In this document: positions 1 to 64,000 of the stretch, piece after piece
Numbering within the stretch: the first letter of the stretch is position 1
Layout of the letters: each line of letters opens with the position of its first letter
IMG/VR virus record: IMGVR_UViG_3300033156_000692
Origin: a virus
Direction: 5' to 3' (one strand)
Length of the DNA stretch: 64,000 nucleotides
Program-made: the position numbers and the translations under genes
Notes under the pieces: generated by a model
What the model saw: only the letters and a program-made list of their open reading frames with translations
Told to the model about the DNA's origin: nothing
The model's database searches: none

Positions 1-180
1 GGCGAGGGCTCGTTTAAGTTGTGTCCAGCTCGCACTCCAATCCCGCGGTCTAGAAGGCATAGAAGATAGATCGGCTACTAACTCCCGCGCTGCCTCGGCT
101 ACTTTCTCTAGTTTTTCCATTCGGTCCAGTAAATCCTGAATGGCTTCCCTCCTCATTTTGTCCAGCTTTTCACTTTGCAT
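1..180 (-). CDS. hypothetical protein, 3' end truncated by the window edge (N-terminal 60 aa visible)
   Basis: ATG at 180..178 preceded by GGAGG 7 nt upstream on the minus strand; open to the window edge; overlaps the downstream gene by 11 nt. Confidence 0.35.
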   Translation of the reverse strand, partial: MQSEKLDKMRREAIQDLLDRMEKLEKVAEAARELVADLSSMPSRPRDWSASWTQLKRALA

Positions 181-565
181 TGCCCGCCTCCATCACAGCC
201 AGTAAGGCGGCGCGGCAGATGGCTAACAGGAGACTGTTGGGTCCGTACGCCGTAACCCAAGTTCCCGCGCCGTAGGGGCGCAGGATAACCTCCCACAGAA
301 CATTTCTCTCTCCGGTGCGAGGATCAATACTAGTATGAGATGTGATCGATACGTTGTAATCAAAGGTTGCCATGATGCGAAGCAACACCTCCCACGCCGC
401 CTTAATGTCGGTGGAAGGGTGCCAGTTTTCAGCCCAAATCTCCCCTTCTCCATCTTTAAACCATGCATCCCGTAATAAATCATACTCCCACCCCATCACC
501 CGCTCGGCTATGATCCGATCGAGTTGGGGACCGGCTTCCAGCTTCAAGATTTCTTCGCGGGTCAT
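170..565 (-). CDS. phage ABA-sandwich-domain-like protein (paralog 1)
   Basis: Starts MTREEILKLEAGPQLDRIIAERVMGWEY, the conserved N-terminal motif I recognise from phage ABA sandwich domain proteins. The ATG overlaps the helicase stop (TGATG) with GGAGGTG 9 nt upstream. Paralogous to 6915..7373. Confidence 0.5.
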   Translation of the reverse strand: MTREEILKLEAGPQLDRIIAERVMGWEYDLLRDAWFKDGEGEIWAENWHPSTDIKAAWEVLLRIMATFDYNVSITSHTSIDPRTGERNVLWEVILRPYGAGTWVTAYGPNSLLLAICRAALLAVMEAGNAK

Positions 566-1884
566 CAAAATGGCACCTCCTCTACTGTACTTATGTCTTG
601 GATCTCGTAATCCAGTTTCAGCTTGATTTCCCCTAGCGGGCCGTTTCGGTTCTTGATACACCGCAATATCACGTCTACCTTAGAGTCAGCTTCCCATATC
701 TCCCCCTCCTTGTCGGTATCCTTGAGTAGGAACAAGATCCGATCTGCCGCCTGCTCAATGCGGCTGGAATCGCGGATAGATTCGTACCAGGGAGAACTCC
801 CCTCTCTCATCAGGGACATGGCGCGGCGATTGAACTGCCCCAGGCATACCACGGCGATTTCCCCTTTCACGGCGATGTCCTTTAGGGCCTGCATGATGTA
901 TTCGAGCTGCTGGACGCGACTGTCTCCTCCCCTGCGGCAGCCAATCTCCTGCAAGTGGTCGATGTAGATCACTTGGATGCCTAGCTGGTCTATCCATTGC
1001 AACGCCTTGGTATAGATTTCGTGTATTTGTCTTAGACCAAAAGCGAAGTATCCCTTGCCGCTAGATAGCCGCTCCTTTGCCTTCTCCCACGCCTTGTGAT
1101 TCCCCCGGATGCGAAGAAGTTGGCGCCGCGTCATTCGGGACTCGGCCGCCGCCACCCGCAGTCCCAGGGCTTGCGGCCCCATTTCCAGACTGATAAAGCC
1201 CACCCGCAACCCATACTCAAGGACCTGGCGACGAAACAGCGCCAAGGCCACCAGGGTCTTTCCCAGCCCGGGATGTCCAATGATGAAGTGGAGAGATCCT
1301 GGCTCTAGTTTCCCCAGTCTCGCGTCGATTTCCGGTAGCCCGGACGGCACCCCCAGATCATCCCCGTGTGTGCCAATTACCTCCTCGACGCGATCTACAA
1401 GCTCTGGAAGACTCAACGTGGAGCCGCCTATTGGTAAGCCTTTGAGAAACTGCTGGAAATACTTCGTCGCGTCTCCCGCCAGTTCCTCTAAGGGGCGGGA
1501 CACACGGGTGAGCTCCAACAGCTCCAGGGCCACACGCTGCAAGTTTCGGGCCGCCCTTTTCTCCTCCAGTATTTCTATGTATCCCTCTAACAGCTCCAGG
1601 GAGATGGCCTCGTTTTGGTAACCGAGCAGCACGGTAGTGGAACCAACGTCGTTCCATTTGCCCTGGGCCATGAGGATGTCCTGGATGACGGTAGGTGTAG
1701 GAGGCGACTTGCGCCGGTAGGCTTCGACGATTGCCCCCCAAACGGCCCGGGTATCCTTGCGGGTGAAGTGGTCGCCTGTGAGCTGGTGTACCGCCCAGGC
1801 GGCTTCCTCGGGCCATAACATGATGGCTCCGAGCACCGCCCTCTCAACGGAAGGGGCGGCCGGTGTGACTAATCTCTCCGCCAT
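565..1884 (-). CDS. dnaB: DnaB-like replicative DNA helicase
   Basis: DnaB N-terminal domain (VERAVLGAIMLWPEEA...), Walker A GHPGLGKT, C-terminal RecA-like region. Alternative upstream start at 1968. Confidence 0.85.
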   Translation of the reverse strand: MAERLVTPAAPSVERAVLGAIMLWPEEAAWAVHQLTGDHFTRKDTRAVWGAIVEAYRRKSPPTPTVIQDILMAQGKWNDVGSTTVLLGYQNEAISLELLEGYIEILEEKRAARNLQRVALELLELTRVSRPLEELAGDATKYFQQFLKGLPIGGSTLSLPELVDRVEEVIGTHGDDLGVPSGLPEIDARLGKLEPGSLHFIIGHPGLGKTLVALALFRRQVLEYGLRVGFISLEMGPQALGLRVAAAESRMTRRQLLRIRGNHKAWEKAKERLSSGKGYFAFGLRQIHEIYTKALQWIDQLGIQVIYIDHLQEIGCRRGGDSRVQQLEYIMQALKDIAVKGEIAVVCLGQFNRRAMSLMREGSSPWYESIRDSSRIEQAADRILFLLKDTDKEGEIWEADSKVDVILRCIKNRNGPLGEIKLKLDYEIQDISTVEEVPF

Positions 1885-2332
1885 TCTTTCCCCCGTACAA
1901 GAACCTAGACTCTCTCCTTCGCTGTTCCTCCAAATAGGAGATGTAGGCGTCGTGGACCGTCTTCTCATTCAGGCCCAAGCCCTGGGCCAGCGCGGCCCGC
2001 CACTTCTTGAGATCGGTAATAAATCCACGCCCATTTCTCTCGGCATCGCGCTGGTAGGCATAGAGGGCACGAATGGCTTCATCCAAAGTGAAAGTCCCCC
2101 GTCTCATGGCCCATGCCACCCCATCTACCGGATGTATGAACTCGGGCACCGGATCTGACAGTATGGCCACGTAGGTGGCTTGCCCGTCTAGAAGGTAGCG
2201 GCGCACCCACTGGGCTACCCAATCTACCTCGTCAAGACACCCCACAATCACCGGCCGCTTGGGGCGAGGAACAATCACCTGGAACTCATGCCGGCGTTTA
2301 CCAGCCTTCAGCGAGTACAAGCTTGGTCTCAT
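1844..2332 (-). CDS. hypothetical protein (replication-associated position)
   Basis: ORF in the gene train upstream of the helicase; the ORF track extends it to 2410. Confidence 0.4.
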   Translation of the reverse strand: MRPSLYSLKAGKRRHEFQVIVPRPKRPVIVGCLDEVDWVAQWVRRYLLDGQATYVAILSDPVPEFIHPVDGVAWAMRRGTFTLDEAIRALYAYQRDAERNGRGFITDLKKWRAALAQGLGLNEKTVHDAYISYLEEQRRRESRFLYGGKNGGEISHTGRPFR

Positions 2333-2334
2333 GC

Positions 2335-3354
2335 TTAGTTCTCCTTTTTCTTGAGCCCGGCCCGAAGTCGGGCCACCACCTCTCCCATGCAGTTGTCCAT
2401 ATCCCAGCACCTGTTGCAGCGCCGGGGGCGGAACTTCTCCCCCTTGTAGGAGATCTCGCGCCCCACTGTGCCCTTTTGGGAGATGGTCTGTCGGTAGATC
2501 TCATCTTTGGGAATGGGGCAGTCATCGAAGACGGGTTCGATGACCTTGCCGCCGGCGAGGATGCGGGCTTTTCCTGGCGGGGCGTCTCGCTCCATCATGT
2601 CTTCCAGGTACGACAGCCGCAGGGACACGAACTCTTCGGGAGAGAGCTGCCCTAAGTTGGTGTCGAACTTGTAAGGGGCGCCGTTGAGGCATACTTGGCC
2701 ACTGCGCTCATCCAGAATGAACTTGGTGTAGTACGCGTTGTCCCGCCCCCATACGTGCAGCTCCCCGGGCATGTCCAGCACTTTACAGTACATATAAAGC
2801 TGAGCCACCCAGGAGCTCCACGGGCCGCCGTTCATGCGGATGTTGCTGGCGGACCTTCCCCGGGTCTCCTTTACCTCGATGATCACCGGGCGGTCATGCA
2901 TGAGGAGAACTATGTCTACCACCCCGTGGATAGGGCGCTTGATCCCCGGCCACTCAAAATGGAGAGGAAGCTCATGTATGGCGTTTCTGCCGATCTCCAT
3001 GAACTGTCCCTGCCAGATGCCCTCAGCCCGTTCCACGTGGTGTTTGAGGATGGGGTAGTGTTCCAGGGCTTTTTCTATGTCCATGGTGTTTCCGAGCACC
3101 TCGGGGTCGAGATTCGCAAGTCGTCCGTATTCGGCCTCCTCGGCCCCCTTACCCCATTCCATCATGATCACGGTAGCGAGCCCCGGTAGATTGGAGTACG
3201 GCTTCCCGTGGGCTCGGAACCAAATGGTCCGTGGGCAGGAGGCTACATGCCGCACGCTGAAGTGGTCGTTGACCTTACTCTCCCCGGTAAGTGCGGCTTG
3301 GGCCTCGGCCTCCATGATCTCGAAGACATCAACCCTACGCTCTAGCGCCAACAA
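2335..3354 (-). CDS. Cas4/RecB-like PD-(D/E)xK exonuclease with predicted 4Cys iron-sulfur cluster
   Basis: Motifs VVDIVLL...IIEVKET (D..ExK), QLYMY (QxxxY), N-terminal Cys plus C-terminal CNRCWDMDNC (Cx2Cx5C). Confidence 0.7.
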   Translation of the reverse strand: MLALERRVDVFEIMEAEAQAALTGESKVNDHFSVRHVASCPRTIWFRAHGKPYSNLPGLATVIMMEWGKGAEEAEYGRLANLDPEVLGNTMDIEKALEHYPILKHHVERAEGIWQGQFMEIGRNAIHELPLHFEWPGIKRPIHGVVDIVLLMHDRPVIIEVKETRGRSASNIRMNGGPWSSWVAQLYMYCKVLDMPGELHVWGRDNAYYTKFILDERSGQVCLNGAPYKFDTNLGQLSPEEFVSLRLSYLEDMMERDAPPGKARILAGGKVIEPVFDDCPIPKDEIYRQTISQKGTVGREISYKGEKFRPRRCNRCWDMDNCMGEVVARLRAGLKKKEN

Positions 3355-3958
3355 GGATGACCTCCTTTTTCAAGCGGCGCGGCGTCCAAGCGATAATACC
3401 GGATCTGTCATCTGCATTATAGCCCCTGAAATTCATGTACTCAAGGATCGCGTCCAATCTCCCGAATGGAGCGAAGACAGCGCCGCCAAACATCACCGGC
3501 GACCGCTTCGTACGGCCAATCGACAGGAAGGCTGGCCGCAGCTCTTCCGGCAGTGTGCCGGTGATTATCTCAGTTGCCACCCGCATGCAAGCTTGCATGC
3601 GGAACCGTTCCCAGTCCGGTTCCCGGCCGCAGGCGACGAACCCCAGGTAGCGGGTAGGGTCAAACCCCGCGCCCGGAACGGCCACCTGGGCTACGTACTC
3701 CCCCAGGGCCATGCCATCCAGACGCTCTACCGCGCTGGCCAAGCGTAGCATGCCCTCCGGCGGCCTTACTCCCTCTACCACAAAGCCCCCGTCAAGCTTA
3801 ATTCGCAGGTATCCCTGGTATGTTTTGTCTTCCAGTAGGGCGACATACAGCCGCTGCTTGCGGAATATCACGTCGAGTGCTCCAAGCCATGCCCCCCAGT
3901 CGGGGGAGGCCCGGCGCCACAGTTCCAGCGTGCTCATGCTTTCCCTCCTAATACTCAT
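3335..3958 (-). CDS. hypothetical protein (possible recombination partner of the nuclease)
   Basis: ORF overlapping the start of the nuclease gene; contains a 22-bp perfect palindrome at 3580..3601. Confidence 0.4.
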   Translation of the reverse strand: MSIRRESMSTLELWRRASPDWGAWLGALDVIFRKQRLYVALLEDKTYQGYLRIKLDGGFVVEGVRPPEGMLRLASAVERLDGMALGEYVAQVAVPGAGFDPTRYLGFVACGREPDWERFRMQACMRVATEIITGTLPEELRPAFLSIGRTKRSPVMFGGAVFAPFGRLDAILEYMNFRGYNADDRSGIIAWTPRRLKKEVILVGARA

Positions 3959-4331
3959 CGGGGAACATCAGTGTCCATTTGCCTGTTTCGTTCAACACCG
4001 CCCACAGCTCCTTTCCGTCTGGGGCCTGGATGCCGGTCACTAGCCACTCATCTTCCTTTTCCTTTAGCGCGGCCCTGACGCAGGCCGCAGCGGCGTCAAT
4101 GACTTCCCGGAGCTGGGTCACGTCGATGACCGTGGGGGCAGGTGGTCCCTTGCCAAGCCGACGAGCATATTGATTCCAGACACCTATAGTAACATGGCTA
4201 ATGAGGGAATCCCCCCACTGATTGCGAATTGCCAATCCATCCCTCTCGGCGTCTGCTAGCGTGTAGCGGAATATCACGTCGTCTTTGCGGAACAACTCCT
4301 CGCTCATTTCTCCTCCCACTTCCCATTCCAA
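3948..4331 (-). CDS. hypothetical protein
   Basis: ORF in the compact minus-strand gene train. Confidence 0.35.
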   Translation of the reverse strand: MEWEVGGEMSEELFRKDDVIFRYTLADAERDGLAIRNQWGDSLISHVTIGVWNQYARRLGKGPPAPTVIDVTQLREVIDAAAACVRAALKEKEDEWLVTGIQAPDGKELWAVLNETGKWTLMFPDEY

Positions 4332-4612
4332 AGGAATCTATACACCTCTGGGGCCTTTAGATAGTCCAGTCTGTCCCTTACGAACAGGCCGGCCATAAAA
4401 CCCAGCCCAACTGCTGCCCACGTTCTCAAGGCGCATACACGGAGATGGATATATAAAAAACTCAAGGCGGCCGTACAGATAGCAGCAACGAACTCGGTGG
4501 CAAGTATCCACCGCCGTGCCCGTAGGTTCACCGTGATCCGCTGAAGATGCACTCTCCCTCCTTTTGGGACTGGGATTTGGCATCTTGCAAGCCACGGACA
4601 TATCCCCGACAA
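4304..4612 (-). CDS. small membrane protein
   Basis: Hydrophobic helices (ILATEFVAAICTAALSFLYI / AAVGLGFMAGLFV). Confidence 0.3.
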   Translation of the reverse strand: MSGICPWLARCQIPVPKGGRVHLQRITVNLRARRWILATEFVAAICTAALSFLYIHLRVCALRTWAAVGLGFMAGLFVRDRLDYLKAPEVYRFLWNGKWEEK

Positions 4613-4732
4613 AATGCGGCGGCCTCTTTCAATGTATTATACCTTTCTACCCAATCATTGTGCTTTATCTTCACCTCCTTTCTTGAGCTGGTAGTTCGTA
4701 TCTGCACGGACAGCCCGCCCAAATCGGCGAGC

Positions 4733-4981
4733 CTAGCTAACCTCTCCCTCGTTACGGTCCTCATAGTCTCCTCCTAAGAAGACGAGTGGAGTGAACACAC
4801 CCAGCCAGGGCGCCAGAAGCCAGCCCACGACCCGAAAATGCCCCCTTTTACTGGCCACCTGCCCCATCAAGGCACTCCACAGTACTAACCACGTCCCGGC
4901 CATACCGCACCCCCAACCCCCAACCGGGCCGTGCTGTAGCGCTCCCCTAAGTCCAGCTCCTCCTCTTTCCACCCCTTCCAT
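4733..4981 (-). CDS. small membrane protein
   Basis: Hydrophobic segments WLVLWSALMG / WLLAPWLGVFTPLVFLGG. Confidence 0.25.
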   Translation of the reverse strand: MEGVERGGAGLRGALQHGPVGGWGCGMAGTWLVLWSALMGQVASKRGHFRVVGWLLAPWLGVFTPLVFLGGDYEDRNEGEVS

Positions 4982-5044
4982 TCATCTTCCTCTCGCTCCT
5001 CATGTCTCAGGAAATCCAGCAGCTCATCCTCGGCGATGGCCTCC

Positions 5045-5515
5045 TCAACTAGTTGTGGTAGCCCCCTTGGCATAACTCACCTCCTGCAAGGCCAGCCCCA
5101 GCAGCTCCAGCACGGGGGCGAAGAAGTCGAGCTGAATCAGCATCCGGCGGACGGCATCCAGCTCTTCCAGCGCTCGACTGTGGGCTTCCTCTATGTACGT
5201 TTCCCACTCGTCTGGAGAGAGCTCCCACCGCCTCCATTCCTCGGGCGGAGTCCAAGTGGCTGTTATGGCCACGTAGCCCATGGTGGGAGTCAGCCTTAGA
5301 TCGCGCCCCACCCTCAAGGTCTTCATGTCTACCATGCTGGCGACGAACTGCTCCAGGGCGTTACGCCCCTGGCCGTCCTTCGGGACGAGCCTGGTTAGCC
5401 GCTGGAGTACCCGATAGGCAGACGGCGCCAGATACAACGCGTCGCTAACCTCCAACTTGCCTCTACTGCTGGTGTTGACAGTCATTTTCTCCTCCTTTCT
5501 GCCCATGAAAATCAT
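5045..5515 (-). CDS. hypothetical protein
   Basis: ORF; stop overlaps the next start. Confidence 0.4.
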   Translation of the reverse strand: MIFMGRKEEKMTVNTSSRGKLEVSDALYLAPSAYRVLQRLTRLVPKDGQGRNALEQFVASMVDMKTLRVGRDLRLTPTMGYVAITATWTPPEEWRRWELSPDEWETYIEEAHSRALEELDAVRRMLIQLDFFAPVLELLGLALQEVSYAKGATTTS

Positions 5516-5856
5516 GTGCCAAATATGTCACAGAGGGTCGCTCCTACAGCCACTGCCTGTTTGAGCCTCTCGGTCCAACTCGCTATCACGTAGGTGGCAA
5601 AGGCCTTCTCCTCCAGCGTGAGGTAACGGTGCTCCCAGACGTTAGCCAGGAGCTCTCCTGGGCGGCTACATGTCTCGCTCCATGAGGCCAACATGCTTTT
5701 AACGCGCCTTGCCTGGGGTTTGGAAAGACCAAAACAGCCAGCTATGTACTCGGCGCTTTGATTGATGGCGAGCCTAGGGCTCTCAGGCGACTGCGGCATC
5801 GAGGACCTCTTCCAGGATTTCCTCTGCCGCCTTTTCATCATACTTCCGAATGGCAT
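5512..5856 (-). CDS. hypothetical protein
   Basis: ORF in an overlapping gene train. Confidence 0.4.
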   Translation of the reverse strand: MPFGSMMKRRQRKSWKRSSMPQSPESPRLAINQSAEYIAGCFGLSKPQARRVKSMLASWSETCSRPGELLANVWEHRYLTLEEKAFATYVIASWTERLKQAVAVGATLCDIFGT

Positions 5857-5887
5857 CTAACACCCCCTTTACTGGGTTCTTCCACTT

Positions 5888-6160
5888 TCACGCAACTACT
5901 TCCACCTCTAGCCAATTCCGCGACCAAGGACACGACACCATGCGCCCGGTCGCATCCTGCACCAATCCGATGAGGGTTCTCCCGTTCTTACAGAAAGTGG
6001 CCTTGAGGACGCCTTCTACCACATGACCGGCAGGCTTTCCGCCCCAAGGGCGCTTCCAACGGGCGCGAACCCGGTGACCCACCCACGGGTTCTGGCGGTG
6101 GCGGTCGCCGATCATCCAAATCGACCGGTCGATTTCTAGCGCCCGCTTAGCAAGTGACAT
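5888..6160 (-). CDS. hypothetical protein
   Basis: ORF. Confidence 0.35.
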   Translation of the reverse strand: MSLAKRALEIDRSIWMIGDRHRQNPWVGHRVRARWKRPWGGKPAGHVVEGVLKATFCKNGRTLIGLVQDATGRMVSCPWSRNWLEVEVVA

Positions 6161-6163
6161 CGT

Positions 6164-6754
6164 TCACCTCCTTTTGTGCGCCGCCAGGGCAGCGCGAATG
6201 GGCGGGCAAAACTGCTTCCCGTAGCGCAGGAGCCAGGCTAGAGCTTGGTAGGGGCTGTCGTATAGTGGCGAGCTAATCGAGGGGCGCTGTTTATCGCACA
6301 AGAAGATATGTATATGAGGAATCCGCGTAAGGTCCCAGCGGGTAGCGTCCGTATACATATAGGCTTGGTACTTGATGGTGCCTCGCGACTTTAACGCCTT
6401 TTCCCATTTGCGCTCGGGCGATCCCCAAACTGAATCGTCGGGCGGAAGGAACCTCGTCGCCCCCAAATTAAAGTGATATTTTCCGTCATGGCAGGCCCCA
6501 CCGCTGAGTCCATCAGAGTTGCAGCGCAATTCGAAATCCAGAGTGGGGAAAAGTGCAGCTAGCAGCTTTCCGCACCGGTTAACGGCAGCAGTAATCTGGG
6601 GATCGCGGCCGTACCCACTTGCATACACCACGGGCAACATGCCCACCTGTCCAACTTTGCCCCTGCAAACTGTTACCGCCATGTGTTCCTCCTTTCGGGG
6701 GATTTCGCCCGATTCGTCAATTAACCTTCTTGCCACGGTTCTCAATCGCAGCAC
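6164..6754 (-). CDS. hypothetical protein
   Basis: ORF; no family recognised confidently. Confidence 0.4.
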   Translation of the reverse strand: MLRLRTVARRLIDESGEIPRKEEHMAVTVCRGKVGQVGMLPVVYASGYGRDPQITAAVNRCGKLLAALFPTLDFELRCNSDGLSGGACHDGKYHFNLGATRFLPPDDSVWGSPERKWEKALKSRGTIKYQAYMYTDATRWDLTRIPHIHIFLCDKQRPSISSPLYDSPYQALAWLLRYGKQFCPPIRAALAAHKRR

Positions 6755-6858
6755 ACATACCCCAGTTGTTCTGCTCCTTCCCTCTAACTAGAGGCATAGG
6801 ATCACTCCCCGATGATTAATCCCAAGAACAGGCCGACAACTAACCCCAAAAGCAGGCC

Positions 6859-6884
6859 CAAAATAAAAGCCCCCGTGCGGGGGC
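6859..6884 (-). terminator. intrinsic terminator after ABA paralog 2 (GC hairpin GCCCCC-GTGC-GGGGGC followed by TTTTATTTT on minus strand)
   Basis: 6-bp GC-only stem 6869..6884 with the plus-strand A-run 6860..6868 (T-run on the minus strand), 30 nt after the stop of 6915..7373. Confidence 0.55.
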
Positions 6885-6914
6885 GAACGTGCATGTACCC
6901 GTAGCCTCCCCACC

Positions 6915-7373
6915 TCACTTTCCCTCCTCTCCCCTTGCTATAGTCAGCAGGGCGGCCCTACAGACAGCAGCGGAGAACGTCTTCTCTTCAACGTCCGCCA
7001 CTATCTTCTCGTCGCCATCCCAAACAAATACCACCCACTTCCGGCATTTCTCCCAGGGGCGTGGGGACATGATGTCCAATGTAAAACCGCGTGCTATAAG
7101 GTCGTTTATCACATCATGGGCGGCCAGTACCTCAGTGGATGGCTCCCAATAATCGCCCTCAAGCCCGGTATTAATGTCGTACTTCCGAAGTCCAAACCGA
7201 GTTATCTTGAAGTCCGTCCCCTCTTCCCAGCCCATTACACGTTCGGCAACCTGGCGGTCAAACTCCGGGCCGGGTTCCAGTCGCATGATTTCCAGTAGTT
7301 CTTTGCCAAGCATTTTCACCCCCTCGTTAGGAGTAAAAAGAGGCCCACCGGGGCAAGCCAGGGTGATGTACAA
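6915..7373 (-). CDS. phage ABA-sandwich-domain-like protein (paralog 2)
   Basis: Shares motifs with 170..565: RQVAERVMGWEE, WEPSTEVLAAHDVI, AVCRAALLTIARGEEGK versus RIIAERVMGWEY, WHPSTDIKAAWEVL, AICRAALLAVMEAGNAK. Confidence 0.5.
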   Translation of the reverse strand: MYITLACPGGPLFTPNEGVKMLGKELLEIMRLEPGPEFDRQVAERVMGWEEGTDFKITRFGLRKYDINTGLEGDYWEPSTEVLAAHDVINDLIARGFTLDIMSPRPWEKCRKWVVFVWDGDEKIVADVEEKTFSAAVCRAALLTIARGEEGK

Positions 7374-7452
7374 GGAGCATCCGAAGGGAGGTGGTCCGCC
7401 CCGGTGGGCCTTCGCGCTGCGGGAAGCAGGCTCCCGCTAAACGGCAAGAAAG

Positions 7453-7743
7453 TTAAGCATGGCACCCAATCAGCACCACGCCACCTGGGACAACGTATTT
7501 ATTCACATGGGACACACCGAAATGACCGACATCAAGGAAGGGAATCCACCCTTCTGTCCTATCCCAGATCCACTGGGGGACGAACGCCAGCCAATCCTCG
7601 TCGCCCCCGTTGTCGGAAAGCCGCTTGAATTCCTCGGGAGCATCACGGAAAGGCCAGATACGAATTGGCTCTCCCCACATCTCCCTCTGCAAGCCCTCGG
7701 CGGTGTCAGCCGCCTTCCTTAGCAAATCTGCCAAACTTTCCAT
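7453..7743 (-). CDS. hypothetical protein
   Basis: Internal ATG with AAGGAGGGGG RBS; the ORF track extends it to 7938. Confidence 0.4.
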   Translation of the reverse strand: MESLADLLRKAADTAEGLQREMWGEPIRIWPFRDAPEEFKRLSDNGGDEDWLAFVPQWIWDRTEGWIPFLDVGHFGVSHVNKYVVPGGVVLIGCHA

Positions 7744-7801
7744 AGTCCCCCTCCTTACCCATGGAAGTATCTTGCCAAATGTGGCAACTAACTGTAATGG
7801 C

Positions 7802-8107
7802 TCACTGGTTGCCGAAGTACCGCCGCCGCAGCTCCTCGCGTAGTTCGGCACAGGCGGCATTGAAGGCAGCATTATGGGAAAGCTCTTTGGTTTTGACGTG
7901 GGCCAGTTCGTGGGCCACAATATCCAGCACGTCGTCAATCTCCTTCGAATATGCCATATTTAGCACGATGTAAACGGTGTCTCGCTCGATTTCCACCACG
8001 CCCTTTAAGTGGGGAGGGACCGCGGTGGACAAGTACAACTCCACGCGCTTGTTCACCAGCTCCTCTGCGATTCTCCTAATCCTTAGCCATTTTACTTCTA
8101 CCATCAC
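7802..8107 (-). CDS. DUF45/WLM-like zinc metallopeptidase (HExxH)
   Basis: VAHELAHVKTKELSHNAAF matches the YgjP/DUF45 signature HELxH..(N/S)HSxxF. Confidence 0.5.
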   Translation of the reverse strand: MMVEVKWLRIRRIAEELVNKRVELYLSTAVPPHLKGVVEIERDTVYIVLNMAYSKEIDDVLDIVAHELAHVKTKELSHNAAFNAACAELREELRRRYFGNQ

Positions 8108-8143
8108 TACCTCCTTCGAACATCACGGTCCCCCGAACAAACT

Positions 8144-9802
8144 TCAAAACGGTGTCTCCGAAGTAAGCAGGGTTGAGGCATCGCCCAACCTTGCGATAAA
8201 CCACTCTCCCGGGTGATAAACTATGTTCTCCCCAGGAGAGGACTCCCAACTGGGGGAGGAATCCTCCGGCTCTTCGCTCATATATCGCACAATGGCTGTA
8301 ACTACGTTATCTACGTGCTCCCTCCAAGTGGGCTCGACCCGAGCCACCCGAGGCAGTCCAATGACTACGTGATTGGGTCTAGGGCGAACTGGATGTGGGG
8401 GCGATTCGAGCAGGTCAAAGCCCTCGATGGGAATGGAAGCGACCTCACCTCTGTCCTCAGCCAGTCCGTACAGCACTACGGTTATTCCGGCGGCTACTTC
8501 TCGGAAGGTTTCATCCCCCATCAGTCGCTGCTCATATTCCCGTCTTGCTGCAAAATCCCACTCATCCCTGAAGAAGAGTCTGGGGGCACTCAACACGGCC
8601 TCCCCCAGCCCCCAGGCGGCCCGGAGGGAAGGGATCTTTTCCTTCCTCCATCGCCGCCGGAACCGTAGGAAGTACTTCACCTCCTCTCTGGTGAGCCCCC
8701 CAATTTTGATATACTCCCGCGCATACGGCGGAGAATGGTAGACGATGGTTTCTCCCCTGGGGGCATTCAAGACCCGGGACACCAAGTTACGGGCCAACTT
8801 TAAGACGATTTCGGCCATCCGGGGCTCGGCAAATACAGCGGCGGGCGGAGACCGGTACTCGAACCCGTGGGGCTCAGTCCTTACGTCCGACAGGTCGCCG
8901 TATCCGCTCTCCGTTCGAGCGGGGCCGTTCAGTACCGACATGGGGCAACCGATAAATGTGTCCAACATTGAGACGAGTTGTCCCGGGGGGCGCCAGGGTC
9001 GTCCAACCCCAATGTGGATGTGGCCCCCAACGGGGTAGCGCTCCCCAAGGGGGGAGCCATCATAGGCGGCGTACCGCAGGGCGAACCGCTCGAAGATGGA
9101 ACGGATGCTCTCTACCACTCGCGCCGGATCGGTGGATGGGTCCGGCCGGACTTCCATTTGACTCCCGGCTCCGTCTACCCCCAGCGGGCCGAAGCTGCCC
9201 TCGGCCTCGTCTATTACCTCGTAGGCCGCAACCACACGGGGACCATCCCGGCCTATCTCTAGCAGCTCAAACTCGGGGTCACACCCCACAGTTACTTCTA
9301 CGGGAGTAAACTCCTCTGGCCCCGTTTCGGGTTCTAGCGGCTCCAATCCGACGCGCTCCAGTAGCTCGCGCACTAATGGGACGACTGTGTGGGGGACCTC
9401 GCTCCTGTTATGAGTCCAGTCCGTCAGCACAAAACTTTCCAGCTCAGGAAAATACAGTCCCGCGAAGCGCCCATTGACCCGGATGACCCACACCCGCCGG
9501 GGTGAGGGGGTATCTATAAAGGTAATGAGGTTGTCGAAAAACACCAGGTCTGCTATTGCGGCGGACAGATCTATGGTCCGCTCGGCTTGTGCCTGAACCG
9601 TCACGTTGGCGAACACGTAGAATGCCCTTGGTGGAATGTCCAACCCATCCAGGGGAGTTGTGTGGTTCCCCAGGTGCCGGAAGTAGCGCTCCAGGTCCAA
9701 TTCCCGGACCAGGATGGGGAACCCTTCAGTCCACTCCGATGGGGGGCTCTTTAAGGCTTCTGCCCCACCCAGTCCCCGGATAACCACTTCACTCCTCGGC
9801 AT
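8144..9802 (-). CDS. Amidoligase_2-like (glutamine-synthetase/GCS2-fold) protein with N-terminal extension
   Basis: Motifs VGCDPEFELLE (GxExE), GSQMEVRPDP, GGHIHIGVG; parallel to motifs in 10646..11842. Confidence 0.6.
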   Translation of the reverse strand: MPRSEVVIRGLGGAEALKSPPSEWTEGFPILVRELDLERYFRHLGNHTTPLDGLDIPPRAFYVFANVTVQAQAERTIDLSAAIADLVFFDNLITFIDTPSPRRVWVIRVNGRFAGLYFPELESFVLTDWTHNRSEVPHTVVPLVRELLERVGLEPLEPETGPEEFTPVEVTVGCDPEFELLEIGRDGPRVVAAYEVIDEAEGSFGPLGVDGAGSQMEVRPDPSTDPARVVESIRSIFERFALRYAAYDGSPLGERYPVGGHIHIGVGRPWRPPGQLVSMLDTFIGCPMSVLNGPARTESGYGDLSDVRTEPHGFEYRSPPAAVFAEPRMAEIVLKLARNLVSRVLNAPRGETIVYHSPPYAREYIKIGGLTREEVKYFLRFRRRWRKEKIPSLRAAWGLGEAVLSAPRLFFRDEWDFAARREYEQRLMGDETFREVAAGITVVLYGLAEDRGEVASIPIEGFDLLESPPHPVRPRPNHVVIGLPRVARVEPTWREHVDNVVTAIVRYMSEEPEDSSPSWESSPGENIVYHPGEWFIARLGDASTLLTSETPF

Positions 9803-10646
9803 ACTTCACCTCCTTTTCGCGGGGCGGGGGCAAGACGACGGGATCGTAAAATCCCAGGATCTCAGTGAGGTAACAGTCATCGCAGGCGTAGATCGCAGCG
9901 TCAGACCGGTACACTACGTCCTCACGGAATCGGCCGCAGATCTCGCAAATCCTCTCGCGACGCGCTGTGGTGTTAGCACTCTCCAGGGGTATGTACTCTT
10001 CGTCGTCATCGCGGTAGCTGTACGCGCCCCAAAACCTCTTGCGGCCGCGACGGGGCCAATCCCAGTCCCCGTAGTACTTGTAAAACTTGTAAGAGTGGTT
10101 GGAATACAAGATTCCGTTCTCCTCGATGGAACTCCCGATCCACAAAATGGAGCCGTCCGGCCACAGGAAGGCGAACTTGCCACCCACGTGGGAGATCAAC
10201 CGCTGGATGGAGTCTTTCCCCAGACTATCCCGAACCTCGGGCTGGGACAGGACCTCCATCACGAACTGGGCCGTGTCGGACCAACGCCCGGCATAGGCGT
10301 AGCCGCCTATGGTGCCGTTGTGACCGACCACGGGCAGCCGGGTCCGGAGCTTGGTAGCGCCGACCCAATCCTCCCGGTCGGTCAGCGGGAACGGATGGCA
10401 GTTAGCGCCGTCTCTGTGGCCGTGAGTGGCCAGCCGGAAGTGTATGATGGCTCCGTCCTCTTTTCGGACGGAGCTACGGAACTCATGGTAGAACCGGGCA
10501 AACGACGTGTAGCCCTTTTTGATCAGGATGTGCCGCCCTTTGGCCACGGCGAATCCGGCACCATCGGGGTTCCCCTCGAACCCGTTTAGTAGGTGCTCCT
10601 TTGGCGGGAGATTAACTCCCTTGGGTTTAGCGATAAGTAGGCACAC
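9789..10646 (-). CDS. YafJ-type class-II (Ntn) glutamine amidotransferase with C-terminal zinc ribbon
   Basis: GTG start immediately followed by a Cys codon (N-terminal Cys nucleophile); DGAGFAV, IIHFRLATHG, CHPFP, VVGHNGTIGGY align to the YafJ family; C-terminal CEICGRF...CDDC. The start overlaps the upstream stop (TAGTG) with AAGGAGGTG RBS. Confidence 0.65.
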   Translation of the reverse strand: MCLLIAKPKGVNLPPKEHLLNGFEGNPDGAGFAVAKGRHILIKKGYTSFARFYHEFRSSVRKEDGAIIHFRLATHGHRDGANCHPFPLTDREDWVGATKLRTRLPVVGHNGTIGGYAYAGRWSDTAQFVMEVLSQPEVRDSLGKDSIQRLISHVGGKFAFLWPDGSILWIGSSIEENGILYSNHSYKFYKYYGDWDWPRRGRKRFWGAYSYRDDDEEYIPLESANTTARRERICEICGRFREDVVYRSDAAIYACDDCYLTEILGFYDPVVLPPPREKEVKYAEE

Positions 10647-11842
10647 TAAACTACCACCTCCTTTTTTCTTTCCCAGTACGGCACCCAAATGCCCAAGATT
10701 TTCATGTACTGGACTAGGTGCCCGTACCGGTTTGTTTGCTCTAGCCACCCGCAAAACACGTCCCACTGCATTGCCAGCGCCGAGAACATCCGGGCAAAGT
10801 GGGCAACGGCATCAGCAAACTGTAGGAACGCGATGAACTCTTGGGGGTCGGTTGTGGACCGGAACACCCGGAGTTCCACGGTCCCCTCGGACGTTGCCGT
10901 ATTTACGGCTAGGTATCTATTGCTGGGCGCATAATGCCAGTTTTTTGCTATGTCGTGGGGCGCATACGGGAGCAGCTTGGCCCACTGCGAGTTCCAGCGG
11001 CCTGCGATCTTGCATATCTCATCCCAGCACCTAGTAAAGAACACGGCCAGCCGGTCCACCCCTCGCCTTCCTAGAAACTGGCGGGATAGGTGAATATGTA
11101 TCCCACACGTGCTTGCCGAGTACCCTCCGGCTTCCTGGACGGCTTCAACAACCAGGGCCGGGGAGTATCGGTGCCAGCGTTTCCAGGTGGTGGGGTGAAA
11201 CACGATCTCAAACCCGTTCTGCAACGACCCATCATATTTGAAGTAAACCCGCTCATTGTTTGTGAGTTCATTCGGCAAATAGTCTAGCAATGCTTCGGCC
11301 ACGCCCTCGGGGTCGTCGTTGCACTCCACCTCCAGCTCAACGCCGAGGTAGAGCGTGTTCTCATACGGTTCCTTTGCGAAGACTGGGCACGGTTTGTAGC
11401 CGTAGTCCTCAATCGGCCCAGGCGGCGGGGCGCAGCCCTCACAATACGGTCCCTCACCCCCACGGGTGTAAACGGCATCCTCGCTCCAGATGGTCGCCCC
11501 GCACGCTATACATGTCGTGCAGTATTCGTACCAACATCCTTCACAATACTCCTCACCATCAGGAGTCATAAGGGCACTATCCCGATGTACCACCTCCCCA
11601 CAGGACGCACACTCAACGTAGTTTTCGTACCAGCAGTCCTCACATATAAGCTCCCCATTGGGGGCCTCCACGAGGCTATCCCGATCCACAATACGACCGC
11701 ACCGGGGACATCGAGCAAACAACTCCCAATAGCACTCGGCGCAGTAATTCTTGTGGTCTGACGCCTCGAACGCCCACCCCGCCCACATAAGCTGGCCACA
11801 CCTCGCGCAGGCCACGGTGGGCGGCGCCACCGTTTCGGACAT
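10646..11842 (-). CDS. Amidoligase_2 family protein with N-terminal triple zinc-ribbon (CxxC pairs)
   Basis: LGVELEVE and GIHIHLS motifs characteristic of the putative amidoligase family; N-terminus holds 6 CxxC pairs; GGGGAGGTG RBS. Confidence 0.7.
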   Translation of the reverse strand: MSETVAPPTVACARCGQLMWAGWAFEASDHKNYCAECYWELFARCPRCGRIVDRDSLVEAPNGELICEDCWYENYVECASCGEVVHRDSALMTPDGEEYCEGCWYEYCTTCIACGATIWSEDAVYTRGGEGPYCEGCAPPPGPIEDYGYKPCPVFAKEPYENTLYLGVELEVECNDDPEGVAEALLDYLPNELTNNERVYFKYDGSLQNGFEIVFHPTTWKRWHRYSPALVVEAVQEAGGYSASTCGIHIHLSRQFLGRRGVDRLAVFFTRCWDEICKIAGRWNSQWAKLLPYAPHDIAKNWHYAPSNRYLAVNTATSEGTVELRVFRSTTDPQEFIAFLQFADAVAHFARMFSALAMQWDVFCGWLEQTNRYGHLVQYMKILGIWVPYWERKKEVVV

Positions 11843-11862
11843 TTAAACCACCTCCCCTTAAT

Positions 11863-11887
11863 AAAAAATCCGCCCCAAACGGGGCGG
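11863..11887 (-). terminator. intrinsic terminator (CCGCCCC-AAAC-GGGGCGG then TTTTTT on minus strand)
   Basis: Perfect 7-bp GC stem with 4-nt loop (11870..11887) followed by a 6-nt T-run on the minus strand (plus-strand A-run 11863..11868), just 3' of the tRNA-like element and 20 nt 5' of the amidoligase RBS. Confidence 0.55.
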
Positions 11888-11889
11888 TC

Positions 11890-12008
11890 TGGTGCCCGGG
11901 GCCGGATTTGAACCGGCTCCCCCGGTCTCCCAGGGGCGGACTTTTCCCTGGGGCGGGGACCACAACCTGCCGCCTCGGTGGGGCGTGTTCCCACCACGCC
12001 GCCCGGGC
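11890..12008 (-). ncRNA. tRNA-like element, 119 nt: canonical acceptor stem, D-arm, T-arm (GGTTCAAATCC) and encoded CCA, but about 43 extra nt in the anticodon/variable region
   Basis: Minus-strand sequence: GCCCGGG..GCGT-GGTGGGAAC-ACGC......GCCGG-TTCAAAT-CCGGC-CCCGGGC-A-CCA. No canonical anticodon arm can be folded by hand. Confidence 0.35.
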
Positions 12009-12096
12009 AAAAGACGCCTACGTCTGTGGGGCTCTAGCCACGGCCACGGGATGTTTCACCCGTAACCGTGGGGGCCATTGGGGGCCATTTTTAAAC

Positions 12097-12633
12097 CTAC
12101 CTCGGGGCAGCCTTTTGCCATAGAAGATGGGTTAATTCCCACACAACATATTCTTGGGCATGTTCCCATCCATAAAAGAACCGGTCCACGCCAACATTTG
12201 GGAGCACCGACACCCCAATGAGAGTGCCCCACTCGGGCCACTCCCTCTTCCATGTGCATACATAGAAAACGGGACCACCATACATGCGCGGTGATAACAG
12301 TATTTCATCGTATTCTAGTGGAGTTTTGTAAACATCACGGAACATGTCCGCCCAAGGCGGCGGACTATTGTCGACCCAATTGTAATGGATTATGTGAGCG
12401 AACCCTATTTTAAGATCTTTCGCCAACTCCTCCAGCCGATATATAATCCCCCCTGACTTCTTCACTTCGATAACCTTTGTGGAATCCAATTTTTCGATAT
12501 CGCACAACCCCAGTTTAGCTACCCTCAGCGCAAACGAGCAATTAGAACGCAATGCCGGGGGAAACTCCACCCACAGGTCCCTTCCTCCGGCCGCGTCTTC
12601 ACGCACAAGTATCAACTTCGCTTCGGTCTTCAT
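12097..12633 (-). CDS. hypothetical protein in a lower-GC segment
   Basis: ORF; local GC visibly lower than the surroundings. Confidence 0.45.
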   Translation of the reverse strand: MKTEAKLILVREDAAGGRDLWVEFPPALRSNCSFALRVAKLGLCDIEKLDSTKVIEVKKSGGIIYRLEELAKDLKIGFAHIIHYNWVDNSPPPWADMFRDVYKTPLEYDEILLSPRMYGGPVFYVCTWKREWPEWGTLIGVSVLPNVGVDRFFYGWEHAQEYVVWELTHLLWQKAAPR

Positions 12634-12666
12634 TCACGTCACCCCTTTGCCCAGGAAAGTCATGTC

Positions 12667-13020
12667 CTAAGACGCGGCCCGGGCCACAGGGCGGGCCGCT
12701 AGGATTAGCTGGATCGTGGGTTGCCTTGGCCCGGAACGTTCGATAGTGGCAAGAACCATACCTACGCCATCGCGCTCATAATAACTGCCGGTTACTTTGT
12801 CTCCCGAGGTGCACGCAGCAGCTAGCCCGCGCAGCACTGCGGGGGAAACCTTTTCGCGATACCACGAGGGCAGGTTTTCAATGGTTAAAATCGGTTCTAT
12901 GGCTTTGGTTTTACCCCAAACACCACCATCAAGGATTTTGACAAGTTGCAGGGCGTTCCCTTCAATGCGTGCTTCATCGGCACTAGTTACCATCGCACTA
13001 ACGCGCCGTTCCCACAACAT
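12667..13020 (-). CDS. hypothetical protein
   Basis: ATG with GGGAGGTG RBS (the ORF track starts at GTG 13029). Confidence 0.4.
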   Translation of the reverse strand: MLWERRVSAMVTSADEARIEGNALQLVKILDGGVWGKTKAIEPILTIENLPSWYREKVSPAVLRGLAAACTSGDKVTGSYYERDGVGMVLATIERSGPRQPTIQLILAARPVARAAS

Positions 13021-13047
13021 TTGGACCACCTCCCTACGGGTTTTAAC

Positions 13048-13194
13048 CTAAATAAACCCCATCCGTAGAAGCGGGTTCACCCACCCGCACTCTGGGCACT
13101 CTGGACAGTCTGGCTCCAACAATGAGCCGCACTCTGGACACTCAATCACATCCCCCAATGCCGCTTGCTCCAGGAGCTCTTCGAGCTCTTCCAT
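13048..13194 (-). CDS. small zinc-ribbon protein (48 aa, three CPEC motifs)
   Basis: MEELEELLEQAALGDVIECPECGSLLEPDCPECPECGWVNPLLRMGFI; GAGAGGAGG RBS; below the ORF-track length cutoff. Confidence 0.3.
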   Translation of the reverse strand: MEELEELLEQAALGDVIECPECGSLLEPDCPECPECGWVNPLLRMGFI

Positions 13195-13305
13195 CACGAC
13201 CTCCTCTCTTTTCTCCTCTCCTCTTCTTCTTTCTCCTCTATCTCCCTTAGTAGTTGCCGCATTTTTCTCAACTCCTCTTCAAGATTTATTGCCATAAAAT
13301 CACCC

Positions 13306-13563
13306 CTACACTAAAACCGCTTGCGTCAACGGTTCTTGCGTTACCAGCACCGCCTCTTGGCCGCCACGTGTCTTAATCTCCTCTGCAACCCGGCGGATCA
13401 AGTCCGCATCCTCCTCGATGACTTCCACAATGAGCGAACGTTCAACTTGCCCCTTCCAGATACCTTGCGCCGCAACCAACGTAGCCCCAGTCAACAACTT
13501 GGCCACGACATCCCTAATAGGAGGGAGATCCTCAGTGTAAATCCTCCACCGAATGCCCCTCAT
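13306..13563 (-). CDS. hypothetical protein
   Basis: ORF, 85 aa. Confidence 0.4.
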   Translation of the reverse strand: MRGIRWRIYTEDLPPIRDVVAKLLTGATLVAAQGIWKGQVERSLIVEVIEEDADLIRRVAEEIKTRGGQEAVLVTQEPLTQAVLV

Positions 13564-13569
13564 GTACCG

Positions 13570-13749
13570 TCACCCCTCTTCCCAAACCAACAACCGATCC
13601 AAGCTTGCGAAGATGTTAGCTAGCTTTAACGTCTCCGATGCAGCCGACGGATCGGTTACCACTACGGCCGCGCAGTTACGGCATACGTGAACACCATTGA
13701 CGGTGCGCACGGCGGGCGCGTCCCCACAAACTTCACAAACTTTGCACAT
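13570..13749 (-). CDS. small zinc-ribbon protein (59 aa, CxxC..CxxC)
   Basis: MCKVCEVCGDAPAVRTVNGVHVCRNCAAVV...; GGGAGGTGG RBS 5 nt upstream. Confidence 0.3.
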   Translation of the reverse strand: MCKVCEVCGDAPAVRTVNGVHVCRNCAAVVVTDPSAASETLKLANIFASLDRLLVWEEG

Positions 13750-13867
13750 AAGACCACCTCCCCTAAAAGACTAGCGGCCGCATCCCGTTTCCAGGACGCG
13801 GCCACGTTTGCGGCCGACACGACGCTTTGACCTTTGCTAACCTCTTTTAAGGGTGCCCTTCAACGCT

Positions 13868-13982
13868 CCACTATTATTATAGCGTATCTTGACCGTCAAG
13901 TATGATCGCTTGCCGTTATGCTTTGTACTTGGCTGTACTATCACTATTATTATAGCGTACCATGCCCACAAAGTATGATCAC
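13868..13982. repeat. two direct repeat units (73-bp period) sharing an 18-bp box CACTATTATTATAGCGTA and a 10-bp box AAGTATGATC; unit 1 holds the palindrome CTTGACCGTCAAG
   Basis: Units at 13868..13909 and 13941..13982 in a lower-GC non-coding stretch; TATAAT is present on the minus strand in each unit. Confidence 0.6.
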
Positions 13983-13993
13983 TCAAAAGAAAA

Positions 13994-14021
13994 TGCCCCC
14001 AGGGATTGACCCTAGGGGCAT
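13994..14021 (-). terminator. stem-loop (ATGCCCCAGGG-ATTGA-CCCTAGGGGCAT) followed by TTTTCTTTT on minus strand; terminator of 14037..14402
   Basis: Near-perfect 11-bp stem directly after the stop codon at 14037. Confidence 0.55.
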
Positions 14022-14036
14022 AGCCTATGGCCTAGC

Positions 14037-14402
14037 CTATAGCGTAGTTTTAAGGATATCCACAGCAGTTAAGGTAACTAGAACTTTTTCTACCAAATTC
14101 CAATCATGTTGCGCTATCGCGTCAAGTATCATGTTTGACCATGCCGACCCGCTATCCCATGCTAGAAACTCTAGAATAGCTCCTGCAAGTTTCCTACACT
14201 CGTTGCGTTGCGTCTGCCATAGCTTGCGTTTTGAGGGCGCTACATTCTTTTGAGACTGGAAAGCTAGGGGATATTTATCCTTAAGGTGACTAAAAATGAA
14301 GTAAGTCAAGTGACCATGGCTTCTATGTTCGCTTTCCCCGGGGAATTCCCAGGGAAAATCCTCTAGGTCCCCATCAACTACCATAACCGCTCTAGTCTGC
14401 AT
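14037..14402 (-). CDS. hypothetical protein
   Basis: ATG with AAGGAGG RBS; the ORF track extends it to 14423. Confidence 0.4.
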   Translation of the reverse strand: MQTRAVMVVDGDLEDFPWEFPGESEHRSHGHLTYFIFSHLKDKYPLAFQSQKNVAPSKRKLWQTQRNECRKLAGAILEFLAWDSGSAWSNMILDAIAQHDWNLVEKVLVTLTAVDILKTTL

Positions 14403-14868
14403 TGTTCCTCCTTTGTCCGGCATTGTATTTAATGCCGGTCGCTAGGTATTGTTCGCCCCTAGCGGCGGTATTCGGCGCTAGCATTATATCATGACTGCCC
14501 TTGGTTGTCAAGTCTTATACTTTCCCCCTGGTGGCTTTCGTAGCCTCTCCTTTGCTTTCCTGGAAGCTTGGCAATCCCCCCCCATTTTGAGTGTAGCTGG
14601 GCGGTTTGAAGGCTCATCCAGGACGCTGCCACACCTGGCCCTCTACCCCCTGGGTTTATGGGCCTTTAGGTGGCGTGCATGTGGGCACCTTGCCGTGGAG
14701 CACTGTCATGTGCTATTATGGGGTGGCTGCCCGTCGGGGAGGCTCGCAATAATGCGCAAGGCCGCCCCGAGCAGAGGCGGCCCCACGCAACCGAATACCG
14801 CATCGGAGGAACAATGCAGCACTGGATTATACTGCGCCATAGCGGGGAGGTCAAGGCATGAAATTCAT

Positions 14869-15000
14869 GGGCAGTAGTTTAGAGTGCTGGCTGGCCTTTA
14901 AGGAGCTGCGGCAAATTGCCGGCGAAGACATCCACGAGGCCATAAGAATAGGCACCGCTCGGGCATTAAGTTGGCAGGAGCAAATTGAGAAACAGTAGCA
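14869..15000 (+). CDS. small hypothetical protein (43 aa)
   Basis: GGGGAGGT RBS 7 nt upstream; followed by two hairpin plus T-run terminators. Confidence 0.3.
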
Positions 15001-15005
15001 AGATT

Positions 15006-15029
15006 TTGTGTAACCGGTTACACAATTTT
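15006..15029 (+). terminator. 20-bp perfect palindrome TTGTGTAACCGGTTACACAA followed by TTTT
   Basis: Seen directly at 15006..15025; the T-run follows on the plus strand. Confidence 0.5.
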
Positions 15030-15042
15030 AGCAGACCCGGCT

Positions 15043-15072
15043 ACGCTGCTTGCTGCGAGCAAGCAACTTTTC
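15043..15072 (+). terminator. hairpin GCTTGCT-GCG-AGCAAGC followed by AACTTTTCCTTTT
   Basis: 7-bp stem then a T-rich tract on the plus strand. Confidence 0.45.
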
Positions 15073-15127
15073 CTTTTAGGATGCGGGATGGGGCCGTTAG
15101 CAGCCTCGCAAGCAAGCCACGGCTAGA

Positions 15128-15355
15128 CTAGTCCTGCATCCAGCTGGGGAAGCGGCACAACTTGGTGGTTTGTTCCATGTCGTGATAGATATGGGTGAGG
15201 CGGGTGGTGGCCCATGCAGGAAGCTCGCTGCCTTGGGTATCGAGGATGATGCGGCAAACGTCGGCTATGGAGTCGGCGAGGTTGGCGATTAGAAGGCGGC
15301 CTCCCAAGTTTCCCCGCAAGTTTTCCACTGCTTCCTTCAACCTTTCCGCGTCCAT
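15128..15355 (-). CDS. hypothetical protein
   Basis: ORF, 75 aa. Confidence 0.3.
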   Translation of the reverse strand: MDAERLKEAVENLRGNLGGRLLIANLADSIADVCRIILDTQGSELPAWATTRLTHIYHDMEQTTKLCRFPSWMQD

Positions 15356-15385
15356 GACCGCCGATTATAACACCAAATCAAAGAA

Positions 15386-15415
15386 AAAGGCCGGTTTTGG
15401 CCCGGCCAGCGCCAT
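15386..15415 (-). terminator. hairpin GGCCGG..CCGGCC followed by TTTTTCTTTGATTT on minus strand (end of the thyX-dcd-SPFH operon)
   Basis: Inverted repeat at 15390..15408 with a minus-strand T-run. Confidence 0.45.
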
Positions 15416-15566
15416 TTTTCGTCCTCATTCGCCGCATTCCCACCCAAAATAGCGGCTTACGGCCCTATATGAGGGCTTTTTACGCCCCCTCCACCCCTTA
15501 TTGGGCTTCTTTTCGTCCTTATCTTCCTTATTCTCGCCATTTTCGCGCTCTTTTGCCACCATTTCC

Positions 15567-16532
15567 CTACCTTCCGGGCTCCAAAACGCCCTGCGGAAGC
15601 ATTAGCTGCGGCATCAGCCCCGAATCATAGGGCACAATGAGGAATGTGGTGTTGGGGCTGCCGACCAGCTCGCGTACCGCCTCGATGAACTTCCACTGCA
15701 AATACTCCTCGGTCAGCGTTTCCTGGATGATCCGCTGGGCAGCCGCAATACCCTCAGCCTCCACGCGCCGCTTCTCGGCCTCCATCCTGGCCCGCTCCAC
15801 CTCGTACTGGGCACGCTGGATGGCCTCCTGGGCAGCTACTTTCTGCTCGATGGCCGCTTGTACCGTCTCCGGCAAAATCACGTTCCGCAGCAGCACTGCC
15901 TCGCAAATGAGGCCGTTTTGCTCGAAGTCCTCCTTGATTTCTTCAAAGATGGCTTGCTGGACCTCGGGCCGCTTGACCCCATAGATCTCGGCCGCTGTAT
16001 ATCTGGATGCCACGTTCCGGATCGCCGTCCTCGCTTTGGGGCGAACGATCACCCGCTTGTACGCCTCCCCGGTGCCGATCTCCCGGTACACCCACGCGGC
16101 CTTGGTCTCATTAAGCCGGTAACGCACCGTGATGTCCATGGTGATCTTGAGCCCGTCTGACGACAGCGCGTCGATGGCGTCATTGCCCTGGACTTCACCT
16201 TCCTGCGGGGCAACGGACATGGTGTACTCCTGCTTGCGGACGGACATCTGAACCACCGTCACCCACGGGGCCTTAAGGTGAAGCCCCGAATCATAGGTGT
16301 AGTCCAGCACCCGACCGAATACAACCGGCACACCTACATGGCCAGTTTCGATCTTGACCGTGAGACTGAATATGAGGCAAACCACGGCCCCAATCGTCAG
16401 CCCCCACCCGATGATCCTGGCCATACCCCCAGCCTCTTGTTCGCCCTCCTTAAACCATTGCCTCCCTAGCCCCAACAAGATAAAGCCGAACAGCAACAAT
16501 ATGACTCCAAGTACGAAAAGACCCATCTGCAC
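15567..16532 (-). CDS. SPFH/band-7 (prohibitin/stomatin/HflK-like) membrane protein
   Basis: N-terminal TM helix, SPFH core (VVFGRVLDYTYDSGLHLKAPWVTVVQMSVRKQEYT...), C-terminal coiled coil. Confidence 0.8.
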   Translation of the reverse strand: MQMGLFVLGVILLLFGFILLGLGRQWFKEGEQEAGGMARIIGWGLTIGAVVCLIFSLTVKIETGHVGVPVVFGRVLDYTYDSGLHLKAPWVTVVQMSVRKQEYTMSVAPQEGEVQGNDAIDALSSDGLKITMDITVRYRLNETKAAWVYREIGTGEAYKRVIVRPKARTAIRNVASRYTAAEIYGVKRPEVQQAIFEEIKEDFEQNGLICEAVLLRNVILPETVQAAIEQKVAAQEAIQRAQYEVERARMEAEKRRVEAEGIAAAQRIIQETLTEEYLQWKFIEAVRELVGSPNTTFLIVPYDSGLMPQLMLPQGVLEPGR

Positions 16533-16536
16533 CTCC

Positions 16537-17199
16537 TTATGATCTGTGGTGGTTGTAATGCCGTAAAAACATCTCGCCGAGAAGCATCTTGGCGCCCCCC
16601 GCCTGCGCTGCCATCACCCCAGGTTGGTCCTGGTAAGCGCCCCCGGCCTCCTTTTCTCCATAGGCACGCTTCGGTACATTAGCGCCCCTGAAAAATATTA
16701 CCTGAGAGATGCCCATGCCGATGTAGAGCTTGATCCCGCGGTCTGGATTCAAGTTCTTCAACTCCAATGTGAGGCGCCCGTTCCACCCTGGCTCGATAGG
16801 GACCGCATTCACCAATAGCCCACACCGGGCGTAGCTGGACTTACCAAAACATACCGCAATCAAATCCCGAGGCATGCGGAAATACTCCACCGTTTCCGCA
16901 AGCCATACCTCCCCAGGCGGCATGATGACCGCATCCCCTTCCGTCTCAAATCTCTCCCACTCATCCCGGGAGTCCACCGGATCTAGCGTCCGGATCACCC
17001 CCTCCTCGCTCAATTTCAGCCGCATGAACACCCGGCCGAGCCGCAAGTCATACCCGTAAGACCCCAGCCCGTACGACGGACACCCTTCTTGGCGGGGCAC
17101 AAACGGCTCCAGTAGCGGCTCCGAGTTGAAAAGCGGATCACACAGCCTCTCTATCTCCTCGTCGTTTAGTACTCCCCACCATCGTGTCTCCACCGGCAT
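16537..17199 (-). CDS. dcd: dCTP deaminase (dUTPase superfamily)
   Basis: Dcd motifs (LVNAVPIEPGWNGRLTLELKN..., IKLYIGMGISQVIF); AAAGGAG RBS. Confidence 0.8.
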   Translation of the reverse strand: MPVETRWWGVLNDEEIERLCDPLFNSEPLLEPFVPRQEGCPSYGLGSYGYDLRLGRVFMRLKLSEEGVIRTLDPVDSRDEWERFETEGDAVIMPPGEVWLAETVEYFRMPRDLIAVCFGKSSYARCGLLVNAVPIEPGWNGRLTLELKNLNPDRGIKLYIGMGISQVIFFRGANVPKRAYGEKEAGGAYQDQPGVMAAQAGGAKMLLGEMFLRHYNHHRS

Positions 17200-17202
17200 C
17201 TG

Positions 17203-17394
17203 CTACTCCTTTCTTTCCCCGACTGTCTCCTTGATGTATCGCTCTAGCTGTTCCGCTCCCGCACAGAAGCACGTCACTGCCGCAATCGCAACAACTACCC
17301 GCCACCCAACCGAAAGCCCGGGCCACGACGCCACCAATCCATTCCACCCCGCCGCTGCCCACCACGCCAACCAAAATACCACGCGCTTTGACAT
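17203..17394 (-). CDS. small membrane protein
   Basis: MSKRVVFWLAWWAAAGW...; GGAGGAGG RBS 9 nt upstream. Confidence 0.4.
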   Translation of the reverse strand: MSKRVVFWLAWWAAAGWNGLVASWPGLSVGWRVVVAIAAVTCFCAGAEQLERYIKETVGERKE

Positions 17395-17427
17395 GTCCCT
17401 AAACCTCCTCCCGGATATGCACGTCAT

Positions 17428-17586
17428 TCACCGCCAGTTACTTGCTACTAACGCCATCCCATACAACGCCCCAAACATCCCGATGATTACAAGTGCCCAT
17501 CCACTCTTAATCCGGCCCTCTATCATGCCAATCCCAAAGCCATGTATCAATCCCCCCACGGCCATGAGCACCCACCCAAGCCACAT
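17428..17586 (-). CDS. small membrane protein (52 aa)
   Basis: MWLGWVLMAVGGLIHGFGIGMIEGRIKSGWALVIIGMFGALYGMALVASNWR; GGAGGAGGT RBS; its stop overlaps the next start. Confidence 0.35.
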   Translation of the reverse strand: MWLGWVLMAVGGLIHGFGIGMIEGRIKSGWALVIIGMFGALYGMALVASNWR

Positions 17587-17587
17587 C

Positions 17588-18190
17588 TCATACCTCCTCC
17601 CGGATGTGTACGTCGTTTACCGCCGCCACCCCCAACCGGAACCTGAGTCCAGCTACTAGTGTCGCCCAGTCCTCATACACCAGCTCCGGCCTTTTGAGTT
17701 GCGGCACCAGCTCCACGATAAACTCCCACCACTCGGGCAACCGATGGTCCCTGCGCTGGCGCACCATTCGTTGAAGCGCAAGATAGTTGGTACACACTAT
17801 CCGTCGTTGCCGGAACGATTCCGGAAGCAGTTCCTTCACCCGCCGCCAATCCTCGGCCTCAATGAGGCGGTTGAGCTCATCTAACCACCCCTTCGGGATC
17901 GGATGCTCGAAGTCCTCCTGGGTGAGCGGCCTCTTCGTGATGGTGTGCATCGTGGATTCCGATTGTTTGCTAACACCTACCCGGTAGGTGTCAAATTGCT
18001 GCCACCAGTAGCGCGGCCCCACGATGTCAAGCCAAACCACCATCTGCTCCAGGTACTTGTTATGCCCATCCCCTTTGTGCGCTAGCCTCATCGCCACCGA
18101 GTCCATCCGATCGGGGTCCTGGCGGAACGATAGCGACAGCCCCAGCATCGCCCACTTGTATCCGGCCTCTTCAAGCACCCTTACTTGCAT
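17588..18190 (-). CDS. thyX: ThyX-like (Thy1 family, flavin-dependent thymidylate synthase-like) protein with atypical signature motif
   Basis: H.KYLEQ...DIVGPRYWWQQFDTYRVGVSKQSESTMH resembles the ThyX core, but the canonical RHR is TYR here; only 200 aa. Confidence 0.55.
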   Translation of the reverse strand: MQVRVLEEAGYKWAMLGLSLSFRQDPDRMDSVAMRLAHKGDGHNKYLEQMVVWLDIVGPRYWWQQFDTYRVGVSKQSESTMHTITKRPLTQEDFEHPIPKGWLDELNRLIEAEDWRRVKELLPESFRQRRIVCTNYLALQRMVRQRRDHRLPEWWEFIVELVPQLKRPELVYEDWATLVAGLRFRLGVAAVNDVHIREEV

Positions 18191-18230
18191 GCTCTTCCCC
18201 CCTACGGGTAATCATTCACCTCTGCACATG

Positions 18231-18259
18231 ATTATACATCACTGCGCCGTACTTGTCTA
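18231..18259 (-). promoter_or_regulatory. sigma70-like promoter for the minus-strand thyX operon (TAGACA - 17 nt - TATAAT)
   Basis: Read on the minus strand: -35 at 18259..18254, -10 at 18236..18231. Confidence 0.5.
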
Positions 18260-18280
18260 CTCAAACCCGCGGTTGCAAGT

Positions 18281-18310
18281 GCAAATAATTAGAATGCCGT
18301 TGTTATTTGC
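18281..18310. promoter_or_regulatory. inverted repeat GCAAATAA-N14-TTATTTGC between divergent promoters (candidate operator)
   Basis: 8-bp arms seen in sequence. Confidence 0.4.
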
Positions 18311-18316
18311 ATTACC

Positions 18317-18345
18317 TTGACTTTGGCTTGAGGTGACACTACAAT
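18317..18345 (+). promoter_or_regulatory. sigma70 consensus-like promoter TTGACT - 17 nt - TACAAT driving the RHH regulator gene
   Basis: Exact spacing; followed by AAGGAGGTG RBS and an ATG at 18381. Confidence 0.55.
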
Positions 18346-18380
18346 AGTGCGTGACTCAGAGGACGAAAGGAGGTGTAAGT

Positions 18381-18635
18381 ATGGCCAAGCGTGGCGACGT
18401 AAGCGAAAGCAAGCGGCGGCGCAATCGCGTTATCGTGACTGTCTACTTCTTCCCGGAAGATAAACCCTTGCTGGAAGCCGTCAAGCGGAAGGCACGCCGT
18501 GAGGATCGGTCAATCGCCTCCATCTTCCGGCTGGCGCTACGGGAGTACATGGAACCCGAACTAGCCGACGAGGTCATGGCCAAGGTACGGCAAGATTCGC
18601 TACCTCTTACTGACGCGGCTGAAAAACGCGTTTAA
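18381..18635 (+). CDS. ribbon-helix-helix (CopG/Arc-like) DNA-binding protein
   Basis: RVIVTVYFFPEDKPLLEAVKRKARREDRSIASIFRLALREY is an RHH fold signature. Confidence 0.6.
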   Translation: MAKRGDVSESKRRRNRVIVTVYFFPEDKPLLEAVKRKARREDRSIASIFRLALREYMEPELADEVMAKVRQDSLPLTDAAEKRV

Positions 18636-19113
18636 TCCGCTCCCTTAAAGGCGGCTTGGGGGGCGGCTTCAGCGCCAGCGGCATCATGGTGCTGATCTGA
18701 TCCTGGAGGTGGGCAACTTGGGAACGCAAGAAGTTCACTTCCGACTCCAATTGGGCGATGCGCCGATCCTTCTCCGCAACTAACAGCCCCCACGCCCCGA
18801 CATCCGGCTGGGGGCTGTTCTCTTTTTTCTCCTCAGCACGCCCCATCTCTTCCGCCACCATCTCGATCGCTTCCTCGGTGGCTACCCCTTGGCGACGTAA
18901 ATCCTCCAGCCGCCGCAATATCTCAATTGCATTCCCATCCAGTAAAATAGCCCCCTTTTGTCCCGACCTGATGTAGGGGGCAAGTAGCTGGCGAGCAGCG
19001 GAAATCCTCCGGTACGCTTGCCTCTTGCTGATGCCAAGCGCTTCAGCTACATCATCGACCGTAAGCACCATTCCTCCTTTCCACTTCCTTACCGCTAACC
19101 GTACCACCCCCAC
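18607..19113 (-). CDS. HTH (MerR/excisionase-like) DNA-binding protein with coiled coil
   Basis: LTVDDVAEALGISKRQAYRRI helix-turn-helix; alternative start ATG at 19069. Confidence 0.5.
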   Translation of the reverse strand: MGVVRLAVRKWKGGMVLTVDDVAEALGISKRQAYRRISAARQLLAPYIRSGQKGAILLDGNAIEILRRLEDLRRQGVATEEAIEMVAEEMGRAEEKKENSPQPDVGAWGLLVAEKDRRIAQLESEVNFLRSQVAHLQDQISTMMPLALKPPPKPPLRERIKRVFQPRQ

Positions 19114-19285
19114 ACCTCAAGGACACCCGTCCCGTACTTGACACTCATGGGGCACTTGCGGTAGGGTGTAACCCACATAACACGCGGCCTTTAAGACTGG
19201 TGCATCCGGGTAAGGGGGCCGAAAAGGGAACGCCCCGTGTTAGGGGCACGGGGCGGGAACGGCCTCTCCCGGTGAGGGAGGAGTA

Positions 19286-19924
19286 TTGGCTACCGGCACT
19301 ATACCACGCGCCGGCGGCGCTGTCAAGCGCCCCCGGGTACTGGCTAGAATGCCCATCAGTTGTCGCATCGTCTTCGATGTGGTTCGCACCCTGCCATCTC
19401 CCGAGGTCTCACTGAGAGGGCTCGCGGCCATGTGTCGCCTGTCTCCCACCCAAACCCGCCGCGCCCTCATCCGCCTCCACGCCGCCCACCTCATCCGCTG
19501 GACCCCGGGGCGCCCCGGGAAAACATCGTGCGTGATCTCGCGGTGGCGGACTTTTCCACAGCCGGGTGTTTCCCCCGCCCCATATAAAGACTTCCCCACC
19601 CCAGAGAAGGGATTTAGCCATACGGGCCTGCGCCCCCAATTAACGCCCCGCGCCCACCGCTGGGCCATGGCCCGGCTGCGGGAAGAGATCCGTCGCTACC
19701 CCGTCGGGTGGCCGCGGCGGAATCGCCTCCTGGCGGCCCTGAGCCCGCCGCTTTTGGCCTCCATCACCGATGGCCGTGTCTCAACCCCTCGGGATCTCTC
19801 CCGGCTGGTTAGGCGCCTGATAGGACTCCTCCGCCAGGCCGAGAACATCACCGGCTCCCTGAAAGCCGCCCACGCCTGGGCCAACTGGGCGGTGGCCGTC
19901 GCCCTCGGGGAAAGGAGGGGGTAG
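19286..19924 (+). CDS. hypothetical protein (possible winged-helix)
   Basis: Long ORF in a GC-rich region with weak start signals; several antisense ORFs also open here. Confidence 0.25.
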   Translation: MATGTIPRAGGAVKRPRVLARMPISCRIVFDVVRTLPSPEVSLRGLAAMCRLSPTQTRRALIRLHAAHLIRWTPGRPGKTSCVISRWRTFPQPGVSPAPYKDFPTPEKGFSHTGLRPQLTPRAHRWAMARLREEIRRYPVGWPRRNRLLAALSPPLLASITDGRVSTPRDLSRLVRRLIGLLRQAENITGSLKAAHAWANWAVAVALGERRG

Positions 19925-20040
19925 GAGGCGAGAGGAGGGGGAAGAGGAGGGAGGAGAGAGAGGAGAGAGGGGGGACTATAGGGGGGTGAGAGGAGTGAGT
20001 GAAGGGAGCAGTTAGGGGGAGGAGAGCGGTAGTTGGGGAA
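19915..20040 (+). repeat. ~125-bp homopurine (GA-rich) tract
   Basis: gggtaggaggcgagaggagggggaagaggagggaggagagagaggagagagggggg... almost exclusively G/A on the plus strand. Confidence 0.8.
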
Positions 20041-20216
20041 GAAAAGGGGTACTCGCCTTACGGCTCGTACCCGTCGTACGCTATTCGTAATACTCATAGC
20101 GTACGACTAAAGACCTGGTTTATTTTTTATGTGCGTTTAAGAACAAAAATGCTGCTAAGAAAGCTTAACTGTAACAGTACTAAGGCCCTTAGCTACGTCG
20201 GCGCACGGCGTGCCTC

Positions 20217-20245
20217 TTGACACCCCCACAATTAGGGCCTATAAT
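20217..20245 (+). promoter_or_regulatory. perfect sigma70 consensus promoter TTGACA - 17 nt - TATAAT
   Basis: Seen directly; sits in an AT-rich stretch just upstream of the metallophosphoesterase gene. Confidence 0.6.
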
Positions 20246-20270
20246 GTGCCGTCATGTGCAGGTATGCACA

Positions 20271-21110
20271 GTGCATAATCGAGAGGGGGTGGTTGCCACG
20301 GCCAAGAAGAGCCGTCTCGTTGTAGCGCTGGCCGATTTTCACTGTGGCCACCGTGCGGGATTAACACCACCTAGCTGGCAATGGTCCACCGCCAGCAAGG
20401 ACCCCACTCAATCCAAGTGGGCTCACATTCAGGAGGAACTATGGGCCGCATACAAAAGCTTGGTTTCGGAATTCAAAAAACCGGACCTCCTCATCGTGAA
20501 TGGCGATCTCATCGACGGCCCAGGACCGAAATCTGGCGGCACCGAGCAAGTCACCACCGACCTTCAAGTGCAATGTACCATGGCTGCTGAGGCCATTGAG
20601 CTCTGGAACCCCAAGCGCGTCATCGCAAGCTACGGCACACCCTACCACTCGTCGTTTGCCGGACAAGACTGGGAGAGGTTAGTGATGCGCCTTTTGGGTG
20701 ATGGCGCTGAGATACATTCCCACCCATTTGTCGAAGTGAACGGCGTTATGTTTGACGTCCGGCACTACGGCGGCCGCCCGCAACTGCCCTACACTCGCGG
20801 TACTTCACTTGGTAAGCAATGGCTGTACAACTTGCTATGGGCCATCAGAGAAGAACAACCACTTGGCCGCATCATCCTTCGTGCCCACGTTCATAGCGCT
20901 GCTTACGTCGGGGGCTATCGCCCGGACTGGCTCGCCATATTCCAACCTGCCTTGCAAGCCGCAGGCACCAAATACGGCGGCCGCCAATGCAGCACCACCG
21001 TTGACTGGGGGATCGTCGCCTTCGAGGTTACACCCGAAGGGAACTTCACATGGGAGACGAAATTACTGTCATTGGAGGCCAACAAGACAGAGCCAATCCG
21101 CTTGAGCTAA
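20271..21110 (+). CDS. calcineurin-like metallophosphoesterase
   Basis: DFHCGH, NGDLIDG, RAHVHS motifs (D-x-H / GDxxD / GHxH). Start is uncertain (GTG 20271 or 20289); the ORF-track start at 20217 lies inside the promoter. Confidence 0.6.
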   Translation: MHNREGVVATAKKSRLVVALADFHCGHRAGLTPPSWQWSTASKDPTQSKWAHIQEELWAAYKSLVSEFKKPDLLIVNGDLIDGPGPKSGGTEQVTTDLQVQCTMAAEAIELWNPKRVIASYGTPYHSSFAGQDWERLVMRLLGDGAEIHSHPFVEVNGVMFDVRHYGGRPQLPYTRGTSLGKQWLYNLLWAIREEQPLGRIILRAHVHSAAYVGGYRPDWLAIFQPALQAAGTKYGGRQCSTTVDWGIVAFEVTPEGNFTWETKLLSLEANKTEPIRLS

Positions 21111-21114
21111 GGTC

Positions 21115-21538
21115 AATGCGGATGGCGGTACGGACACTGGACCTCGGGGATGGGCTGGAGCCCGATCCACTAAATCCAGATGAATACGTCTTGGTGAAAA
21201 ACATAGCCGCAGCCCTTGGCGTCAGCGGGGATACGGTTAAGCACTACCTTCGCCGTCGAGGCTTTGATCTGCTGAAGGTGAGGCTGTACGAGACGCGGGG
21301 GCAACCGACACTGGCCCTGCGCCGTGAGGATACCGAAAGGTTTATCTCCATGTGGACATCGGAAGGGCGCCCGATGACCTCAGAAGCATTGTTCCTACTG
21401 CGGGGAGGGCATGATGATTTCCATTCCTCACCAAAAGATGACTTGGTCGGTGTCTTGTTAAAACTTAGTCAACTTAGTCAAGAGATGGCCGAACTGACAA
21501 AGCAAGTGGCGTCACTTGTGGGATGGAGGAGATTATGA
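21115..21538 (+). CDS. hypothetical HTH-containing protein
   Basis: YVLVKNIAAALGVSGDTVKHYLRRRGF helix-turn-helix-like. Confidence 0.4.
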
Positions 21539-21738
21539 AACAAGCCCTACGCGAAGTTAGGGGCACTTGCTGTCTCAGCGGCATGGAAGTCAAATATGCC
21601 CAAATCGATGTACTGAGCCTTGAATTTCAGCATTTAAAAGACATGATGCTTGATACAATCGGTGAAGATGCGTTATGCGAGTACGACTTCACTATTGAGA
21701 TTGCCGCCAAACGGAGAGATAACAACTCTGCACAGTAG
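21535..21738 (+). CDS. hypothetical protein
   Basis: ATG with GGAGGAG RBS. Confidence 0.35.
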   Translation: MKQALREVRGTCCLSGMEVKYAQIDVLSLEFQHLKDMMLDTIGEDALCEYDFTIEIAAKRRDNNSAQ

Positions 21739-21765
21739 AAGGGGCCGGACGTTTCCCGGCCCCAC

Positions 21766-23646
21766 CTATTTCACCATGCTCCTCTCTCTGAATTCCTGCT
21801 GTTTGCCCGGATTCCACTGCTGGACCGGCCTCAAATAGCCCACTACCCGGGAGTACACCTCAGTGGAGCTCCCACACTCAGGACATTCGGACACCTCGCC
21901 GGCGATGTAGCCATGAACCGGGCACACCGAGAACGTGGGGGTGATGGTGATGTACGGCAAGGGGGCATACTGGAACACCTTTCTCACAAGCACCTTAGCT
22001 GCCCCAGCTGTGGTCCTCTCCCCCAGCCACAGATGGAGCACCGTCCCGCCGGTGTACTTGGACTGGAGCTCGCTTTGGTGCTCTAAGATGCGGAACAGAT
22101 CCCACCCGCAGTCCACTGGCAGAAGAGAGGCTTGGGTGTAATACCACCCGGGCGCCTCGCCAGAGGCATACATATCCGGATGGAGCTCCTTATCTATCCT
22201 CGCTAGCCGGTGACTGGCCCCTTCAGCCGGCGTTGCTTCTAGGTTGAATAGGTAATGCTCCCCTTTAAAGACCTCGTTCCAAAAATCAAGCTGCTCCAGG
22301 ATAAAATCCAGTACCTTCGAGGCCCATTCCTTCCCAGACGGAGTGTCAATACCTTCCCCCATCAGGTTCATCCGTGCCTCGTGCATGCCAACGATGCCGA
22401 TGGTCATAAAGTGCTGCCCCCAGTAACCGCCGGTTGTGTCCTTGACTCCTTGGAGCCAGTAGCGACTGTAGGGGTAGAGGCCCTTTTTTTCGGTCATCTC
22501 TTCCAGGAACTTTCGCTTGGCGATTAGTCCATGGACGGCCATGCGGATGTGCTCCCGCAGGTAATACAAGAACTCGTGGTGGGTTCCACCCTCATACGCC
22601 AGCCGTGGCAAATTGATGGTAACCACCCCGATGCTGCCGGTAAGCGGGTGGGAGGCGAAGATGCCGCCCTTACGTGGGAGCTTCCCTACATCCAGCCGCA
22701 GCCGGCAACACATGGACCGGATCTCATCCCGCGTTCGCCCCGTGGTGATGAAGTTGGCGAAGTAGGGGATGCCGTACTTTGCGGTGGCTTCCCACATGGG
22801 TTCCAGGTCCGGGTCATCCCATGGGAAGTCGTGGTTGATGTCAATAGTTGGGATAGGAAAAGAAAAAGGCCTCCCTGCGGCGTCGCCCTCACACATCACC
22901 TCGAAGAACGCCCGCTGGAGCATCCGCATTTCCGCCTTGAGCTCCCCGTAGGTGTACTTCTGCGGGATGCCGCCGACGATGGCGGGCTTTGAGGCAAGTC
23001 CGTTTGGGGGTTCGACATCCAGCGTGATATTGGTAAATGGCGGCTGGCCGCCAACGCGGGTGGGTACATTAAGATTAAATATAAATTCCTGAACAAGCTG
23101 TTTGACTTCTCTGTAGTCAAGACCATCTTCCCTCACGAATGGGGCCATCAGCGTATCCCAGTTGGACACTGCCACGGCTCCCGCTGCCTCGCCCTGCATC
23201 GTAAAAAGAAAATTCACCAGCTGAAGCAGGGCAGTGGAAAGGTGCTTGGGGGGATTACTCTGGAGGGCACCGGGCTTTCCGCCGAACCCCCGGATGATGA
23301 GATCCGCTAGATCCCATCCGACACAGTATGGCGTTAGTGGTCCCCGCAGGTCGTGGATATGGACATATCCCTCCCGGTGGGCTTTGCTGAGTTCTGCGGG
23401 GTAAACCTCCTCAAGCCAAAATTCCTCCGTGATGGCCCCCGCGAGGTAGAGCCCGAGGCCCTGGGCGCTAAACCCGATGTTGGCGTTTTCCGAAACGCGC
23501 CAATCTGCACGCTTAAGATAAGTTGTAACAAGATCTCTAGACATGCTGCACTCCTTTCTGGGGGAAATCGCGGTGATGGTAACTCGAATACCCTCTAAGG
23601 ACAACACTTGACTACGCGGCGCTGTACTTGTATAATGGCCGTACAA
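21766..23646 (-). CDS. nrdD: anaerobic ribonucleoside-triphosphate reductase (class III)
   Basis: C-terminal glycyl-radical motif RVVGYL and zinc ribbon CPVHGY...CPECG; 626 aa. Confidence 0.9.
   Translation of the reverse strand: MYGHYTSTAPRSQVLSLEGIRVTITAISPRKECSMSRDLVTTYLKRADWRVSENANIGFSAQGLGLYLAGAITEEFWLEEVYPAELSKAHREGYVHIHDLRGPLTPYCVGWDLADLIIRGFGGKPGALQSNPPKHLSTALLQLVNFLFTMQGEAAGAVAVSNWDTLMAPFVREDGLDYREVKQLVQEFIFNLNVPTRVGGQPPFTNITLDVEPPNGLASKPAIVGGIPQKYTYGELKAEMRMLQRAFFEVMCEGDAAGRPFSFPIPTIDINHDFPWDDPDLEPMWEATAKYGIPYFANFITTGRTRDEIRSMCCRLRLDVGKLPRKGGIFASHPLTGSIGVVTINLPRLAYEGGTHHEFLYYLREHIRMAVHGLIAKRKFLEEMTEKKGLYPYSRYWLQGVKDTTGGYWGQHFMTIGIVGMHEARMNLMGEGIDTPSGKEWASKVLDFILEQLDFWNEVFKGEHYLFNLEATPAEGASHRLARIDKELHPDMYASGEAPGWYYTQASLLPVDCGWDLFRILEHQSELQSKYTGGTVLHLWLGERTTAGAAKVLVRKVFQYAPLPYITITPTFSVCPVHGYIAGEVSECPECGSSTEVYSRVVGYLRPVQQWNPGKQQEFRERSMVK
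23608..23636 (+). promoter_or_regulatory. sigma70 consensus-like promoter TTGACT - 17 nt - TATAAT
   Basis: Seen directly upstream of the SSB-like gene. Confidence 0.55.
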
Positions 23647-23663
23647 GAAGCGCTGGCAAGGGG

Positions 23664-24026
23664 GTGGAGATTTTGAACGTTGTCTGTTTGAGTGGTTATC
23701 TGGCCCAAGATCCAGCCATGGTTGGGAGCGACGAGCGGGCCAGTTGCCGGCTGAGGATTGCCATCAATGGCTGGCGCCGTGCGGGAGATGGCTGGCAGGA
23801 GCACACCGATTTCTTTGATGTCTACATTTCTGGAAAGCAAGGCACTGCTGTAATGAACAAAGCCCATAAGGGGGCCTTCGCCTCGGTGCTTGGGCATCTG
23901 GTGACCGGCAAAAGCGGCCGGGGTGTTTACATCAAGGGCGACAAGGTGACAATCGTGCCGCGCCAGCCATCTAGCCAGCTGCAAGGGGATGCCCCCGTAG
24001 AAGAGGAGGTAGAGATCCCCTTCTAG
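23664..24026 (+). CDS. ssb: single-stranded DNA-binding (OB-fold) protein-like
   Basis: LNVVCLSGYLAQDP...WQEHTDFFDVYISGKQGTAVMNKAHKG resembles the SSB OB-fold. Start is GTG 23664 or TTG 23673; the ATG at 23635 lies inside the -10 box. Confidence 0.5.
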   Translation: MEILNVVCLSGYLAQDPAMVGSDERASCRLRIAINGWRRAGDGWQEHTDFFDVYISGKQGTAVMNKAHKGAFASVLGHLVTGKSGRGVYIKGDKVTIVPRQPSSQLQGDAPVEEEVEIPF

Positions 24027-24057
24027 GGGCTCCCCTGGCGAAAAGGAGCGGACCCTG

Positions 24058-24720
24058 CTAGTCCAACAGGGTCCGCTTTAATTTTTCTAGACCCTCCTCT
24101 CCAAGTACCCCTTCTAGCTCCTTCATCAGTTTTTCCCTGATCTCCCGTCGGTGCATTGGGGGATCACCATCAAGGAAACTCTGTACTGCCTGGCGGACCT
24201 CTGGCGAGCAATGTTTCTCTACCAGAGACAGGAATTGAATTTCCGCCGCGACCCTATCTGGGTCAAATCCCCGATCCGGCGTGTGGTTGTGGTCAATATA
24301 GTCCCCGGCCGCAATCAAATACCGGATCTCGCGCCTGTCTTGGGCTGCCTTTTGGCGCCGGATGAAAGTGCGGATACACAGATTCGCCCACTGATTGAAC
24401 GGGATTCTGCCCGGCTGGTAGTGGGTCACCGCCCACCACAGCCCCTCAGCGGCATAGGAGGCTACTTCGTCGTGAGTCGGCCAGGGGGCACCATGTGGCT
24501 TGTGGGATTGCTTGCGGTCCTCGGGTTTTCCTTCGGCAAGGGCGAAGTAGAGAATGCGCGCAGAGTTGTGCTTGAACAACTTCTCTTGAGCCACCTCATC
24601 GCCCTTGGCCGCCTTGTACGCCAATATCCTCTCCTCACTTTCCGTGAGGGGAGGGTATGCCTGGGCCAGTTTTTGCCATTCTCGAAGGGTGCGTGATTTT
24701 TTGATGTCGTCGGTTCTCAT
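24058..24720 (-). CDS. sigma-70 family RNA polymerase sigma factor
   Basis: Region 2.1/2.2-like AYKAAKGDEVAQEKLFKHNSARILYFA and region 2.3-like GLWWAVTHYQPGRIPFNQWANLCIRTFIRR; GGAGGTAAAA RBS at the internal ATG. The low-complexity N-terminal extension in the ORF track was discarded. Confidence 0.55.
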   Translation of the reverse strand: MRTDDIKKSRTLREWQKLAQAYPPLTESEERILAYKAAKGDEVAQEKLFKHNSARILYFALAEGKPEDRKQSHKPHGAPWPTHDEVASYAAEGLWWAVTHYQPGRIPFNQWANLCIRTFIRRQKAAQDRREIRYLIAAGDYIDHNHTPDRGFDPDRVAAEIQFLSLVEKHCSPEVRQAVQSFLDGDPPMHRREIREKLMKELEGVLGEEGLEKLKRTLLD

Positions 24721-24740
24721 TTTTACCTCCTGCAAAAGGT

Positions 24741-25141
24741 GTGTAGTGACTGTGGATGTGGCTAGCGCTGTAGAGCGGCTCAGAAAGGCCGAAGCCCTTA
24801 TTGAAGAGGCGAGAAAGCTGATCGGCGATGGGGAGCTGGTGGTTGCCCAGGCTGACGCCCTGGCCAAGGCTAAAGAGCGCCTGGTGGACCTCCAGCTCAG
24901 GGAGAGGGCCACTGCATTGGGAGAACAAATAGTGGCCCTGCTTAGCGCTGACAGACCCACCTCTGCCGACCTCCAGCGGGCCATTCAGCTCTTGGTGCTG
25001 CGGTTCCTCCTTACGGGGGAGCGCCGGATGGGAGACATCGGCGCCGGTGTCAAGCAGATCATGGACATCATGGGGCGGGTAGATCCGCACGTTGGAGGAG
25101 GCCAAGGGGAGGAGGACTATGAGATCGACATCGAGTCTTGA
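24741..25141 (+). CDS. coiled-coil hypothetical protein
   Basis: GTG start with AAGGTG RBS, 20 bp from the divergent sigma-factor gene start. Confidence 0.4.
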
Positions 25142-25340
25142 GTGCCCCAAATGCGGCCATACTCCTTGCGATGTGATCGAGGAGAAGGACGTATGGCACT
25201 CCCACCGGGAGATCTGGCTGAAGTGCTCCCAATGCAAACATATCTTCCGTCTGGAAATCCCCTGGGAGAGGATAAAGTCCGGGAATCTACGTATTGGTCG
25301 TCTACAGGGACGTACTGTGCGTGACATCTTGGCCCAGTAA
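25119..25340 (+). CDS. zinc-ribbon protein
   Basis: CPKCGH...CSQCKH. Confidence 0.4.
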   Translation: MRSTSSLECPKCGHTPCDVIEEKDVWHSHREIWLKCSQCKHIFRLEIPWERIKSGNLRIGRLQGRTVRDILAQ

Positions 25341-25395
25341 ATATATTAGCATATCTGGGCCATCATGTCAAGTCTGACATATAGGAGGGCAGACT

Positions 25396-25590
25396 ATGAA
25401 TCTTTGGGCACTATTCGGTTTGATTATAGCCGGTATTTTGGCGGCTGATCTGGTTCGAGCGCCGGTGAAGAAGTTGCTGCGCAAAGCATACGACTGGATC
25501 GCTGTGCGGTCCCCCAAGCTGGCAGAGGCCATAGACCGGTTTTTGCAGTTCGTAAGCGACAGCTTTGGGCCGGGTAATGACAGTGCTTGA
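25396..25590 (+). CDS. small membrane protein
   Basis: GGAGGG RBS; N-terminal TM helix. Confidence 0.45.
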   Translation: MNLWALFGLIIAGILAADLVRAPVKKLLRKAYDWIAVRSPKLAEAIDRFLQFVSDSFGPGNDSA

Positions 25591-25644
25591 CAGCCGAGCA
25601 TAGAGCATTATAATAACAGTACCGTTAACTGCAAGGAGGTCGGT

Positions 25645-26085
25645 ATGAGGAGGGCTGTCATCTTCATCGGGCTGTTGGCACTGTTGGGAACTACCGCACT
25701 AGCCGACATCATTTTGCACCCCGGGGTTACCTTCATGGGTAGCTATATCCCGGCGGTAACTCTGGAGACGTTCGTTGACGACATGATCTCTGCGAAGTTC
25801 TTCATCCGCACCGGCGAGTCCCCTGGCTTTATCGCCTCCATCCGGCAATGGCCGGAAGTCGCTCGGTTTGACGTTGCTGGGAATACCCTGCCTACCTACA
25901 TCGGGATCGGCGTACTGACGGCTGGTGACGATGGGCAGTTTGTGGCCGGTCTGTATGCCGAGGCTGGCTTCCGGTTGGCCCAGATGTTCGATATCGGGTT
26001 TGCCGTAGAGCAGGCCGGGGTCACCGGCCGGATTGCACTGAACTTCGGGATCTCCTTTGATCTCACGGTAGCTGCTGGAGGTTAA
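25645..26085 (+). CDS. secreted protein (signal peptide; possibly beta-barrel)
   Basis: MRRAVIFIGLLALLGTTALA signal peptide; AAGGAGGT RBS. Confidence 0.55.
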   Translation: MRRAVIFIGLLALLGTTALADIILHPGVTFMGSYIPAVTLETFVDDMISAKFFIRTGESPGFIASIRQWPEVARFDVAGNTLPTYIGIGVLTAGDDGQFVAGLYAEAGFRLAQMFDIGFAVEQAGVTGRIALNFGISFDLTVAAGG

Positions 26086-26086
26086 A

Positions 26087-26719
26087 GTGCGGCGGGGCGG
26101 TCTCTTGCTGATAGTTGTGGCGCTGTTCCTGGGGGGGTGCTCTTACTACTATCAGGAACCCGAAGCCCCATTGGCGACCTTCACTGCCGATCCCCAGCAG
26201 GGGCCGCCCCCTCTCTGTGTCCAGTTCGATGCCACCGGGTCCAGGCCCTCTACCGGAGCCGAGATCGTCTCTTATGAATGGGACTTCGGCGATGGGTCCT
26301 ACGGCGAAGGAGCCATAACTTCCCATACTTATGCCCTGATGGGGGCCTATGATGTCACGCTGACCATCACCGACTCAGCAGGGCAGACGGCCCAAGATTT
26401 CTGCGAGATCCAGGTGTCCAACTCTCCCCCCATCATTTACTCTATTAGTGCTTGGGGGGCGATTTCCGGAACCGGTCCTACTTTCAAGCGGGGAGAGAAC
26501 ATCGAGTTTTCTGCGAGCGCCGACGACCCAGATGGCTATATCCGCTATTGGCGGTGGGACTTTGGGGACGGCGGCCACGCCACTGGTCCCACAGTAACCC
26601 ACGCCTATTATCCGCACTCTTGTGCAGCACCAGAAACTTACATCGTGACTTTGTGGGTTGAGGACAACACCGGGCTGGGCGCAATGGAGACGATAGAGAT
26701 CGAGGTGACCTGCCGATGA
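26087..26719 (+). CDS. lipoprotein with two PKD domains
   Basis: Lipobox LFLGGC; two repeats each containing WDFGDG plus flanking PKD-like strands. Confidence 0.75.
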   Translation: MRRGGLLLIVVALFLGGCSYYYQEPEAPLATFTADPQQGPPPLCVQFDATGSRPSTGAEIVSYEWDFGDGSYGEGAITSHTYALMGAYDVTLTITDSAGQTAQDFCEIQVSNSPPIIYSISAWGAISGTGPTFKRGENIEFSASADDPDGYIRYWRWDFGDGGHATGPTVTHAYYPHSCAAPETYIVTLWVEDNTGLGAMETIEIEVTCR

Positions 26720-27183
26720 TGCGCCGCACGCTGATATTTGCAGCTTTGTTAGGGGTACTCATGGCCCTGGCTGGCTGTTCGTGGATGATCCAGCCGCCTG
26801 GCGAACAAGAACCATCTCCGCTGCCCGATAACCCGCCGCCAGAGCCCGTGTTGGGCATTCTGATGGAAGGCGAGCAGCTGCCCGAATACTGGTGGTCCCC
26901 TCTGGAATATGGGCACTTCTACGAGGGGCAGTATATCACATTCAGCTTGGTCGCCGAAAACATAGAGGTCGAGCTCGTTGAGTGGTGGGTATGGCCGGAC
27001 GATAGGCCAGACCTACAGGGCCACTGGCACCATGAAGGAATCAGCTTTCGTGCCTACTTCATTGGCTGGCCATGTTACGCAGGTAAGAGCGGACCCAGAC
27101 CATACACAGTGCTATGTCGTGTGACGGATTCCACAGGGAGGCTTCACGACCTGTGGGACAAGTTCTGGATTCACCAGCTGTAA
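26716..27183 (+). CDS. lipoprotein
   Basis: Lipobox ALAGC; start overlaps the previous stop (ATGATG). Confidence 0.55.
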   Translation: MMRRTLIFAALLGVLMALAGCSWMIQPPGEQEPSPLPDNPPPEPVLGILMEGEQLPEYWWSPLEYGHFYEGQYITFSLVAENIEVELVEWWVWPDDRPDLQGHWHHEGISFRAYFIGWPCYAGKSGPRPYTVLCRVTDSTGRLHDLWDKFWIHQL

Positions 27184-27194
27184 GGATCGCGGAG

Positions 27195-27443
27195 ATGGAA
27201 CTAATAACCGGTCTGTTAAAAGAGGTACTAGGACGTGCGGGGGGCATGTTATCTCGAAAGTTCCTCATGCCTCTGATCATCTGGCAGCTACTTAAGACGG
27301 TCAGCGACATGCAGACCGACCGCTTCTACGCGCTGGTGGGGGCAGCGGTGCTTTTGGGGGGACTTTTCATGTGGTATGAGTACCGGCTGGACCGGATAAG
27401 GGAGGAGGAATGTCAAGGGCTAAAATTCCCACGATCCCGATAG
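27195..27443 (+). CDS. small membrane protein
   Basis: Hydrophobic segments; GGAG near the start. Confidence 0.4.
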   Translation: MELITGLLKEVLGRAGGMLSRKFLMPLIIWQLLKTVSDMQTDRFYALVGAAVLLGGLFMWYEYRLDRIREEECQGLKFPRSR

Positions 27444-27913
27444 AGGTGGAGGCCACCCGGTTGGGTGACATCCATATCGGCTACTGGCGGTTTGGCGTTT
27501 ACATAGGAGATACCATTCCTTGGGGGGCGGATGGGATTACCGACCCCAGGACTGGTGTGATCATGGTGGGCGAGCACCTGCCTGACCATCACCGGTGGCC
27601 GATCTTGGCCCACGAGTACTTCGAGGCGGTCTGCAAGGTCTGGAACCCGTCGCTGGACTTGGAGCACGATCAAATACAGATCTTGGGTGAGTGCTTGGCT
27701 CATTCATTCCCGGACTTGATCAAGCTGTGGTGGTCTCTGGCCACACCGAAAGAGCGCCGCTGCATGTTGAGGGACTTGATGGAGTTTGAGGATGGCGACG
27801 GAGAGACAGGGAAAGACTTGGGAGCTGTTTATTCCGGGGAGGCCTCGTTCCAAAGCTCGGCCGAGGAAGAGGATCGGACAGAAGAGCGTATATATTCCTC
27901 GCAAGGCCCGTGA
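27410..27913 (+). CDS. hypothetical protein
   Basis: ORF; its 3' end overlaps rusA by ~120 nt in another frame. Confidence 0.35.
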   Translation: MSRAKIPTIPIEVEATRLGDIHIGYWRFGVYIGDTIPWGADGITDPRTGVIMVGEHLPDHHRWPILAHEYFEAVCKVWNPSLDLEHDQIQILGECLAHSFPDLIKLWWSLATPKERRCMLRDLMEFEDGDGETGKDLGAVYSGEASFQSSAEEEDRTEERIYSSQGP

Positions 27914-28286
27914 GTGGCAAGAGGCGGTTGGTGCGGCATGGTTTGAAAAGTATGGGTGCCCCCTAAAGAAGGGAGTTGAGTACATACTTTTCATGCGCAT
28001 TTATGCGGCTGACCGCCGCATTGGCGATGTAGATAACCTCCTGGGAGCGGTGATGGACGCCTATATCCCCCTGGGGGGGCGACAAGGGAACAAAAAGGCC
28101 AAGCTGCATGTGTTTCCCAATGACCGCCAGGTGAGGTTGGCGGTAGTAGAGAAGACGTTCGTGGAAAGTCCGGATGAGGAGGGCGTTTGGATCAGAGTCC
28201 TCCCTTATAGCACCTCGTTGAGCGAGTGGCTGTTCTCGGAAGTGTGCCGCCATGGGGAAGAGACGGAAACACCCGTTGGAGTCTAA
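27792..28286 (+). CDS. rusA: RusA-family Holliday junction resolvase
   Basis: WELFIPGRPRSKARPR...DVDNLLGAVMDAY are RusA hallmarks. Confidence 0.75.
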   Translation: MATERQGKTWELFIPGRPRSKARPRKRIGQKSVYIPRKAREWQEAVGAAWFEKYGCPLKKGVEYILFMRIYAADRRIGDVDNLLGAVMDAYIPLGGRQGNKKAKLHVFPNDRQVRLAVVEKTFVESPDEEGVWIRVLPYSTSLSEWLFSEVCRHGEETETPVGV

Positions 28287-28569
28287 GTTTGGTCCACACG
28301 TAAGGAAATGTATTGATTGCGGGTGGAGATGCGCCGAAGCCTGTTACCACCCCGCATACGGCAAGCCGGGCGTGGACATCTATGGTGGCAAGTGCATCGG
28401 ACACCCGAGAGTTGGGGATGTAGCTGCGAGCTGCAATCTTCAGAACGATCTGTCGCCGATAAAGGAAGTAGCCGATAAATATGACGGCAAACCCCATTGG
28501 TTCATTTGGGTTTGCGAGAATCGTGTCGCCTTGGCGGCCCAAATTCGAACTCATAAGGAGCAATTTTAA
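28252..28569 (+). CDS. Cys-rich hypothetical protein
   Basis: ORF; CIDCGWRC...C..C. Confidence 0.4.
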   Translation: MGKRRKHPLESKFGPHVRKCIDCGWRCAEACYHPAYGKPGVDIYGGKCIGHPRVGDVAASCNLQNDLSPIKEVADKYDGKPHWFIWVCENRVALAAQIRTHKEQF

Positions 28570-28937
28570 TGGCTTTTGACTCTCACGAGGGAGAGACTAT
28601 GGGAGACATCGATAGTCTGCGCAGGGACATTGCTGAACTTCAGCGGTGGCGTGGCGAGGTTGAAAGATCGCTGGGAAGGCAAAATGGGCTGCGTACTGGG
28701 TTGGAAAGAGAGGTCGAAGGCTTGCGTGAACAGGTTGCGGATATGCGAGCCTGGCTGGACGAGAAATTTGATGAGTTGCGCAGGGACCAGCTTGAGATCC
28801 GTAACCAGTTAGCCAATGTCGTCCAGTCTGTCAATTCCCGCCTGATGGAGATAGAGAAGCCGCTATGGGGGACCATTGGAAAGGTGGGGATCTTAGCGGC
28901 CCTTGTGCTGGCATTGATCTCGCTTTTCCTGAAATGA
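28569..28937 (+). CDS. coiled-coil protein with C-terminal transmembrane anchor
   Basis: Heptad-like N-terminus; C-terminal LWGTIGKVGILAALVLALISLFLK. Confidence 0.45.
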   Translation: MAFDSHEGETMGDIDSLRRDIAELQRWRGEVERSLGRQNGLRTGLEREVEGLREQVADMRAWLDEKFDELRRDQLEIRNQLANVVQSVNSRLMEIEKPLWGTIGKVGILAALVLALISLFLK

Positions 28938-29218
28938 TACCGCCATCGATAGCTTTCTCTATTATGCAGGACTTTTACGGCCCCCAATTGGCCGAGCATT
29001 TGAGGCGGAACCGCGTAAGGATTCCGCCTGATGCGCACGTCGCCTTTCGTATCAAGCCCATGGAGGAAAAGACTGGTAGTGAGTATTGGGACCAAGTTTG
29101 GAAGCTCCATAACGCCTACAACCGTGTAGTCGAACGAATGGCCCGCGAACTAGAGAAACAGGGTTATTCGATCATTTGGTTCGAGTACGACGGAATTGAC
29201 TTCCATCGCGTAACGTGA
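28934..29218 (+). CDS. hypothetical protein
   Basis: ATGA overlap with the previous stop. Confidence 0.4.
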   Translation: MIPPSIAFSIMQDFYGPQLAEHLRRNRVRIPPDAHVAFRIKPMEEKTGSEYWDQVWKLHNAYNRVVERMARELEKQGYSIIWFEYDGIDFHRVT

Positions 29219-30630
29219 AGAAAAAACTTCGCCTTCTTGGGGATCTTCTCCCCGGCCTAAATCCCCACCCCGGTCAACAGGCGGTCTTGCAAGACAATCA
29301 CCGCTTCCAGGTGATTGCTGCCGGCCGCCGGTGGGGGAAGTCTCACGTGGCCTTGATGAAGGCCGCCCAGATAGGGGTGCGCTACCCGGGCTCGTTGATT
29401 TGGGTGGTGTCCCCCAACTTCCAGCAACAGGAGGCGATCTTCAACAAGGCCATGTGGGTTTACAAGGCAAAGCACCGGGCCTTTGAGCGGGCCGACAACC
29501 CGGAAGGGTGGTTTGTCAAGGACCAGCGCCTGGCACGGGGCTACCGCAAGCTCATCCTGTTTAATGACTCGGTTTTGGAGTTCAAGTCCGCTGAGTCCAA
29601 AGATTCCCTGCGCGGGGCAGGGGACCGGCTTCGTTTCGTAATCGTGGACGAGGCGGCTTATGTGGACCCCTATTCCTGGCAGGTTATCCGGTTCGCTCTG
29701 ATGGATCACCAGGCCCCCGCTTTCCTCATTAGCACCCCCAATGCCCACGTAACCCATGATGATTTCTTCTACAAGCGGTGGTTATGGGGGCAGGAGACCA
29801 TCTCACAGGCGTGCCCGGACTGCCTGGGGGCTGGGTGCGAGACGTGCAACCACACCGGCCTTGTCGAGGTGCCTAACCCAGATAAGAAGCGGGATTTTAA
29901 GTCATGGAGGTTCTCCAGCTACGACAACCCCCACATGACCGAGGAAGAGATCAACTCGCTCATTGAAGAGGAGGGATATAGCGACGCGGACATCCGTAGG
30001 GAAATCTACGCCGAATTCATCGAGGGGCAGGGGGCAGTGTTCGCCCTGGAGGTTATTTCCGCCTGTCAGGTCGGCGAGCCAGAGCCCTACAGGCCCGGGT
30101 GTGAGTACGTCATGGGGATAGACTTCGCCAAGGTACATGACTACACGGTGGCCATCGTGATCAGGGTGGACACTGCTCACGTCGTGCGCATGGAGAGACT
30201 CCAGGGTAGTTGGGGCTACCAGCGTGAAGTCATCAAGAGCGTCTACCATGAATATGCGGCCCCCTACACGGTGGTTGACGCTACCCAGGCAGGCGACGTG
30301 TTGCTGGACGACCTTATACACGAGGATGGCCTGACGAACATCCAGGGTTACACATTCAACGGCCCCAACAAAATGCGCCTGGTAGATTCCCTGCGGGTGG
30401 CAATCGAAAAGCAGGCGCTTACTTTCCCTCCTGCGTACCAACAGATTGCCGATGAGCTTGCCCACCTTACCGCCCGCAAATTGTCATCCGGGATTACGTC
30501 TTACTCCGCTGCAAAAGGTTATTACGACGACTGTGTGATGGCGCTGGCGTTGGCCTGGAGGGCATATAACGAGGTCGGTGGTGGCGCTACTTCCAGCAAC
30601 TTCCTAGAGGTTTCCTTGTTAGGAGCATAA
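29215..30630 (+). CDS. terL: terminase large subunit
   Basis: Walker A AAGRRWGKS, Walker B LRFVIVDEAAY, C-terminal nuclease domain; GTGA overlap with the upstream gene. Confidence 0.85.
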   Translation: MKKKLRLLGDLLPGLNPHPGQQAVLQDNHRFQVIAAGRRWGKSHVALMKAAQIGVRYPGSLIWVVSPNFQQQEAIFNKAMWVYKAKHRAFERADNPEGWFVKDQRLARGYRKLILFNDSVLEFKSAESKDSLRGAGDRLRFVIVDEAAYVDPYSWQVIRFALMDHQAPAFLISTPNAHVTHDDFFYKRWLWGQETISQACPDCLGAGCETCNHTGLVEVPNPDKKRDFKSWRFSSYDNPHMTEEEINSLIEEEGYSDADIRREIYAEFIEGQGAVFALEVISACQVGEPEPYRPGCEYVMGIDFAKVHDYTVAIVIRVDTAHVVRMERLQGSWGYQREVIKSVYHEYAAPYTVVDATQAGDVLLDDLIHEDGLTNIQGYTFNGPNKMRLVDSLRVAIEKQALTFPPAYQQIADELAHLTARKLSSGITSYSAAKGYYDDCVMALALAWRAYNEVGGGATSSNFLEVSLLGA

Positions 30631-30632
30631 GA

Positions 30633-32054
30633 ATGCCTGGTACAAGCGGCATTTTGATACGGCCCTCACTTGCGATTGCCGCCTCTTGGTTGGAGGACGA
30701 GGGCGAGCTGTTCAAGAAACAGTTTGAGAGCGAGGCGCGGCGTGAGACCTCGCAGACAGATGCGCTGTTTGATGAGGCCGCCAAGCAGGCCGGGGCCGAA
30801 TACCTTCCTTATCCTAACGGGCTCGACCCCGCCATGCTGGTGGAACTATTCCATGCCGATCCCACCCATCATGCGTGTTGTGTAGTTAAAGCCAGGGCCA
30901 TTGCCGCCGGCGGTTTCCATTTCGAGCGGAGCGATGGAAGCGCCAAGAGGCCCCCCAAGGCCCTACGGCAGCTATTCGATGAGGTGTTTCCGTCCGGCCT
31001 GGATGAGTTCATCTACGAGCTCATGCTGGACTACGAGACCACCGGGAATGCCTACTTTGAGGTGATCCGCTCGGTGGGGAAACCGGCAAGCGGCGGCACG
31101 GTGAAGGCACTGGTTCCGGTGCCTTCCTTTACGGTTCGGCGGGTCCCGCCCGGGCACCAGTCTGGATGTGCCTTCATTCAGATCTACTCGGGGTTCATGC
31201 GTTATTTTAGGGAGTTCGGCCAGGATAAGCCCCTGCGCCTTCCGCCCAAGCAAAAGATCGTGAACGAGATGGTGCAGGTGCGTAACCACTCACCGAACTC
31301 CGTGTGGTACGGGCTGCCCGACATCATCAGCGCCCTTAACGCGCTTCTGGGAGCGCGGCGGGCCGTGCAATACCTCGTTGACATCATGGAATCTAAGGGC
31401 ATGCCGAACTACCTCCTCATCTTGCAGGGGGCACGGAAGTTTGTCTTGGATGAGGACAGGCAGGCCCTAAACCGTTACCTCCAACAGATGCTTAACAAGG
31501 GCGGCGGGCGGATTATGGTCATTGGCACTCCGAACAATACCGAGGCCAGCTTAGAGAAGCTGTCGATGAACATTGAGGCGGACGCGCTGGTGAACCTCAT
31601 TAAGGAGTGCCGCGATCAGATCGCCCGAGCGCACGGCGTGCCTCCCCGTCTTCTTTCCATCATGGAATCGGGAAGGTTGGGCGGCGCTAATGAGGCAGCC
31701 ACCGAGCTGGAGCAGTTTAGGCAGATGGTGCTCACTCCCCGCCAGCGCATGTGGGAGAACGTGCTTTACCGTACTTTGATTTATCCTAATCGAAAGCTGC
31801 GTGATTGGCGCATAAGGTTTAATCCGATTGACCTGCAAGACATCCAGCGCGAGATGCAGGCATATACGGGATATGTGAAGACGGGCATCCTGTCGGTGAA
31901 CGAGGCCCGGGCCAAGCTCGGGTACACGCCGATCACTGGTGGTGATGCGCATGTCTTCCTGTCGGCGGGAGGCGTGGCTATTCCCCTGTCTGATTTGGTC
32001 ATGTCCCCCGCCGAGGGCAATGACACTGAGAACCAGCAGGAGGTGCAAGAATGA
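30633..32054 (+). CDS. portal protein
   Basis: Position immediately after terL, 473 aa, portal-like composition. Confidence 0.7.
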   Translation: MPGTSGILIRPSLAIAASWLEDEGELFKKQFESEARRETSQTDALFDEAAKQAGAEYLPYPNGLDPAMLVELFHADPTHHACCVVKARAIAAGGFHFERSDGSAKRPPKALRQLFDEVFPSGLDEFIYELMLDYETTGNAYFEVIRSVGKPASGGTVKALVPVPSFTVRRVPPGHQSGCAFIQIYSGFMRYFREFGQDKPLRLPPKQKIVNEMVQVRNHSPNSVWYGLPDIISALNALLGARRAVQYLVDIMESKGMPNYLLILQGARKFVLDEDRQALNRYLQQMLNKGGGRIMVIGTPNNTEASLEKLSMNIEADALVNLIKECRDQIARAHGVPPRLLSIMESGRLGGANEAATELEQFRQMVLTPRQRMWENVLYRTLIYPNRKLRDWRIRFNPIDLQDIQREMQAYTGYVKTGILSVNEARAKLGYTPITGGDAHVFLSAGGVAIPLSDLVMSPAEGNDTENQQEVQE

Positions 32055-32398
32055 ATATCACTGATCTTCGCCCCAAGATCGGTTGGGGCGGTGCCCAGAT
32101 CAATACCGCCCTTTACGATGCCCTAGTGGGGCTGGCGACCGATGCCAAGCTGGGGCATGTGAAGGTCGCGTTGGTAGATGGCGCTGCGGCTGATACCGCC
32201 ATCACCTTGACTGGGGCCACTTCCGACGACGAGCTGCTGTTTGCTCTGGCGTTTGTCGGTGCGGGTACTGACATCACCGATGTGGCCCTTATCACCGAGG
32301 CTACCTTTGATGCTGACAGCATCACCTTCTCGGTGGATACCACTGACTCCAAGGTGTTGGTGGTATGGATTGATGTGGACGCCCGCAATGTAACGTAG
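32051..32398 (+). CDS. hypothetical head protein
   Basis: ORF between the portal and protease genes. Confidence 0.45.
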   Translation: MNITDLRPKIGWGGAQINTALYDALVGLATDAKLGHVKVALVDGAAADTAITLTGATSDDELLFALAFVGAGTDITDVALITEATFDADSITFSVDTTDSKVLVVWIDVDARNVT

Positions 32399-32402
32399 GC
32401 CC

Positions 32403-34118
32403 ATGTTTAGAGAACTATTGGGTCGCCTGGTGGACTGGCTGAAAACCAAGGGCATGAAGGTCCAGTCGGTCCTGTGTTCCAAGGAGCGCTTCAAGAGCGC
32501 TCGGGAGGCGGCCCAGTGGTGCCGTGAGCATAACTTTAAGGCCGGCGATGTAGATGAGACGGACCAATACTATCGATTCCGACAGTTTCCTCCCTCCCAG
32601 TGTCAAGAGGGGACCATCCGCACCATCACACTGACCGATGGCGTAAAAGCGACTGTATGCATTCCTAAGCCGCAAAAGGTGTTAGACGAGGGTATGAAGG
32701 GCAAGCTCTTTCACGTGGAGTTCCCGTTTGAGGTCAAATATGACGACCGGGGGCTCTACGTAGAGGGCTATGCGTCCCGCGAGCTTTGGGATCGGGTTAA
32801 CGATTACATCCCAGCGGAGACGGCATTCAAGGCGCTGGAAACTTATTTCCAGCACGGGGCGCGTATCTGCCTCCTTCACGTTTGGCGGGTACAGGCCGGA
32901 AAGCTGGAGGAGCTGTCGGTAGTCGAAGACGGGATAAAGATCAAGGTTCGCCCGTATGAGTGGGCGGTGCCCCTGGTTGAGTCGGGAGTGGTTAAGGGCT
33001 TTTCCATCGGCTACAAGCTCCACGACTGGGAACCCCACGAGAAGGGGCGTGTATTCAAGGACTGGAGCCTTTATGAAATCTCCCTTGTAGACGAACCGGC
33101 CAATCAGGGATGTTACTTCGAGAGGGTGGGGAAGATGCTGCCAACGGGAACTAAGGTCACCTATGATGCTGCGCGGAACGCTGTGATCGTTAGTGGACTA
33201 GATTACGAGGCCATGGCCGAGATAGCTCGTTATCTCGCTGGCCTCACGGAGCAGATCCGCGGCGCTGGCAAAAGGCTGGAAGATGTAACCGAGCTGGTAT
33301 TCAAGCGGGCTCCTGAGCCGGAGGTGAGCAATGATGAGTCCGAGGCCTGGGCGCCGCCTGCGGTGGCGTTGGAGAGGATCGGGGAGCTCACGGAGAAAGG
33401 GCTTCCCCTGGAGGAAGCATTTTCAGAGGCAGCGCTTGAATTCTATTACAAGGACCTGGACGGCGAAGACCTTCCCGAGGACGTAAAAGATTGGACCAGA
33501 GCATTCATCAACTCGCTGCCGGATGCGGCATTTGCGGTCATCGAGCCCGCCTACAAGCGGGGCGAGACCAAGAACAAGAACGCCCGGCACCTTCCTCATC
33601 ACAACGCCTCGGTGAAGGACCCGAACGAGAACTCCAGTGTTGACCTTCCTCACTACCGGAATGCCCTGGCCCGGGCCAACCAGATCCAGCCGATTACAGA
33701 CTCCATCTCAACTGAAGAGCTGCGCCGTCGGGCACAAGCGCACCTGAATAAACACAGGTCTGTCTTAAAGGAGGGCAAGGAAATGCCTGAAAACGAAAAA
33801 GATGTCGTGAACACTCCTGAGAACGACGAGACCAAGGCTACTGAGGCTCCCAAGCCCGAGAGCAACGAGGGCGAGGCCAAGTCCCTTGCCGAGCTGGTGG
33901 ACGAGGCTAAGGAGTCCTTTGCTAAGGAGTTTAAGGCCTACCAGGAGCAGTTCGAGGCCCTACTCAAGCGGGTTGAGGAGCAGGAAAAGGCGCTGAAGGC
34001 ACTGGCCGAAGTTATTGCGGACCTTCCTGTTCCTTCCATGTCTATCCCCGTGAATGGGGCCAAGACCGTGGAGGCCGAGGAAAAGAAGTCCGTATTTGAG
34101 GGCATTTTCGGTAACTAG
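32403..34118 (+). CDS. HK97-family prohead protease fused to a scaffold-like coiled-coil C-terminal domain
   Basis: EGYAS, GFSIGY and EISLVDEPAN motifs of Peptidase U35/S78; K/E-rich coiled-coil C-terminal half. Confidence 0.7.
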   Translation: MFRELLGRLVDWLKTKGMKVQSVLCSKERFKSAREAAQWCREHNFKAGDVDETDQYYRFRQFPPSQCQEGTIRTITLTDGVKATVCIPKPQKVLDEGMKGKLFHVEFPFEVKYDDRGLYVEGYASRELWDRVNDYIPAETAFKALETYFQHGARICLLHVWRVQAGKLEELSVVEDGIKIKVRPYEWAVPLVESGVVKGFSIGYKLHDWEPHEKGRVFKDWSLYEISLVDEPANQGCYFERVGKMLPTGTKVTYDAARNAVIVSGLDYEAMAEIARYLAGLTEQIRGAGKRLEDVTELVFKRAPEPEVSNDESEAWAPPAVALERIGELTEKGLPLEEAFSEAALEFYYKDLDGEDLPEDVKDWTRAFINSLPDAAFAVIEPAYKRGETKNKNARHLPHHNASVKDPNENSSVDLPHYRNALARANQIQPITDSISTEELRRRAQAHLNKHRSVLKEGKEMPENEKDVVNTPENDETKATEAPKPESNEGEAKSLAELVDEAKESFAKEFKAYQEQFEALLKRVEEQEKALKALAEVIADLPVPSMSIPVNGAKTVEAEEKKSVFEGIFGN

Positions 34119-34132
34119 GGTGAGGTGAACCA

Positions 34133-35140
34133 ATGGCAGACGAGCTTGTGAACTATGGCGACATTCTGAAGAAGTTCACCACTTCTGAGATTCAGGCCGG
34201 CGGCGGGCTTCTGAATACCGACCAGGCCAAGCAGTTTATCCGCATGCTGGTGAACCAGTCTCGGCTCATGGGAATGGTCACCACAAAGGAAGTGCCGGCC
34301 GGGCACCTGACCGGTGAGATCTACACCATTGACATGACCGAGCCCGCCACCGTGGCCGCCGCTGAGGCCACTGAGTACACGGATGAAACCGTGTCCATCA
34401 CCACGGGCAAGCGGAGCTATGCCTGTGTGAAGAGCCGGTCGCAGTTCGAGATGACCTACGAGGACACCGTGATGACTGTTGAGGGTGGCCGGTTTGAGGA
34501 CACGGTGATGTCTCTGTGGCGGGATCGGCTGGCCATGGACCTGGAGATCCTGGCCATCCAGGGTGACGAGGACAAATACGCTTCCCCGACTACTCCCTGG
34601 GAGAAGCTGATTGACATCAACGACGGTTGGCTGACCCAGATGTTGGAGGCCGGGTCCGGCGTGCATGTGGTGGACCTGTCCGGCGAGACCACTCAGTACA
34701 TTACCCCGCAGGTATTCTCCAAGGCGCTGAATGCCCTGCCCGCCAAGTACCTGGCCATTGCTCAGTCTCGGTTCCGCTGGCTGATGACGCCCCACATCCT
34801 GAGTGACTACGAGGACTATCTCATGTCCCGCCAGGACAACCTCGGGGCCGCCATCGTGCAGCAGGGTGGGGCTACTCTGCGCCCCAAGGGCATCCCGATT
34901 GAGTCGGTGCCCATGCTGCCCGAGGACTTGGGGGACAGTCAGGATGAATCCGTGATTCTGCTTCTGGACCCCAAGAACCTGGTATGGGTAGTGGCCCGCC
35001 GGTTCGAGATTTACCGCCGGTTCATCCAGGAGAAGGACAGCTGGCGGTACACCGGCTATTCCTACCATGATTTCTTCATCGTTAACCCCGACTCCATCGT
35101 GGTGGTGAAGGGGCTGAAGCGGAATCCCGACTTCTCGTAA
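34133..35140 (+). CDS. major capsid protein (HK97 fold)
   Basis: Directly downstream of the protease-scaffold gene; 335 aa; followed by a strong stem-loop. Confidence 0.7.
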   Translation: MADELVNYGDILKKFTTSEIQAGGGLLNTDQAKQFIRMLVNQSRLMGMVTTKEVPAGHLTGEIYTIDMTEPATVAAAEATEYTDETVSITTGKRSYACVKSRSQFEMTYEDTVMTVEGGRFEDTVMSLWRDRLAMDLEILAIQGDEDKYASPTTPWEKLIDINDGWLTQMLEAGSGVHVVDLSGETTQYITPQVFSKALNALPAKYLAIAQSRFRWLMTPHILSDYEDYLMSRQDNLGAAIVQQGGATLRPKGIPIESVPMLPEDLGDSQDESVILLLDPKNLVWVVARRFEIYRRFIQEKDSWRYTGYSYHDFFIVNPDSIVVVKGLKRNPDFS

Positions 35141-35162
35141 TAGCGACTGAAAATCAAGGCTT

Positions 35163-35200
35163 GGTGGGTGGGGTACTGACTAGTCAGTGCCCCACCCATC
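35163..35200 (+). other. ~19-bp-stem hairpin (near-perfect palindrome centred on GACTAGTC) after the capsid gene
   Basis: Pairs listed by hand; 2 G-U wobbles; no following T-run. Confidence 0.6.
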
Positions 35201-35220
35201 CCTGATCCCTGGGGGTAGAT

Positions 35221-35523
35221 ATGGCACGCTGTAGGGCCTACACCAAGAGTGGCGATCGCTGTCGTGGTCGAGCCCTTGAAGGCAGCGACTTCTGCCGCAT
35301 CCACCAAAACTACGACGGGCCGCTGGCCCCCGTGGAGGAAGAGAAGGAGGAGACGGTGGTTGCCACCCAGAGGCCATACAAGAAATTCCGCATCCGTTTC
35401 ATCGGTCGTGGGTCATATCACTATCGTGGCTACTCGTTTACCGAGTACGGCGAAGAGAAAGAGGTGCCCCGCGATGTCTTTGAGTATTTGATCCAGCAAG
35501 AGGGGTGGTTTGAGGAGGCTTGA
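35221..35523 (+). CDS. hypothetical protein
   Basis: ORF. Confidence 0.45.
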   Translation: MARCRAYTKSGDRCRGRALEGSDFCRIHQNYDGPLAPVEEEKEETVVATQRPYKKFRIRFIGRGSYHYRGYSFTEYGEEKEVPRDVFEYLIQQEGWFEEA

Positions 35524-36110
35524 TGCCCACCCTGGTAACTCTGGATGAATTTAAGGCATCTGCTTTTTACAACTCCAGCCTGCTAGACGATCAGATTACC
35601 CAAGCCCTGGACCAGGCCGAGGCCCGGTTCTACAGCCTTACCAACCGGGACCACCTCGGCTATTGGTTTGTTGAGCGCACTGTCGAGAAAACGCTGCACG
35701 GAAACGGGCTTACGCTTATCCGCTTTCCCTACCCGGTGTTAGAGGTGGTGAGCGTAGTCTTGCTGGACACTGGGGAGGACATCACGTCCGATGTCCGGGC
35801 TTGGGGTGGCCATTATCTCTATTACGCAGATGGATGGCCGGATGGTACGGCGAATATCGTTGTCCAAGCCAAGGTGGGAGATCCCGCCTATGCTCCCGAT
35901 GGCACTGTCCCATTGGACGTGAAGCGGGCCATTATGAGGCTGGCGCGGAACTATCTGACCAGTAATCGGATTGCAGGGGAGCGCTATGTGGACCGCCGGC
36001 CTCCCTCTGACGAGGCCCCGCCACCTCCTACGCTGACAGGGGACCGGGAGGTGGATGGCATTATCCGCTCTTATGTAGTTGGGGACATCTCGGGGGCGTT
36101 CATATTCTGA
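35520..36110 (+). CDS. putative head-tail connector/adaptor protein
   Basis: Position; N-terminal resembles gp6-like adaptor (LLDDQITQALDQAEARF). Confidence 0.4.
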   Translation: MMPTLVTLDEFKASAFYNSSLLDDQITQALDQAEARFYSLTNRDHLGYWFVERTVEKTLHGNGLTLIRFPYPVLEVVSVVLLDTGEDITSDVRAWGGHYLYYADGWPDGTANIVVQAKVGDPAYAPDGTVPLDVKRAIMRLARNYLTSNRIAGERYVDRRPPSDEAPPPPTLTGDREVDGIIRSYVVGDISGAFIF

Positions 36111-36880
36111 TGTTTAACGGCTATGTGTTGACGACTACTGTCCACCCGGGAAGGGGCAGTCCCCGTCCTGTCGATTGGGGGGCCTTTTGCCAGGCTCTGA
36201 GGGAGTCTGTCGGGGACCGCTATGACCCCATGATTAAGCAGGTTCTGCTAGGGGCCGCAGAGGAGGCCAAGCGGACGCTGATTGAGTGGGGGGAAAGCGG
36301 GCGGATGATGCCGCCGAAGAAAGATTTGGCGGCTGGCACCCGAGCTCGGAAGACCGCCTTGGGATACAGCGGGTACTGGCTATACGAAACCGGTGAAATG
36401 CTCAATTCACTGGAGCCCCAGATCATCCGATTAGAGGGTGCGGGTTTAGCGGCGGGGCTTGTGCTGCCGGGTGAAAAAAGGCCATCCCACGGTGGGGGGA
36501 AGGCGGGGATGAACTATGCCCGCCTCGTTCAGATGTTGATCTACGGATGCACCATCAACGTCACCGATCCTGTGAAAGTGCAGCGCATGATCGCCTATTT
36601 GAAGGGGTTAGGCATACTGGGAGAGGGCGAGACGCCACAACATGCGTACGAGGACTCCGAAGGCGGCATCACCATCTACATCCCCCCACGTGGGGAGCTG
36701 ATCCCCCCTGAAGTCAAGAACGCTGTATCTCAGAGAGTGCGCCGCTATTTGATGAACTACCTTCGGGAGAGGGTTCGGGTGGCCATGGAAGTGATTGGCC
36801 GCGAGCACTGGGATGCTACGCTCCCGGTCAAGGTTAGGTTCGCCACCCGCAGCGTTAAGCCGCCTGAGTACCGTGCATAG
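36110..36880 (+). CDS. hypothetical head/neck protein
   Basis: ORF in the morphogenesis block. Confidence 0.45.
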   Translation: MFNGYVLTTTVHPGRGSPRPVDWGAFCQALRESVGDRYDPMIKQVLLGAAEEAKRTLIEWGESGRMMPPKKDLAAGTRARKTALGYSGYWLYETGEMLNSLEPQIIRLEGAGLAAGLVLPGEKRPSHGGGKAGMNYARLVQMLIYGCTINVTDPVKVQRMIAYLKGLGILGEGETPQHAYEDSEGGITIYIPPRGELIPPEVKNAVSQRVRRYLMNYLRERVRVAMEVIGREHWDATLPVKVRFATRSVKPPEYRA

Positions 36881-36892
36881 AGTGTCTGTGAG

Positions 36893-37441
36893 ATGGATCT
36901 GACGGGGTTCCGGCGCAGCATAGGTGACTTATTGCAAAGTATTTTCCCTGACTATCAGGTGCTGTACACCCGAGATGTGCTCCAGTACGAGCGGGTGGAG
37001 CTACCGCTTGTCACCTACCACCTGGATGTCAGGCCGGCTACCGATGAGCGCCCGACGTGGTACGAGACGGAAAAAGACATGGACTCCATGACCGGCTCGG
37101 TCAGCGAGAGGATACCGTGCAACCTGACGCTACGTGTCGGCCTGCATTCGTTGGAGATAACCGAAAACGAGGCTATGGAAGCCTCGCTTTTGCGGGCCTG
37201 GGGCCGCGCTCCCGCCCTGCTTGGGGTTGGCTTCAGGCTGGAAGAAGGACCAGTGAAGTTCCCGGCTGATGAGTGGGGAGTCTACGCCACCTATTACACC
37301 TGGGTCGGTTGGGCGTACCTGGAAGGCCCAACCGAAACCGCCCCACTCATTCAGGAAATTAGAGGCCAGTTTTCAATCCACGATGTTGTAACTGAGGAGT
37401 CGCTGCTAGACGAGAGTTGGGAACTGAAGGAGACACCATGA
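36893..37441 (+). CDS. hypothetical tail-completion-region protein
   Basis: ORF. Confidence 0.45.
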   Translation: MDLTGFRRSIGDLLQSIFPDYQVLYTRDVLQYERVELPLVTYHLDVRPATDERPTWYETEKDMDSMTGSVSERIPCNLTLRVGLHSLEITENEAMEASLLRAWGRAPALLGVGFRLEEGPVKFPADEWGVYATYYTWVGWAYLEGPTETAPLIQEIRGQFSIHDVVTEESLLDESWELKETP

Positions 37442-37815
37442 GTGACCAAACAATTGAAATGCCTGATTCCTCTTGGACAAAAGCCCAACTTCTGGAGTTT
37501 TGCGCCGAACAAGGGATAGAAGCCTCTGAGTCCCAGACGAAGGCCGAGATCCTAGATGCGATTTGGGCGGCGATGGGTTGGGGGTTCGTAGAGGAACAGG
37601 CTACAGAGGGAGGGCAAGCAGAGATGACCTATACGGTGAAGAACGTAAGCAGATTAGTTCGCAATGTCTGCCTGCCGGGGCCGGATGGAAAGCTGAATGA
37701 CAGTCGGTATCTCCAGCCCCGTGAGACACTGATTCTCAACGAGGAACAGTTCAAGTCTCCTCGTGTGCAGGCAATGTTGCGCCAAGGGATTCTGCGGCTG
37801 GTGAAGGCTGAGTAG
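37438..37815 (+). CDS. hypothetical protein
   Basis: ATG with GGAG RBS. Confidence 0.45.
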   Translation: MSDQTIEMPDSSWTKAQLLEFCAEQGIEASESQTKAEILDAIWAAMGWGFVEEQATEGGQAEMTYTVKNVSRLVRNVCLPGPDGKLNDSRYLQPRETLILNEEQFKSPRVQAMLRQGILRLVKAE

Positions 37816-37826
37816 TGAGGTGACCT

Positions 37827-39398
37827 ATGGCAACTACTACTATTGGCAACGAACTCCTTCGTAAGCCAGACGTATACCTGATTGAAACCGAGGTTGGCGG
37901 CCAGGCGCTTCAGCTTGCCGGTACTGGTGCCGCTGCCATGATCGGTATTACCGATAAGGGGCCGGTTGGAAAGGCCACCCTGGTGACATCTCTGGCCCAG
38001 TTCTATCGGGAGTTCGGGCATGACCTCTCGTTCCCGCTGGTACGGGCGGCCCGGGCCTACTTCAACATGGGCGGCCACCGGCTCTATGTGGTGCGCACCG
38101 CTCACTACACCGATGTCGCCGATCCATCTACATGCACGGCTGTGGCTGCGAGCACGACCATCACTGATGGTGGAGAGCCAGCCACCGATGTCCTTGAGAT
38201 CAAGGCCAAGACCCCGGGCACCTGGGGCAATAACCTGATTGTGGTGATCGAGAACGTCGATCAAACCGAGAACACCTGCGATGTGGTGGTTTACGAAGGG
38301 TCTAACGAATGGTATGGCGTCAAGGAACGGTGGGTGGGCGTGTCCTTTGACGAATCCGACGAAAAGTTCATCGAGAACGTAATCAATCATGAGTACAAAG
38401 GCTCCACGAACATCGTTGTGACCTACCTCCCCGCCGAGGGAATTACCCTGCCGTCTGAGGGCACCTACCAGCTCACTGGCGGCGATAACGGTACGAGCGA
38501 CCTGGTGGACAGTGACTACATCGGGGACAAGGGCGCTGGCACCGGCATGTACGCCCTGGATAACGTGTATGAGCTTCTGACGATTTCTCATCCGGGCGTG
38601 ACCTCTGAGACAGTGATCTCTCAGGCCCTCTCTTGGGTGCTGTACAACACCAACCGGCGCCCTCCTCAAACTGATTTTTATGTGTATGACATTCCAGAGG
38701 GCTCTACTCCCCAGGAAGCGCTTGATTTCGTGGCCAACCTGACCGTGGGGGCGACCGGCTACGAGGCCGTGTACTACCCGATGCTCAAGGTGGAGGGTGT
38801 AGTCGAGCCTGCCGCTCCCTACATGCAGGGCGTCTATTCCCATAACGACCGCATCCGGGGCGTGTGGCAGGCACCTGCCGGGACCAAGTTCTCCATTGAG
38901 TGGGCATCCGGTCTTGCGTATGACCTCACTGAAGGGGACCAGGAGCTTCTGAACCCCTACGGCATCAACTGCATCGTGCGGAAGCCGTTCCACGGCATTG
39001 TGCCTTGGGGTGCTCGGACGCTCCATGTGCATCACAAGGACCGCTACATCCAGGCTCGCCGGCTGGTGAATCTGATCAAGAAAACCCTCTACGACGGCTG
39101 CCAGCAGTTCCTCTTCGAGCTCAACGCTCCCAAGGTGTGGCAGCGGATTGAGGACACTGCCTACGGTCTTTTGATGACCCTCTACGACATGGGAGCGTTC
39201 GGCGGGAAGACTCCAGAGGAGTCCTTCTTCGCCAAGTGCGATGAGGAGACTAACCCGCCTGAGCTTGTTGAGCAGGGTGCCTGTGTGTGTAAGATCGGTA
39301 TCGTCCCGCCAAAGCCAGTCGAATTCCTCATCTTCGAAGTCATGTTGTACCCAGAGGGCAGCTTGCCCGAGGGCATCGAGAAGTACCTGAGCACCTAG
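37827..39398 (+). CDS. contractile tail sheath protein
   Basis: C-terminal sheath signature GINCIVRKPFHGIVPWGARTL; 523 aa. Confidence 0.85.
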   Translation: MATTTIGNELLRKPDVYLIETEVGGQALQLAGTGAAAMIGITDKGPVGKATLVTSLAQFYREFGHDLSFPLVRAARAYFNMGGHRLYVVRTAHYTDVADPSTCTAVAASTTITDGGEPATDVLEIKAKTPGTWGNNLIVVIENVDQTENTCDVVVYEGSNEWYGVKERWVGVSFDESDEKFIENVINHEYKGSTNIVVTYLPAEGITLPSEGTYQLTGGDNGTSDLVDSDYIGDKGAGTGMYALDNVYELLTISHPGVTSETVISQALSWVLYNTNRRPPQTDFYVYDIPEGSTPQEALDFVANLTVGATGYEAVYYPMLKVEGVVEPAAPYMQGVYSHNDRIRGVWQAPAGTKFSIEWASGLAYDLTEGDQELLNPYGINCIVRKPFHGIVPWGARTLHVHHKDRYIQARRLVNLIKKTLYDGCQQFLFELNAPKVWQRIEDTAYGLLMTLYDMGAFGGKTPEESFFAKCDEETNPPELVEQGACVCKIGIVPPKPVEFLIFEVMLYPEGSLPEGIEKYLST

Positions 39399-39416
39399 TC
39401 GGGGTGGTGATCGCTG

Positions 39417-40388
39417 ATGGCACTGGGTGTCACTACTGAACAGCGGGCACGCAACTTCCTATTCACGATTGAAGTAGCGGGCTCGAAGACGGAGCACAAG
39501 CTGCTGGGGGTAAGTGGCCTTCAGGCGGTCATTAACCCCGTTGAGGTGCGGGAGTCTAACCGGATTGACATAGGCCGGTTGGCCGGGCACGCCACCGTGG
39601 ACAACTTCACGGTACGGGAGGCCCCAATCAAGGGATGCCTGGATGAGCCCGTGGGGAACTTCCTGTTCGAGTTGGAAATCCAAGGTGGTCCCGTGCTGCA
39701 TCTGCGCCGGGTCAGTGGCCTGGGTGTTACATGGCAGGCCATTGAGAACAAGGAAAGCAACGAGCTGGCCATTCAGAAGCTCTGGGGGCACAAGTCTTAT
39801 CCAGACATTACCGTCGAGGCTGTGGTGGACTGGGAAAGCAAGGACCAGTTTAAGAAATACCTGGACAAGGTGGCCAACTTCACTGGTCCCGGTCCTCAGT
39901 TCGCTCATGCCGAGGCCACGTGCCCCTATATCCAGGATGCTGTGCTGCGTGTCTTGAGCAATGACAAGGAAGTACGGGCGACCTGGAAGATCCGCCGGGC
40001 CTGGGTACTCAACTGGACCCCGCTCGGGGATCTTGACGCCACTGCGGATGACGTAGCCATCGAGCGCATGACGCTGGCTCTGGACCCGCTGCCCAACTCC
40101 CAAGGGATTGCTGAAGACATCTTCTCTCCGTTCGAGCCAGCTCAGATGGGGGCTTCTGAGTGGTACGACTTCGTGGCTGCCGCCTGGGATATTCCCTATA
40201 AGAGGGACCTCATCCTCCACACCTACGATCCTGGCCAGAATCCTGGCAAAGACCAGCCGAAGGCCTCTTACAAGGTGTTCAATGCCTGGGTCAGTGAGAT
40301 CCGGTATGGCGACTTTGATGCCAACGCCGACGAGATCCTGACCCGTGAGGTGACAATTACCGCCGAGGGAATCAAGCCTCTGCGGTAG
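39417..40388 (+). CDS. tail tube protein with two tandem tube domains
   Basis: Repeated NFLFTIEVAGS... / NFLFELEIQGGPV...VSGL modules resembling gp19/FII-type tube. Confidence 0.65.
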   Translation: MALGVTTEQRARNFLFTIEVAGSKTEHKLLGVSGLQAVINPVEVRESNRIDIGRLAGHATVDNFTVREAPIKGCLDEPVGNFLFELEIQGGPVLHLRRVSGLGVTWQAIENKESNELAIQKLWGHKSYPDITVEAVVDWESKDQFKKYLDKVANFTGPGPQFAHAEATCPYIQDAVLRVLSNDKEVRATWKIRRAWVLNWTPLGDLDATADDVAIERMTLALDPLPNSQGIAEDIFSPFEPAQMGASEWYDFVAAAWDIPYKRDLILHTYDPGQNPGKDQPKASYKVFNAWVSEIRYGDFDANADEILTREVTITAEGIKPLR

Positions 40389-40653
40389 CTCTTGCGCGGG
40401 TGGTGAAGCGGCGGGCTACTTCGACCTATATTAGGTTGCCCAGACTATTAGAAACCCCTGCCGCGAGTGTTCCCCCCATTATCTAGCCCGGTACTAGGAG
40501 CGGGGCGGTGCAAGCCCGCCCACCGGGCCACCACTCTGTCACCCCTTCTCCCGGGGCTCGCTGTTTCCTCCTCCCTGGGGCCGGGCATATCCCCCCGTGC
40601 CCGGCCCACCCCGGGGCCTGCTCCGCACACATATCAACACGCAGGAGGTCTGT

Positions 40654-41469
40654 ATGCCGAAGAAAAAGCTCGTCCTTGAGGATGGTATGGAGATAGAGCT
40701 TCCGGTGCCCTGGCGCATCGGCAAGCAGGCCTACAACACCATCAAGGTGCGCGGTCTGCGGGGCGGGGATTTGCGCCGGGCCAGCATGCTGCTTGAGCGC
40801 AAGAGGCCCGATTACAGTGCCTATGCGATTCTGCTGCGGGCTGGCATTGAGGAGGTGCCCGGGTACGGGGCGGTGACTACCGATACCGTTATGGATATGC
40901 CGTGGGTGGATGCTGAAGTCATTTACCACTATATGACGCTGCTTGATCTGGATGATCCCGAGGAACCGGTGACTCTATTCCGGCCATGCGCGAGCTGTGG
41001 CGAGGTAGTGACCCTCAAGGTTCCTCTATGGGGGCTTAAGGTCCATAAGCCGAAAAACAGCCGCTTTCTTGCTTCCGAGGACCAAACGTTCGATGTTGAG
41101 ATCAGCACGCCGATTACGTCAGTGGATAAGGACGGGGAATACACCACATTGACCATCGGTCTGGTGACCGTAGGGGACATGATTGACATGTTAGGTCGGG
41201 CCACCGAATCTACGGGAGAGCTGGAGTACTGGCATCTTCTCTACATGCTATATCGGATTGGGCCGAAGGAAAAGGGGCAGTTCGGCATGGAGGTTGTAGA
41301 GGAGATGCGGCCCAGGGACATCCGCCGGATTCTGAAGGAGTACTATGACAATGAGCCCCACATCGAGGCTCCCGGTCCTCAGCCATGCCCTCGCTGCGGC
41401 GAGGAGGTAACCATCGGGCGGATCGTTTACCCACAGGAACTCCTTATCCGCTCCCCTTTAGTTATGTAG
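40654..41469 (+). CDS. tail assembly chaperone (G-like)
   Basis: ATG with GCAGGAGGT RBS; position between tube and tape measure; ends 3 codons after a slippery heptamer. Confidence 0.55.
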   Translation: MPKKKLVLEDGMEIELPVPWRIGKQAYNTIKVRGLRGGDLRRASMLLERKRPDYSAYAILLRAGIEEVPGYGAVTTDTVMDMPWVDAEVIYHYMTLLDLDDPEEPVTLFRPCASCGEVVTLKVPLWGLKVHKPKNSRFLASEDQTFDVEISTPITSVDKDGEYTTLTIGLVTVGDMIDMLGRATESTGELEYWHLLYMLYRIGPKEKGQFGMEVVEEMRPRDIRRILKEYYDNEPHIEAPGPQPCPRCGEEVTIGRIVYPQELLIRSPLVM

Positions 41470-41693
41470 ACCCCTACGACGGCAAAGAGGTGGCCATCTC
41501 CATCTGGGACCAGGCCATGATCCTGGGAAAGCATTTTCACATACAACCGTCTGAGGTTTGGGTAATGCCCGTTTGGGAGCTGCGCAGGTTTGTTGAAAGG
41601 GCGCTCGCAGTGATCGCCGACGAGCGTCGCCAGAGCGACAAGCTACAGGAGAAAAGCGCAACCCCACCTGCGAGAACCATTAGGTACGTCTAA
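40654..41693 (+). CDS. tail assembly chaperone -1 frameshift fusion product (G-T-like)
   Basis: Slippery heptamer CCCTTTA at 41454..41460 in X-XXY-YYZ register; the -1 frame stays open to 41693, where TAATG overlaps the tape-measure start. Confidence 0.45.
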
Positions 41694-44600
41694 TGGCGGG
41701 AGACAGATACCAAAACTACGTCTGGCAGGTAATAGGCTGGCGGGTTGACGAGGCCAGCGCCAACGCCACCTTCCAGCGTGTTTCTAGCTCGGCCCGTCAA
41801 ATGGGCCAGGCGGTCAGCCGCGAATTCCAGCGGGGGATGTCTGGGGCCAGTGCGGCTATAGGACGGGTAGCGGATGAGTTTGGCCGCATGGCCTTCCGGT
41901 ACACCTACTACGCCATGATCATCGGGCGCCTCAGCCAGTATGTGTTGGGGCGCTTGATGACCCGCCCCTTCTACCAGGCGGCCCAGGAAATGGACTCTGC
42001 TCGCGCCCAGTTGCGGGTTCTGACCGAGGATACCGCCAAATATATTGACCTCTTGACCCAAGCCGCCCAGCAGCTCGCCCTGGTGTTGCCGGAGACAGCC
42101 ACCGACATCGTACAGGGCTTTACCGCCGCCTTGCGGGCAGGCAGGCCGCTTAGCGAGCTGCGGGATCTAATCGAGTCCGCCTCTTCTCTGCGACTGATTT
42201 CAAAGCAAGCCCTTAGAACAGAGGTTGAATACATGTCTCTGTTGAGGGCTGCCTATCCTGGGTATACCCCCGGGCGCCTTGGTGACATCATGGCCAAGGC
42301 CGCCACCATGAGCGTCTTCGGCGTGGCCGAACTGGAAGATGCTGTGCGGCGGGGCTTGAGCACCATGGCTTCCCTGGGGATGGCCTTCGAGTCGGGTGTT
42401 GCCCAGATCCTCTCCTTTGCCCAGGTGGGAGTGGAGCCAACTCGGGCCGGTACGATGCTGCGACGGCTGACGATGCGTGAGCTTCAGCCCCGTATTCGGC
42501 AATGGTCGGCCAGCGCATTTTCTTACCTGCGTAGCTGGGCTTACCGACTGGCGGACGAGACTGGAGAGTACTTCCAGCGGCTCGTGGAAGGGCTGGGAGG
42601 CGATATCGAGCGCGCTCGCGCCATCGTCCGCGAGATCCAAAACATGCCGCAGGTCCCGGACTACACCCGCCCCGGGGAGACAACCTACTGGACAGCCACT
42701 GCTGCTCAGATTGCCCAGATCCTTGAGCCAGAGAGGTATTACCAGCGTATTCGCCCCGGCCTGACCGAGATCTGGGGTGTGCGCGAAGTTGAGCCCTTCC
42801 TTGCGGTAGCTGGCTTTAGGTATAAGACGCCCACTGGAGAGATCCTGCGGGGCATCGAGGCCTTCAGATACCTGGAACAGACCCTCCGCGATTCAGAGGG
42901 TGCCCTTAAGCGGGTTATTGCCGAGTATCGCAAGAGCTATGAGTGGGCTGAGGCGCAGGCCCGGGCCACTTCACAGGCGTTTAAGCAAACGCTGGGGCTG
43001 CCCATGTTGGAGAACGTCCGGATCTTTAAGTTGGCTCAGACCGCCATCGTTGGCGCCCTAGTGGGGCTCATCACCGGTTCAGATAAGCTCATGGACCGAT
43101 GGCAGGAGCTGGGCGGCACCATGGAGGCGCTGAAGCAGGCCGTCCAGGACAGCTCCAGTCGGCTTGGCCAGTTCAGGGCTGCCATGATCGCCACCACCAT
43201 TCAGGTTACCGGTATTTTCATGAAGATACTGGGGCTGTTGGGCTTGGCGGCATCTACGTTCGGTCTTATCGGCGTTAAGGCCATGGACGTAGCCGAACAG
43301 ATGATTGCTGAGGGTACGATTCCTCTGTTAGGGGCAATTCCCGGTGAGATATTGGCTAGGGCGCGGCGCACTGTCATCCTGCCTGGAGGCAGAAGGGTTA
43401 CACAGGGACAATGGTCCCCCCTCTATGTGATTTGGCGGGCCTTGCTTGCAAAGGCTGCCAGCCCATTTAAGACCATAACGGCTATCTTCACCAGTATCTT
43501 GGCACTGGCCTGGATTTGGCATGCCAACCTGGGGCGCATCCGGTCCCGCATGGACAACCTGGTAGGCAGGCTGGAGGGTGTCACCGACATCGTGAAGACC
43601 ATTGCCGATACGGTGCGCGGTTTCTTCTATCCCCTTACCAGCTTGCTAAGTGGCTTGCGTGTTGGTTTCAACGCCGCCCTGAACCTATTTGCGTGGGGGC
43701 TGCGGGGAGCTATCGAGATTTTTACCCTACTAGGGAAAGCATTGAGGGCTATGTGGGAGAGCCCGTTTGGGCGGGCGGTGCGCTTTATTGTCAGCTTCCC
43801 GCTCAAGATGTTCGGTGGGGTGGCTGGCTTCTTTACGGGCCTGGCGTTCATATTCTGGATGCTGGAGCGGTGGGGCAGGGCAATCGCTACTGTCAAAAGA
43901 TGGTATGCCGGGAGCCGGATCGCCAGGTGGGTGAAGAACCTCACCGATATTCTTAGTGTTGAGGGATGGGAGGGGCTCGGCAAGCGGGCAGGCTCCCGCA
44001 TTGACCGCATGTTCGGACGCCTCTTGGGGTGGAATCTTAGGCGATTTGGCAAGGGGCTTAATGCTCTGATAATGAACCTCCAGTTTTATATCGGACTGGT
44101 ACTGGGGGCATTCAAAGAGCAAGGGCTTGTGGGTGGCATCAAGACGGCCCTATCGGTATTGCTAAATGCGGCCTGGAGCTTTTCGAGCGCTTTGGGTCGC
44201 TACATTGCCCAGCTTGCCTCTCCCTTGACTGCGTTTATTCGCGGGCTGTTTACATCGTCCGTTATTCTTCAAAAGCTCGCCGAATTTCTTAAATCGCAGA
44301 TCATGTGGCGCGCTGTTGGTTGGCTGGCCGGAACCCGGCTCGGGAAATGGGTGGCCACCCTGCTTGGTTCTCTTCTCGGGCGCGGACGTGGAGGCGGCAC
44401 TATTACAACGACCGCCGGCCTGCTGGGGCTTATTGCTGGCCAACCCTTCCGCGGTTGGGGGATGGAAATATTGTGGGGCGAGTTCATTTGGGGGCTTAAG
44501 GAGACGGCTTCTATCCTCAAGGGTGGCCTAATCTCGGCCCTTCAGAGGTTCAGGGATTGGCTGGCGACAATAGTTGCCTCGCGCTGGTTCCCAATGCCAT

Positions 44601-45235
44601 CGCTCGGGCGCGGGAAGGGCGGCGGTGGTCCAACTCCAGTTCCGGTTGGGCCGTTTGGGCGTGTTTGGGACTGGGTAAAGCGCGGGGCGAGCTGGGTCTG
44701 GTCAAAGATCAAGACCGGGGGAGCCTGGCTCTGGAATACTATACTCGCCCCCGCTGGCAAGTGGGTGCTTGGCAGACTAGGAGGAGCACTGGGCGGTGCT
44801 CTGGGGGGAACGCTTGGTACGATTGGGACGGTAGTTGGCGGACTTGGGCTGGCCGCCGCAGCCGGCTATGGCATCTATCGTTGGGCTAGCAGCCGGGCGG
44901 ATATAGAGGCCGCGAGACGAAGGGAGCTGCTGGGCCAACTGTCTCCTGAGCAGCTCAAGACTTACTACCAAATCTCGCGGATCTACGGCGAGGCAATGGC
45001 CATGGGGTGGGCGGAAAAGGCCCTAGCGCAGGGCGCTGCCCCCACACAACAACAAACAACGCTGCATATAGACTACCATCCAATCCTACAGGTCCCCGAG
45101 GGCACCACTAAGGAGCAAGCCCAAGCTCTTCTTGACGATGTGTTGGCGTTGATACAGCAACACTTGCGCCAGGCGCAGGTGGAGGCCTTGTTGAATGAGC
45201 AGCGAAGTCCAGGGCTGGTTCCTGTGAATCCGTAG
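41693..45235 (+). CDS. tail tape measure protein
   Basis: 1180 aa, alpha-helical with hydrophobic stretches and Gly-rich segments; position. Confidence 0.85.
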   Translation: MAGDRYQNYVWQVIGWRVDEASANATFQRVSSSARQMGQAVSREFQRGMSGASAAIGRVADEFGRMAFRYTYYAMIIGRLSQYVLGRLMTRPFYQAAQEMDSARAQLRVLTEDTAKYIDLLTQAAQQLALVLPETATDIVQGFTAALRAGRPLSELRDLIESASSLRLISKQALRTEVEYMSLLRAAYPGYTPGRLGDIMAKAATMSVFGVAELEDAVRRGLSTMASLGMAFESGVAQILSFAQVGVEPTRAGTMLRRLTMRELQPRIRQWSASAFSYLRSWAYRLADETGEYFQRLVEGLGGDIERARAIVREIQNMPQVPDYTRPGETTYWTATAAQIAQILEPERYYQRIRPGLTEIWGVREVEPFLAVAGFRYKTPTGEILRGIEAFRYLEQTLRDSEGALKRVIAEYRKSYEWAEAQARATSQAFKQTLGLPMLENVRIFKLAQTAIVGALVGLITGSDKLMDRWQELGGTMEALKQAVQDSSSRLGQFRAAMIATTIQVTGIFMKILGLLGLAASTFGLIGVKAMDVAEQMIAEGTIPLLGAIPGEILARARRTVILPGGRRVTQGQWSPLYVIWRALLAKAASPFKTITAIFTSILALAWIWHANLGRIRSRMDNLVGRLEGVTDIVKTIADTVRGFFYPLTSLLSGLRVGFNAALNLFAWGLRGAIEIFTLLGKALRAMWESPFGRAVRFIVSFPLKMFGGVAGFFTGLAFIFWMLERWGRAIATVKRWYAGSRIARWVKNLTDILSVEGWEGLGKRAGSRIDRMFGRLLGWNLRRFGKGLNALIMNLQFYIGLVLGAFKEQGLVGGIKTALSVLLNAAWSFSSALGRYIAQLASPLTAFIRGLFTSSVILQKLAEFLKSQIMWRAVGWLAGTRLGKWVATLLGSLLGRGRGGGTITTTAGLLGLIAGQPFRGWGMEILWGEFIWGLKETASILKGGLISALQRFRDWLATIVASRWFPMPSLGRGKGGGGPTPVPVGPFGRVWDWVKRGASWVWSKIKTGGAWLWNTILAPAGKWVLGRLGGALGGALGGTLGTIGTVVGGLGLAAAAGYGIYRWASSRADIEAARRRELLGQLSPEQLKTYYQISRIYGEAMAMGWAEKALAQGAAPTQQQTTLHIDYHPILQVPEGTTKEQAQALLDDVLALIQQHLRQAQVEALLNEQRSPGLVPVNP

Positions 45236-45241
45236 TGCGCG

Positions 45242-45982
45242 ATGAGCATTCAAAAAGGAGTAATTTACAATCCCTCTCTTGGGATTAGGATTGAATTCCA
45301 GTATAACCCCGAAGAGATAGAGGAAGAGAAAGGGATTAAGTGGCACGGTGAGGACATCCAAGGGATGGTGTCCCCCCTGGCCACGTTCCAAAACGGCGAC
45401 TTCCGCCGTGTTCGCATGCGACTCTTCCTCGACGCCTTCGGCAGCCATCATCCCGATGGGCATATCGCCGGAGACCTAAACGCCATACGGGCGCTTGCTA
45501 TTCCTTACGACAACTTCGGCCTCCCAACTGTACCCCTACCTCAACCGCTGCGGGGTGTAGAAAGCCGAGGCGTGGGGAAGCAGGGCGGTGTACCACCGCT
45601 GGTGAAAATCGCCTACGGGGGGCACGTATACGGGGCATTGATCTCTCGATACCGAATTCGAGAGGTACTACACGGGATCACCCAGGCAGCCAAACCCCGC
45701 AACTTGCCGGTGCGGGCATGGGTAGATTTGGAATTCATTGCTGTTGACGACTATCGGATGTTGGCCGACTTCTCCGTCCACAACCCGGGCATCGATAGCG
45801 GACTATCCATGGAGGGAATGTCATTCGTGGCGCCAGAAGGGGCGATGAGCCTATCTAACATGCCTGGCTTCACCCAGATGGAACAGGCCATTTCCAGCGT
45901 TCTAAATCTGGGGCAGTCGTTCACCGGGGGGCTTGGCGGCGTGTCGGCGGACTTTTGGAACCTGACATTGGGGGAACAGTAA
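45242..45982 (+). CDS. tail/baseplate protein immediately after the tape measure (gpU-like position)
   Basis: Position only. Confidence 0.4.
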   Translation: MSIQKGVIYNPSLGIRIEFQYNPEEIEEEKGIKWHGEDIQGMVSPLATFQNGDFRRVRMRLFLDAFGSHHPDGHIAGDLNAIRALAIPYDNFGLPTVPLPQPLRGVESRGVGKQGGVPPLVKIAYGGHVYGALISRYRIREVLHGITQAAKPRNLPVRAWVDLEFIAVDDYRMLADFSVHNPGIDSGLSMEGMSFVAPEGAMSLSNMPGFTQMEQAISSVLNLGQSFTGGLGGVSADFWNLTLGEQ

Positions 45983-46000
45983 ATCTGGTGGAGGCGGCGG

Positions 46001-46249
46001 ATGAAAAGGGAAGAGCAGCGGCTTCTTAACTGGCTGGGATATACCATCAGGGAATTCCGCACTCCAGAGACCTCCATCCCCGCCGATTCTGTCCTTCATC
46101 GTTGTCGACAAGGAGATATGTTGGACTATCTGTCTTACCTCTACTTCAGGCGCCATGACTTGTGGTACTTGATTGCGGATGTCAACGGCATCATGGACCC
46201 CTTCTTCAAGTGTGAAGGAGGGGAAAGGTTAATTATTCCGAAGCGTTAA
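46001..46249 (+). CDS. LysM-like tail protein (P2 gpX-like)
   Basis: GDMLDYLSYLYF...IADVNGIMDPF...GERLIIP is LysM-like. Confidence 0.55.
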   Translation: MKREEQRLLNWLGYTIREFRTPETSIPADSVLHRCRQGDMLDYLSYLYFRRHDLWYLIADVNGIMDPFFKCEGGERLIIPKR

Positions 46250-46250
46250 T

Positions 46251-47879
46251 ATGCCACTTACGGGTTTAACACCGCCCTCTCAAGTGTTGCGCCTTCAGGG
46301 TGCCTTCGCCGTATATCGCGGGAATGAGGAGTTGGACCGCTACTTCCCTACTGCGCTGAACGGATACCAGATTGGCGCCCGCCAGCGTATTAAGTCGGTG
46401 GAGATAACCACTGCTATCAACAAGATCCATATAGCCAAGATTGAGTTCTCTGACCCCGAATATTCGGTGCTGGAGAACATTCTAGAGGCATGGAACTATA
46501 CCAACCGTGAGAATCCACTTGCCGAGACGTGGACGGCCAAGATTGGGTACTTTGACACGCCCGAAAGCACTTGGGCAACGTTCTCCGGAATTCCCCAGGT
46601 GGCAGATTACAGCTTCCCCCGCCGGGGAAACCCTTCCATTACAGTGATTCTTTTTGCCCCCATAGTGGCCCTGAAGAAGAACAGGACCCCGGCGGGTCAC
46701 CACATGACGTGCAATCCATCCTGCCCTAGTTTGCGGATGGCAATGCAAAACATCGCAAGGCATTATGGGCTTTCTCTAAACCTGGGGTCCCTTGATGGCA
46801 TTGTTGCGCGGGTAGACGCGGCTTTCCGGGCGCAGGTTGACGATCCATCTGCTGAGATCAATCAGTACTTCAGTTTTAATCGTGCTGCCGCCGCCAGCTT
46901 TACGAAGCTATCCAAAATAGACAACAACCAAACTATGGCCAATGACTACGAATATTTGGTCGCCGTAGGAGAGAAACTGGTGGCCATCTACCGGAAACTA
47001 GAGAGCGACCACGTGACCAGCACCGAGCTTGGGGATGTGCAAGACGACCTGTGGACATCGGTGGCGCATGCTGATGACACACTGGTGGTAGAAGTGCGGG
47101 GAGGCACCCTCTATGTATGCCTGATGAAGGATCTTATTCAAGACCTTTCTAGGGTTACGATCTACAGCTACCGCGAGGGCGAGCGCACTCTGCTGGAGTT
47201 CCGCCCCATCATCAGCCAGAGCGACGCTCAGACCACCGGCTTTACCGAGCTGTACGGGATAGAGGACCCCGACATCTTTGCGCGGAACTACGGGGTAGTA
47301 GCCAAGCACATAGCGGCGGATTCACTGGCTCCCCCTGAGCACATGCCCCGCATCCCCGCCATTCAGACAGGCTCTATGGATTATGCTACTCCAAGCGACA
47401 GAAAGGCCTCTGACATCAACGCCCTCCAGCCCCCTAAAGGCCTGTATCTATGTTCCTCTCTGACCGGGCAGCCCTATGATAAACAAGTAACCCTAGATTG
47501 GTTGGTGGGGATGCTCGCCACCAACATCCGGGGAGAGGCGACCGTGATTGGTACGCCGTGGATGACTGCTGGAAGACTGGTGGGATTCACTGGGCTGGCG
47601 CGTGGACCGGAAACCCCAGCCACAGTGCAATCCCCACAGGCGTACCCGGTGCTGTCACGTATCTATCAAGTGGAGGAATGCACCCATCATCTAGATGAGA
47701 CTGGCTTCTACTGGACGAAGATGACGGTGAGGGGGGCGACCACCGATACCTCGCTGGCCACATTGGCTGAGGCTGTGTCTCAGGGGGCGGCCACTGAGGC
47801 CAGCGTACAGGCACAGCTAGAAGAGATGGTAAGGGAAACCATCTCCCCCGAGACGGAAGAGGAAACAGGAGGCTTTTGA
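46251..47879 (+). CDS. baseplate hub / late-control gpD-like protein
   Basis: Position and size (542 aa). Confidence 0.5.
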   Translation: MPLTGLTPPSQVLRLQGAFAVYRGNEELDRYFPTALNGYQIGARQRIKSVEITTAINKIHIAKIEFSDPEYSVLENILEAWNYTNRENPLAETWTAKIGYFDTPESTWATFSGIPQVADYSFPRRGNPSITVILFAPIVALKKNRTPAGHHMTCNPSCPSLRMAMQNIARHYGLSLNLGSLDGIVARVDAAFRAQVDDPSAEINQYFSFNRAAAASFTKLSKIDNNQTMANDYEYLVAVGEKLVAIYRKLESDHVTSTELGDVQDDLWTSVAHADDTLVVEVRGGTLYVCLMKDLIQDLSRVTIYSYREGERTLLEFRPIISQSDAQTTGFTELYGIEDPDIFARNYGVVAKHIAADSLAPPEHMPRIPAIQTGSMDYATPSDRKASDINALQPPKGLYLCSSLTGQPYDKQVTLDWLVGMLATNIRGEATVIGTPWMTAGRLVGFTGLARGPETPATVQSPQAYPVLSRIYQVEECTHHLDETGFYWTKMTVRGATTDTSLATLAEAVSQGAATEASVQAQLEEMVRETISPETEEETGGF

Positions 47880-49294
47880 TGGAAGCTCCTAATGGTCCTG
47901 TTAGGGGAGAGATCGTAGCCGTCCGCTATCACCGTGGGGTGCCGTTCATTCGCGCCCGCATCCTGCAATGGTCGGGGAATCCATCTGACAAGCTGGGTGG
48001 AAAGGACTGGATTACCACCTGGGCTGAGCCATGCATGCCTTGGGGGACGCAGTGGTGCGGGGCCTGGTTCTCACCCAAGCCCGGCGAGAAGGTTTGGATT
48101 CTGTTTGAGAACGGGGATATTCATAAGCCCATTTTCCTTGGTTATGTCCCGTCGTGGGATCGCAAAGAGGCCGGCAGTCCCAATGACTGGGACATGCCGT
48201 TTGAGTTCGACAATGAGGACTATCTGAACAAGTTCCGGGAAGCGCCGGACCGTGAGCTCCCCCCACAGAAGTATCCAAAGATCTACCACGCCGGTCTTGT
48301 TAAGTCCCCCCTTGGCCAGTTTTTCCTGCTCCATGACAAAACCAAGCATGCGGTTATCCGTGGCGAGGATAAGGTGGAGATAGGAGAAGGGGCTATCCAT
48401 CCGCTTATCCTGGGGGATCGCTTCAAGCCTCGCTACAACAACCACACTCATCAAAACACCGTTCCACCGGTGGAGGAAGAGAATCGGATAGACGATTACG
48501 TTCTCTCTCAGTACGCCTTCATCCTCCACGATAAAGGGGAACAACCACCTCCTCGCATAGCCGTGGCTATAGCCGTCCTGGCGCAGCAGTTCGCCGAAAG
48601 CAGCGGGGGAGGCGGCGGAGATGGAGGAGAGCAATCTCCCCAGGAAATTGTCTACTCACTGGTTGACATAGCTGAGGACATAGGTATAGATACGTCCGAA
48701 GTCAATGATTTTCTTGAGCAGACCGGTACTGTCGTTTCTTCCTTTGAGGATTGGCTGGGGGGGCTAGAGGGAAAAGCCTCTAACCTGGCCGACCAGATCA
48801 TAAACTGGGTGGTTAAGGGATTAGAAGACCTACTGGGCATTAAGATCCCAGACGATCTCTTGCCCGACATTCTGGCGGCCATCGGGAAGCTCCTACAGGG
48901 AGACCCGAGTGGGGCACTGGATATCCTTAGGGGTGCCTTGGGCGACCTTGTCGGGGGCGCCACCCAATGGGTGCAGGAGCAAATCTCAAACTTTCTTGAA
49001 AACACCCTGCCGCAGATCAAGGGAGCTATCGCCCAACAGGCGGCGACGTTCTTGAGCGGGCTGCTGGGAACAGTAGTCCCGGTAGGAGCAGTTACTACCT
49101 GCATTGATGCAGCTATGGCCCTGGCAAAGGGGGATGCCAACGCCACGCTGTCCGGTTTCATGCAGGCTGCGGTGCAGATGGGGCTGTCAACTATTCCCGG
49201 GGGGCAAATGTTGGCGGGAGCCTTGGCTAGTGCTCTGACGGGCCTTGGAGCGCAGGCGCTGACGGGAGCGATAGCGGGAGCGCTGGGAGGCTAA
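47876..49294 (+). CDS. baseplate spike (gpV/gp5 OB-fold) with Gly/Ala-rich C-terminus
   Basis: RGEIVAVRYHRGVPFIRARI...PKPGEKVWILFENGDIHKPIFLGYV matches Phage_base_V. Confidence 0.7.
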   Translation: MMEAPNGPVRGEIVAVRYHRGVPFIRARILQWSGNPSDKLGGKDWITTWAEPCMPWGTQWCGAWFSPKPGEKVWILFENGDIHKPIFLGYVPSWDRKEAGSPNDWDMPFEFDNEDYLNKFREAPDRELPPQKYPKIYHAGLVKSPLGQFFLLHDKTKHAVIRGEDKVEIGEGAIHPLILGDRFKPRYNNHTHQNTVPPVEEENRIDDYVLSQYAFILHDKGEQPPPRIAVAIAVLAQQFAESSGGGGGDGGEQSPQEIVYSLVDIAEDIGIDTSEVNDFLEQTGTVVSSFEDWLGGLEGKASNLADQIINWVVKGLEDLLGIKIPDDLLPDILAAIGKLLQGDPSGALDILRGALGDLVGGATQWVQEQISNFLENTLPQIKGAIAQQAATFLSGLLGTVVPVGAVTTCIDAAMALAKGDANATLSGFMQAAVQMGLSTIPGGQMLAGALASALTGLGAQALTGAIAGALGG

Positions 49295-49295
49295 T

Positions 49296-49709
49296 GTGCC
49301 TTACTGGACATCTAAAGACGTAGGATATACAGGGCCGTCCTTCCCATTCAGGTTCGGTAGCGATGGGGCGGTAGCCATGTCATCGGCCGACCCCACCACA
49401 GGAGATTCCACCCATATCCGAGAGGCGTTGGCCCAGCTTTTCCTGACGAAGCGTGGGGAGAGGTTCTTCAACCGCGGGTTCGGGGCAGCCCCTACCCACC
49501 TATTGTTCGAGCTAAACGATGAATTGACTTTCTATATCTGGGCCAGCGAAGTAGTGGATTTGCTGAGGATATGGGAGCCCCGCGTGATGCTGCAAGACAT
49601 GCGAATCTTGGGCCGCGACCCCGATCAAGGCATTGCCGCGATTGCCGTCAAGTTCTGGATGTGGCGCTCTCAAACTAGTGAGTGGGTTCCGTTGTTCGTG
49701 AGAGGCTGA
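49296..49709 (+). CDS. baseplate wedge gpW/gp25-like protein
   Basis: LTKRGERFFNRGFGAA...WEPRVML matches the GPW_gp25 family. Confidence 0.7.
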   Translation: MPYWTSKDVGYTGPSFPFRFGSDGAVAMSSADPTTGDSTHIREALAQLFLTKRGERFFNRGFGAAPTHLLFELNDELTFYIWASEVVDLLRIWEPRVMLQDMRILGRDPDQGIAAIAVKFWMWRSQTSEWVPLFVRG

Positions 49710-51166
49710 CGATGGGTAAGATCATTAATGAGGAACGCCTAAGACAGCTTTATACAAAAGAAGAATTTGAAGACATATTGGCCTTTTTTAAGGACGCCAT
49801 CCGGCAATCATTCCCCCAGTGGAACTCCTTGCTTGATACAGATGCCGGGGTGGTGTTGCTTGAGCTTTTCGCCGGCATTGCCGACATGTTCCGTTTCTAC
49901 CAGAACGTCCATGCGGTGGAGGCATTTCCGTCTCTGGCCCAGCTCCGACAATCGCTAGTACGTCACGCCAAGTGGTTTGGGTATGTGCCTAAGCCCGCCG
50001 GGGCAGCGAGGGTTGATCTGAAGTTTACGGCCACCAACCCGGCTACCGGCGCTACTGTGCCTGTGGGCACCCAGGTGGCCACCGAGGATGGGCAGATCGT
50101 CTTTGAGACGGTAGAGCCTCTGTCCATTCCACCAGGGGAGATGACTGGGACGGTGGGGGCCATCCACGCCCATCGTGTGGCTAATGAGGTGCTTGGCGCG
50201 TCCAACGGCGAGCCCAATCAAATGTTCACTCTTCTACAAAAGCCGCTGGTCATGTTGACCACAGAAGACGGCGAAGACCAGCTGGCGGTCCAAGTCTATG
50301 TGGGGGGAGAAGAGTGGTCTGTTGTGCGGAGCCTGGCATGGGCCAGCGAGCTGGGAGGGGGAAATGGGAACGCATGCCGGCTGGACATAGACGAGAACGA
50401 TGAAGCCAGAATTGTTTTTGGCGACGGAGTATTCGGCAATATCCCTCCCGAGGGAGCTACCATCACGGCCACCTACTGGGTGGGTGGTGGCAAGGAAGGT
50501 AACGTAGGGGCAAACACTCTCACTCGCCTGTTGACCCCCATCCCAAATATCGCTTCGGTTACCAATCCCGAGGCGGCCAGCGGTGGTTATGACCGGGAGA
50601 GTGACGAGGAGCTGCGCCGCAATATCCCCTCCCAGGTCATCACTCGGGGGCGCGCCGTTACACGGGATGATTACCGCCGGCTGATTGAGGCCTTTGGGGA
50701 AGTGGCTGCTGTCAACGTCCACCACCCCAAAGACAATGTTGTTGAGGTCTATGTGTTACCCGAGGGTGGCGGTAAGCCCAGCGAAGAGCTCAAGTCTAAG
50801 ATAGCCGACTATCTAGATAACATCCGCATGATTACTGAGGATGTGCGGGTGCTGAGCCCGACCCTAGTGCCGGTGGACGTAGCCGTAAAGGTATATGTGT
50901 CGCCGGGCACTAACGTTGACAGCGTGCACACCGCAGTCTACCAGGTACTCAAAGGGCATCTATCCCTGCCGGAATTCGCCCGCACGCTGTATCCATCCGA
51001 CATCTTCTCCCTCATCATGCAAAACGTTCCCGATGTGGTGAAGATGGACTTGGACACTATGGCCCGCCACGGCGAAACGGGGGTAGAGGCCCTGATAGGT
51101 GAGCCCGGAGAGGCGTTTATCCCCGGCGACATCCAGGTAAGCGTGTACATCCTGTCTGAGGACTGA
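49682..51166 (+). CDS. baseplate J-like protein
   Basis: Size and position after gpW; Baseplate_J-like. Confidence 0.65.
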   Translation: MGSVVRERLTMGKIINEERLRQLYTKEEFEDILAFFKDAIRQSFPQWNSLLDTDAGVVLLELFAGIADMFRFYQNVHAVEAFPSLAQLRQSLVRHAKWFGYVPKPAGAARVDLKFTATNPATGATVPVGTQVATEDGQIVFETVEPLSIPPGEMTGTVGAIHAHRVANEVLGASNGEPNQMFTLLQKPLVMLTTEDGEDQLAVQVYVGGEEWSVVRSLAWASELGGGNGNACRLDIDENDEARIVFGDGVFGNIPPEGATITATYWVGGGKEGNVGANTLTRLLTPIPNIASVTNPEAASGGYDRESDEELRRNIPSQVITRGRAVTRDDYRRLIEAFGEVAAVNVHHPKDNVVEVYVLPEGGGKPSEELKSKIADYLDNIRMITEDVRVLSPTLVPVDVAVKVYVSPGTNVDSVHTAVYQVLKGHLSLPEFARTLYPSDIFSLIMQNVPDVVKMDLDTMARHGETGVEALIGEPGEAFIPGDIQVSVYILSED

Positions 51167-51167
51167 T

Positions 51168-52364
51168 ATGGCGGAGTTTGTTCCCAAGCAGATAGAGATT
51201 GACCTTTACGGGCTGCTGCCACCAGTTTACCACCGCTACGACGAGGCTCTTGGTGAGCCCCTCAAAAAGTTTTTGGAGCCGCTACAACAGAAGCTGGACG
51301 AGATCTATCAAGACCAACAGCGGGTGGCGCTGGTGCAGGACCCCGACCTGTGCCGGGCTGATTTCCTGCCGTGGATTGCCCGTTCGCTGGGCTGGGACTT
51401 CATGTCCACTACCGAGAATGGACGGCGGCTTGAAGTCCGCGAGATCGCCAACTTTTATGATTTGAAGGGCACTCCTTACGCCGTGCGATTGTACTCATCG
51501 TTGATTTTCGGCCCGTATTTCCAGCGCCTCTACGAGTTCTACGATGGGAACAAAAGTTCGATCTCCAGCATCCGTTATGACTACGAGAACTTCCACTATT
51601 GGCTGCGCTATCTGCTGGAAGGGAATGGCCAGTTTGCACAAGAATCGTGGCGCGATCAGAAGATCGCCGAGAGGGGGAGACCATACGCCTTTGATAGGGA
51701 GAAAAGGCTGTATGAGTACGTAGTAATGAACTTCGTGTCCCCCCGCATCTATACCCCGGGCGATCTGCGTCCCCGTGTAATCCGGTTTGTGCGCCATTAT
51801 CGCAAATTTCACCCAGCCGGGCGCTACTGCTACGTGATGTTCTTTATGCCAATTGGCAACGATGAAGAAAGCAAGTTAGCCGACTACATGATAGATGAGT
51901 TGTCCGGCGTGGTGCACTTTGACTCCTATTGGCAATTCGACGAGGGCATTCATTTCGATGAGGGGCCTGGCCCTGTACATGATAGTCTTTCGACTATCAA
52001 GATAGTCCAGTATCGTAGGTTTGACGAGGGAGAGGAAGAGGTCGCCGCCACCGGCGATGGGCAGACTACCGAATTTTCCGGAACGCTCGTCCATGTGCCC
52101 ATCAACCCATACGGCATCAACTTTAAGACGACTATCAACGGTCAGATCATTGTTATCCCGGATGATGGCAACGGCAATCTGGCCGACTCTGGCGGGGTAG
52201 CAACGGGAACCATCGACTATAACACTGGCGACTGGTCACTGTCCTTTACCACCCCGCCTGATTCCGGCAAGAACATCGTAGCCGAGTTTGTAAGGCTGTT
52301 CGATGAAGGCTGGCACTTCGACGAGACGTACAGCCTGGCGGCGGCTGTTATAGAACTCGATTAA
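51168..52364 (+). CDS. tail protein I-like (baseplate)
   Basis: Position after J. Confidence 0.5.
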   Translation: MAEFVPKQIEIDLYGLLPPVYHRYDEALGEPLKKFLEPLQQKLDEIYQDQQRVALVQDPDLCRADFLPWIARSLGWDFMSTTENGRRLEVREIANFYDLKGTPYAVRLYSSLIFGPYFQRLYEFYDGNKSSISSIRYDYENFHYWLRYLLEGNGQFAQESWRDQKIAERGRPYAFDREKRLYEYVVMNFVSPRIYTPGDLRPRVIRFVRHYRKFHPAGRYCYVMFFMPIGNDEESKLADYMIDELSGVVHFDSYWQFDEGIHFDEGPGPVHDSLSTIKIVQYRRFDEGEEEVAATGDGQTTEFSGTLVHVPINPYGINFKTTINGQIIVIPDDGNGNLADSGGVATGTIDYNTGDWSLSFTTPPDSGKNIVAEFVRLFDEGWHFDETYSLAAAVIELD

Positions 52365-52390
52365 TAGGGTTTGTTTAGGAGGATTCCCCT

Positions 52391-53755
52391 ATGGCTGCTA
52401 CACAAAAGAGATTCCACGACTATTATGCTATAGCCTCTACTGAGAATATCAACGAAAAGCTGGATCAGTTGCTTCAGCGCTGCGTCACCAGCGGCATGCA
52501 GGTGTCCAAGCTGGGCGACTGGACAGTTCAAATCGGGGCTGGTTCTTGGTTTTGCGATGGTGTAGTCATTCAAGAGATCACTGCTGTCTCCCAGCCCATT
52601 CAGATCGCTCCACCCTCAGATCAAGATCGCATAGACGTAATCTATGGGACTTACACCTACGACAAAACCAGCCCGCCTCCAGAGGCCACCTATGGGGTCT
52701 TACAGGGAACCCCCTCGGCCAATCCCGAGCCGCCATCCTTGACCTCTAACCAGGTCAAGCTGGCGGAAATCTACATCCCCTCTGACGCCGCCACCTTGGA
52801 CGACTGCACGATTCGTAACGTTTACTCTCTGAAAGAACAGCTTGAGATGTTGCTGGGGATAAAGGCCGAGGGGAACCTGTGGGTTCGTCCCGATGACCCC
52901 TGGAATAGCGAGAAGTGGATTGATGATGGTGATCTGTGGCTTGACACCGACGACAAGACGCTCTATGTATGGGACGAGCCCAGTCAGCAGTGGGTGCCCC
53001 CCACGATCCCAGCGCACGCCCCCACGCACCAAGAAGGCGGTGTAGATGAGCTAGATGTGGCGACGCTGGCGGATGCCAACAACCTCTTGCATCCCAGCAC
53101 CAAGGACTTCCATGATGGACTCCACATTAGTCACACCAGCCTGTCTGATGTCCACCCGGATCAACACCATGCTCGGGACCACGCCTCCCGGCACATGCCT
53201 GGCGGAGAAGATCCACTCCCATGGGGACACGAAGGTGGCACGAACGCCGACATGGTGGACGGTTATCATGCCTCGGCCTTTGCGCCAGCTGGTCACACCC
53301 ATCCTGGCTACGCCACCTCGCCCCACGGCAATGAAGAGCACATACCCGCATTTGCCGAAGAAGGGCACCAACACCCACTAAGTGATATTACTGGCACCAT
53401 TGCTAAAGCATGGATTGCTGTCGTTGATCCGCCAGACGAGCCGGTGCCAACCGGTGCTAATATCCACGAGGAGCGCATTCCTAATATTGATATCACTGGC
53501 ACCAAGGTCATTATTACGGGATTGCGCGTCCACGTGGCTACTGCTCCTACCGATAACATCGCCTTCACGTTCAAGCGAAATGGAGTGGCTATTGGAACTG
53601 TAATTGTCTCCACCGGTACCACAAGCGGATCTTTCGACCCCAACCCGGTTGTGGAGCTCAACACTGGAGACATCCTACAGATTGACGGTCCCGCCGATGC
53701 AGCTGGTGCTACTGGACTGGATGCCAAGTTCCTGATTGCGCGGGTCCAGGCGTAG
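52391..53755 (+). CDS. tail fibre protein with His-rich (HxH-containing) segment
   Basis: Position; DQHHARDHASRH...GHTHPG...GHQHP. Confidence 0.55.
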   Translation: MAATQKRFHDYYAIASTENINEKLDQLLQRCVTSGMQVSKLGDWTVQIGAGSWFCDGVVIQEITAVSQPIQIAPPSDQDRIDVIYGTYTYDKTSPPPEATYGVLQGTPSANPEPPSLTSNQVKLAEIYIPSDAATLDDCTIRNVYSLKEQLEMLLGIKAEGNLWVRPDDPWNSEKWIDDGDLWLDTDDKTLYVWDEPSQQWVPPTIPAHAPTHQEGGVDELDVATLADANNLLHPSTKDFHDGLHISHTSLSDVHPDQHHARDHASRHMPGGEDPLPWGHEGGTNADMVDGYHASAFAPAGHTHPGYATSPHGNEEHIPAFAEEGHQHPLSDITGTIAKAWIAVVDPPDEPVPTGANIHEERIPNIDITGTKVIITGLRVHVATAPTDNIAFTFKRNGVAIGTVIVSTGTTSGSFDPNPVVELNTGDILQIDGPADAAGATGLDAKFLIARVQA

Positions 53756-53763
53756 GGGGAAAC

Positions 53764-54447
53764 ATGGATTTTACAAACATTGCACAGAAGTCGGCTAATG
53801 TAGAGAACGCGGGGACGCTGGTTTATCTAGATGTTACGGTTCAAACTAACGATTTAATCTGGGGATTGGCCGGTGTATATAACGGGACCCCGAGCTTGTC
53901 CTTAAGCAATCTTACTAGCCAGCTCGTCGGCAAACATGAGGCCTTTGGCGAGCACGTCCGTACAGATACCAGGTATTATGGCGTGATTTGTCCAGAGGGG
54001 GCTGCCGTCTACCTGTGGAAAGCCCAGGCCGATGGCGTCGCACGCATCACTCTGCAACGGGGGGCGTACAATGCAGATGGTCCGCTTGGCGATCTATCTT
54101 TGTTCGTGCTAGTGGCGCGGCCAGACGCGGACCATAACTGGAAGCTATGTGTGGATTCTTACACTAGAGGAAATAAACGCACTCTGCGTGCCCCGGTTGC
54201 GACTGGCAATGCGATCTACGTAGTTCAGTATGCGTACTCTTCCTCCCCGCCGATTTCGGGCCTCGAATATGAGGCATGGCTTAACACGATCCCGGGCCAA
54301 GATGAAAACTTGGACGATGCTCGTGGCACAGCCATCAAGGCGACAACCAGCGGCACAGCCACAATTCAAACTTCTTCGGTTTATGCCATCGCGGCCTGGG
54401 CCGATCTGGCACAAGCTCGTCGTCGCACTCAAATAGTCTGGGTTTAA
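53764..54447 (+). CDS. tail-fibre-associated hypothetical protein
   Basis: ORF. Confidence 0.4.
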   Translation: MDFTNIAQKSANVENAGTLVYLDVTVQTNDLIWGLAGVYNGTPSLSLSNLTSQLVGKHEAFGEHVRTDTRYYGVICPEGAAVYLWKAQADGVARITLQRGAYNADGPLGDLSLFVLVARPDADHNWKLCVDSYTRGNKRTLRAPVATGNAIYVVQYAYSSSPPISGLEYEAWLNTIPGQDENLDDARGTAIKATTSGTATIQTSSVYAIAAWADLAQARRRTQIVWV

Positions 54448-54524
54448 GGGGGGCAAATTAGTAGCCTATGCCATATACGCCACCAGCGGCCACTGATGTT
54501 GCTTTGAGCTAGTAAGTTACTGAT

Positions 54525-56087
54525 ATGGCCTGGAAAGTTAGGCTCACCTGGCAAGAGGGTGCCACCGACCAGCAGGGGGATGGATTCAAGATCTATCGCT
54601 CCGTTGACGGCGGTAGCTATTCCCTCGTTGCCACTCTGCCTATTACCCAGACAAGCTGGGATGATACCAATGTTTCTGCCGGCCACAAGTACAGCTATCA
54701 GGTTAAGGAGTATAAGGGGAGCGATGTATCGCCGGCAGCGACCGTCACTGCTTATCTCCCGGCAGCTCCCGGCTCTTGCTCTGCGAGCTACGTTTCAGAT
54801 AGCCAGATCAATGTAAGTTGGTCGAATGTCTCGTATGAGACAGGCTATGAGCTTCAGCGCCAGGTAGATGGCGGTTCGTGGAGCACGATTGCCAACAAGG
54901 GAGCTGGCGTCACCAGCCATTCCGATACCGGCACGTCCGCAAACCATCGGTATCGCTACCGCGTCCGGGCAAAGGGGACGGGGAGCTATGTATCCGATTG
55001 GAGATATTCGGATTACGTCTACACCACCCCGGCGGCACCCTCCGGATGTACTGCTCACTATGTGGCTACAGATAAAGCCTACTGTACCTGGACAGATAAC
55101 TCTGCTTATGAACAGCAGTTCCGTGTTGAGTATCGGATAAATGATGGAAGCTGGACTTTTCTGGAAAATGCGGCGGCGGGGGCCACTTCATCCAGCCAGG
55201 TAAACGTCGGGGCGAACAAAAAGATCGAGTTTCGTGTTCGAGCTGAGCGGACTTCACCCGATGCCCTTCAATCTGCTTACAGCACCTCCGGGATCATATA
55301 CACCACGCCAGCTGCACCCTCTAACCTGCAACTTATATGGGTTGAGCCTGGTAGCCAGCTCCAACTCACGATCACAGACAACGCCGCCTATGAGCAAAAC
55401 ATCGAGTTCGAGCTGGAGATTGACGGCGAGTGGCAGGGGGCTGTGGTCGAGCCCGCCAACACTACTACGAAGACCTGGAACGTATCGGGGTTCCATCGCT
55501 ATCGGGCAAGGGCGAGGGCCACGAGATCTTCCCCGGATGCGTTGCAGTCTGCCTGGACCACATCTGGGGAGGCTGCCATGCTCGGCGCCACAGATGTTGG
55601 GCAAGGAGCGGAGACCCCCGTTCTAAGGGTCGGCGCCACAGACGTTGGGCAAGGAGCGGAGACCCCCGTTCTAAATGCTTCTCTCGCAGCGGGAGATATT
55701 GGGAGCGGAATAGATTTTGCCCAACCTTTCCCCACGCTGTTGGACATAGATGTCGGCCACGGTATAGACATCAGCGCTCTTGCAGAAGTCGTGCTGATGC
55801 CCATCGACTCCGGGCAGGGAACAGAAACTGCGATGCAGATCTTCCAAGACTTTGTAGGCCTTCAAGCGGGCGATGCAGGAACAGGAGCGGAATCTATTGA
55901 GTTGGAAGCTTTTATTTCCCACCCACTAGACCGCGGCTGCGGAGAAGAAGAAAGCGGTGCAATCGAGGCAATACTCATCGTAGTAGATGGCGCCGAAGGC
56001 GAGGAAACCATATTGCGGGTATTCACAAAGAAATACGGTAGACCTTGGGGAATGATTTCGGCTCAACTGCCCAAAATTCAGGAATAG
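54525..56087 (+). CDS. fibronectin type III repeat protein (tail fibre/decoration) with C-terminal degenerate DxGxG repeats
   Basis: Four FN3-like repeats (PAAPxxC...Y/W...); contains an exact 51-bp tandem duplication. Confidence 0.6.
   Translation: MAWKVRLTWQEGATDQQGDGFKIYRSVDGGSYSLVATLPITQTSWDDTNVSAGHKYSYQVKEYKGSDVSPAATVTAYLPAAPGSCSASYVSDSQINVSWSNVSYETGYELQRQVDGGSWSTIANKGAGVTSHSDTGTSANHRYRYRVRAKGTGSYVSDWRYSDYVYTTPAAPSGCTAHYVATDKAYCTWTDNSAYEQQFRVEYRINDGSWTFLENAAAGATSSSQVNVGANKKIEFRVRAERTSPDALQSAYSTSGIIYTTPAAPSNLQLIWVEPGSQLQLTITDNAAYEQNIEFELEIDGEWQGAVVEPANTTTKTWNVSGFHRYRARARATRSSPDALQSAWTTSGEAAMLGATDVGQGAETPVLRVGATDVGQGAETPVLNASLAAGDIGSGIDFAQPFPTLLDIDVGHGIDISALAEVVLMPIDSGQGTETAMQIFQDFVGLQAGDAGTGAESIELEAFISHPLDRGCGEEESGAIEAILIVVDGAEGEETILRVFTKKYGRPWGMISAQLPKIQE
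55574..55675 (+). repeat. two tandem copies of a 51-bp unit (GGCGCCACAGAYGTTGGGCAAGGAGCGGAGACCCCCGTTCTAA..) inside the FN3-protein gene
   Basis: Copies differ at about 4 positions; encode GATDVGQGAETPVL(R/N). Confidence 0.8.
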
Positions 56088-56103
56088 GGGGGGACGAGAA
56101 ATT

Positions 56104-56607
56104 ATGAAAGCCTTCCGTATAGCAATTAGAAAGGACAGGAAAGAAAACCAGACCACGTTCATCTGGCCGGACTGGTGGTGGAAGTACTACGAAAAGGCCC
56201 AGATCCTCGCTTACCAGGATGTGGGACAGGCCACGGAGTTCGCCATTGGAGTGGCGGACGCTGAGATCGTAGACGCCATGCTTCAGGAGGGGGGTGAGAT
56301 TCAGCAGATCCATCCGGATCTGGCGGATCATCTCATTCTAACATGGCGCCCTCCACGTGAAGCTATCACCGACGAACAGCGGGTACTCTCCGTTATTGCT
56401 AAGATGACCCGTGGGGAACCCCTGACTGAGGAGGACCAAAAAGCCCTTGATCCCAACGATCCCACACCGGGCGTAGTCAAGAAAATGCCACCCACCACTC
56501 GACGGGTTGCCCAGGAGCTCGGAAGAAAAATCCGGGAAGAAGGTTTCATACCACCGGAAGCAGCCGAAATTATTCGCCAACAGCTCGTGGAGGCGGGCCT
56601 GCGGTGA
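56104..56607 (+). CDS. hypothetical protein
   Basis: ORF. Confidence 0.45.
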   Translation: MKAFRIAIRKDRKENQTTFIWPDWWWKYYEKAQILAYQDVGQATEFAIGVADAEIVDAMLQEGGEIQQIHPDLADHLILTWRPPREAITDEQRVLSVIAKMTRGEPLTEEDQKALDPNDPTPGVVKKMPPTTRRVAQELGRKIREEGFIPPEAAEIIRQQLVEAGLR

Positions 56608-57227
56608 AGCCTAGTGTTTTTGTTGCCATCCCTAACTTGGGGGAAATCAGAACCGAGCTGGCCCTAACCTTACTTCATTGGATTGCCTCGGGCCAGTATC
56701 GGTTACATGTGTTCATGCCTATGTACATCCAACCGCACCATCGTGCACGCAATGTGTGCCACCGCGAATTCTTGAAGAAAGAAGATTATGGCTGGCTTCT
56801 ATTCATTGATGCTGATTGCGTGCCGCCGGTGCATGCGTTGGACAGACTTCTTTCCCACGACGTGCCAATTGTGGGGGGCGTGATACTCGCCTGGAGGGAT
56901 GCTGGCCCGATACCAGTGGCCCTTCGATGGGATAATGAAAAAGGCGGCTATGTACCCCACTATGGGCAGGGATTAGAAGAGGTAGATGTGGTGAGCATGG
57001 GGTGCACGCTCATCCGGCGCGACGTGCTTGAGAACATGCCCGTGGGCTCCTTTGCCTGGGGGGATAGACAGGACGGCTGCGACGGATATGGAGAAGAGTT
57101 TGTATTTTGCCGGCGGGCCAAAGAACTGGGATTCCAGCCATATTGCGATTATGGCCTTTTGATTGGTCACAGAAAGCCATTGGAGATCTTAGAAATTAAT
57201 CGTTTGTTATTGGGGGAACGGCCATGA
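56604..57227 (+). CDS. GT-A fold (family 2-like) glycosyltransferase
   Basis: LLFIDADCVP DxD motif; GT-A-like N-terminal Rossmann segment. Confidence 0.6.
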   Translation: MKPSVFVAIPNLGEIRTELALTLLHWIASGQYRLHVFMPMYIQPHHRARNVCHREFLKKEDYGWLLFIDADCVPPVHALDRLLSHDVPIVGGVILAWRDAGPIPVALRWDNEKGGYVPHYGQGLEEVDVVSMGCTLIRRDVLENMPVGSFAWGDRQDGCDGYGEEFVFCRRAKELGFQPYCDYGLLIGHRKPLEILEINRLLLGERP

Positions 57228-57910
57228 TTAACTGTCTGATTTCGTGCGATTTGGGCACCGACAGGATCTATAAGCACTCCGGGATTACATCTACAATTCT
57301 CACTTCATTTACTTCGCCCTCTACCAGCCCCTCTGGTTTGACCTTTGACGGAACAAATCTGATTTCATGTGATTGCGATGCTAATAAGATCTATAAGCAT
57401 TCTGGGATCTCGTCCACGATCCTTACTTCATTCGCTTCGCCCGCAGATCTCCCCTATGGCCTGGCCTTTGACGGAACAAATCTGATTTCATGTGATCGCA
57501 GTACCGATAAAATCTATAAGCATTCTGGGATTACGTCTACAATCCTTACTTCATTCAGGGCGCCTTATACCGATCCTTCTGGTTTGACTTTCGATGGAGC
57601 CAACCTAATCTCGTGTGATTTAAGTTCTAACAGACTCTACAAACACTCTGGAATTTCGTCCGGTCTTCTTGATTACTGCGATTCACCCGATGACTACCCC
57701 TCTGGCCTAACTTTTGATGGGACAAACGTGATTTCATGTGATTCCAGTCCACTGCAATACGGCACGATTTATAAACATATCGGATTTGGTGGTTACCAGG
57801 ATGCGTTCTATGCACCCGGTAATGACCCTTCGGGTCTGGCAATTCAATTTCTCTGGGACCCGGCTCAGAATCAGCCCCAGAACTTAACCGTTCAGGTGAT
57901 TAGTTACTAG
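57224..57910 (+). CDS. NHL-repeat beta-propeller protein (5-6 blades)
   Basis: Tandem ~40-aa repeats PSGLTFDGTNLISCDxxxxKIYKHSGIxSTILTSF; underlying ~120-bp DNA repeats are highly similar. Confidence 0.6.
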   Translation: MINCLISCDLGTDRIYKHSGITSTILTSFTSPSTSPSGLTFDGTNLISCDCDANKIYKHSGISSTILTSFASPADLPYGLAFDGTNLISCDRSTDKIYKHSGITSTILTSFRAPYTDPSGLTFDGANLISCDLSSNRLYKHSGISSGLLDYCDSPDDYPSGLTFDGTNVISCDSSPLQYGTIYKHIGFGGYQDAFYAPGNDPSGLAIQFLWDPAQNQPQNLTVQVISY

Positions 57911-57946
57911 TCTGAGTTGGCCTGGATGAAATCTAGGAGGTAAAGC

Positions 57947-58276
57947 ATGGCAATAGTTCACCCCCCCAAAATCCTAGCGTATGAGCTTGGCGTAGCAGCT
58001 GGTGCCGATTCCAATCGCTTCGTCCCATCTTCAGGACAATCGTGGGAAGTCCATTCAATTCTCGTCACAAAGCCGGCCACACTCTATCGAGATTTCGATC
58101 CGGCCGCGCAAGGCACTTGGGACGTTCGTGTCAAGGTCGATTCCATCGCTGATAGCGATGGCGGGGAGTTCCATGGCTATAAATTCGAGCTGGACGAGCA
58201 TAGTGGCATCACCGTCCACAACGACGGCACAGAGTCAATGGACGTGGTTTTGGTCGGGGTTGTAATCACTGACTAA
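57947..58276 (+). CDS. hypothetical protein
   Basis: ORF with AGGAGG RBS. Confidence 0.45.
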   Translation: MAIVHPPKILAYELGVAAGADSNRFVPSSGQSWEVHSILVTKPATLYRDFDPAAQGTWDVRVKVDSIADSDGGEFHGYKFELDEHSGITVHNDGTESMDVVLVGVVITD

Positions 58277-58288
58277 GGAGAGAACAAT

Positions 58289-59554
58289 ATGGGAAGACTA
58301 AAAACTCCCTATCAAGGAAGCAACCTTAAGATCCCGATTGAATCTGATCTGGATCGGCTTTCCGACGTGACCATCTCTTCCCCGTCAAATGATGAGGTGC
58401 TAGTATATGATTCAGGATCTGGCAAGTGGCTCAACAAGGCGCCTACATTCCTTAAACTGGACGACACTCCATCCTCGTTTGCTGGAGCGGCTGGAAGATA
58501 TATACGAGTAACTCCTGACGAAAATGCTCTTGAATACGCTGACACAGCACTATTTACGGCAACGAAAGAAGAAACAGTGATATACGTGGACACAACCGGA
58601 AATGATGTCACAGGAGACGGAAGTGCTGAGAATCCGTTCGCTTCAGTTGGCCGGGCCATTCAGTGGTTTAAAGAGAATGCGGCCTACATTCTTCACGAGA
58701 GCGAGATCCGAATGAGCAAGGGCACCTATACGGTTAATGAAGAAATTTCCCTGGATGGTCTCTTGTGCTCAAGTCCGCTCACAATCCACGCCTGTGCGAC
58801 CGATGGCACGCCATTCTATACAAACGGTTTAGCGTCCGGTGGGGCTGGCAATACGATTACGCTGGAGGCCGGGACTTCTTGGCCCTCGGACCATTTCACT
58901 GGGTGTAAGGTATGGATTTTCTCCGGCACTGGTGCGGGGCAAATCCGCACGGTTACGGCAAGCTCGTCAGACGATCCTTGTGTGCTGACCGTCGATCCCG
59001 CCTGGGACACTGTACCCGATAATACGAGTTACTATGTAGTTGGCGGCGGGGCCGTACTTCAGGGCGATGGCTCCTTTATCATGCTGAGAGGCACTGGCCT
59101 TGGCGCTGTTTACATACTGGGACTAGGGATCGATAATGCAAGCCAAGGATGCTCTTTCAAGGCGATGTCTGACATACAAGTAAAATTCTGTCACATATTT
59201 AATTGCGTCATAGGAGTGTCTCTCTGGAACTCCCTCTGCAGCACGAACTTTAACTACATAGTGGCGTCAGACAACGGGATAATATTATGGAGGGGCTCTT
59301 ATGACGCTACCCGGCGCAATGTGCTTATAGCAAGCACTCCCGGTAGCGGGACAGGCGTTTCCATCGGGGAAGGTGGATTCACCGCGATGCACGGCGGCGC
59401 ATCGAGCCTTAATTACTTCAAGGATTGGAACAAAGGCATCTACGCAAGCCGTGGCGGGCTAGTTGACGCCGGAAGTAGGCAAACCTTCGTCAACTGCACG
59501 ACGAATACATATCAGGATGGTAGCCAGCCCACAATACCAAGCTATATCAGTTGA
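58289..59554 (+). CDS. right-handed parallel beta-helix protein (tailspike/depolymerase-like)
   Basis: Beta-helix-like repeats (NASQGCSFKAMSDIQVKFCHIFNCVIGVSLWNS...). Confidence 0.5.
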   Translation: MGRLKTPYQGSNLKIPIESDLDRLSDVTISSPSNDEVLVYDSGSGKWLNKAPTFLKLDDTPSSFAGAAGRYIRVTPDENALEYADTALFTATKEETVIYVDTTGNDVTGDGSAENPFASVGRAIQWFKENAAYILHESEIRMSKGTYTVNEEISLDGLLCSSPLTIHACATDGTPFYTNGLASGGAGNTITLEAGTSWPSDHFTGCKVWIFSGTGAGQIRTVTASSSDDPCVLTVDPAWDTVPDNTSYYVVGGGAVLQGDGSFIMLRGTGLGAVYILGLGIDNASQGCSFKAMSDIQVKFCHIFNCVIGVSLWNSLCSTNFNYIVASDNGIILWRGSYDATRRNVLIASTPGSGTGVSIGEGGFTAMHGGASSLNYFKDWNKGIYASRGGLVDAGSRQTFVNCTTNTYQDGSQPTIPSYIS

Positions 59555-60009
59555 GGGGGAGAGACATGTGGGCGCTGATTTATAAGACGGACTATGGAGG
59601 ATACCAAGCAGGTGCCCTGCATCTGATCGGTCAAGGTCCCTTTGATCCCGGCAACCACAACATGGACATACTGGAGTACGTAGAGATCCCGGATCAGGAT
59701 GTGTCACATCTATATGACGAGGAAGGAAACCTCCATGGGACGCTGGCCGATCTCAAGCAATACACAGCCGAAGAAAAGGCTGCCCTTATCGATCGCGAAA
59801 CTGGCCAAGAAATAAATAAAGAAATCCATCTTTTCGCCAGTATTGAAGAACAAATCGGCATCCTCCGCGAACAGCTTGTGCACGTCCTGAACGCACTAGG
59901 AATAGAACCCACGCCAGAGTTCGCTAAGCTCAACGAGATCGCCATCAAGGAGATAGAAGCGGCCAGGAAGAAGAAGGAAGTGCTCAATGCCCAAGACGAC
60001 ACCGCTTAG
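59551..60009 (+). CDS. hypothetical protein
   Basis: ORF. Confidence 0.4.
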   Translation: MRGRDMWALIYKTDYGGYQAGALHLIGQGPFDPGNHNMDILEYVEIPDQDVSHLYDEEGNLHGTLADLKQYTAEEKAALIDRETGQEINKEIHLFASIEEQIGILREQLVHVLNALGIEPTPEFAKLNEIAIKEIEAARKKKEVLNAQDDTA

Positions 60010-60178
60010 GCAGGATCTGAGCAAGCGGGCGGCCAAGAGAGAAGAGGCCAAGAAGATGAAGCGCCTCCGGCCCGGCCAAGGGCACAAGGTCACGGACCTT
60101 ATCGAAAACATCATCGCCCGCCTGGAGGCTATTGAGGAGATCCTGGGGCTAGTCAAAGAAGATGAGAGTGTCAGATGA
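59987..60178 (+). CDS. small basic coiled-coil protein
   Basis: ORF, 63 aa. Confidence 0.3.
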   Translation: MPKTTPLRQDLSKRAAKREEAKKMKRLRPGQGHKVTDLIENIIARLEAIEEILGLVKEDESVR

Positions 60179-60232
60179 GGTTTTTGTGGAAGTAAATTTC
60201 TCTCAGGATCAACCTGACTCGTAATCCCCCCC

Positions 60233-60700
60233 ATGCTTCAAGGTACCACGGTTCTTGGTTGTGCTGAACTCGCCGGGCCTTCCACTGTGGTGGGCATGGC
60301 GGAACTCGGAACTCCCACAGCCTGGCTTGCTTGCGTCATCGTTGTAGCCGACGCCGGGGCAGGGACGGAAGCATCTATTCTAGGTGCGATCGTCAGTGTA
60401 CTAGATGGTGGTACTAGCACGGACCTAAGCGACCTATCTGCACTGCTTTCCCCAACAGATGCTGGAGCGGGCAGCGGCCGGGCATTTTTTCTCATTGATG
60501 ATCTTGACACCGCTTCGGGTAGCGACAAAGTTCTATATCTGTTCGTTCGCTATCCCGGCTCGCCATGGGGATGGAAGGTATACCGGGTGGTGCCGGCGCC
60601 TACCTCTCATGATGCTGGACTGCCAGGCTTAACTGAAAGCGAAGTCCCGGCAAGTGCTCCTAGCAAGGTCCGTTTGCCCGGCTTAAACAAGATAGTTTAA
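60233..60700 (+). CDS. hypothetical protein
   Basis: ORF. Confidence 0.35.
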   Translation: MLQGTTVLGCAELAGPSTVVGMAELGTPTAWLACVIVVADAGAGTEASILGAIVSVLDGGTSTDLSDLSALLSPTDAGAGSGRAFFLIDDLDTASGSDKVLYLFVRYPGSPWGWKVYRVVPAPTSHDAGLPGLTESEVPASAPSKVRLPGLNKIV

Positions 60701-60727
60701 GGACACATTGTCTAATTGGAGGTCTGT

Positions 60728-61228
60728 ATGGCCCATACCTGGGAAATTACCCTACCTAAGCCGCCGGATGATGTATGGCCAATCCTGGTGGATTTCACCG
60801 ACCGGCTAGATACGGCCAATGGCGAAGAATTGAGCATGGCCTCTGTAGAGGTCTATAAACTTCAGAAATATGACCAAGAGGTAGGGACTATTGATTTAAC
60901 TAATGCCAACCGAGTTACAGTAACCGTTGAGCGTTCGGGCGAGCCGACAGAGCACATAGCGTCATATCTAGTTAATGGACAGCCGTCAATGAAACTCCTG
61001 TTTCCTACTACGTACAACGCCCAGCAGGTGAACGGCATCGTCCTCCCCGAATCGGTAGTTATTGGGCCTTCTGGGGGGACCCCCCCAAATACCCAGGTGT
61101 CATTTGAGATTCGGGGCGGCGAAGATGGAGCGCGTTATGCTGCCCTGGTAACGGCAACCACCAATCAGGGCCGCCAGCACTCTTGTGCCATTCGTTTTTC
61201 CGTGGAGTCCATCAATCTGACAGGCTAG
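60728..61228 (+). CDS. hypothetical protein
   Basis: ATG with GGAGGT RBS. Confidence 0.4.
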   Translation: MAHTWEITLPKPPDDVWPILVDFTDRLDTANGEELSMASVEVYKLQKYDQEVGTIDLTNANRVTVTVERSGEPTEHIASYLVNGQPSMKLLFPTTYNAQQVNGIVLPESVVIGPSGGTPPNTQVSFEIRGGEDGARYAALVTATTNQGRQHSCAIRFSVESINLTG

Positions 61229-61326
61229 GAGGCCAATAATGCACAAGCCGAAATACGTCTTTCGGCTTCCCCCCATTCGGTTGATTCCGGCCAAACCGAT
61301 CTCAGTAGCAAAGGAGGAGCCTAGCA

Positions 61327-61866
61327 ATGGAGAGAAATGAACAAGTAATGCACAAGACCATTACTCAGGTGCTGAAGTTTTCCAGCCGCGAGGAGTACGA
61401 AAAGGCCCTGGCGGCTGGCTATCTGGACCCAACCAAGGACTGGTCGCAGGAGCGGCCTGACAACGCCGAACTCGTCGAGGTTGAGGGCAACATCCTGCTC
61501 AACGAGGGCATCAACAATGGCATCTGGCCGCTTGTGTGTGGGGACAGCGCTGCCACCCCATTTAACAACGCCAACGCCCGCATCGGCGTAGGAGATGGCA
61601 CCGACGCCGAGAGTGCCACCCAGACCGGCCTCACCGGCACCAACCAGCTCTACAAGGGCATGGACGACGGGTATCCCACCTACGGCACAGACCAAAAGGC
61701 TACATGGCAAGCAACCTTCGACGAGACCGAAGCGAACTGGACTTGGAATGAGTGGACAATCGACAATGGAGCCGCTGGAGGAGTCAACCTCAACCGCAAG
61801 GTTGAGAACCTGGGAACCAAAACTACCGGGGTGTGGGTGCTCCGTGTAAGCATCACGCTGTCTTAG
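61327..61866 (+). CDS. hypothetical protein
   Basis: ORF. Confidence 0.45.
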   Translation: MERNEQVMHKTITQVLKFSSREEYEKALAAGYLDPTKDWSQERPDNAELVEVEGNILLNEGINNGIWPLVCGDSAATPFNNANARIGVGDGTDAESATQTGLTGTNQLYKGMDDGYPTYGTDQKATWQATFDETEANWTWNEWTIDNGAAGGVNLNRKVENLGTKTTGVWVLRVSITLS

Positions 61867-61878
61867 TAGGAGGACCTA

Positions 61879-62013
61879 ATGGCTAGCAAGAACAGGGCAC
61901 CGGGATACGAGCAGTGCCCCGGCTGTAAGGCAGTAGAGAAGGACGGCAAGGTGTGTAACCCACACAATGCCGCCTTTTGTCCTATAGCATGGGCCAAAAA
62001 TAGCAACAAATAG
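61879..62013 (+). CDS. small Cys-containing protein (44 aa)
   Basis: TAGGAGGACCTA RBS; MASKNRAPGYEQCPGCKAVEKDGKVCNPHNAAFCPIAWAKNSNK. Confidence 0.35.
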   Translation: MASKNRAPGYEQCPGCKAVEKDGKVCNPHNAAFCPIAWAKNSNK

Positions 62014-62096
62014 AGACGGAGGCCCGCCTAGTCTTCTGGATCGCCAACGGGGGCTAGGTGAGCCTTCTTTTGGTATAATACTTTTAAGGGGCTGTC

Positions 62097-62621
62097 ATGA
62101 TCATCACCTACCCAAACGAGATACTACGTAGGCTATGCGAGCCCGTGGAGTACGGTGGGGTGGCGGCTACTACCGCTGCCGAGAGGTTGCTGCAAGCATA
62201 CGAGTCCTTGCCGGAAAAACCCTTGGGCCTGGCGGCCCCGCAGGTGGGGATCTCATACCGCGTCGTTCTAGTTCGGATCAAGGGGAGGCCCCACATCTAT
62301 TACAACCCTCGTGTGGTGGCCCGCGGCAAGCTGCTGGCAGAGGCGCCGGAAGGTTGCCTCTCCTTTCCAGGGCTGACGGTATCGGTGCCACGGGCCGCGT
62401 TCATTGTGCTCGGCGCAATTGACCAGAATGGCAAGGAAGTACTACAGACGATAAATGGGCAGCTAGCGAGAGTGTTTCAGCACGAGATAGACCATCTAAA
62501 CGGGATTTTGATGATAGATAGGCTTCCCGCGAAAGAACGAAAAAGGGCCTTAAGGGAATGGAGGAAAGATAGGATAGCCGCAGCGCCGAAACCAGAGCTC
62601 CAGACCGTAAAGGAGGTATGA
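62097..62621 (+). CDS. def: peptide deformylase
   Basis: All three PDF motifs: GLAAPQVG, EGCLSFPG, QHEIDHLNG. Confidence 0.9.
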   Translation: MIITYPNEILRRLCEPVEYGGVAATTAAERLLQAYESLPEKPLGLAAPQVGISYRVVLVRIKGRPHIYYNPRVVARGKLLAEAPEGCLSFPGLTVSVPRAAFIVLGAIDQNGKEVLQTINGQLARVFQHEIDHLNGILMIDRLPAKERKRALREWRKDRIAAAPKPELQTVKEV

Positions 62622-62845
62622 TGGCCGCGGAACAGACCGGATACTTCAATCCTACAACACTGACGACGGGGTACATAAGCAACGAGATGGGATGTTGGCC
62701 CTACCCCCCTTGGTGCCCTTTCCGCTGCCCATGCTGTCGGTGGGCTTGGTGGGTACCACCTCCCTGCCAGCCTCCGTCTAAATGGATCACTATATGCGCT
62801 GGCGATACCAAAGACAAAGAGACGCAAACTGAAGAGCCCTCCTAA
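62618..62845 (+). CDS. small Cys/Trp/Pro-rich protein
   Basis: ATG overlaps the def stop (ATGA); AAGGAGGT RBS. Confidence 0.45.
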   Translation: MMAAEQTGYFNPTTLTTGYISNEMGCWPYPPWCPFRCPCCRWAWWVPPPCQPPSKWITICAGDTKDKETQTEEPS

Positions 62846-62866
62846 ACAGGAGGGCTCAAATCTTTA
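62835..62866 (+). terminator. intrinsic terminator AGCCCTCCT-AAAC-AGGAGGGCT followed by a T-rich tract
   Basis: Perfect 9-bp stem at 62835..62856, then CAAATCTTTAT. Confidence 0.55.
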
Positions 62867-62938
62867 TACGCCCGGGAGGATTCGAACCCCCAGCGTGGGG
62901 TTAGAAGCCCCACATGTTCTCCATTACACCACGGGCGC
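62867..62938 (-). tRNA. tRNA-Arg (anticodon UCU); CCA not encoded
   Basis: Hand-folded cloverleaf: acceptor GCGCCCG/CGGGCGU, anticodon loop CUUCUAA, T-loop TTCGAAT. Confidence 0.7.
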
Positions 62939-63016
62939 TGGCGGGGACGACGGGATTCGAACCCGTGGCCTTCGGCTCGACAAGCCGACGTGCACTCCAG
63001 GCTGCACCACGCCCCC
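62939..63016 (-). tRNA. tRNA-Asp (GUC); CCA encoded
   Basis: Anticodon stem TCGGC/GCCGA, loop TTGTCGA, T-arm ACGGG-TTCGAAT-CCCGT. Confidence 0.75.
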
Positions 63017-63019
63017 GTG

Positions 63020-63097
63020 TGGAGAGAGGGGTGGGATTTGAACCCACGAATACCCGGGTTGCAACCGGGTGCCTTAAACCTGCTTGGCTACCCCCTC
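63020..63097 (-). tRNA. tRNA-Cys (GCA); CCA encoded; discriminator U
   Basis: Anticodon stem CCCGG/CCGGG, loop TTGCAAC, T-loop TTCAAAT. Confidence 0.7.
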
Positions 63098-63174
63098 TGG
63101 TGGGCTGTGGAGGACTCGAACCCCCAACCCTCGGCTCCGAAGGCCGATGTTCTGGTCCATTGAGCTAACAGCCC
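63098..63174 (-). tRNA. tRNA-Arg (UCG); CCA encoded
   Basis: Anticodon stem TCGGC/GCCGA, loop CTTCGGA; 3' end abuts the previous tRNA 5' end with zero spacer. Confidence 0.65.
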
Positions 63175-63176
63175 TC

Positions 63177-63251
63177 TGTCCCCGGGCGGATTTGAACCGC
63201 CGATCTCCGGGTTGAAAGCCCGACGGGTTGACCTGACTACCCCACGGGGAC
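63177..63251 (-). tRNA. tRNA-Glu (UUC); CCA not encoded
   Basis: D-stem GGGT/ACCC, anticodon loop CTTTCAA, T-arm GGCGG-TTCAAAT-CCGCC. Confidence 0.7.
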
Positions 63252-63327
63252 TGGTGGGCCGCGCAGGGCTCGAACCTGCGGCCTCCTGGTTAAAAGCCAG
63301 GAGCTCTGCCGACTGAGCTAGCGGCCC
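63252..63327 (-). tRNA. tRNA-Lys (UUU); CCA encoded
   Basis: GGGCCGC-TA-GCTC-AGTCGGC-AGAGC..CCTGG-CTTTTAA-CCAGG.. Confidence 0.75.
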
Positions 63328-63390
63328 TTGACAATTCATCAAGATAAGGCTAACGCCATTAGCCTTATCTCGTATTGGTGTCAAGTTCTT
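63328..63390. other. nested inverted repeats in the tRNA-array spacer (AGATAAGGCTA-N7-TAGCCTTATCT inside CTTGACA...TGTCAAG)
   Basis: 11-bp perfect inner stem and 7-bp outer stem seen directly. Confidence 0.6.
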
Positions 63391-63467
63391 GGCGGGCCGG
63401 GAGGGAATCGAACCCCCACACACCGGATTTGGAGTCCGGCGCTCTAGCCAATTGGAGCTACCGACCC
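63390..63467 (-). tRNA. tRNA-Trp (CCA); CCA encoded
   Basis: Anticodon stem CCGGA/TCCGG, loop CTCCAAA. Confidence 0.7.
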
Positions 63468-63543
63468 TGGTGGGTTGCGAGGGAATCGAACCCCCAGCCT
63501 GCCGGTTAAGAGCCGGCTGCTCTGCCAATTGAGCTAGCAACCC
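63468..63543 (-). tRNA. tRNA-Lys (CUU); CCA encoded
   Basis: Anticodon stem GCCGG/CCGGC, loop CTCTTAA; abuts tRNA-Trp. Confidence 0.7.
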
Positions 63544-63619
63544 TGGCGCGAGCTGCGGGATTCGAACCCGCAACCTGTGCCCTGGCAAGGCACTGTGCTA
63601 CCGATTGCACCAAGCCCGC
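63544..63619 (-). tRNA. tRNA-Gly (GCC); CCA encoded
   Basis: Anticodon stem GTGCC/GGCAC, loop TTGCCAG. Confidence 0.7.
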
Positions 63620-63694
63620 TGGTCGGGGAGGGCGGGATCGAACCGCCGACCTCGTGCTCCCAAGGCACGCACGCTTCCGCTGCGCTACTCCCCG
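63620..63694 (-). tRNA. tRNA-Pro (UGG); CCA encoded; C1-G72
   Basis: Anticodon stem CGTGC/GCACG, loop CTTGGGA; C1:G72 pair typical of bacterial tRNA-Pro. Confidence 0.75.
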
Positions 63695-63750
63695 TGTGTC
63701 CTTCTGCGGGGGTCAATTTTGGCCATAAATGTCCTCCACAGAAGGATAAT

Positions 63751-63827
63751 TGGTGGTCCCGGGGGGATTTGAACCCACCGCCATCAGGTTGAGAACCTGA
63801 CATCCTAGTCCGCTAGACGACGGGACC
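63751..63827 (-). tRNA. tRNA-Glu (CUC); CCA encoded
   Basis: Glu-type D-arm TCGTCTAGCGGACTAGGA, anticodon stem TCAGG/CCTGA, loop TTCTCAA. Confidence 0.65.
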
Positions 63828-63903
63828 TGGCTGCGGGGGTGGGACTCGAACCCACGACCGCCCGGTTAACAGCCGGATGCTCTCCCTGCTGAGCTACCCC
63901 GCA
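63828..63903 (-). tRNA. tRNA-Asn (GUU); CCA encoded
   Basis: Anticodon stem TCCGG/CCGGG, loop CTGTTAA. Confidence 0.7.
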
Positions 63904-63907
63904 ATCC

Positions 63908-63982
63908 TGGAGCGACCGGCGGGAGTCGAACCCGCGTTGCTGGCTTGGAAGGCCAGGGTCTTACCACTTAGACGACGGTCGC
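63908..63982 (-). tRNA. tRNA-Gly (UCC); CCA encoded; discriminator U
   Basis: Anticodon stem CTGGC/GCCAG, loop CTTCCAA. Confidence 0.7.
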
Positions 63983-63984
63983 TG

Positions 63985-64000
63985 TGGACCGCCCGGGATT
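63985..64000 (-). tRNA. 3' end of a further tRNA, truncated by the window edge
   Basis: TGG (CCA) followed by an acceptor/T-arm-like GCCCGGGATT at the window end. Confidence 0.3.

Follow-up and report, generated by a model that had tools for sequence, protein, structure and literature searches.

A phage variant of the amidoligase and Ntn amidotransferase cassette, with a possible role in gamma-glutamyl amide chemistry

The window, i.e. the whole stretch of 64,000 nucleotides of viral DNA that was analysed, carries a four-gene cassette that is real and of a kind ordinary for phages. We lean, somewhat beyond an even balance, towards seeing it as the phage copy of a mobile "amidoligase + Ntn amidotransferase" module, known computationally, by which gamma-glutamyl amides would be built and trimmed. 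This reading starts from the folds, the sets of catalytic residues, the coupling of the genes and the near-obligate linkage of ligase and amidotransferase, all of which are observed.

Gene organisation and conservation of the cassette

The four minus-strand ORFs listed by the first-pass annotation were confirmed, coordinates included:

10646..11842, minus strand: AL2 (gene 1), predicted 398-aa Amidoligase_2, GS/GCS-like carboxylate-amine ligase
9789..10646, minus strand: GAT (gene 2), predicted 285-aa stand-alone class-II (Ntn) glutamine-amidotransferase-type hydrolase
8144..9802, minus strand: CNL (gene 3), predicted 552-aa phiEco32-like COOH-NH2 ligase type 2
7802..8107, minus strand: ZnP (gene 4), putative minimal zincin metallopeptidase-like protein of ~100 aa, HELAH-x7-H; likely start ATG 8104
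11870..11887, minus strand: intrinsic terminator hairpin, CCGCCCC-GTTT-GGGGCGG followed by a T-run (terminator scan and sequence)

The coupling claimed for all four genes holds at the first two junctions. At the AL2/GAT junction, the stop TAG and the start GTG have one base in common (TAGTG at position 10646) and AAGGAGG lies 5' of the GTG, while 14 nt are shared between GAT and CNL (CNL ATG 9802, GAT TGA 9789), again with AAGGAGG upstream. CNL and ZnP, however, are separated by ~36 nt and ZnP has a GGAGG of its own, so that this junction is close-packed but not strictly coupled; as to the ZnP start, RBS spacing and homologue N-termini make ATG 8104 more likely than GTG 8107. The terminator abuts the upstream side of the AL2 ribosome-binding site and is the upstream limit of the cassette. 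The hairpin itself comes after a tRNA-like element, not after any cassette gene.

The phage is of the myovirus type (sheath and baseplate genes are present), and the cassette is located in its non-structural (replication/nucleotide) arm. It had been placed beside ThyX, Dcd and NrdD; Dcd and NrdD are real, but both are 6-12 kb away, and the "ThyX" ORF (17588-18190), 6 kb from the cassette, is a weak candidate that lacks the RHR motif and scores 19 bits with Thy1, below the cut-off of 24.8. Many unrelated ORFs and an intrinsic terminator part these three genes from the cassette. No obvious signal sequence was found in any of the four cassette proteins. The defence-system models of PADLOC gave no match with AL2, GAT or CNL, and only a candidate model with ZnP (E 0.0078).

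The conserved core consists of a ligase gene directly followed by GAT, and this linkage is near-obligate. Of the 79 viral loci selected through GAT alone, 73 have a same-strand ligase directly upstream, and four of the six exceptions lie at contig ends, leaving the pair kept in ~73 of 75 assessable loci. Conversely, GAT is directly downstream in 63 of the 70 assessable viral loci picked by AL2, and the pairing recurs in 37 of 39 loci of bacterial genomes, which span six phyla. In the nearest relatives the order is again AL2-GAT-CNL, with 47-59% identity. Throughout ~95 related loci, there is neither a third conserved gene beside the pair nor any other recurrent gene cluster, and the genes that they share with the window are those of the cassette alone. 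Many minimal pairs are devoid of zinc ribbons, with an AL2 of ~290 aa and a GAT of ~170-190 aa. Both proteins of the pair occur in phages of Mycobacterium and of OM43 Methylophilales; Clostridioides phages gave a ligase match only, Bifidobacterium and Xanthomonas phages GAT matches alone, the cassette of Pseudomonas phage LUZ24 is more distant, and a cassette has been described for a virus assigned to Poseidoniales archaea.

The four proteins

The enzyme families proposed by the first-pass annotation are essentially right, and the motifs that it quoted (LGVELEVE, GIHIHLS, GCDPEFE, GSQMEVRPDP, GGHIHIGVG and HELAH...SHN..F) are all present. Significant HMM matches of the ligases, conservation of the N-terminal Cys (Cys1) of GAT and retention of the block in related phages were all found.

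Sequence comparison identifies AL2 as a probable Amidoligase_2, i.e. a GS/GCS-like carboxylate-amine ligase. It matches Pfam PF12224 (Amidoligase_2) with 26.3 bits for a cut-off of 22, in addition to LIM/DZR matches, and phrog_16683 of PHROGs at 1.5e-28; precomputed PF12224 matches are also present on its homologues. The protein is composed of N-terminal zinc ribbons (~12-137) and a catalytic domain (~150-398). Instead of a triple ribbon with six CxxC pairs, as first counted, there are eight pairs (12/15, 34/37, 45/48, 67/70, 78/81, 100/103, 111/114 and 134/137), hence four Cys4 ribbons, and among their cysteines 11 are invariant and 5 nearly so (at least 90%) in 23 homologues. The same 23 homologues share G167, E169, E171, D204, S206, E212, H249, H251, R282, E323 and R325, which include the GS/GCS-type catalytic set (GxExE strand, E, HxH, R, ExR) formed by G167, E169, E171, E212, H249, H251, R282, E323 and R325. 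By sequence, its PDB relatives are of the LIM type only and confined to the ribbons.

The start of GAT is GTG-TGC, which places a Cys directly after the initiator Met, and this M-C N-terminus is found in 83 of 84 homologues. The catalytic domain (1-190) is connected by a disordered linker to a Cys4 zinc ribbon at the C-terminus (234-258; C234/237 and C255/258). An alignment of 46 sequences shows N26, G29, G31, H69, R71, T74, G76, H84, P85, H109, N110, G111 and D124 to be invariant, and C2 nearly so. We take R71, T74, N110, G111 and D124 to be the equivalents of GlmS Arg73, Thr76, Asn98, Gly99 and Asp123, residues that hold the alpha-carboxylate and alpha-amine of glutamine. The AF2 model (pLDDT ~97 over residues 1-190) indicates that the catalytic domain adopts the Ntn alpha-beta-beta-alpha fold, and Foldseek matched it in the PDB to the GlmS/GFAT glutaminase domain (E ~1e-6), EgtC (3e-4) and PurF, with a probability of 1.00. 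The family assignment is based on the homologue alignment and on this predicted structure, which agree with the Ntn amidotransferase first proposed. The YafJ type, by contrast, was not established: because GATase_4 (12.5 bits, cut-off 23) and GATase_6 (14.3 bits, cut-off 27) remain below their Pfam cut-offs and NCBIfam recognises only a glmS N-terminal fragment (E 1e-4), GAT is classed as a divergent class-II Ntn GAT. About a third of its homologues carry PF13230.

The first-pass annotation counted CNL as a second Amidoligase_2-like protein, a description that suits AL2, above the PF12224 cut-off, but not CNL. The latter was rejected as an Amidoligase_2, since it belongs to the sister family PF14395 (COOH-NH2_lig; 73 bits, cut-off 25, residues 172-342), which is present in all 34 CNL homologues. 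A beta-rich N-terminal domain (~1-150) with a conserved DWTH and a C-terminal alpha/beta domain (~350-510) surround the ligase core (~170-345), and the homologues of both ligases share invariant acidic, His and Arg motifs. Fold matching supports CNL being a carboxylate-amine ligase (GCS2/GS) of YbdK/GCL/PafA/GS fold: it retrieves YbdK, GCL, GshAB, PafA/Dop, GS, GmaS and 1-naphthylamine GS, the small-molecule ligases YbdK and GCL outscoring PafA, and the nearest viral matches are the COOH.NH2 ligases of CW02 and RIO-1. These non-viral enzymes all activate or act on the gamma-carboxyl of glutamate. Among solved structures, no member of PF12224 or PF14395 was detectable by sequence.

Finally, ZnP appears to be a minimal HExxH...H zincin, proposed at first as a DUF45/WLM Zn-peptidase. 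The HExxH motif and a third downstream metal ligand are kept (H66, E67, H70, H78), and five homologues of ~31% identity all have H66, E67, H70, H78 and F82; its assignment to a family is nevertheless sub-threshold, with SprT-like at 19.3 bits (cut-off 25.6), WLM at 18.1 (26) and YgjP-like/DUF45 at 16.6 (26), E 0.001-0.008, and no match in NCBIfam. ZnP occurs only in the window and in loci L001, L002, L010 and L011, and each time adjoins a long CNL and a GAT.

Relation to described cassettes

The system had been regarded as undescribed, but the same three core families have already been annotated and discussed in cassettes of LUZ24-like phages, phiEco32, RIO-1, CW02, Marvin, OM43 phages and Poseidoniales viruses; these descriptions go back to Iyer et al. 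2009. As in the cassettes of the phiEco32/LUZ24/RIO-1 type, AL2, CNL and a class-II GAT stand together in the non-structural arm of the phage.

In the early region of LUZ24-like phages (Bruynoghevirus), gp16 is a COOH.NH2 ligase, gp18 an amidoligase, gp19 a glutamine amidotransferase, gp21 a RimK ATP-grasp protein and gp22 a gamma-glutamyl cyclotransferase. The CNL, AL2 and GAT profiles match gp16, gp18 and gp19 at 3e-12, 1e-4 and 1e-8, respectively, and in both phages the amidoligase is directly upstream of GAT, in an early/replication arm with a helicase adjoining. Sequence identity is nonetheless below the reach of BLAST, gp19 being only distantly related to the window GAT, and the gene order differs (CNL-x-AL2-GAT-x-ATPgrasp-GGCT in LUZ24, AL2-GAT-CNL-ZnP in the window). 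Moreover, the window CNL has 552 aa and two extra domains compared to 266 aa in LUZ24, its AL2 and GAT bear zinc ribbons, a zincin is added, and both the ATP-grasp and the cyclotransferase are missing. Indeed, no Pfam or PHROGs match to ATP-grasp or GGACT/AIG2 was obtained for the ORFs scanned between 565 and 27913, and nothing in the window corresponds to the ATP-grasp cluster seen in related CNL loci. Since the RimK-type ATP-grasp and the gamma-glutamyl cyclotransferase are missing, the window copy is taken as a reduced or altered variant of the cassette.

The "peptidoglycan modification cassette" of RIO-1, PSA-HP1, CW02 and phiEco32 (Hardies 2013; Iyer 2009) is described as comprising a gamma-glutamyl amidoligase, a second amidoligase and a GATase, and the core of the window CNL is a member of PF14395, "phiEco32-like COOH.NH2 ligase type 2". 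This podovirus cassette has seven genes, ATP-grasp and gamma-glutamyl cyclotransferase included, compared to four in the present myovirus-type phage, and its function is itself only a hypothesis. The nearest relatives in cultured phages by tblastn are Marvin gp105-gp106 and the OM43 phages MEP401/402 (AL2 27-30%, GAT 34-35% identity), whose two genes adjoin on the same strand in the order of the window AL2-GAT, but are devoid of CNL and ZnP and lie at the genome end (Marvin) or start (MEP) rather than in a replication arm.

Possible chemistry and substrate

In pairs such as EgtA/EgtC, PuuA/PuuD and IpuC/IpuF, a ligase of GS/GCL fold makes a gamma-glutamyl amide from which a Cys amidohydrolase later takes off the glutamate. 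The kinship of the cassette with ergothioneine-type EgtA/EgtC pairs is at the fold level only (EgtC with GAT at E 3e-4; GCL, GS and GmaS with CNL), and the window genes, unlike these, belong to a mobile phage module in which other pathway genes are absent. By the same logic, AL2 and CNL would be ATP-dependent carboxylate-amine ligases of the glutamine-synthetase/gamma-glutamylcysteine-ligase/PafA fold, each most likely phosphorylating a glutamate-type (gamma) carboxylate and joining it to an amine to yield a gamma-glutamyl-type amide. The N-terminal Cys of the co-translated GAT would hydrolyse the gamma-amide of a glutamyl moiety with free alpha-amino and alpha-carboxyl groups, either gamma-Glu-X or glutamine itself. 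With such ligation and hydrolysis, the module would build and trim gamma-glutamyl amides on a cytoplasmic amine-bearing substrate, and ZnP would probably cleave an ordinary peptide bond of that product or its precursor. What we infer is the use of glutamate as the acid that is activated, the sequence of the steps and the substrate.

Gamma-glutamyl chemistry is favoured by the separate cyclotransferase and RimK-type ATP-grasp of the LUZ24 and RIO-1-type cassettes. Phage C75C1 (PF06094, 76.8 bits) and L158 each have a GAT domain fused to a gamma-glutamylamine cyclotransferase (GGACT/AIG2), and these fusions also appear to point to gamma-glutamyl-amide chemistry. Some observations run the other way. 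The top structural matches of GAT are ammonia-delivering glutaminase domains, ahead of the gamma-glutamyl hydrolase EgtC, and a glutaminase/synthetase pair would show tight 1:1 translational coupling too. A maker of gamma-Glu-X beside its destroyer looks futile unless a step intervenes, and the two-gene versions encode none; the zincin assignment, as mentioned, is sub-threshold. As the first-pass annotation held, no biochemical study of a PF12224 or PF14395 member was found in the searchable literature.

The first alternative, to which we give perhaps one chance in a few, is a glutamine-dependent amidation in which GAT, as the glutaminase subunit, would channel NH3 to AL2 and/or CNL for conversion of an acyl-phosphate-activated R-COOH into R-CONH2, analogous to MurT/GatD and Gat-QueC. 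The 1:1 adjacency of ligase and GAT with overlapping stop and start codons, the invariance of the whole GlmS-type glutamine-binding set, the rank of the GlmS/GFAT glutaminase domains among the fold matches and the same type of zinc ribbon on AL2 and GAT, which could hold a complex together, are all in line with it, but these ribbons are absent from many minimal pairs, and GGACT fusions and co-occurring cyclotransferases would make no sense for an ammonia donor. Furthermore, in class-II enzymes known to channel ammonia, the GAT is the N-terminal part of a fusion with the synthase, whereas EgtC, a characterised stand-alone class-II member, is a gamma-glutamyl hydrolase.

Modification of peptidoglycan precursors leading to superinfection exclusion, the hypothesis given in the literature for the RIO-1, phiEco32 and LUZ24 cassettes, seems rather unlikely. 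The ligases would introduce uncommon amide or isopeptide bonds into stem-peptide precursors, which would have to be cytoplasmic as the four proteins have no obvious signal sequence, and GAT and the peptidase would remodel them, thereby changing the cell surface after infection. Yet the two-gene core is found in phages and elements whose hosts differ widely in their stem peptides (Mycobacterium, Bifidobacterium, Clostridioides, Bacteroidales, Pseudomonas and OM43), and Poseidoniales archaea, in a virus of which it is also reported, are not known to have murein.

Less likely still is a pupylation-like tagging, in which a PafA-like ligase would put a glutamate or peptide tag on host or phage lysines, with GAT and the zincin as deamidase and eraser or as tag-processing peptidase. 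Peptide tagging had been put forward by Iyer et al. 2009, LIM-like zinc ribbons are classic protein-interaction modules, and a zincin partner could process the tag. However, no small Pup-like ORF ending in GGQ/GGE was found in or beside the cassette, the amidase is an Ntn Cys hydrolase rather than a paralogue of Dop, CNL is structurally nearer to YbdK and GCL than to PafA, and the conserved GAT residue equivalent to GlmS Asp123 speaks for a moiety whose alpha-amine is free, unlike that of a residue inside a protein.

A hypermodification of DNA or nucleotides, with the ligases modifying a base or nucleotide precursor with glutamate or an amide and GAT supplying nitrogen or trimming the adduct, is the least probable: it could draw on the amidoligase and amidotransferase Pfam matches in some metagenomic thymidine-hypermodification clusters (Lee et al. 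2021), on ATP-dependent amide ligation onto a DNA carboxyl handle by another fold (CmoY), on the position in the replication/nucleotide arm, shared by the LUZ24 cassette, which there adjoins the primase, and on tandem zinc ribbons that could bind nucleic acid, but hydroxymethylase, 5-HMUDK, aGPT-Pplase, TET/JBP and CmoA/CmoX genes were not detected in the arm, such base-activating genes do not co-travel with the module or recur as neighbours in the ~95 loci, the Dcd, NrdD and ThyX-like genes lie past the terminator, and GAT binds a free alpha-amino-acid moiety. The role in DNA or nucleotide modification suggested at first is thus unsupported, the window sharing only cassette genes with these loci.

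If the module builds and trims gamma-glutamyl amides, its substrate is probably not a phage-specific DNA base, and probably is a small molecule or a peptide shared among widely differing hosts. The type of cassette was already known (Iyer 2009; Hardies 2013; LUZ24 gp16/18/19/21/22), and the window copy is a form in which the ATP-grasp and gamma-glutamyl cyclotransferase genes are absent and a zincin is added.

Gene layout of the cassette and its surroundings

As the first-pass annotation had indicated, both the ORF listing and the raw sequence place four consecutive open reading frames on the minus strand. They are given here with the other features discussed below.

10646-11842, minus strand: AL2, 398 aa, an Amidoligase_2 (PF12224) enzyme
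9789-10646, minus strand: GAT, a class-II Ntn amidotransferase-type hydrolase of 285 aa, counted from the GTG directly before TGC
8144-9802, minus strand: CNL, 552 aa, a COOH-NH2 ligase (PF14395)
7802-8107, minus strand: ZnP, 101 aa, a small zincin-like protein
11870-11887, minus strand: strong intrinsic terminator, just upstream of the AL2 ribosome-binding site
11890-12008, minus strand: tRNA-like element of 119 nt, upstream of AL2 and followed by the terminator
2335-3354, minus strand: 339-aa ORF by DnaB
15567-16532, minus strand: SPFH/Band 7 membrane protein (PF01145, 119 bits), directly upstream of a dCTP deaminase-like gene
17588-18190, minus strand: ThyX-like ORF
62867-63982, minus strand: compact array of 13 tRNAs at the window end (Arg x2, Asp, Cys, Glu x2, Lys x2, Trp, Gly x2, Pro, Asn)

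Read in the sequence, the stop codon of AL2 and the start codon of GAT have one base in common (TAGTG), and the reading frames of GAT and CNL share 14 nt. The translational coupling proposed for all four genes holds for these two junctions but not strictly for CNL and ZnP, which lie about 36 nt apart, ZnP having its own GGAGG. For ZnP, the spacing to this ribosome-binding site and the N-termini of homologues suggest that ATG 8104 fits better as a start than GTG 8107.

The window is that of a tailed phage, with terminase, portal, prohead protease, capsid, tail sheath, tape measure and baseplate J genes on the plus strand, while the minus-strand arm encodes DnaB, the SPFH protein, Dcd and NrdD. 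The 339-aa ORF by DnaB matches phrog_1706 ('CRISPR/Cas system associated', 2e-8) and has no Pfam match. The 'ThyX' placed beside the cassette by the first-pass annotation turns out to be a divergent ThyX-like protein 6 kb away, which reaches 19 bits against Pfam Thy1 (cut-off 24.8), matches phrog_6721, of function not known, at 1e-32, and has YRVGVSKQSES instead of the RHR motif; it may be no thymidylate synthase.

In the tRNA-like element, the 7-bp acceptor stem (GCCCGGG/CCCGGGC) pairs perfectly; the element also has a hairpin resembling a D-arm, a further long hairpin, the T-arm GCCGG-UUCAAAU-CCGGC and a 3' ACCA. Default ARAGORN and the Rfam gathering thresholds call nothing there; with introns allowed, ARAGORN proposes a tRNA-Gly(ccc) with a 24-nt insert, and Rfam gives SpF41 and tRNA-Sec-like matches, sub-threshold only. 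Considered as a possible part of the cassette, the element was set aside since it is missing from the nearest relative, L173, as from all other loci. In L173, AL2 is directly abutted upstream by a homologue (53% identity) of the 85-aa ORF found in the window at 13306-13563; the interval 11843-13305, which holds the ORFs 12097-12633 and 12667-13029 and the tRNA-like element, would therefore be an insertion in the window, or a deletion in L173. The 85-aa ORF itself shows a faint S-AdoMet lyase match (E 0.0076).

Active sites of the ligases, the hydrolase and the zincin

AL2 matches Pfam Amidoligase_2 at 26.3 bits (cut-off 22), with LIM/DZR-type matches at its N-terminus, where eight CxxC pairs form four Cys4 ribbons rather than the triple ribbon of six pairs counted initially. 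Among 23 homologues, the ligase residues G167, E169, E171, D204, S206, E212, H249, H251, R282, E323 and R325 are invariant, as are most of the ribbon cysteines, the rest being nearly so. Among viral proteins, CNL best matches the COOH.NH2 ligases from CW02 and RIO-1. Neither CNL relatives (tblastn) nor a match to the whole cassette (blastn, distant mode) were found in 50,697 deposited phage genomes, the CNL relatives coming from IMG/VR and a metagenome protein search. A PDB sequence search with the ligase profiles returned LIM domains or nothing, hence no solved relative of either ligase family. Judging from their residues, the two proteins carry complete carboxylate-amine ligase active sites.

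The assignment of GAT to the Ntn amidotransferases is upheld by its fold, its conserved residues and its homologues, whereas its matches to Pfam GATase_4 and GATase_6 both stay below cut-off. The GTG-Cys start noticed at the outset is conserved, with 83 of the 84 homologues beginning Met-Cys and C2 nearly invariant; N26, G29, G31, H69, R71, T74, G76, H84, P85, H109, N110, G111 and D124 are invariant. We take the conserved set to be the counterparts of GlmS Cys1, Arg73, Thr76, Asn98, Gly99 and Asp123, which serve as catalytic nucleophile, form the oxyanion hole and bind glutamine by its alpha-carboxylate and alpha-amine. The AlphaFold2 model (pLDDT ~97 over residues 1-190) matches the GlmS/GFAT glutaminase domain (E ~1e-6), EgtC (3e-4) and PurF, and a Cys4 ribbon of the AL2 type is found at the C-terminus. 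The Cys1 Ntn amidohydrolase site is complete and would be expected to accommodate a free glutamyl moiety. Phage C75C1 (locus L015, 4001-4897, OQ984151; PF06094, 76.8 bits) and L158 encode fusions of the GAT domain with a GGACT/AIG2 gamma-glutamylamine cyclotransferase, each located downstream of Amidoligase_2. In C75C1, the annotation of the fusion protein reads just 'gamma-glutamyl cyclotransferase'.

For ZnP, described at first as a DUF45/WLM-type Zn-peptidase, the metal-site residues H66, E67, H70 and H78 are invariant in its five homologues, but the matches to Pfam SprT, WLM and YgjP are sub-threshold only. Among the related loci, ZnP occurs only beside long CNLs. In L010, one of the loci with the order CNL-CNL-GAT-ZnP (also L001, L002 and L011), the gene after the zincin encodes a small protein that weakly matches transglutaminase-like domains (12722-13147; 22 bits, below cut-off), and the opposite strand carries a RimK/R2K-type ATP-grasp (13153-13887; 25 bits, cut-off 21).

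A two-gene unit and the cassettes already described

When the window is compared with the first twelve or so related loci, no genes other than the four of the cassette are shared, and the block is kept in related phages. The AL2-GAT-CNL order recurs in L034-36, L038 and L057, and in the nearest relatives (47-59% identity). In a ligase-unbiased sample of 80 IMG/VR loci, picked by GAT motifs alone from 154 confirmed matches of a narrow motif search, AL2 or CNL lies within 3 kb in 73 of the 79 loci with a detectable GAT, in almost every case immediately upstream and in the same orientation, and for four of the six exceptions fewer than 850 nt are available upstream. Reciprocally, among 73 loci picked by AL2 motifs, GAT is directly downstream in 63 of about 70 assessable. 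The pairing also holds for 37 of 39 GAT loci on bacterial contigs (one genome per species) from six phyla: Bacteroidota, Bacillota, Actinomycetota, Planctomycetota, Lentisphaerota and Pseudomonadota. The linkage of ligase and GAT is thus near-obligate. Its main exception is formed by L160-L165, IMG/VR contigs of 89-145 kb from large phages, with divergent AL2 homologues (21-25% identity) and no adjacent GAT. A search for a conserved third gene in about 95 loci found none, other clusters being present in at most 14 of them and reflecting lineage-specific synteny, e.g. of HTH and portal genes. The true conserved unit is a ligase gene directly upstream of an Ntn hydrolase gene; it travels without a pathway partner, and second ligases, zincin and ATP-grasp are accessories to it.

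While the families were correctly recognized at the outset, the system is not an undescribed one, since this cassette type is already known from LUZ24-like, RIO-1, Marvin and OM43 phages. LUZ24-like phages were reported to bring together COOH-NH2_lig, Amidoligase_2, GATase and ATP-grasp, and the LUZ24 record, whose cassette adjoins primase/helicase, lists gp16 (COOH.NH2 ligase), gp18 (amidoligase), gp19 (amidotransferase), gp21 (RimK) and gp22 (gamma-glutamyl cyclotransferase), the first three being detected by our CNL, AL2 and GAT profiles. Duhaime et al. (2017), citing Hardies (2013) and Iyer, described a 'peptidoglycan modification cassette' of seven genes, in which a gamma-glutamyl amidoligase is accompanied by another amidoligase, ATP-grasp, gamma-glutamyl cyclotransferase and GATase, and reported it to be conserved in RIO-1, phiEco32, 7-11, PA11, tf, MR299-2, LUZ24, PaP3 and CW02. 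The amidoligase-GATase pair was also reported in OM43 phages, a Poseidoniales virus and Marvin, where the authors all call its function unexplored; by tblastn, the cultured phages nearest to the window are Marvin (gp105-106) and MEP401/402. In agreement with the first-pass annotation, a literature search found no biochemical characterization of PF12224, PF14395 or the GAT family. Compared with the known cassette, that of the window lacks the ATP-grasp and the cyclotransferase, which is a separate gene in RIO-1 as in LUZ24, adds a zincin, has a long, multi-domain CNL and carries zinc ribbons on AL2 and GAT; it is a reduced and altered variant.

Proposed chemistry and target

Enzymes that resemble the ligase core in structure presumably activate or act on the gamma-carboxyl of glutamate, so that the ligases would most likely make gamma-glutamyl-type amides. 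Since GAT domains are fused to GGACT in C75C1 and L158, and separate cyclotransferases accompany the LUZ24 and RIO-1 cassettes, GAT would cleave a gamma-glutamyl amide and not only donate ammonia. Together with the partner-free two-gene unit and the free-glutamyl site, these fusions narrow the chemistry to gamma-glutamyl amides, whose building and trimming is on balance the probable role. The main rival, glutamine-dependent amidation with NH3 channelling, draws on the 1:1 coupling of ligase and GAT and on the better match of GAT to GlmS than to EgtC, but is rather unlikely.

Regarding the target, the peptidoglycan modification put forward in the literature seems improbable. The module is self-contained and is borne by elements whose hosts differ widely in their envelopes, and an archaeal virus is also reported to have it; we take this to argue against peptidoglycan modification as a general explanation and for a ubiquitous cytoplasmic substrate. 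Taken together, the partner-free unit, the glutamyl site and the GGACT fusions argue against a host-specific peptidoglycan target.

GS-fold enzymes can gamma-glutamylate aromatic amines. With the self-contained core and the six-phylum spread, this leaves room for a speculative reading, slightly less probable than peptidoglycan modification, in which ligase and GAT would write and erase gamma-glutamylation (or amidation) on a universal macromolecule. The modified group might be an exocyclic amine in DNA or RNA, or else a lysine in some conserved host protein. Targeting would fall to the zinc ribbons of AL2, arranged in tandem, and to that of GAT, and phages and other mobile elements would thereby mask nucleic acid or disable a host factor. 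PADLOC defence models gave no match for AL2, GAT or CNL. Protein tagging is quite unlikely, being weakened by the conserved alpha-amine-binding Asp of GAT and by the absence of a Pup-like small ORF in or beside the cassette. The DNA or nucleotide modification first suggested is very unlikely, as no base-activating enzyme is found in the arm or among the recurrent neighbours of about 95 loci, the ThyX-like protein is sub-threshold, and CmoY, the one characterized DNA amide ligase, differs in fold from the cassette ligases, its small remaining probability stemming from the amidoligase and GATase matches in some thymidine-hypermodification clusters (Lee et al. 2021).

The window itself is one more variant copy, unsurprising to a specialist. 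The amidoligase-GAT pair, for its part, is among the more widespread enzyme modules of hypothetical function in phages and mobile elements, and the class merits biochemical study, for which LUZ24 and Marvin offer cultivable surrogates. Identifying its substrate would account for an 'auxiliary metabolic gene' annotation that recurs across many genomes of phages.

Follow-up and report, generated by a model that had tools for sequence, protein, structure and literature searches.

The usual view of phage tRNA genes is that they help with codon usage or make good the tRNAs that host defences destroy. In mascRNA and the plant mitochondrial t-elements, acceptor/T-arm mimicry is kept while anticodon function is lost, and RNase P cleavage sets the RNA ends; these RNAs are eukaryotic or organellar, and differ from the element described here in being unrelated to it in sequence. 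Phage T4 carries RNAC and RNAD in its tRNA gene cluster. Both are phage-encoded small stable RNAs of unknown function (PMC9697503). Irregular allo-tRNA-like sequences are tRNA-derived; their extra arms are long, and five stems may meet at their junctions. Some are unusable in translation, and non-decoding roles are suspected (PMC7609411). A phage RNA that kept only the tRNA parts read at the molecule's ends, and dropped those used in decoding, would suggest a different use of tRNA shape: as a decoy, a carrier or a processing signal.

Here we analyse a candidate for such an RNA in a 64,000-nt window (the whole stretch of phage DNA studied). It has no sequence relation to T4 RNAC or RNAD and, unlike them, stands alone, far from the phage tRNA cluster, with a full tRNA-Leu-like outer shell. 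Whereas allo-tRNAs are bacterial, serine-type and have 8/4 or 9/3 acceptor/T geometry, the element is phage-borne, leucine-type and 7/5. With the tRNA-gene attP sites of temperate phages it shares an exact tRNA-gene 3′ end followed by a terminator, but it keeps the 5′ half of the tRNA shape as well, has no nearby integrase and lies amid lytic-type gene content.

Architecture of the element and its kinship with tRNA-Leu

An earlier note on this DNA had described a 119-nt minus-strand element with acceptor, D arm, T arm and encoded CCA, and the sequence reads exactly so. For element position i, the window coordinate is 12009 - i; the features of the locus, in order of transcription, are:

12009..12025, minus strand: small hairpin AGACG-UAGG-CGUCU, then UUU, its last base directly before G1 (sequence; forms in the 261-nt fold)
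11890..12008, minus strand: the whole tRNA-Leu-like element, encoded CCA included (119 nt; sequence and covariance models R1 and R2)
12002..12008, minus strand: 5′ acceptor strand GCCCGGG, element 1-7 (7/7 Watson-Crick with 11894-11900)
11983..12001, minus strand: C8 G9 and D arm GCGU-GGUGGGAAC-ACGC, element 8-26, D arm 10-26 (sequence, alignment to tRNA-Leu)
11960..11982, minus strand: anticodon-arm position, a CCAC/GUGG 4-bp stem with a 14-nt loop, element 27-49 (alignment by R1 and R2)
11919..11959, minus strand: variable-arm position, a 41-nt hairpin of 14 GC-rich bp with the 10-nt loop AAAAGUCCGC, element 50-90 (MFE and centroid folds)
11901..11917, minus strand: T arm GCCGG-UUCAAAU-CCGGC, element 92-108 (sequence; canonical T loop, 5/5 Watson-Crick)
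11890..11900, minus strand: 3′ acceptor strand CCCGGGC (element 109-115), discriminator A73 (A116) and encoded CCA (117-119) (sequence)
11863..11887, minus strand: intrinsic terminator CCGCCCC-GUUU-GGGGCGG (11887-11870), then A and U6 (terminator scan; 7 GC pairs)
11859-11848, minus strand: Shine-Dalgarno sequence AAGGGGAGGUGG (read from sequence)
11842, minus strand: amidoligase ATG, downstream of the terminator

The outer parts are those of a cloverleaf. A 7-bp acceptor stem abuts a 5-bp T stem with a UUCRANY T loop (UUCAAAU), followed by discriminator and CCA. Across the acceptor, D and T stems, each of the 16 base pairs is Watson-Crick, and nothing in the T loop, at A73 or in the CCA departs from the canonical form. 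The D arm has the 4+9+4 size of tRNA-Leu and retains G18G19 and A21. The absence of a normal anticodon arm, also claimed earlier, was borne out by the model alignments: the 5-bp stem that closes a 7-nt loop, with U33 and a purine at 37, of a standard cloverleaf has no counterpart in the element, which lacks both the 7-nt loop and a U33. Both R1 and R2 read the hairpin at 50-90 as a variable arm with an insert of 32-33 nt, and against class II tRNA-Leu (84-89 nt) the size excess is ~32 nt, so that the ~43 extra nucleotides first estimated must be revised downwards. Despite G18G19, the tertiary core is altered: U8, A14, A15 and U48, invariant in an alignment of 23 tRNA-Leu genes (A3), are C8, G14, G15 and A48 here. 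Changes at invariant tRNA positions are confined to this core and the anticodon region.

A second contig from the same sample carries a base-for-base copy, so the element is not an assembly artefact. Two strain-variant contigs differ by indels only, with no point differences, and identity between them is thus uninformative on constraint. Elsewhere in the window, recurring 11-13-mers of the element sit inside coding regions and look like chance.

The closest likeness is to bacterial class II tRNA-Leu, especially tRNA-Leu(UAA), with which the element shares an identical acceptor, T arm and A73-CCA, a D arm of equal length that likewise has G18G19 and A21, an additional arm preceding the T arm, and the five-helix class II cloverleaf shape. 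It differs in its lack of a 5-bp stem with a 7-nt loop, in the changes at U8, A14, A15 and U48, in its 41-nt 'variable arm' and in its ~32 nt of added length. The 25 nt that comprise the T arm, 3′ acceptor strand and A73 (28 nt counting CCA) match 25 genomic loci exactly: 20 tRNA-Leu(UAA) genes, four archaeal tRNA-Phe genes (L008, L013, L017 and L023) and one tRNA-Leu(CAA) call (L016). The 5′ acceptor strand GCCCGGG is also the same in tRNA-Leu(UAA) genes (alignment A2). Covariance models of tRNA-Leu match the element over its full length, R1 at 41.0 bits and R2, which was built from seven tRNA-Leu genes picked without regard to similarity to the element, at 35.6 bits over 11890-12008 (rough E ~9e-7 per 64-kb window). 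The 13 real tRNAs of the phage score 31-47 bits, a range that includes the R2 score. An element like this lies well outside what chance would produce.

General detectors gave a different picture. ARAGORN in default mode called the 13 other tRNAs and not the element, and at the gathering threshold Rfam (29 bits for tRNA, RF00005) had no match in it; with E-value cut-offs the best match from the tRNA clan was tRNA-Sec, at 18.9 bits and to the 3′ half only. Standard annotation pipelines thus miss the element. Covariance scores below threshold had been put forward earlier as evidence that would count against a tRNA-like element; the scores of the Rfam tRNA clan do lie below 19 bits against the required 29, and the ARAGORN default does miss it, but R1 and R2 align end to end. 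The weak Rfam matches (SpF41, TLS-PK3, tRNA-Sec and mascRNA, the last as mascRNA-menRNA at 14.4 bits) are far under their thresholds, owe their scores to the generic T arm and the terminator alone, and were set aside. A tmRNA was likewise rejected: the ARAGORN tmRNA search was negative, and pair 3:70 is C:G rather than G3:U70.

As for charging, the element has A73 (A116), the main bacterial leucine determinant (PMC9976931), and leucylation does not need an anticodon arm (PMC2377443, PMC9976931). By contrast, U8:A14 and the Levitt pair 15:48 (A15:U48 in tRNA-Leu), reported as critical for leucylation and LeuRS recognition (PMC2377443, PMC9976931), are changed in the element on both sides of each pair, which makes leucine charging doubtful.

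The exact 3′ match also bears on the suggestion in the earlier note of an att-core relic; on such a reading the phage would have retained the 3′ portion of a tRNA-Leu gene of its host for integration. In support of this idea, tRNA-Leu(UAA) genes from many bacteria share their 3′-terminal 25 nt (28 with CCA) with the element, and element 64-119 can be read as the 3′ part of tRNA-Leu(UAA) from inside the anticodon loop onwards (AAAA-GUCCG-variable arm-T arm). An attP site, however, needs neither the complementary 5′ acceptor strand nor the D arm, both of which are present, and U48 is changed to A. As had been stated earlier, there is no integrase nearby: neither an integrase nor a recombinase was found in 37 ORFs scanned, both neighbours of the element included (~6 kb of the 70-kb source contig lie outside the window). 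The gene content looks lytic (DnaB, NrdD, 13 tRNAs, contractile tail). Overall we give the attP reading scarcely any probability.

Folding, flanks and the amidoligase cassette

The fold of the whole element is no more stable than that of shuffled sequences (z = -1.3). In the MFE fold, positions 13-19 pair with 27-33 in a 7-bp hairpin that takes the place of the D arm and would consume G18G19, and the middle (27-49) has many alternative folds within 2 kcal/mol. The strong terminator with U6 that the earlier note had placed directly after the element was recovered by the terminator scan, and it forms in the 149-nt fold.

The element is intergenic, directly upstream of an Amidoligase_2 / GAT-II / COOH-NH2-ligase cassette. 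From the terminator U run to the amidoligase ATG there are only ~20 nt, and these contain the Shine-Dalgarno sequence, so the cassette must be transcribed through the element and its terminator. This short distance favours a cis-acting processing or attenuation module, in which the tRNA-like fold and terminator together would set the level of amidoligase mRNA via RNase P cleavage or via competition between terminator and antiterminator. Such a module would also fit the small hairpins on both sides of the element and the recurrence of the terminator 5′ strand CCGCCCC at 53-59 and 70-76 (three copies within ~70 nt, the terminator counted); folds that pair the terminator 3′ strand with these internal copies are less stable than the minimum by only 3.2 and 5.9 kcal/mol. 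Near-equal alternative folds are, however, expected of a sequence of 75% G+C, and an attenuator needs neither an encoded A73-CCA nor a canonical T loop. The closest homolog of the cassette has a plain 40-nt spacer with no such leader, and none of 80 viral amidoligase loci has one. A cis-acting role is therefore improbable, though it deserves some weight.

The element lies immediately upstream of the cassette, and the earlier note had raised the option that it is a scaffold or substrate for the adjacent ligases; a carrier RNA for these enzymes is a related idea. The amidoligase N-terminus carries an array of CxxC zinc ribbons, which could putatively bind nucleic acid. Comparison with other loci went against the proposal. 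The only close relative of the cassette, L002 (amidoligase 51% identity, next gene 77%), has no tRNA-like element upstream, and three further loci, L003 and L004 among the loci examined, lack it too; at the 80 IMG/VR loci only three tRNAs occur within 4 kb, all of ordinary length (75-76 nt) and none abutting the gene, and no tRNA lies near the cassette in the annotated phages that have it. No conserved position beside homologous cassettes was thus found at L002, L003, L004, the 80 IMG/VR loci or in the annotated phages. At the locus itself, a strong terminator lies between the RNA and the cassette. A general link between the element and the amidoligase cassette is not supported and is already largely refuted, and we consider a ligase-associated RNA highly unlikely. 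On the other side of the element, a 178-aa ORF upstream has no homolog among 5.8 billion proteins, nor in the phage records.

Elongated tRNA-Leu-bodied genes in viral contigs

Searches for homologs of the element itself were negative. With megablast and blastn against 50,697 phage records (INPHARED), only T-arm-sized matches were found, and IMG/VR scans with an exact 28-mer, a gapped acceptor/T-arm pattern, a variable-arm/T-arm 27-mer and a C8/G14-specific pattern gave no homolog. Among the phage records and IMG/VR contigs searched, the element is a single unconserved case, which rules out a covariation test of the element. A contig from a sister sample (L273), considered as a possible relative, proved AT-rich and unrelated. 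In a metagenome scan with a loose pattern, the matches listed were ordinary tRNAs and apparent tmRNA 3′ ends, none of them with acceptor pairing; given the great abundance of tRNA 3′ ends, this list says nothing on whether the element has homologs.

The wider class was visible with a pattern of tRNA-Leu-type D arm, 55-85 nt gap, T arm, 10 nt and ACCA, a 7/7 acceptor stem being the further mark of the class. In the window this pattern gave one match, versus none in 100 shuffles, a comparison that is circular for the element, from which the pattern was written. In IMG/VR there were 121 pattern matches, 98 of them with a 7/7 acceptor stem, and for these 98 the pattern does carry information; the viral genes so identified are 106-136 nt long. 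Elongated tRNA-Leu-bodied genes are common in viral contigs. They resemble the element in being phage-encoded and in having a tRNA-Leu-type D arm, a perfect acceptor, a T arm, A73-CCA and an extra structured middle. They differ in that the middle is unrelated in sequence and that U8, A14 and A15 are kept; C8/G14 as in the element was found in none of them. One family of 111 nt, present in 68 contigs, is likewise without an anticodon loop, and base changes in the helices of its insert compensate one another, so that at least one anticodon-less tRNA-Leu-bodied phage family is under structural selection.

These genes also bear on whether the element is a real decoding tRNA, functional after removal of an intervening sequence or through an unusual fold. 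Genes of the tRNA-Leu(UAA) type whose anticodon loop holds an insert of 30-50 nt occur in many viral contigs, within tRNA arrays that have no other tRNA-Leu(UAA). The phage studied here encodes 13 ordinary tRNAs at 62867-63982 (ARAGORN), as the earlier note had counted, and none of these is a tRNA-Leu. With its intron mode, ARAGORN reads the element as tRNA-Gly(ccc) with a 24-nt intron. This solution is poor: its D and anticodon stems contain mismatches, and its intron is at a non-canonical site. Nor is the mode discriminating. It assigned arbitrary anticodons to 61 of 63 sequences, among them 60 of the 62 elongated viral ones other than the element, and we discarded the call as evidence because the mode accepts almost anything. 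No removal of a single segment gives a canonical anticodon arm, this tRNA-Gly(ccc) being the only outcome. The 3′ strand GUCCG has no CGGAC-like 5′ partner, there is no U33 context, and neither an RNA ligase nor a splicing endonuclease was found in the 37 ORFs scanned. Of 14 elongated viral genes scored with the Rfam tRNA model, 8 passed (39-54 bits); the 119-nt element did not. Several of the elongated genes sit in tRNA arrays and resemble tRNA-Leu(UAA) with an anticodon-loop insert, which the element does not. A tRNA with an insertion or intron, one of the options first raised, is thus only weakly tenable, and a decoding role is very unlikely. The element is tRNA-Leu-derived but has no 7-nt anticodon loop and an altered core, and it therefore cannot decode; a tRNA mimic is the most probable reading.

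As a single unconserved case the element carries modest weight alone. The commonness of elongated tRNA-Leu-bodied viral genes, together with one selected anticodon-less family, adds interest, and because such genes are common and at least one such family is under structural selection, the wider question is testable.

A proposed acceptor-end mimic

The explanation that we favour, tentatively, is that the element is a gene in its own right that descends from a class II tRNA-Leu, with tRNA-Leu(UAA) the nearest in likeness, and that its RNA is matured like a tRNA and works via its acceptor end. The element would be co-transcribed with the leftward genes that precede it. RNase P would cleave before G1, leaving the upstream RNA to end in the small hairpin and U run, and termination followed by trimming would produce the CCA end. 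The expected product is a stable ~119-nt RNA active through its acceptor/T-arm half, which might serve as a decoy or alternative substrate for proteins that recognise tRNA ends and the elbow, such as RNase P, the CCA-adding enzyme, an aminoacyl-tRNA synthetase or toxins of the host that act on tRNA ends, and would not act as a decoder on the ribosome. Its excision may double as an RNA-processing site. A more specific version, to which we give little credence, is that the phage makes this RNA specifically to imitate an acceptor end, its core being remodelled (C8/G14, G15/A48); it would act as a decoy for enzymes of host defence directed at the 3′ ends or acceptor stems of tRNAs, or as a charged aminoacyl carrier off the ribosome that possibly feeds the adjacent ATP-dependent ligases. 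If true, it would define, with the 111-nt family, a class of phage non-decoding tRNA-scaffold RNAs.

Several observations bear on the favoured explanation. Its own terminator and its intergenic position are features of an independent gene. The preserved parts are those that end-processing enzymes read; those on which LeuRS and the ribosome depend have not been kept. Against this, the element is a singleton and is absent from the closest cassette relative, its fold has a z of only -1.3, and the D arm is lost in the MFE fold.

The main rival is a decaying tRNA-Leu pseudogene, a functionless relic of a phage tRNA-Leu that once worked and whose anticodon arm was lost by an insertion or rearrangement of ~32 nt and whose outer stems are intact by chance. 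Decay would be consistent with the failure of general tRNA detectors, the mutated invariant core bases, a middle with no defined fold (and the same z = -1.3), the absence of the element beside the nearest relative of the flanking cassette and of any homolog in the phage records and IMG/VR contigs searched, and the three CCGCCCC copies in ~70 nt, which suggest local duplication. Neutral decay, however, should damage the stems too. Here 16/16 stem pairs survive, as do the T loop, A73 and CCA, whereas the core has changed at no fewer than four invariant positions; the strong terminator is still there. We consider the pseudogene unlikely, but it has a substantial claim. The 111-nt family and the elongated genes may, by analogy, serve as a precedent for an anticodon-less tRNA-Leu-bodied phage RNA such as the favoured explanation proposes, and the covariation within that family shows that selection can maintain RNAs of this kind in phages.

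Descent of the element from tRNA-Leu

The element is a genuine tRNA-like gene that derives from tRNA-Leu and does not decode; it belongs with the already known aberrant tRNAs and tRNA-like RNAs. Transcription around it is oriented leftward. The amidoligase cassette (Amidoligase_2, a GAT-II-like protein and a COOH-NH2 ligase) lies downstream of genes for DnaB, a dCTP-deaminase-like protein, NrdD and an SPFH protein. The features discussed here are:

62867–63982: 13 ordinary tRNAs, none of them tRNA-Leu
12069–12088, minus: perfect tandem repeat ATGGCCCCCA x2, just past the stop codon of the upstream ORF, a 178-aa orphan
12035–12070: hairpin region CCACGG...CCGUGG, following the tandem repeat
11890–12008, minus: the 119-nt element, GCCCGGG-CG-GCGU-GGUGGGAAC-ACGC-...-GCCGG-UUCAAAU-CCGGC-CCCGGGC-A-CCA
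11870–11956, minus: three copies of the heptamer CCGCCCC within ~70 nt (element 53–59, element 70–76 and the 5' strand of the terminator)
10646–11842, minus: gene for the 398-aa Amidoligase_2 protein, with its ATG at 11842
9789–10766, minus: ORF whose listed GTG start overlaps the amidoligase gene

All 16 stem pairs of the element are Watson-Crick (acceptor stem 7/7, D stem 4/4, T stem 5/5), and the canonical T loop (UUCAAAU), A73 and CCA are intact. Two bases past the CCA begins a terminator of seven GC pairs (CCGCCCC-GUUU-GGGGCGG), then A and U6, and beyond it lie the Shine-Dalgarno sequence AAGGGGAGGUGG and the amidoligase start. The element is identical base for base on a second contig from the same sample. 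The tRNA-like architecture described in the earlier note was thus confirmed, and the 13 normal tRNAs that it placed at the other end of the window are real.

A 25-nt query spanning the T arm, 3' acceptor strand and A73 matched exactly at 25 sites in the genomes of 185,579 species. Twenty of these sites are tRNA-Leu(UAA) genes, spread over many phyla, and the remainder are four archaeal tRNA-Phe genes (L008, L013, L017 and L023) and one tRNA-Leu(CAA) call (L016). On alignment, the element and the matched genes have in common the acceptor stem and the size of the D arm (4+9+4, with G18G19 and A21), and the element carries an excess of ~32 nt after the D arm. Covariance model R1, which was derived from 23 tRNA-Leu genes, matched 11890–12008 full-length at 41 bits. 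Since R1 was biased, 15 of its genes having been picked by identity to the element, a second model (R2) was built from 7 tRNA-Leu genes selected independently of that identity; it returned the same alignment at 35.6 bits (rough E ~9e-7 for the window), inside the 31–47 bit range of the phage's own tRNAs. The covariance-model check named in the earlier note therefore gave a split answer: both tRNA-Leu models aligned the whole element, whereas Rfam had zero matches at gathering thresholds and, in permissive mode, only sub-threshold ones (SpF41, 30.6 bits versus 52; tRNA-Sec, 18.9 bits versus 47, in the 3' half).

The exact 3' match would also fit the attP core of a tRNA-Leu gene, and element 64–119 can be read as the 3' part of tRNA-Leu(UAA) from the anticodon loop onwards (AAAA-GUCCG-variable arm-T arm). 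However, the element also has a D arm and a 5' acceptor strand that pairs with the 3' one, and U48 is altered. As had been claimed, no integrase was found near it, nor any RNA ligase or tRNA enzyme, among the 37 window ORFs scanned (the source contig extends ~6 kb beyond the window). The element is, then, probably not an attP core.

The middle region and the altered core

At the position of the anticodon arm, the R1 and R2 alignments place a 4-bp stem (CCAC/GUGG) with a 14-nt loop, and both models treat a 14-bp hairpin at element 50–90, with loop AAAAGUCCGC, as a variable arm carrying a 32–33 nt insert. Neither loop offers a U33/purine-37 context, and so the element RNA, as judged from its sequence, cannot decode; the absence of a normal anticodon arm noted earlier was borne out. 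Four invariant core positions are also altered: U8, A14, A15 and U48 of tRNA-Leu are C, G, G and A in the element. Together with A73 these bases define LeuRS recognition, and leucylation can dispense with the anticodon arm (PMC2377443, PMC9976931).

The unconstrained minimum-free-energy fold (-65.3 kcal/mol) retains the acceptor stem, T arm and long hairpin, while the D arm gives way to a 7-bp hairpin (13–19 with 27–33); a cloverleaf-constrained fold is 7.9 kcal/mol worse. Many alternative folds of the middle lie within 2 kcal/mol of one another, and the element as a whole does not exceed shuffled sequences in stability (z = -1.3).

Default ARAGORN did not call the element, and intron mode proposed a tRNA-Gly(ccc) with a 24-nt intron, which was rejected for its mismatched stems. 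This mode returns a solution, with an arbitrary anticodon, for 61 of 63 sequences (60 of 62 when the element is set aside and only the elongated viral ones are counted) and was therefore given no weight; the suggested intron-bearing tRNA is very unlikely.

Elongated tRNA-Leu-bodied RNAs in viral contigs

Judged by a degenerate pattern applied to IMG/VR (tRNA-Leu-type D arm, 55–85 nt gap, T arm, ACCA), elongated tRNA-Leu-bodied genes are common in viral contigs. Among the matches listed (L031–L150), 98 of 121 had a perfect 7/7 acceptor stem, amounting to 63 distinct sequences of 106–136 nt. Default ARAGORN did not call these genes, the Rfam tRNA model accepted 8 of the 14 tested (39–54 bits), and a literature search on them found no paper. 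Several resemble tRNA-Leu(UAA) with a 30–50 nt hairpin inserted in the anticodon loop (e.g. L036, L040, L049, L059, L116) and are located in tRNA arrays without another tRNA-Leu(UAA); others have very long variable arms. Some of the latter (L053, L100, L037, L063, L068) carry stop-codon or non-leucine anticodons (CUA, UUA, UGG), as read by eye and by ARAGORN intron mode, whose anticodon calls are arbitrary; such genes would fit a role in suppression or recoding, by a tRNA whose body is recognized by a synthetase that disregards the anticodon. One elongated gene has a drum RNA (Rfam RF02958, 60 bits; L064:1382–1477, minus) ~370 nt away.

A 111-nt family on a tRNA-Leu scaffold (L038:858–968, plus strand; L056, L356, L368 and 64 more, L354–L401) was found in 68 IMG/VR contigs, in four diverged lineages, many contigs sharing sample-number series. 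An anticodon loop is entirely absent from this family. Its pseudoknot-like insert has one helix that is invariant, GAGUA/UACUC, and two elements that covary, an inner hairpin and a long-range helix (GAGCUUU/AAAGCUC, GCACAAU/AUUGUGC, GAACUUU/AAAGUUC). Compensatory changes occur in the acceptor stem, inner hairpin and long-range helix, and 15 pairs changed on both sides, a number reached by 0 of 500 shuffles; covariation is thus supported. Such a covarying, anticodon-less family indicates, at the level of sequence, that phages repeatedly maintain non-decoding tRNA-Leu-bodied RNAs, and maintained families of this kind raise the prior for a functional window element. The elongated viral genes have nothing in common with the element in the middle, and none has its C8/G14 core.

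In L354, the 111-nt RNA is flanked by an unknown ORF and a NinG-like gene. A 107-nt tRNA-Leu-bodied sequence (GGAGAAATGGCGGAATAGGCAGACGC...), in which an anticodon arm is not evident, recurs in L032, L044, L051 and ~13 further loci, with few single-base variants only and many contigs sharing sample-number series.

Possible function and genomic setting

The element has lost its decoding arm and four core bases while its stems stay intact. Because every stem is spared, unlike in random decay, we tentatively favour a maintained RNA with tRNA-like maturation, acting via its acceptor/T-arm half. We infer a mechanism in which RNase P would cut before G1, a cleavage that the encoded RCCA would favour; the RNA could serve as a decoy or alternative substrate for putative end-reading partners, and its excision may also process operon RNA. 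A relic pseudogene of tRNA-Leu is a serious rival, if an unlikely one: the element is a singleton, its middle lacks a defined fold, and the nearest relative is without it, but random decay would not be expected to leave 16 of 16 pairs intact. It is improbable that element and terminator form an attenuator or processing module. Transcription of the cassette must pass through the terminator, whose 3' strand can pair with either upstream CCGCCCC in antiterminator folds 3.2–5.9 kcal/mol above the minimum; the leader, however, is not conserved.

The earlier note had also suggested a scaffold or substrate for the adjacent ligases. The closest amidoligase homolog (L002) is 51% identical, and its next gene 77%, yet at its locus the gene upstream is a different one, the spacer measures 40 nt and a tRNA-like element is absent. 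Two more distant amidoligase loci also lack one, and annotated phages carrying the cassette have no tRNA close by. Across 80 IMG/VR loci with amidoligase homologs (4 kb flank each side), R1 found only three ordinary tRNAs of 75–76 nt, none abutting the gene. This absence leaves the suggested role without comparative support, and by these comparisons the element is not an accessory of the cassette.

The Amidoligase_2 protein and 16 aligned homologs (A4) have in common a series of CxxC pairs at the N-terminus, of which six are invariant and a further two nearly invariant. This array matches zinc-ribbon and LIM-like models, suggesting that the amidoligase is fused to a module that binds nucleic acid or protein. 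In L002, the homolog of the 9789–10766 ORF starts MCLLIAKP, which lines up with residue 41 of the window protein (VCLLIAKP); translation probably begins at this residue, which would place a catalytic Cys at the N-terminus, the arrangement of class II glutamine amidotransferases.

The phage of the window is novel and contractile-tailed; none of the GenBank phages is closely related to it, and its TerL is ~30% identical to that of Thermus phages. Contigs of strain variants in the same sample show only indels relative to the window (12097–12633 versus L001; 58016–60665 versus L353), with no point substitutions over 8.6 kb; an in-frame indel of 18 nt affects the upstream 178-aa orphan ORF, and a second indel lies in the tail-fibre region. 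The tandem repeat and hairpin at 12035–12088 may bind a protein or have a regulatory role. Two separate early-region proteins (170–661 and 6915–7373, minus) contain a Phage_ABA_S (ABA sandwich) domain.
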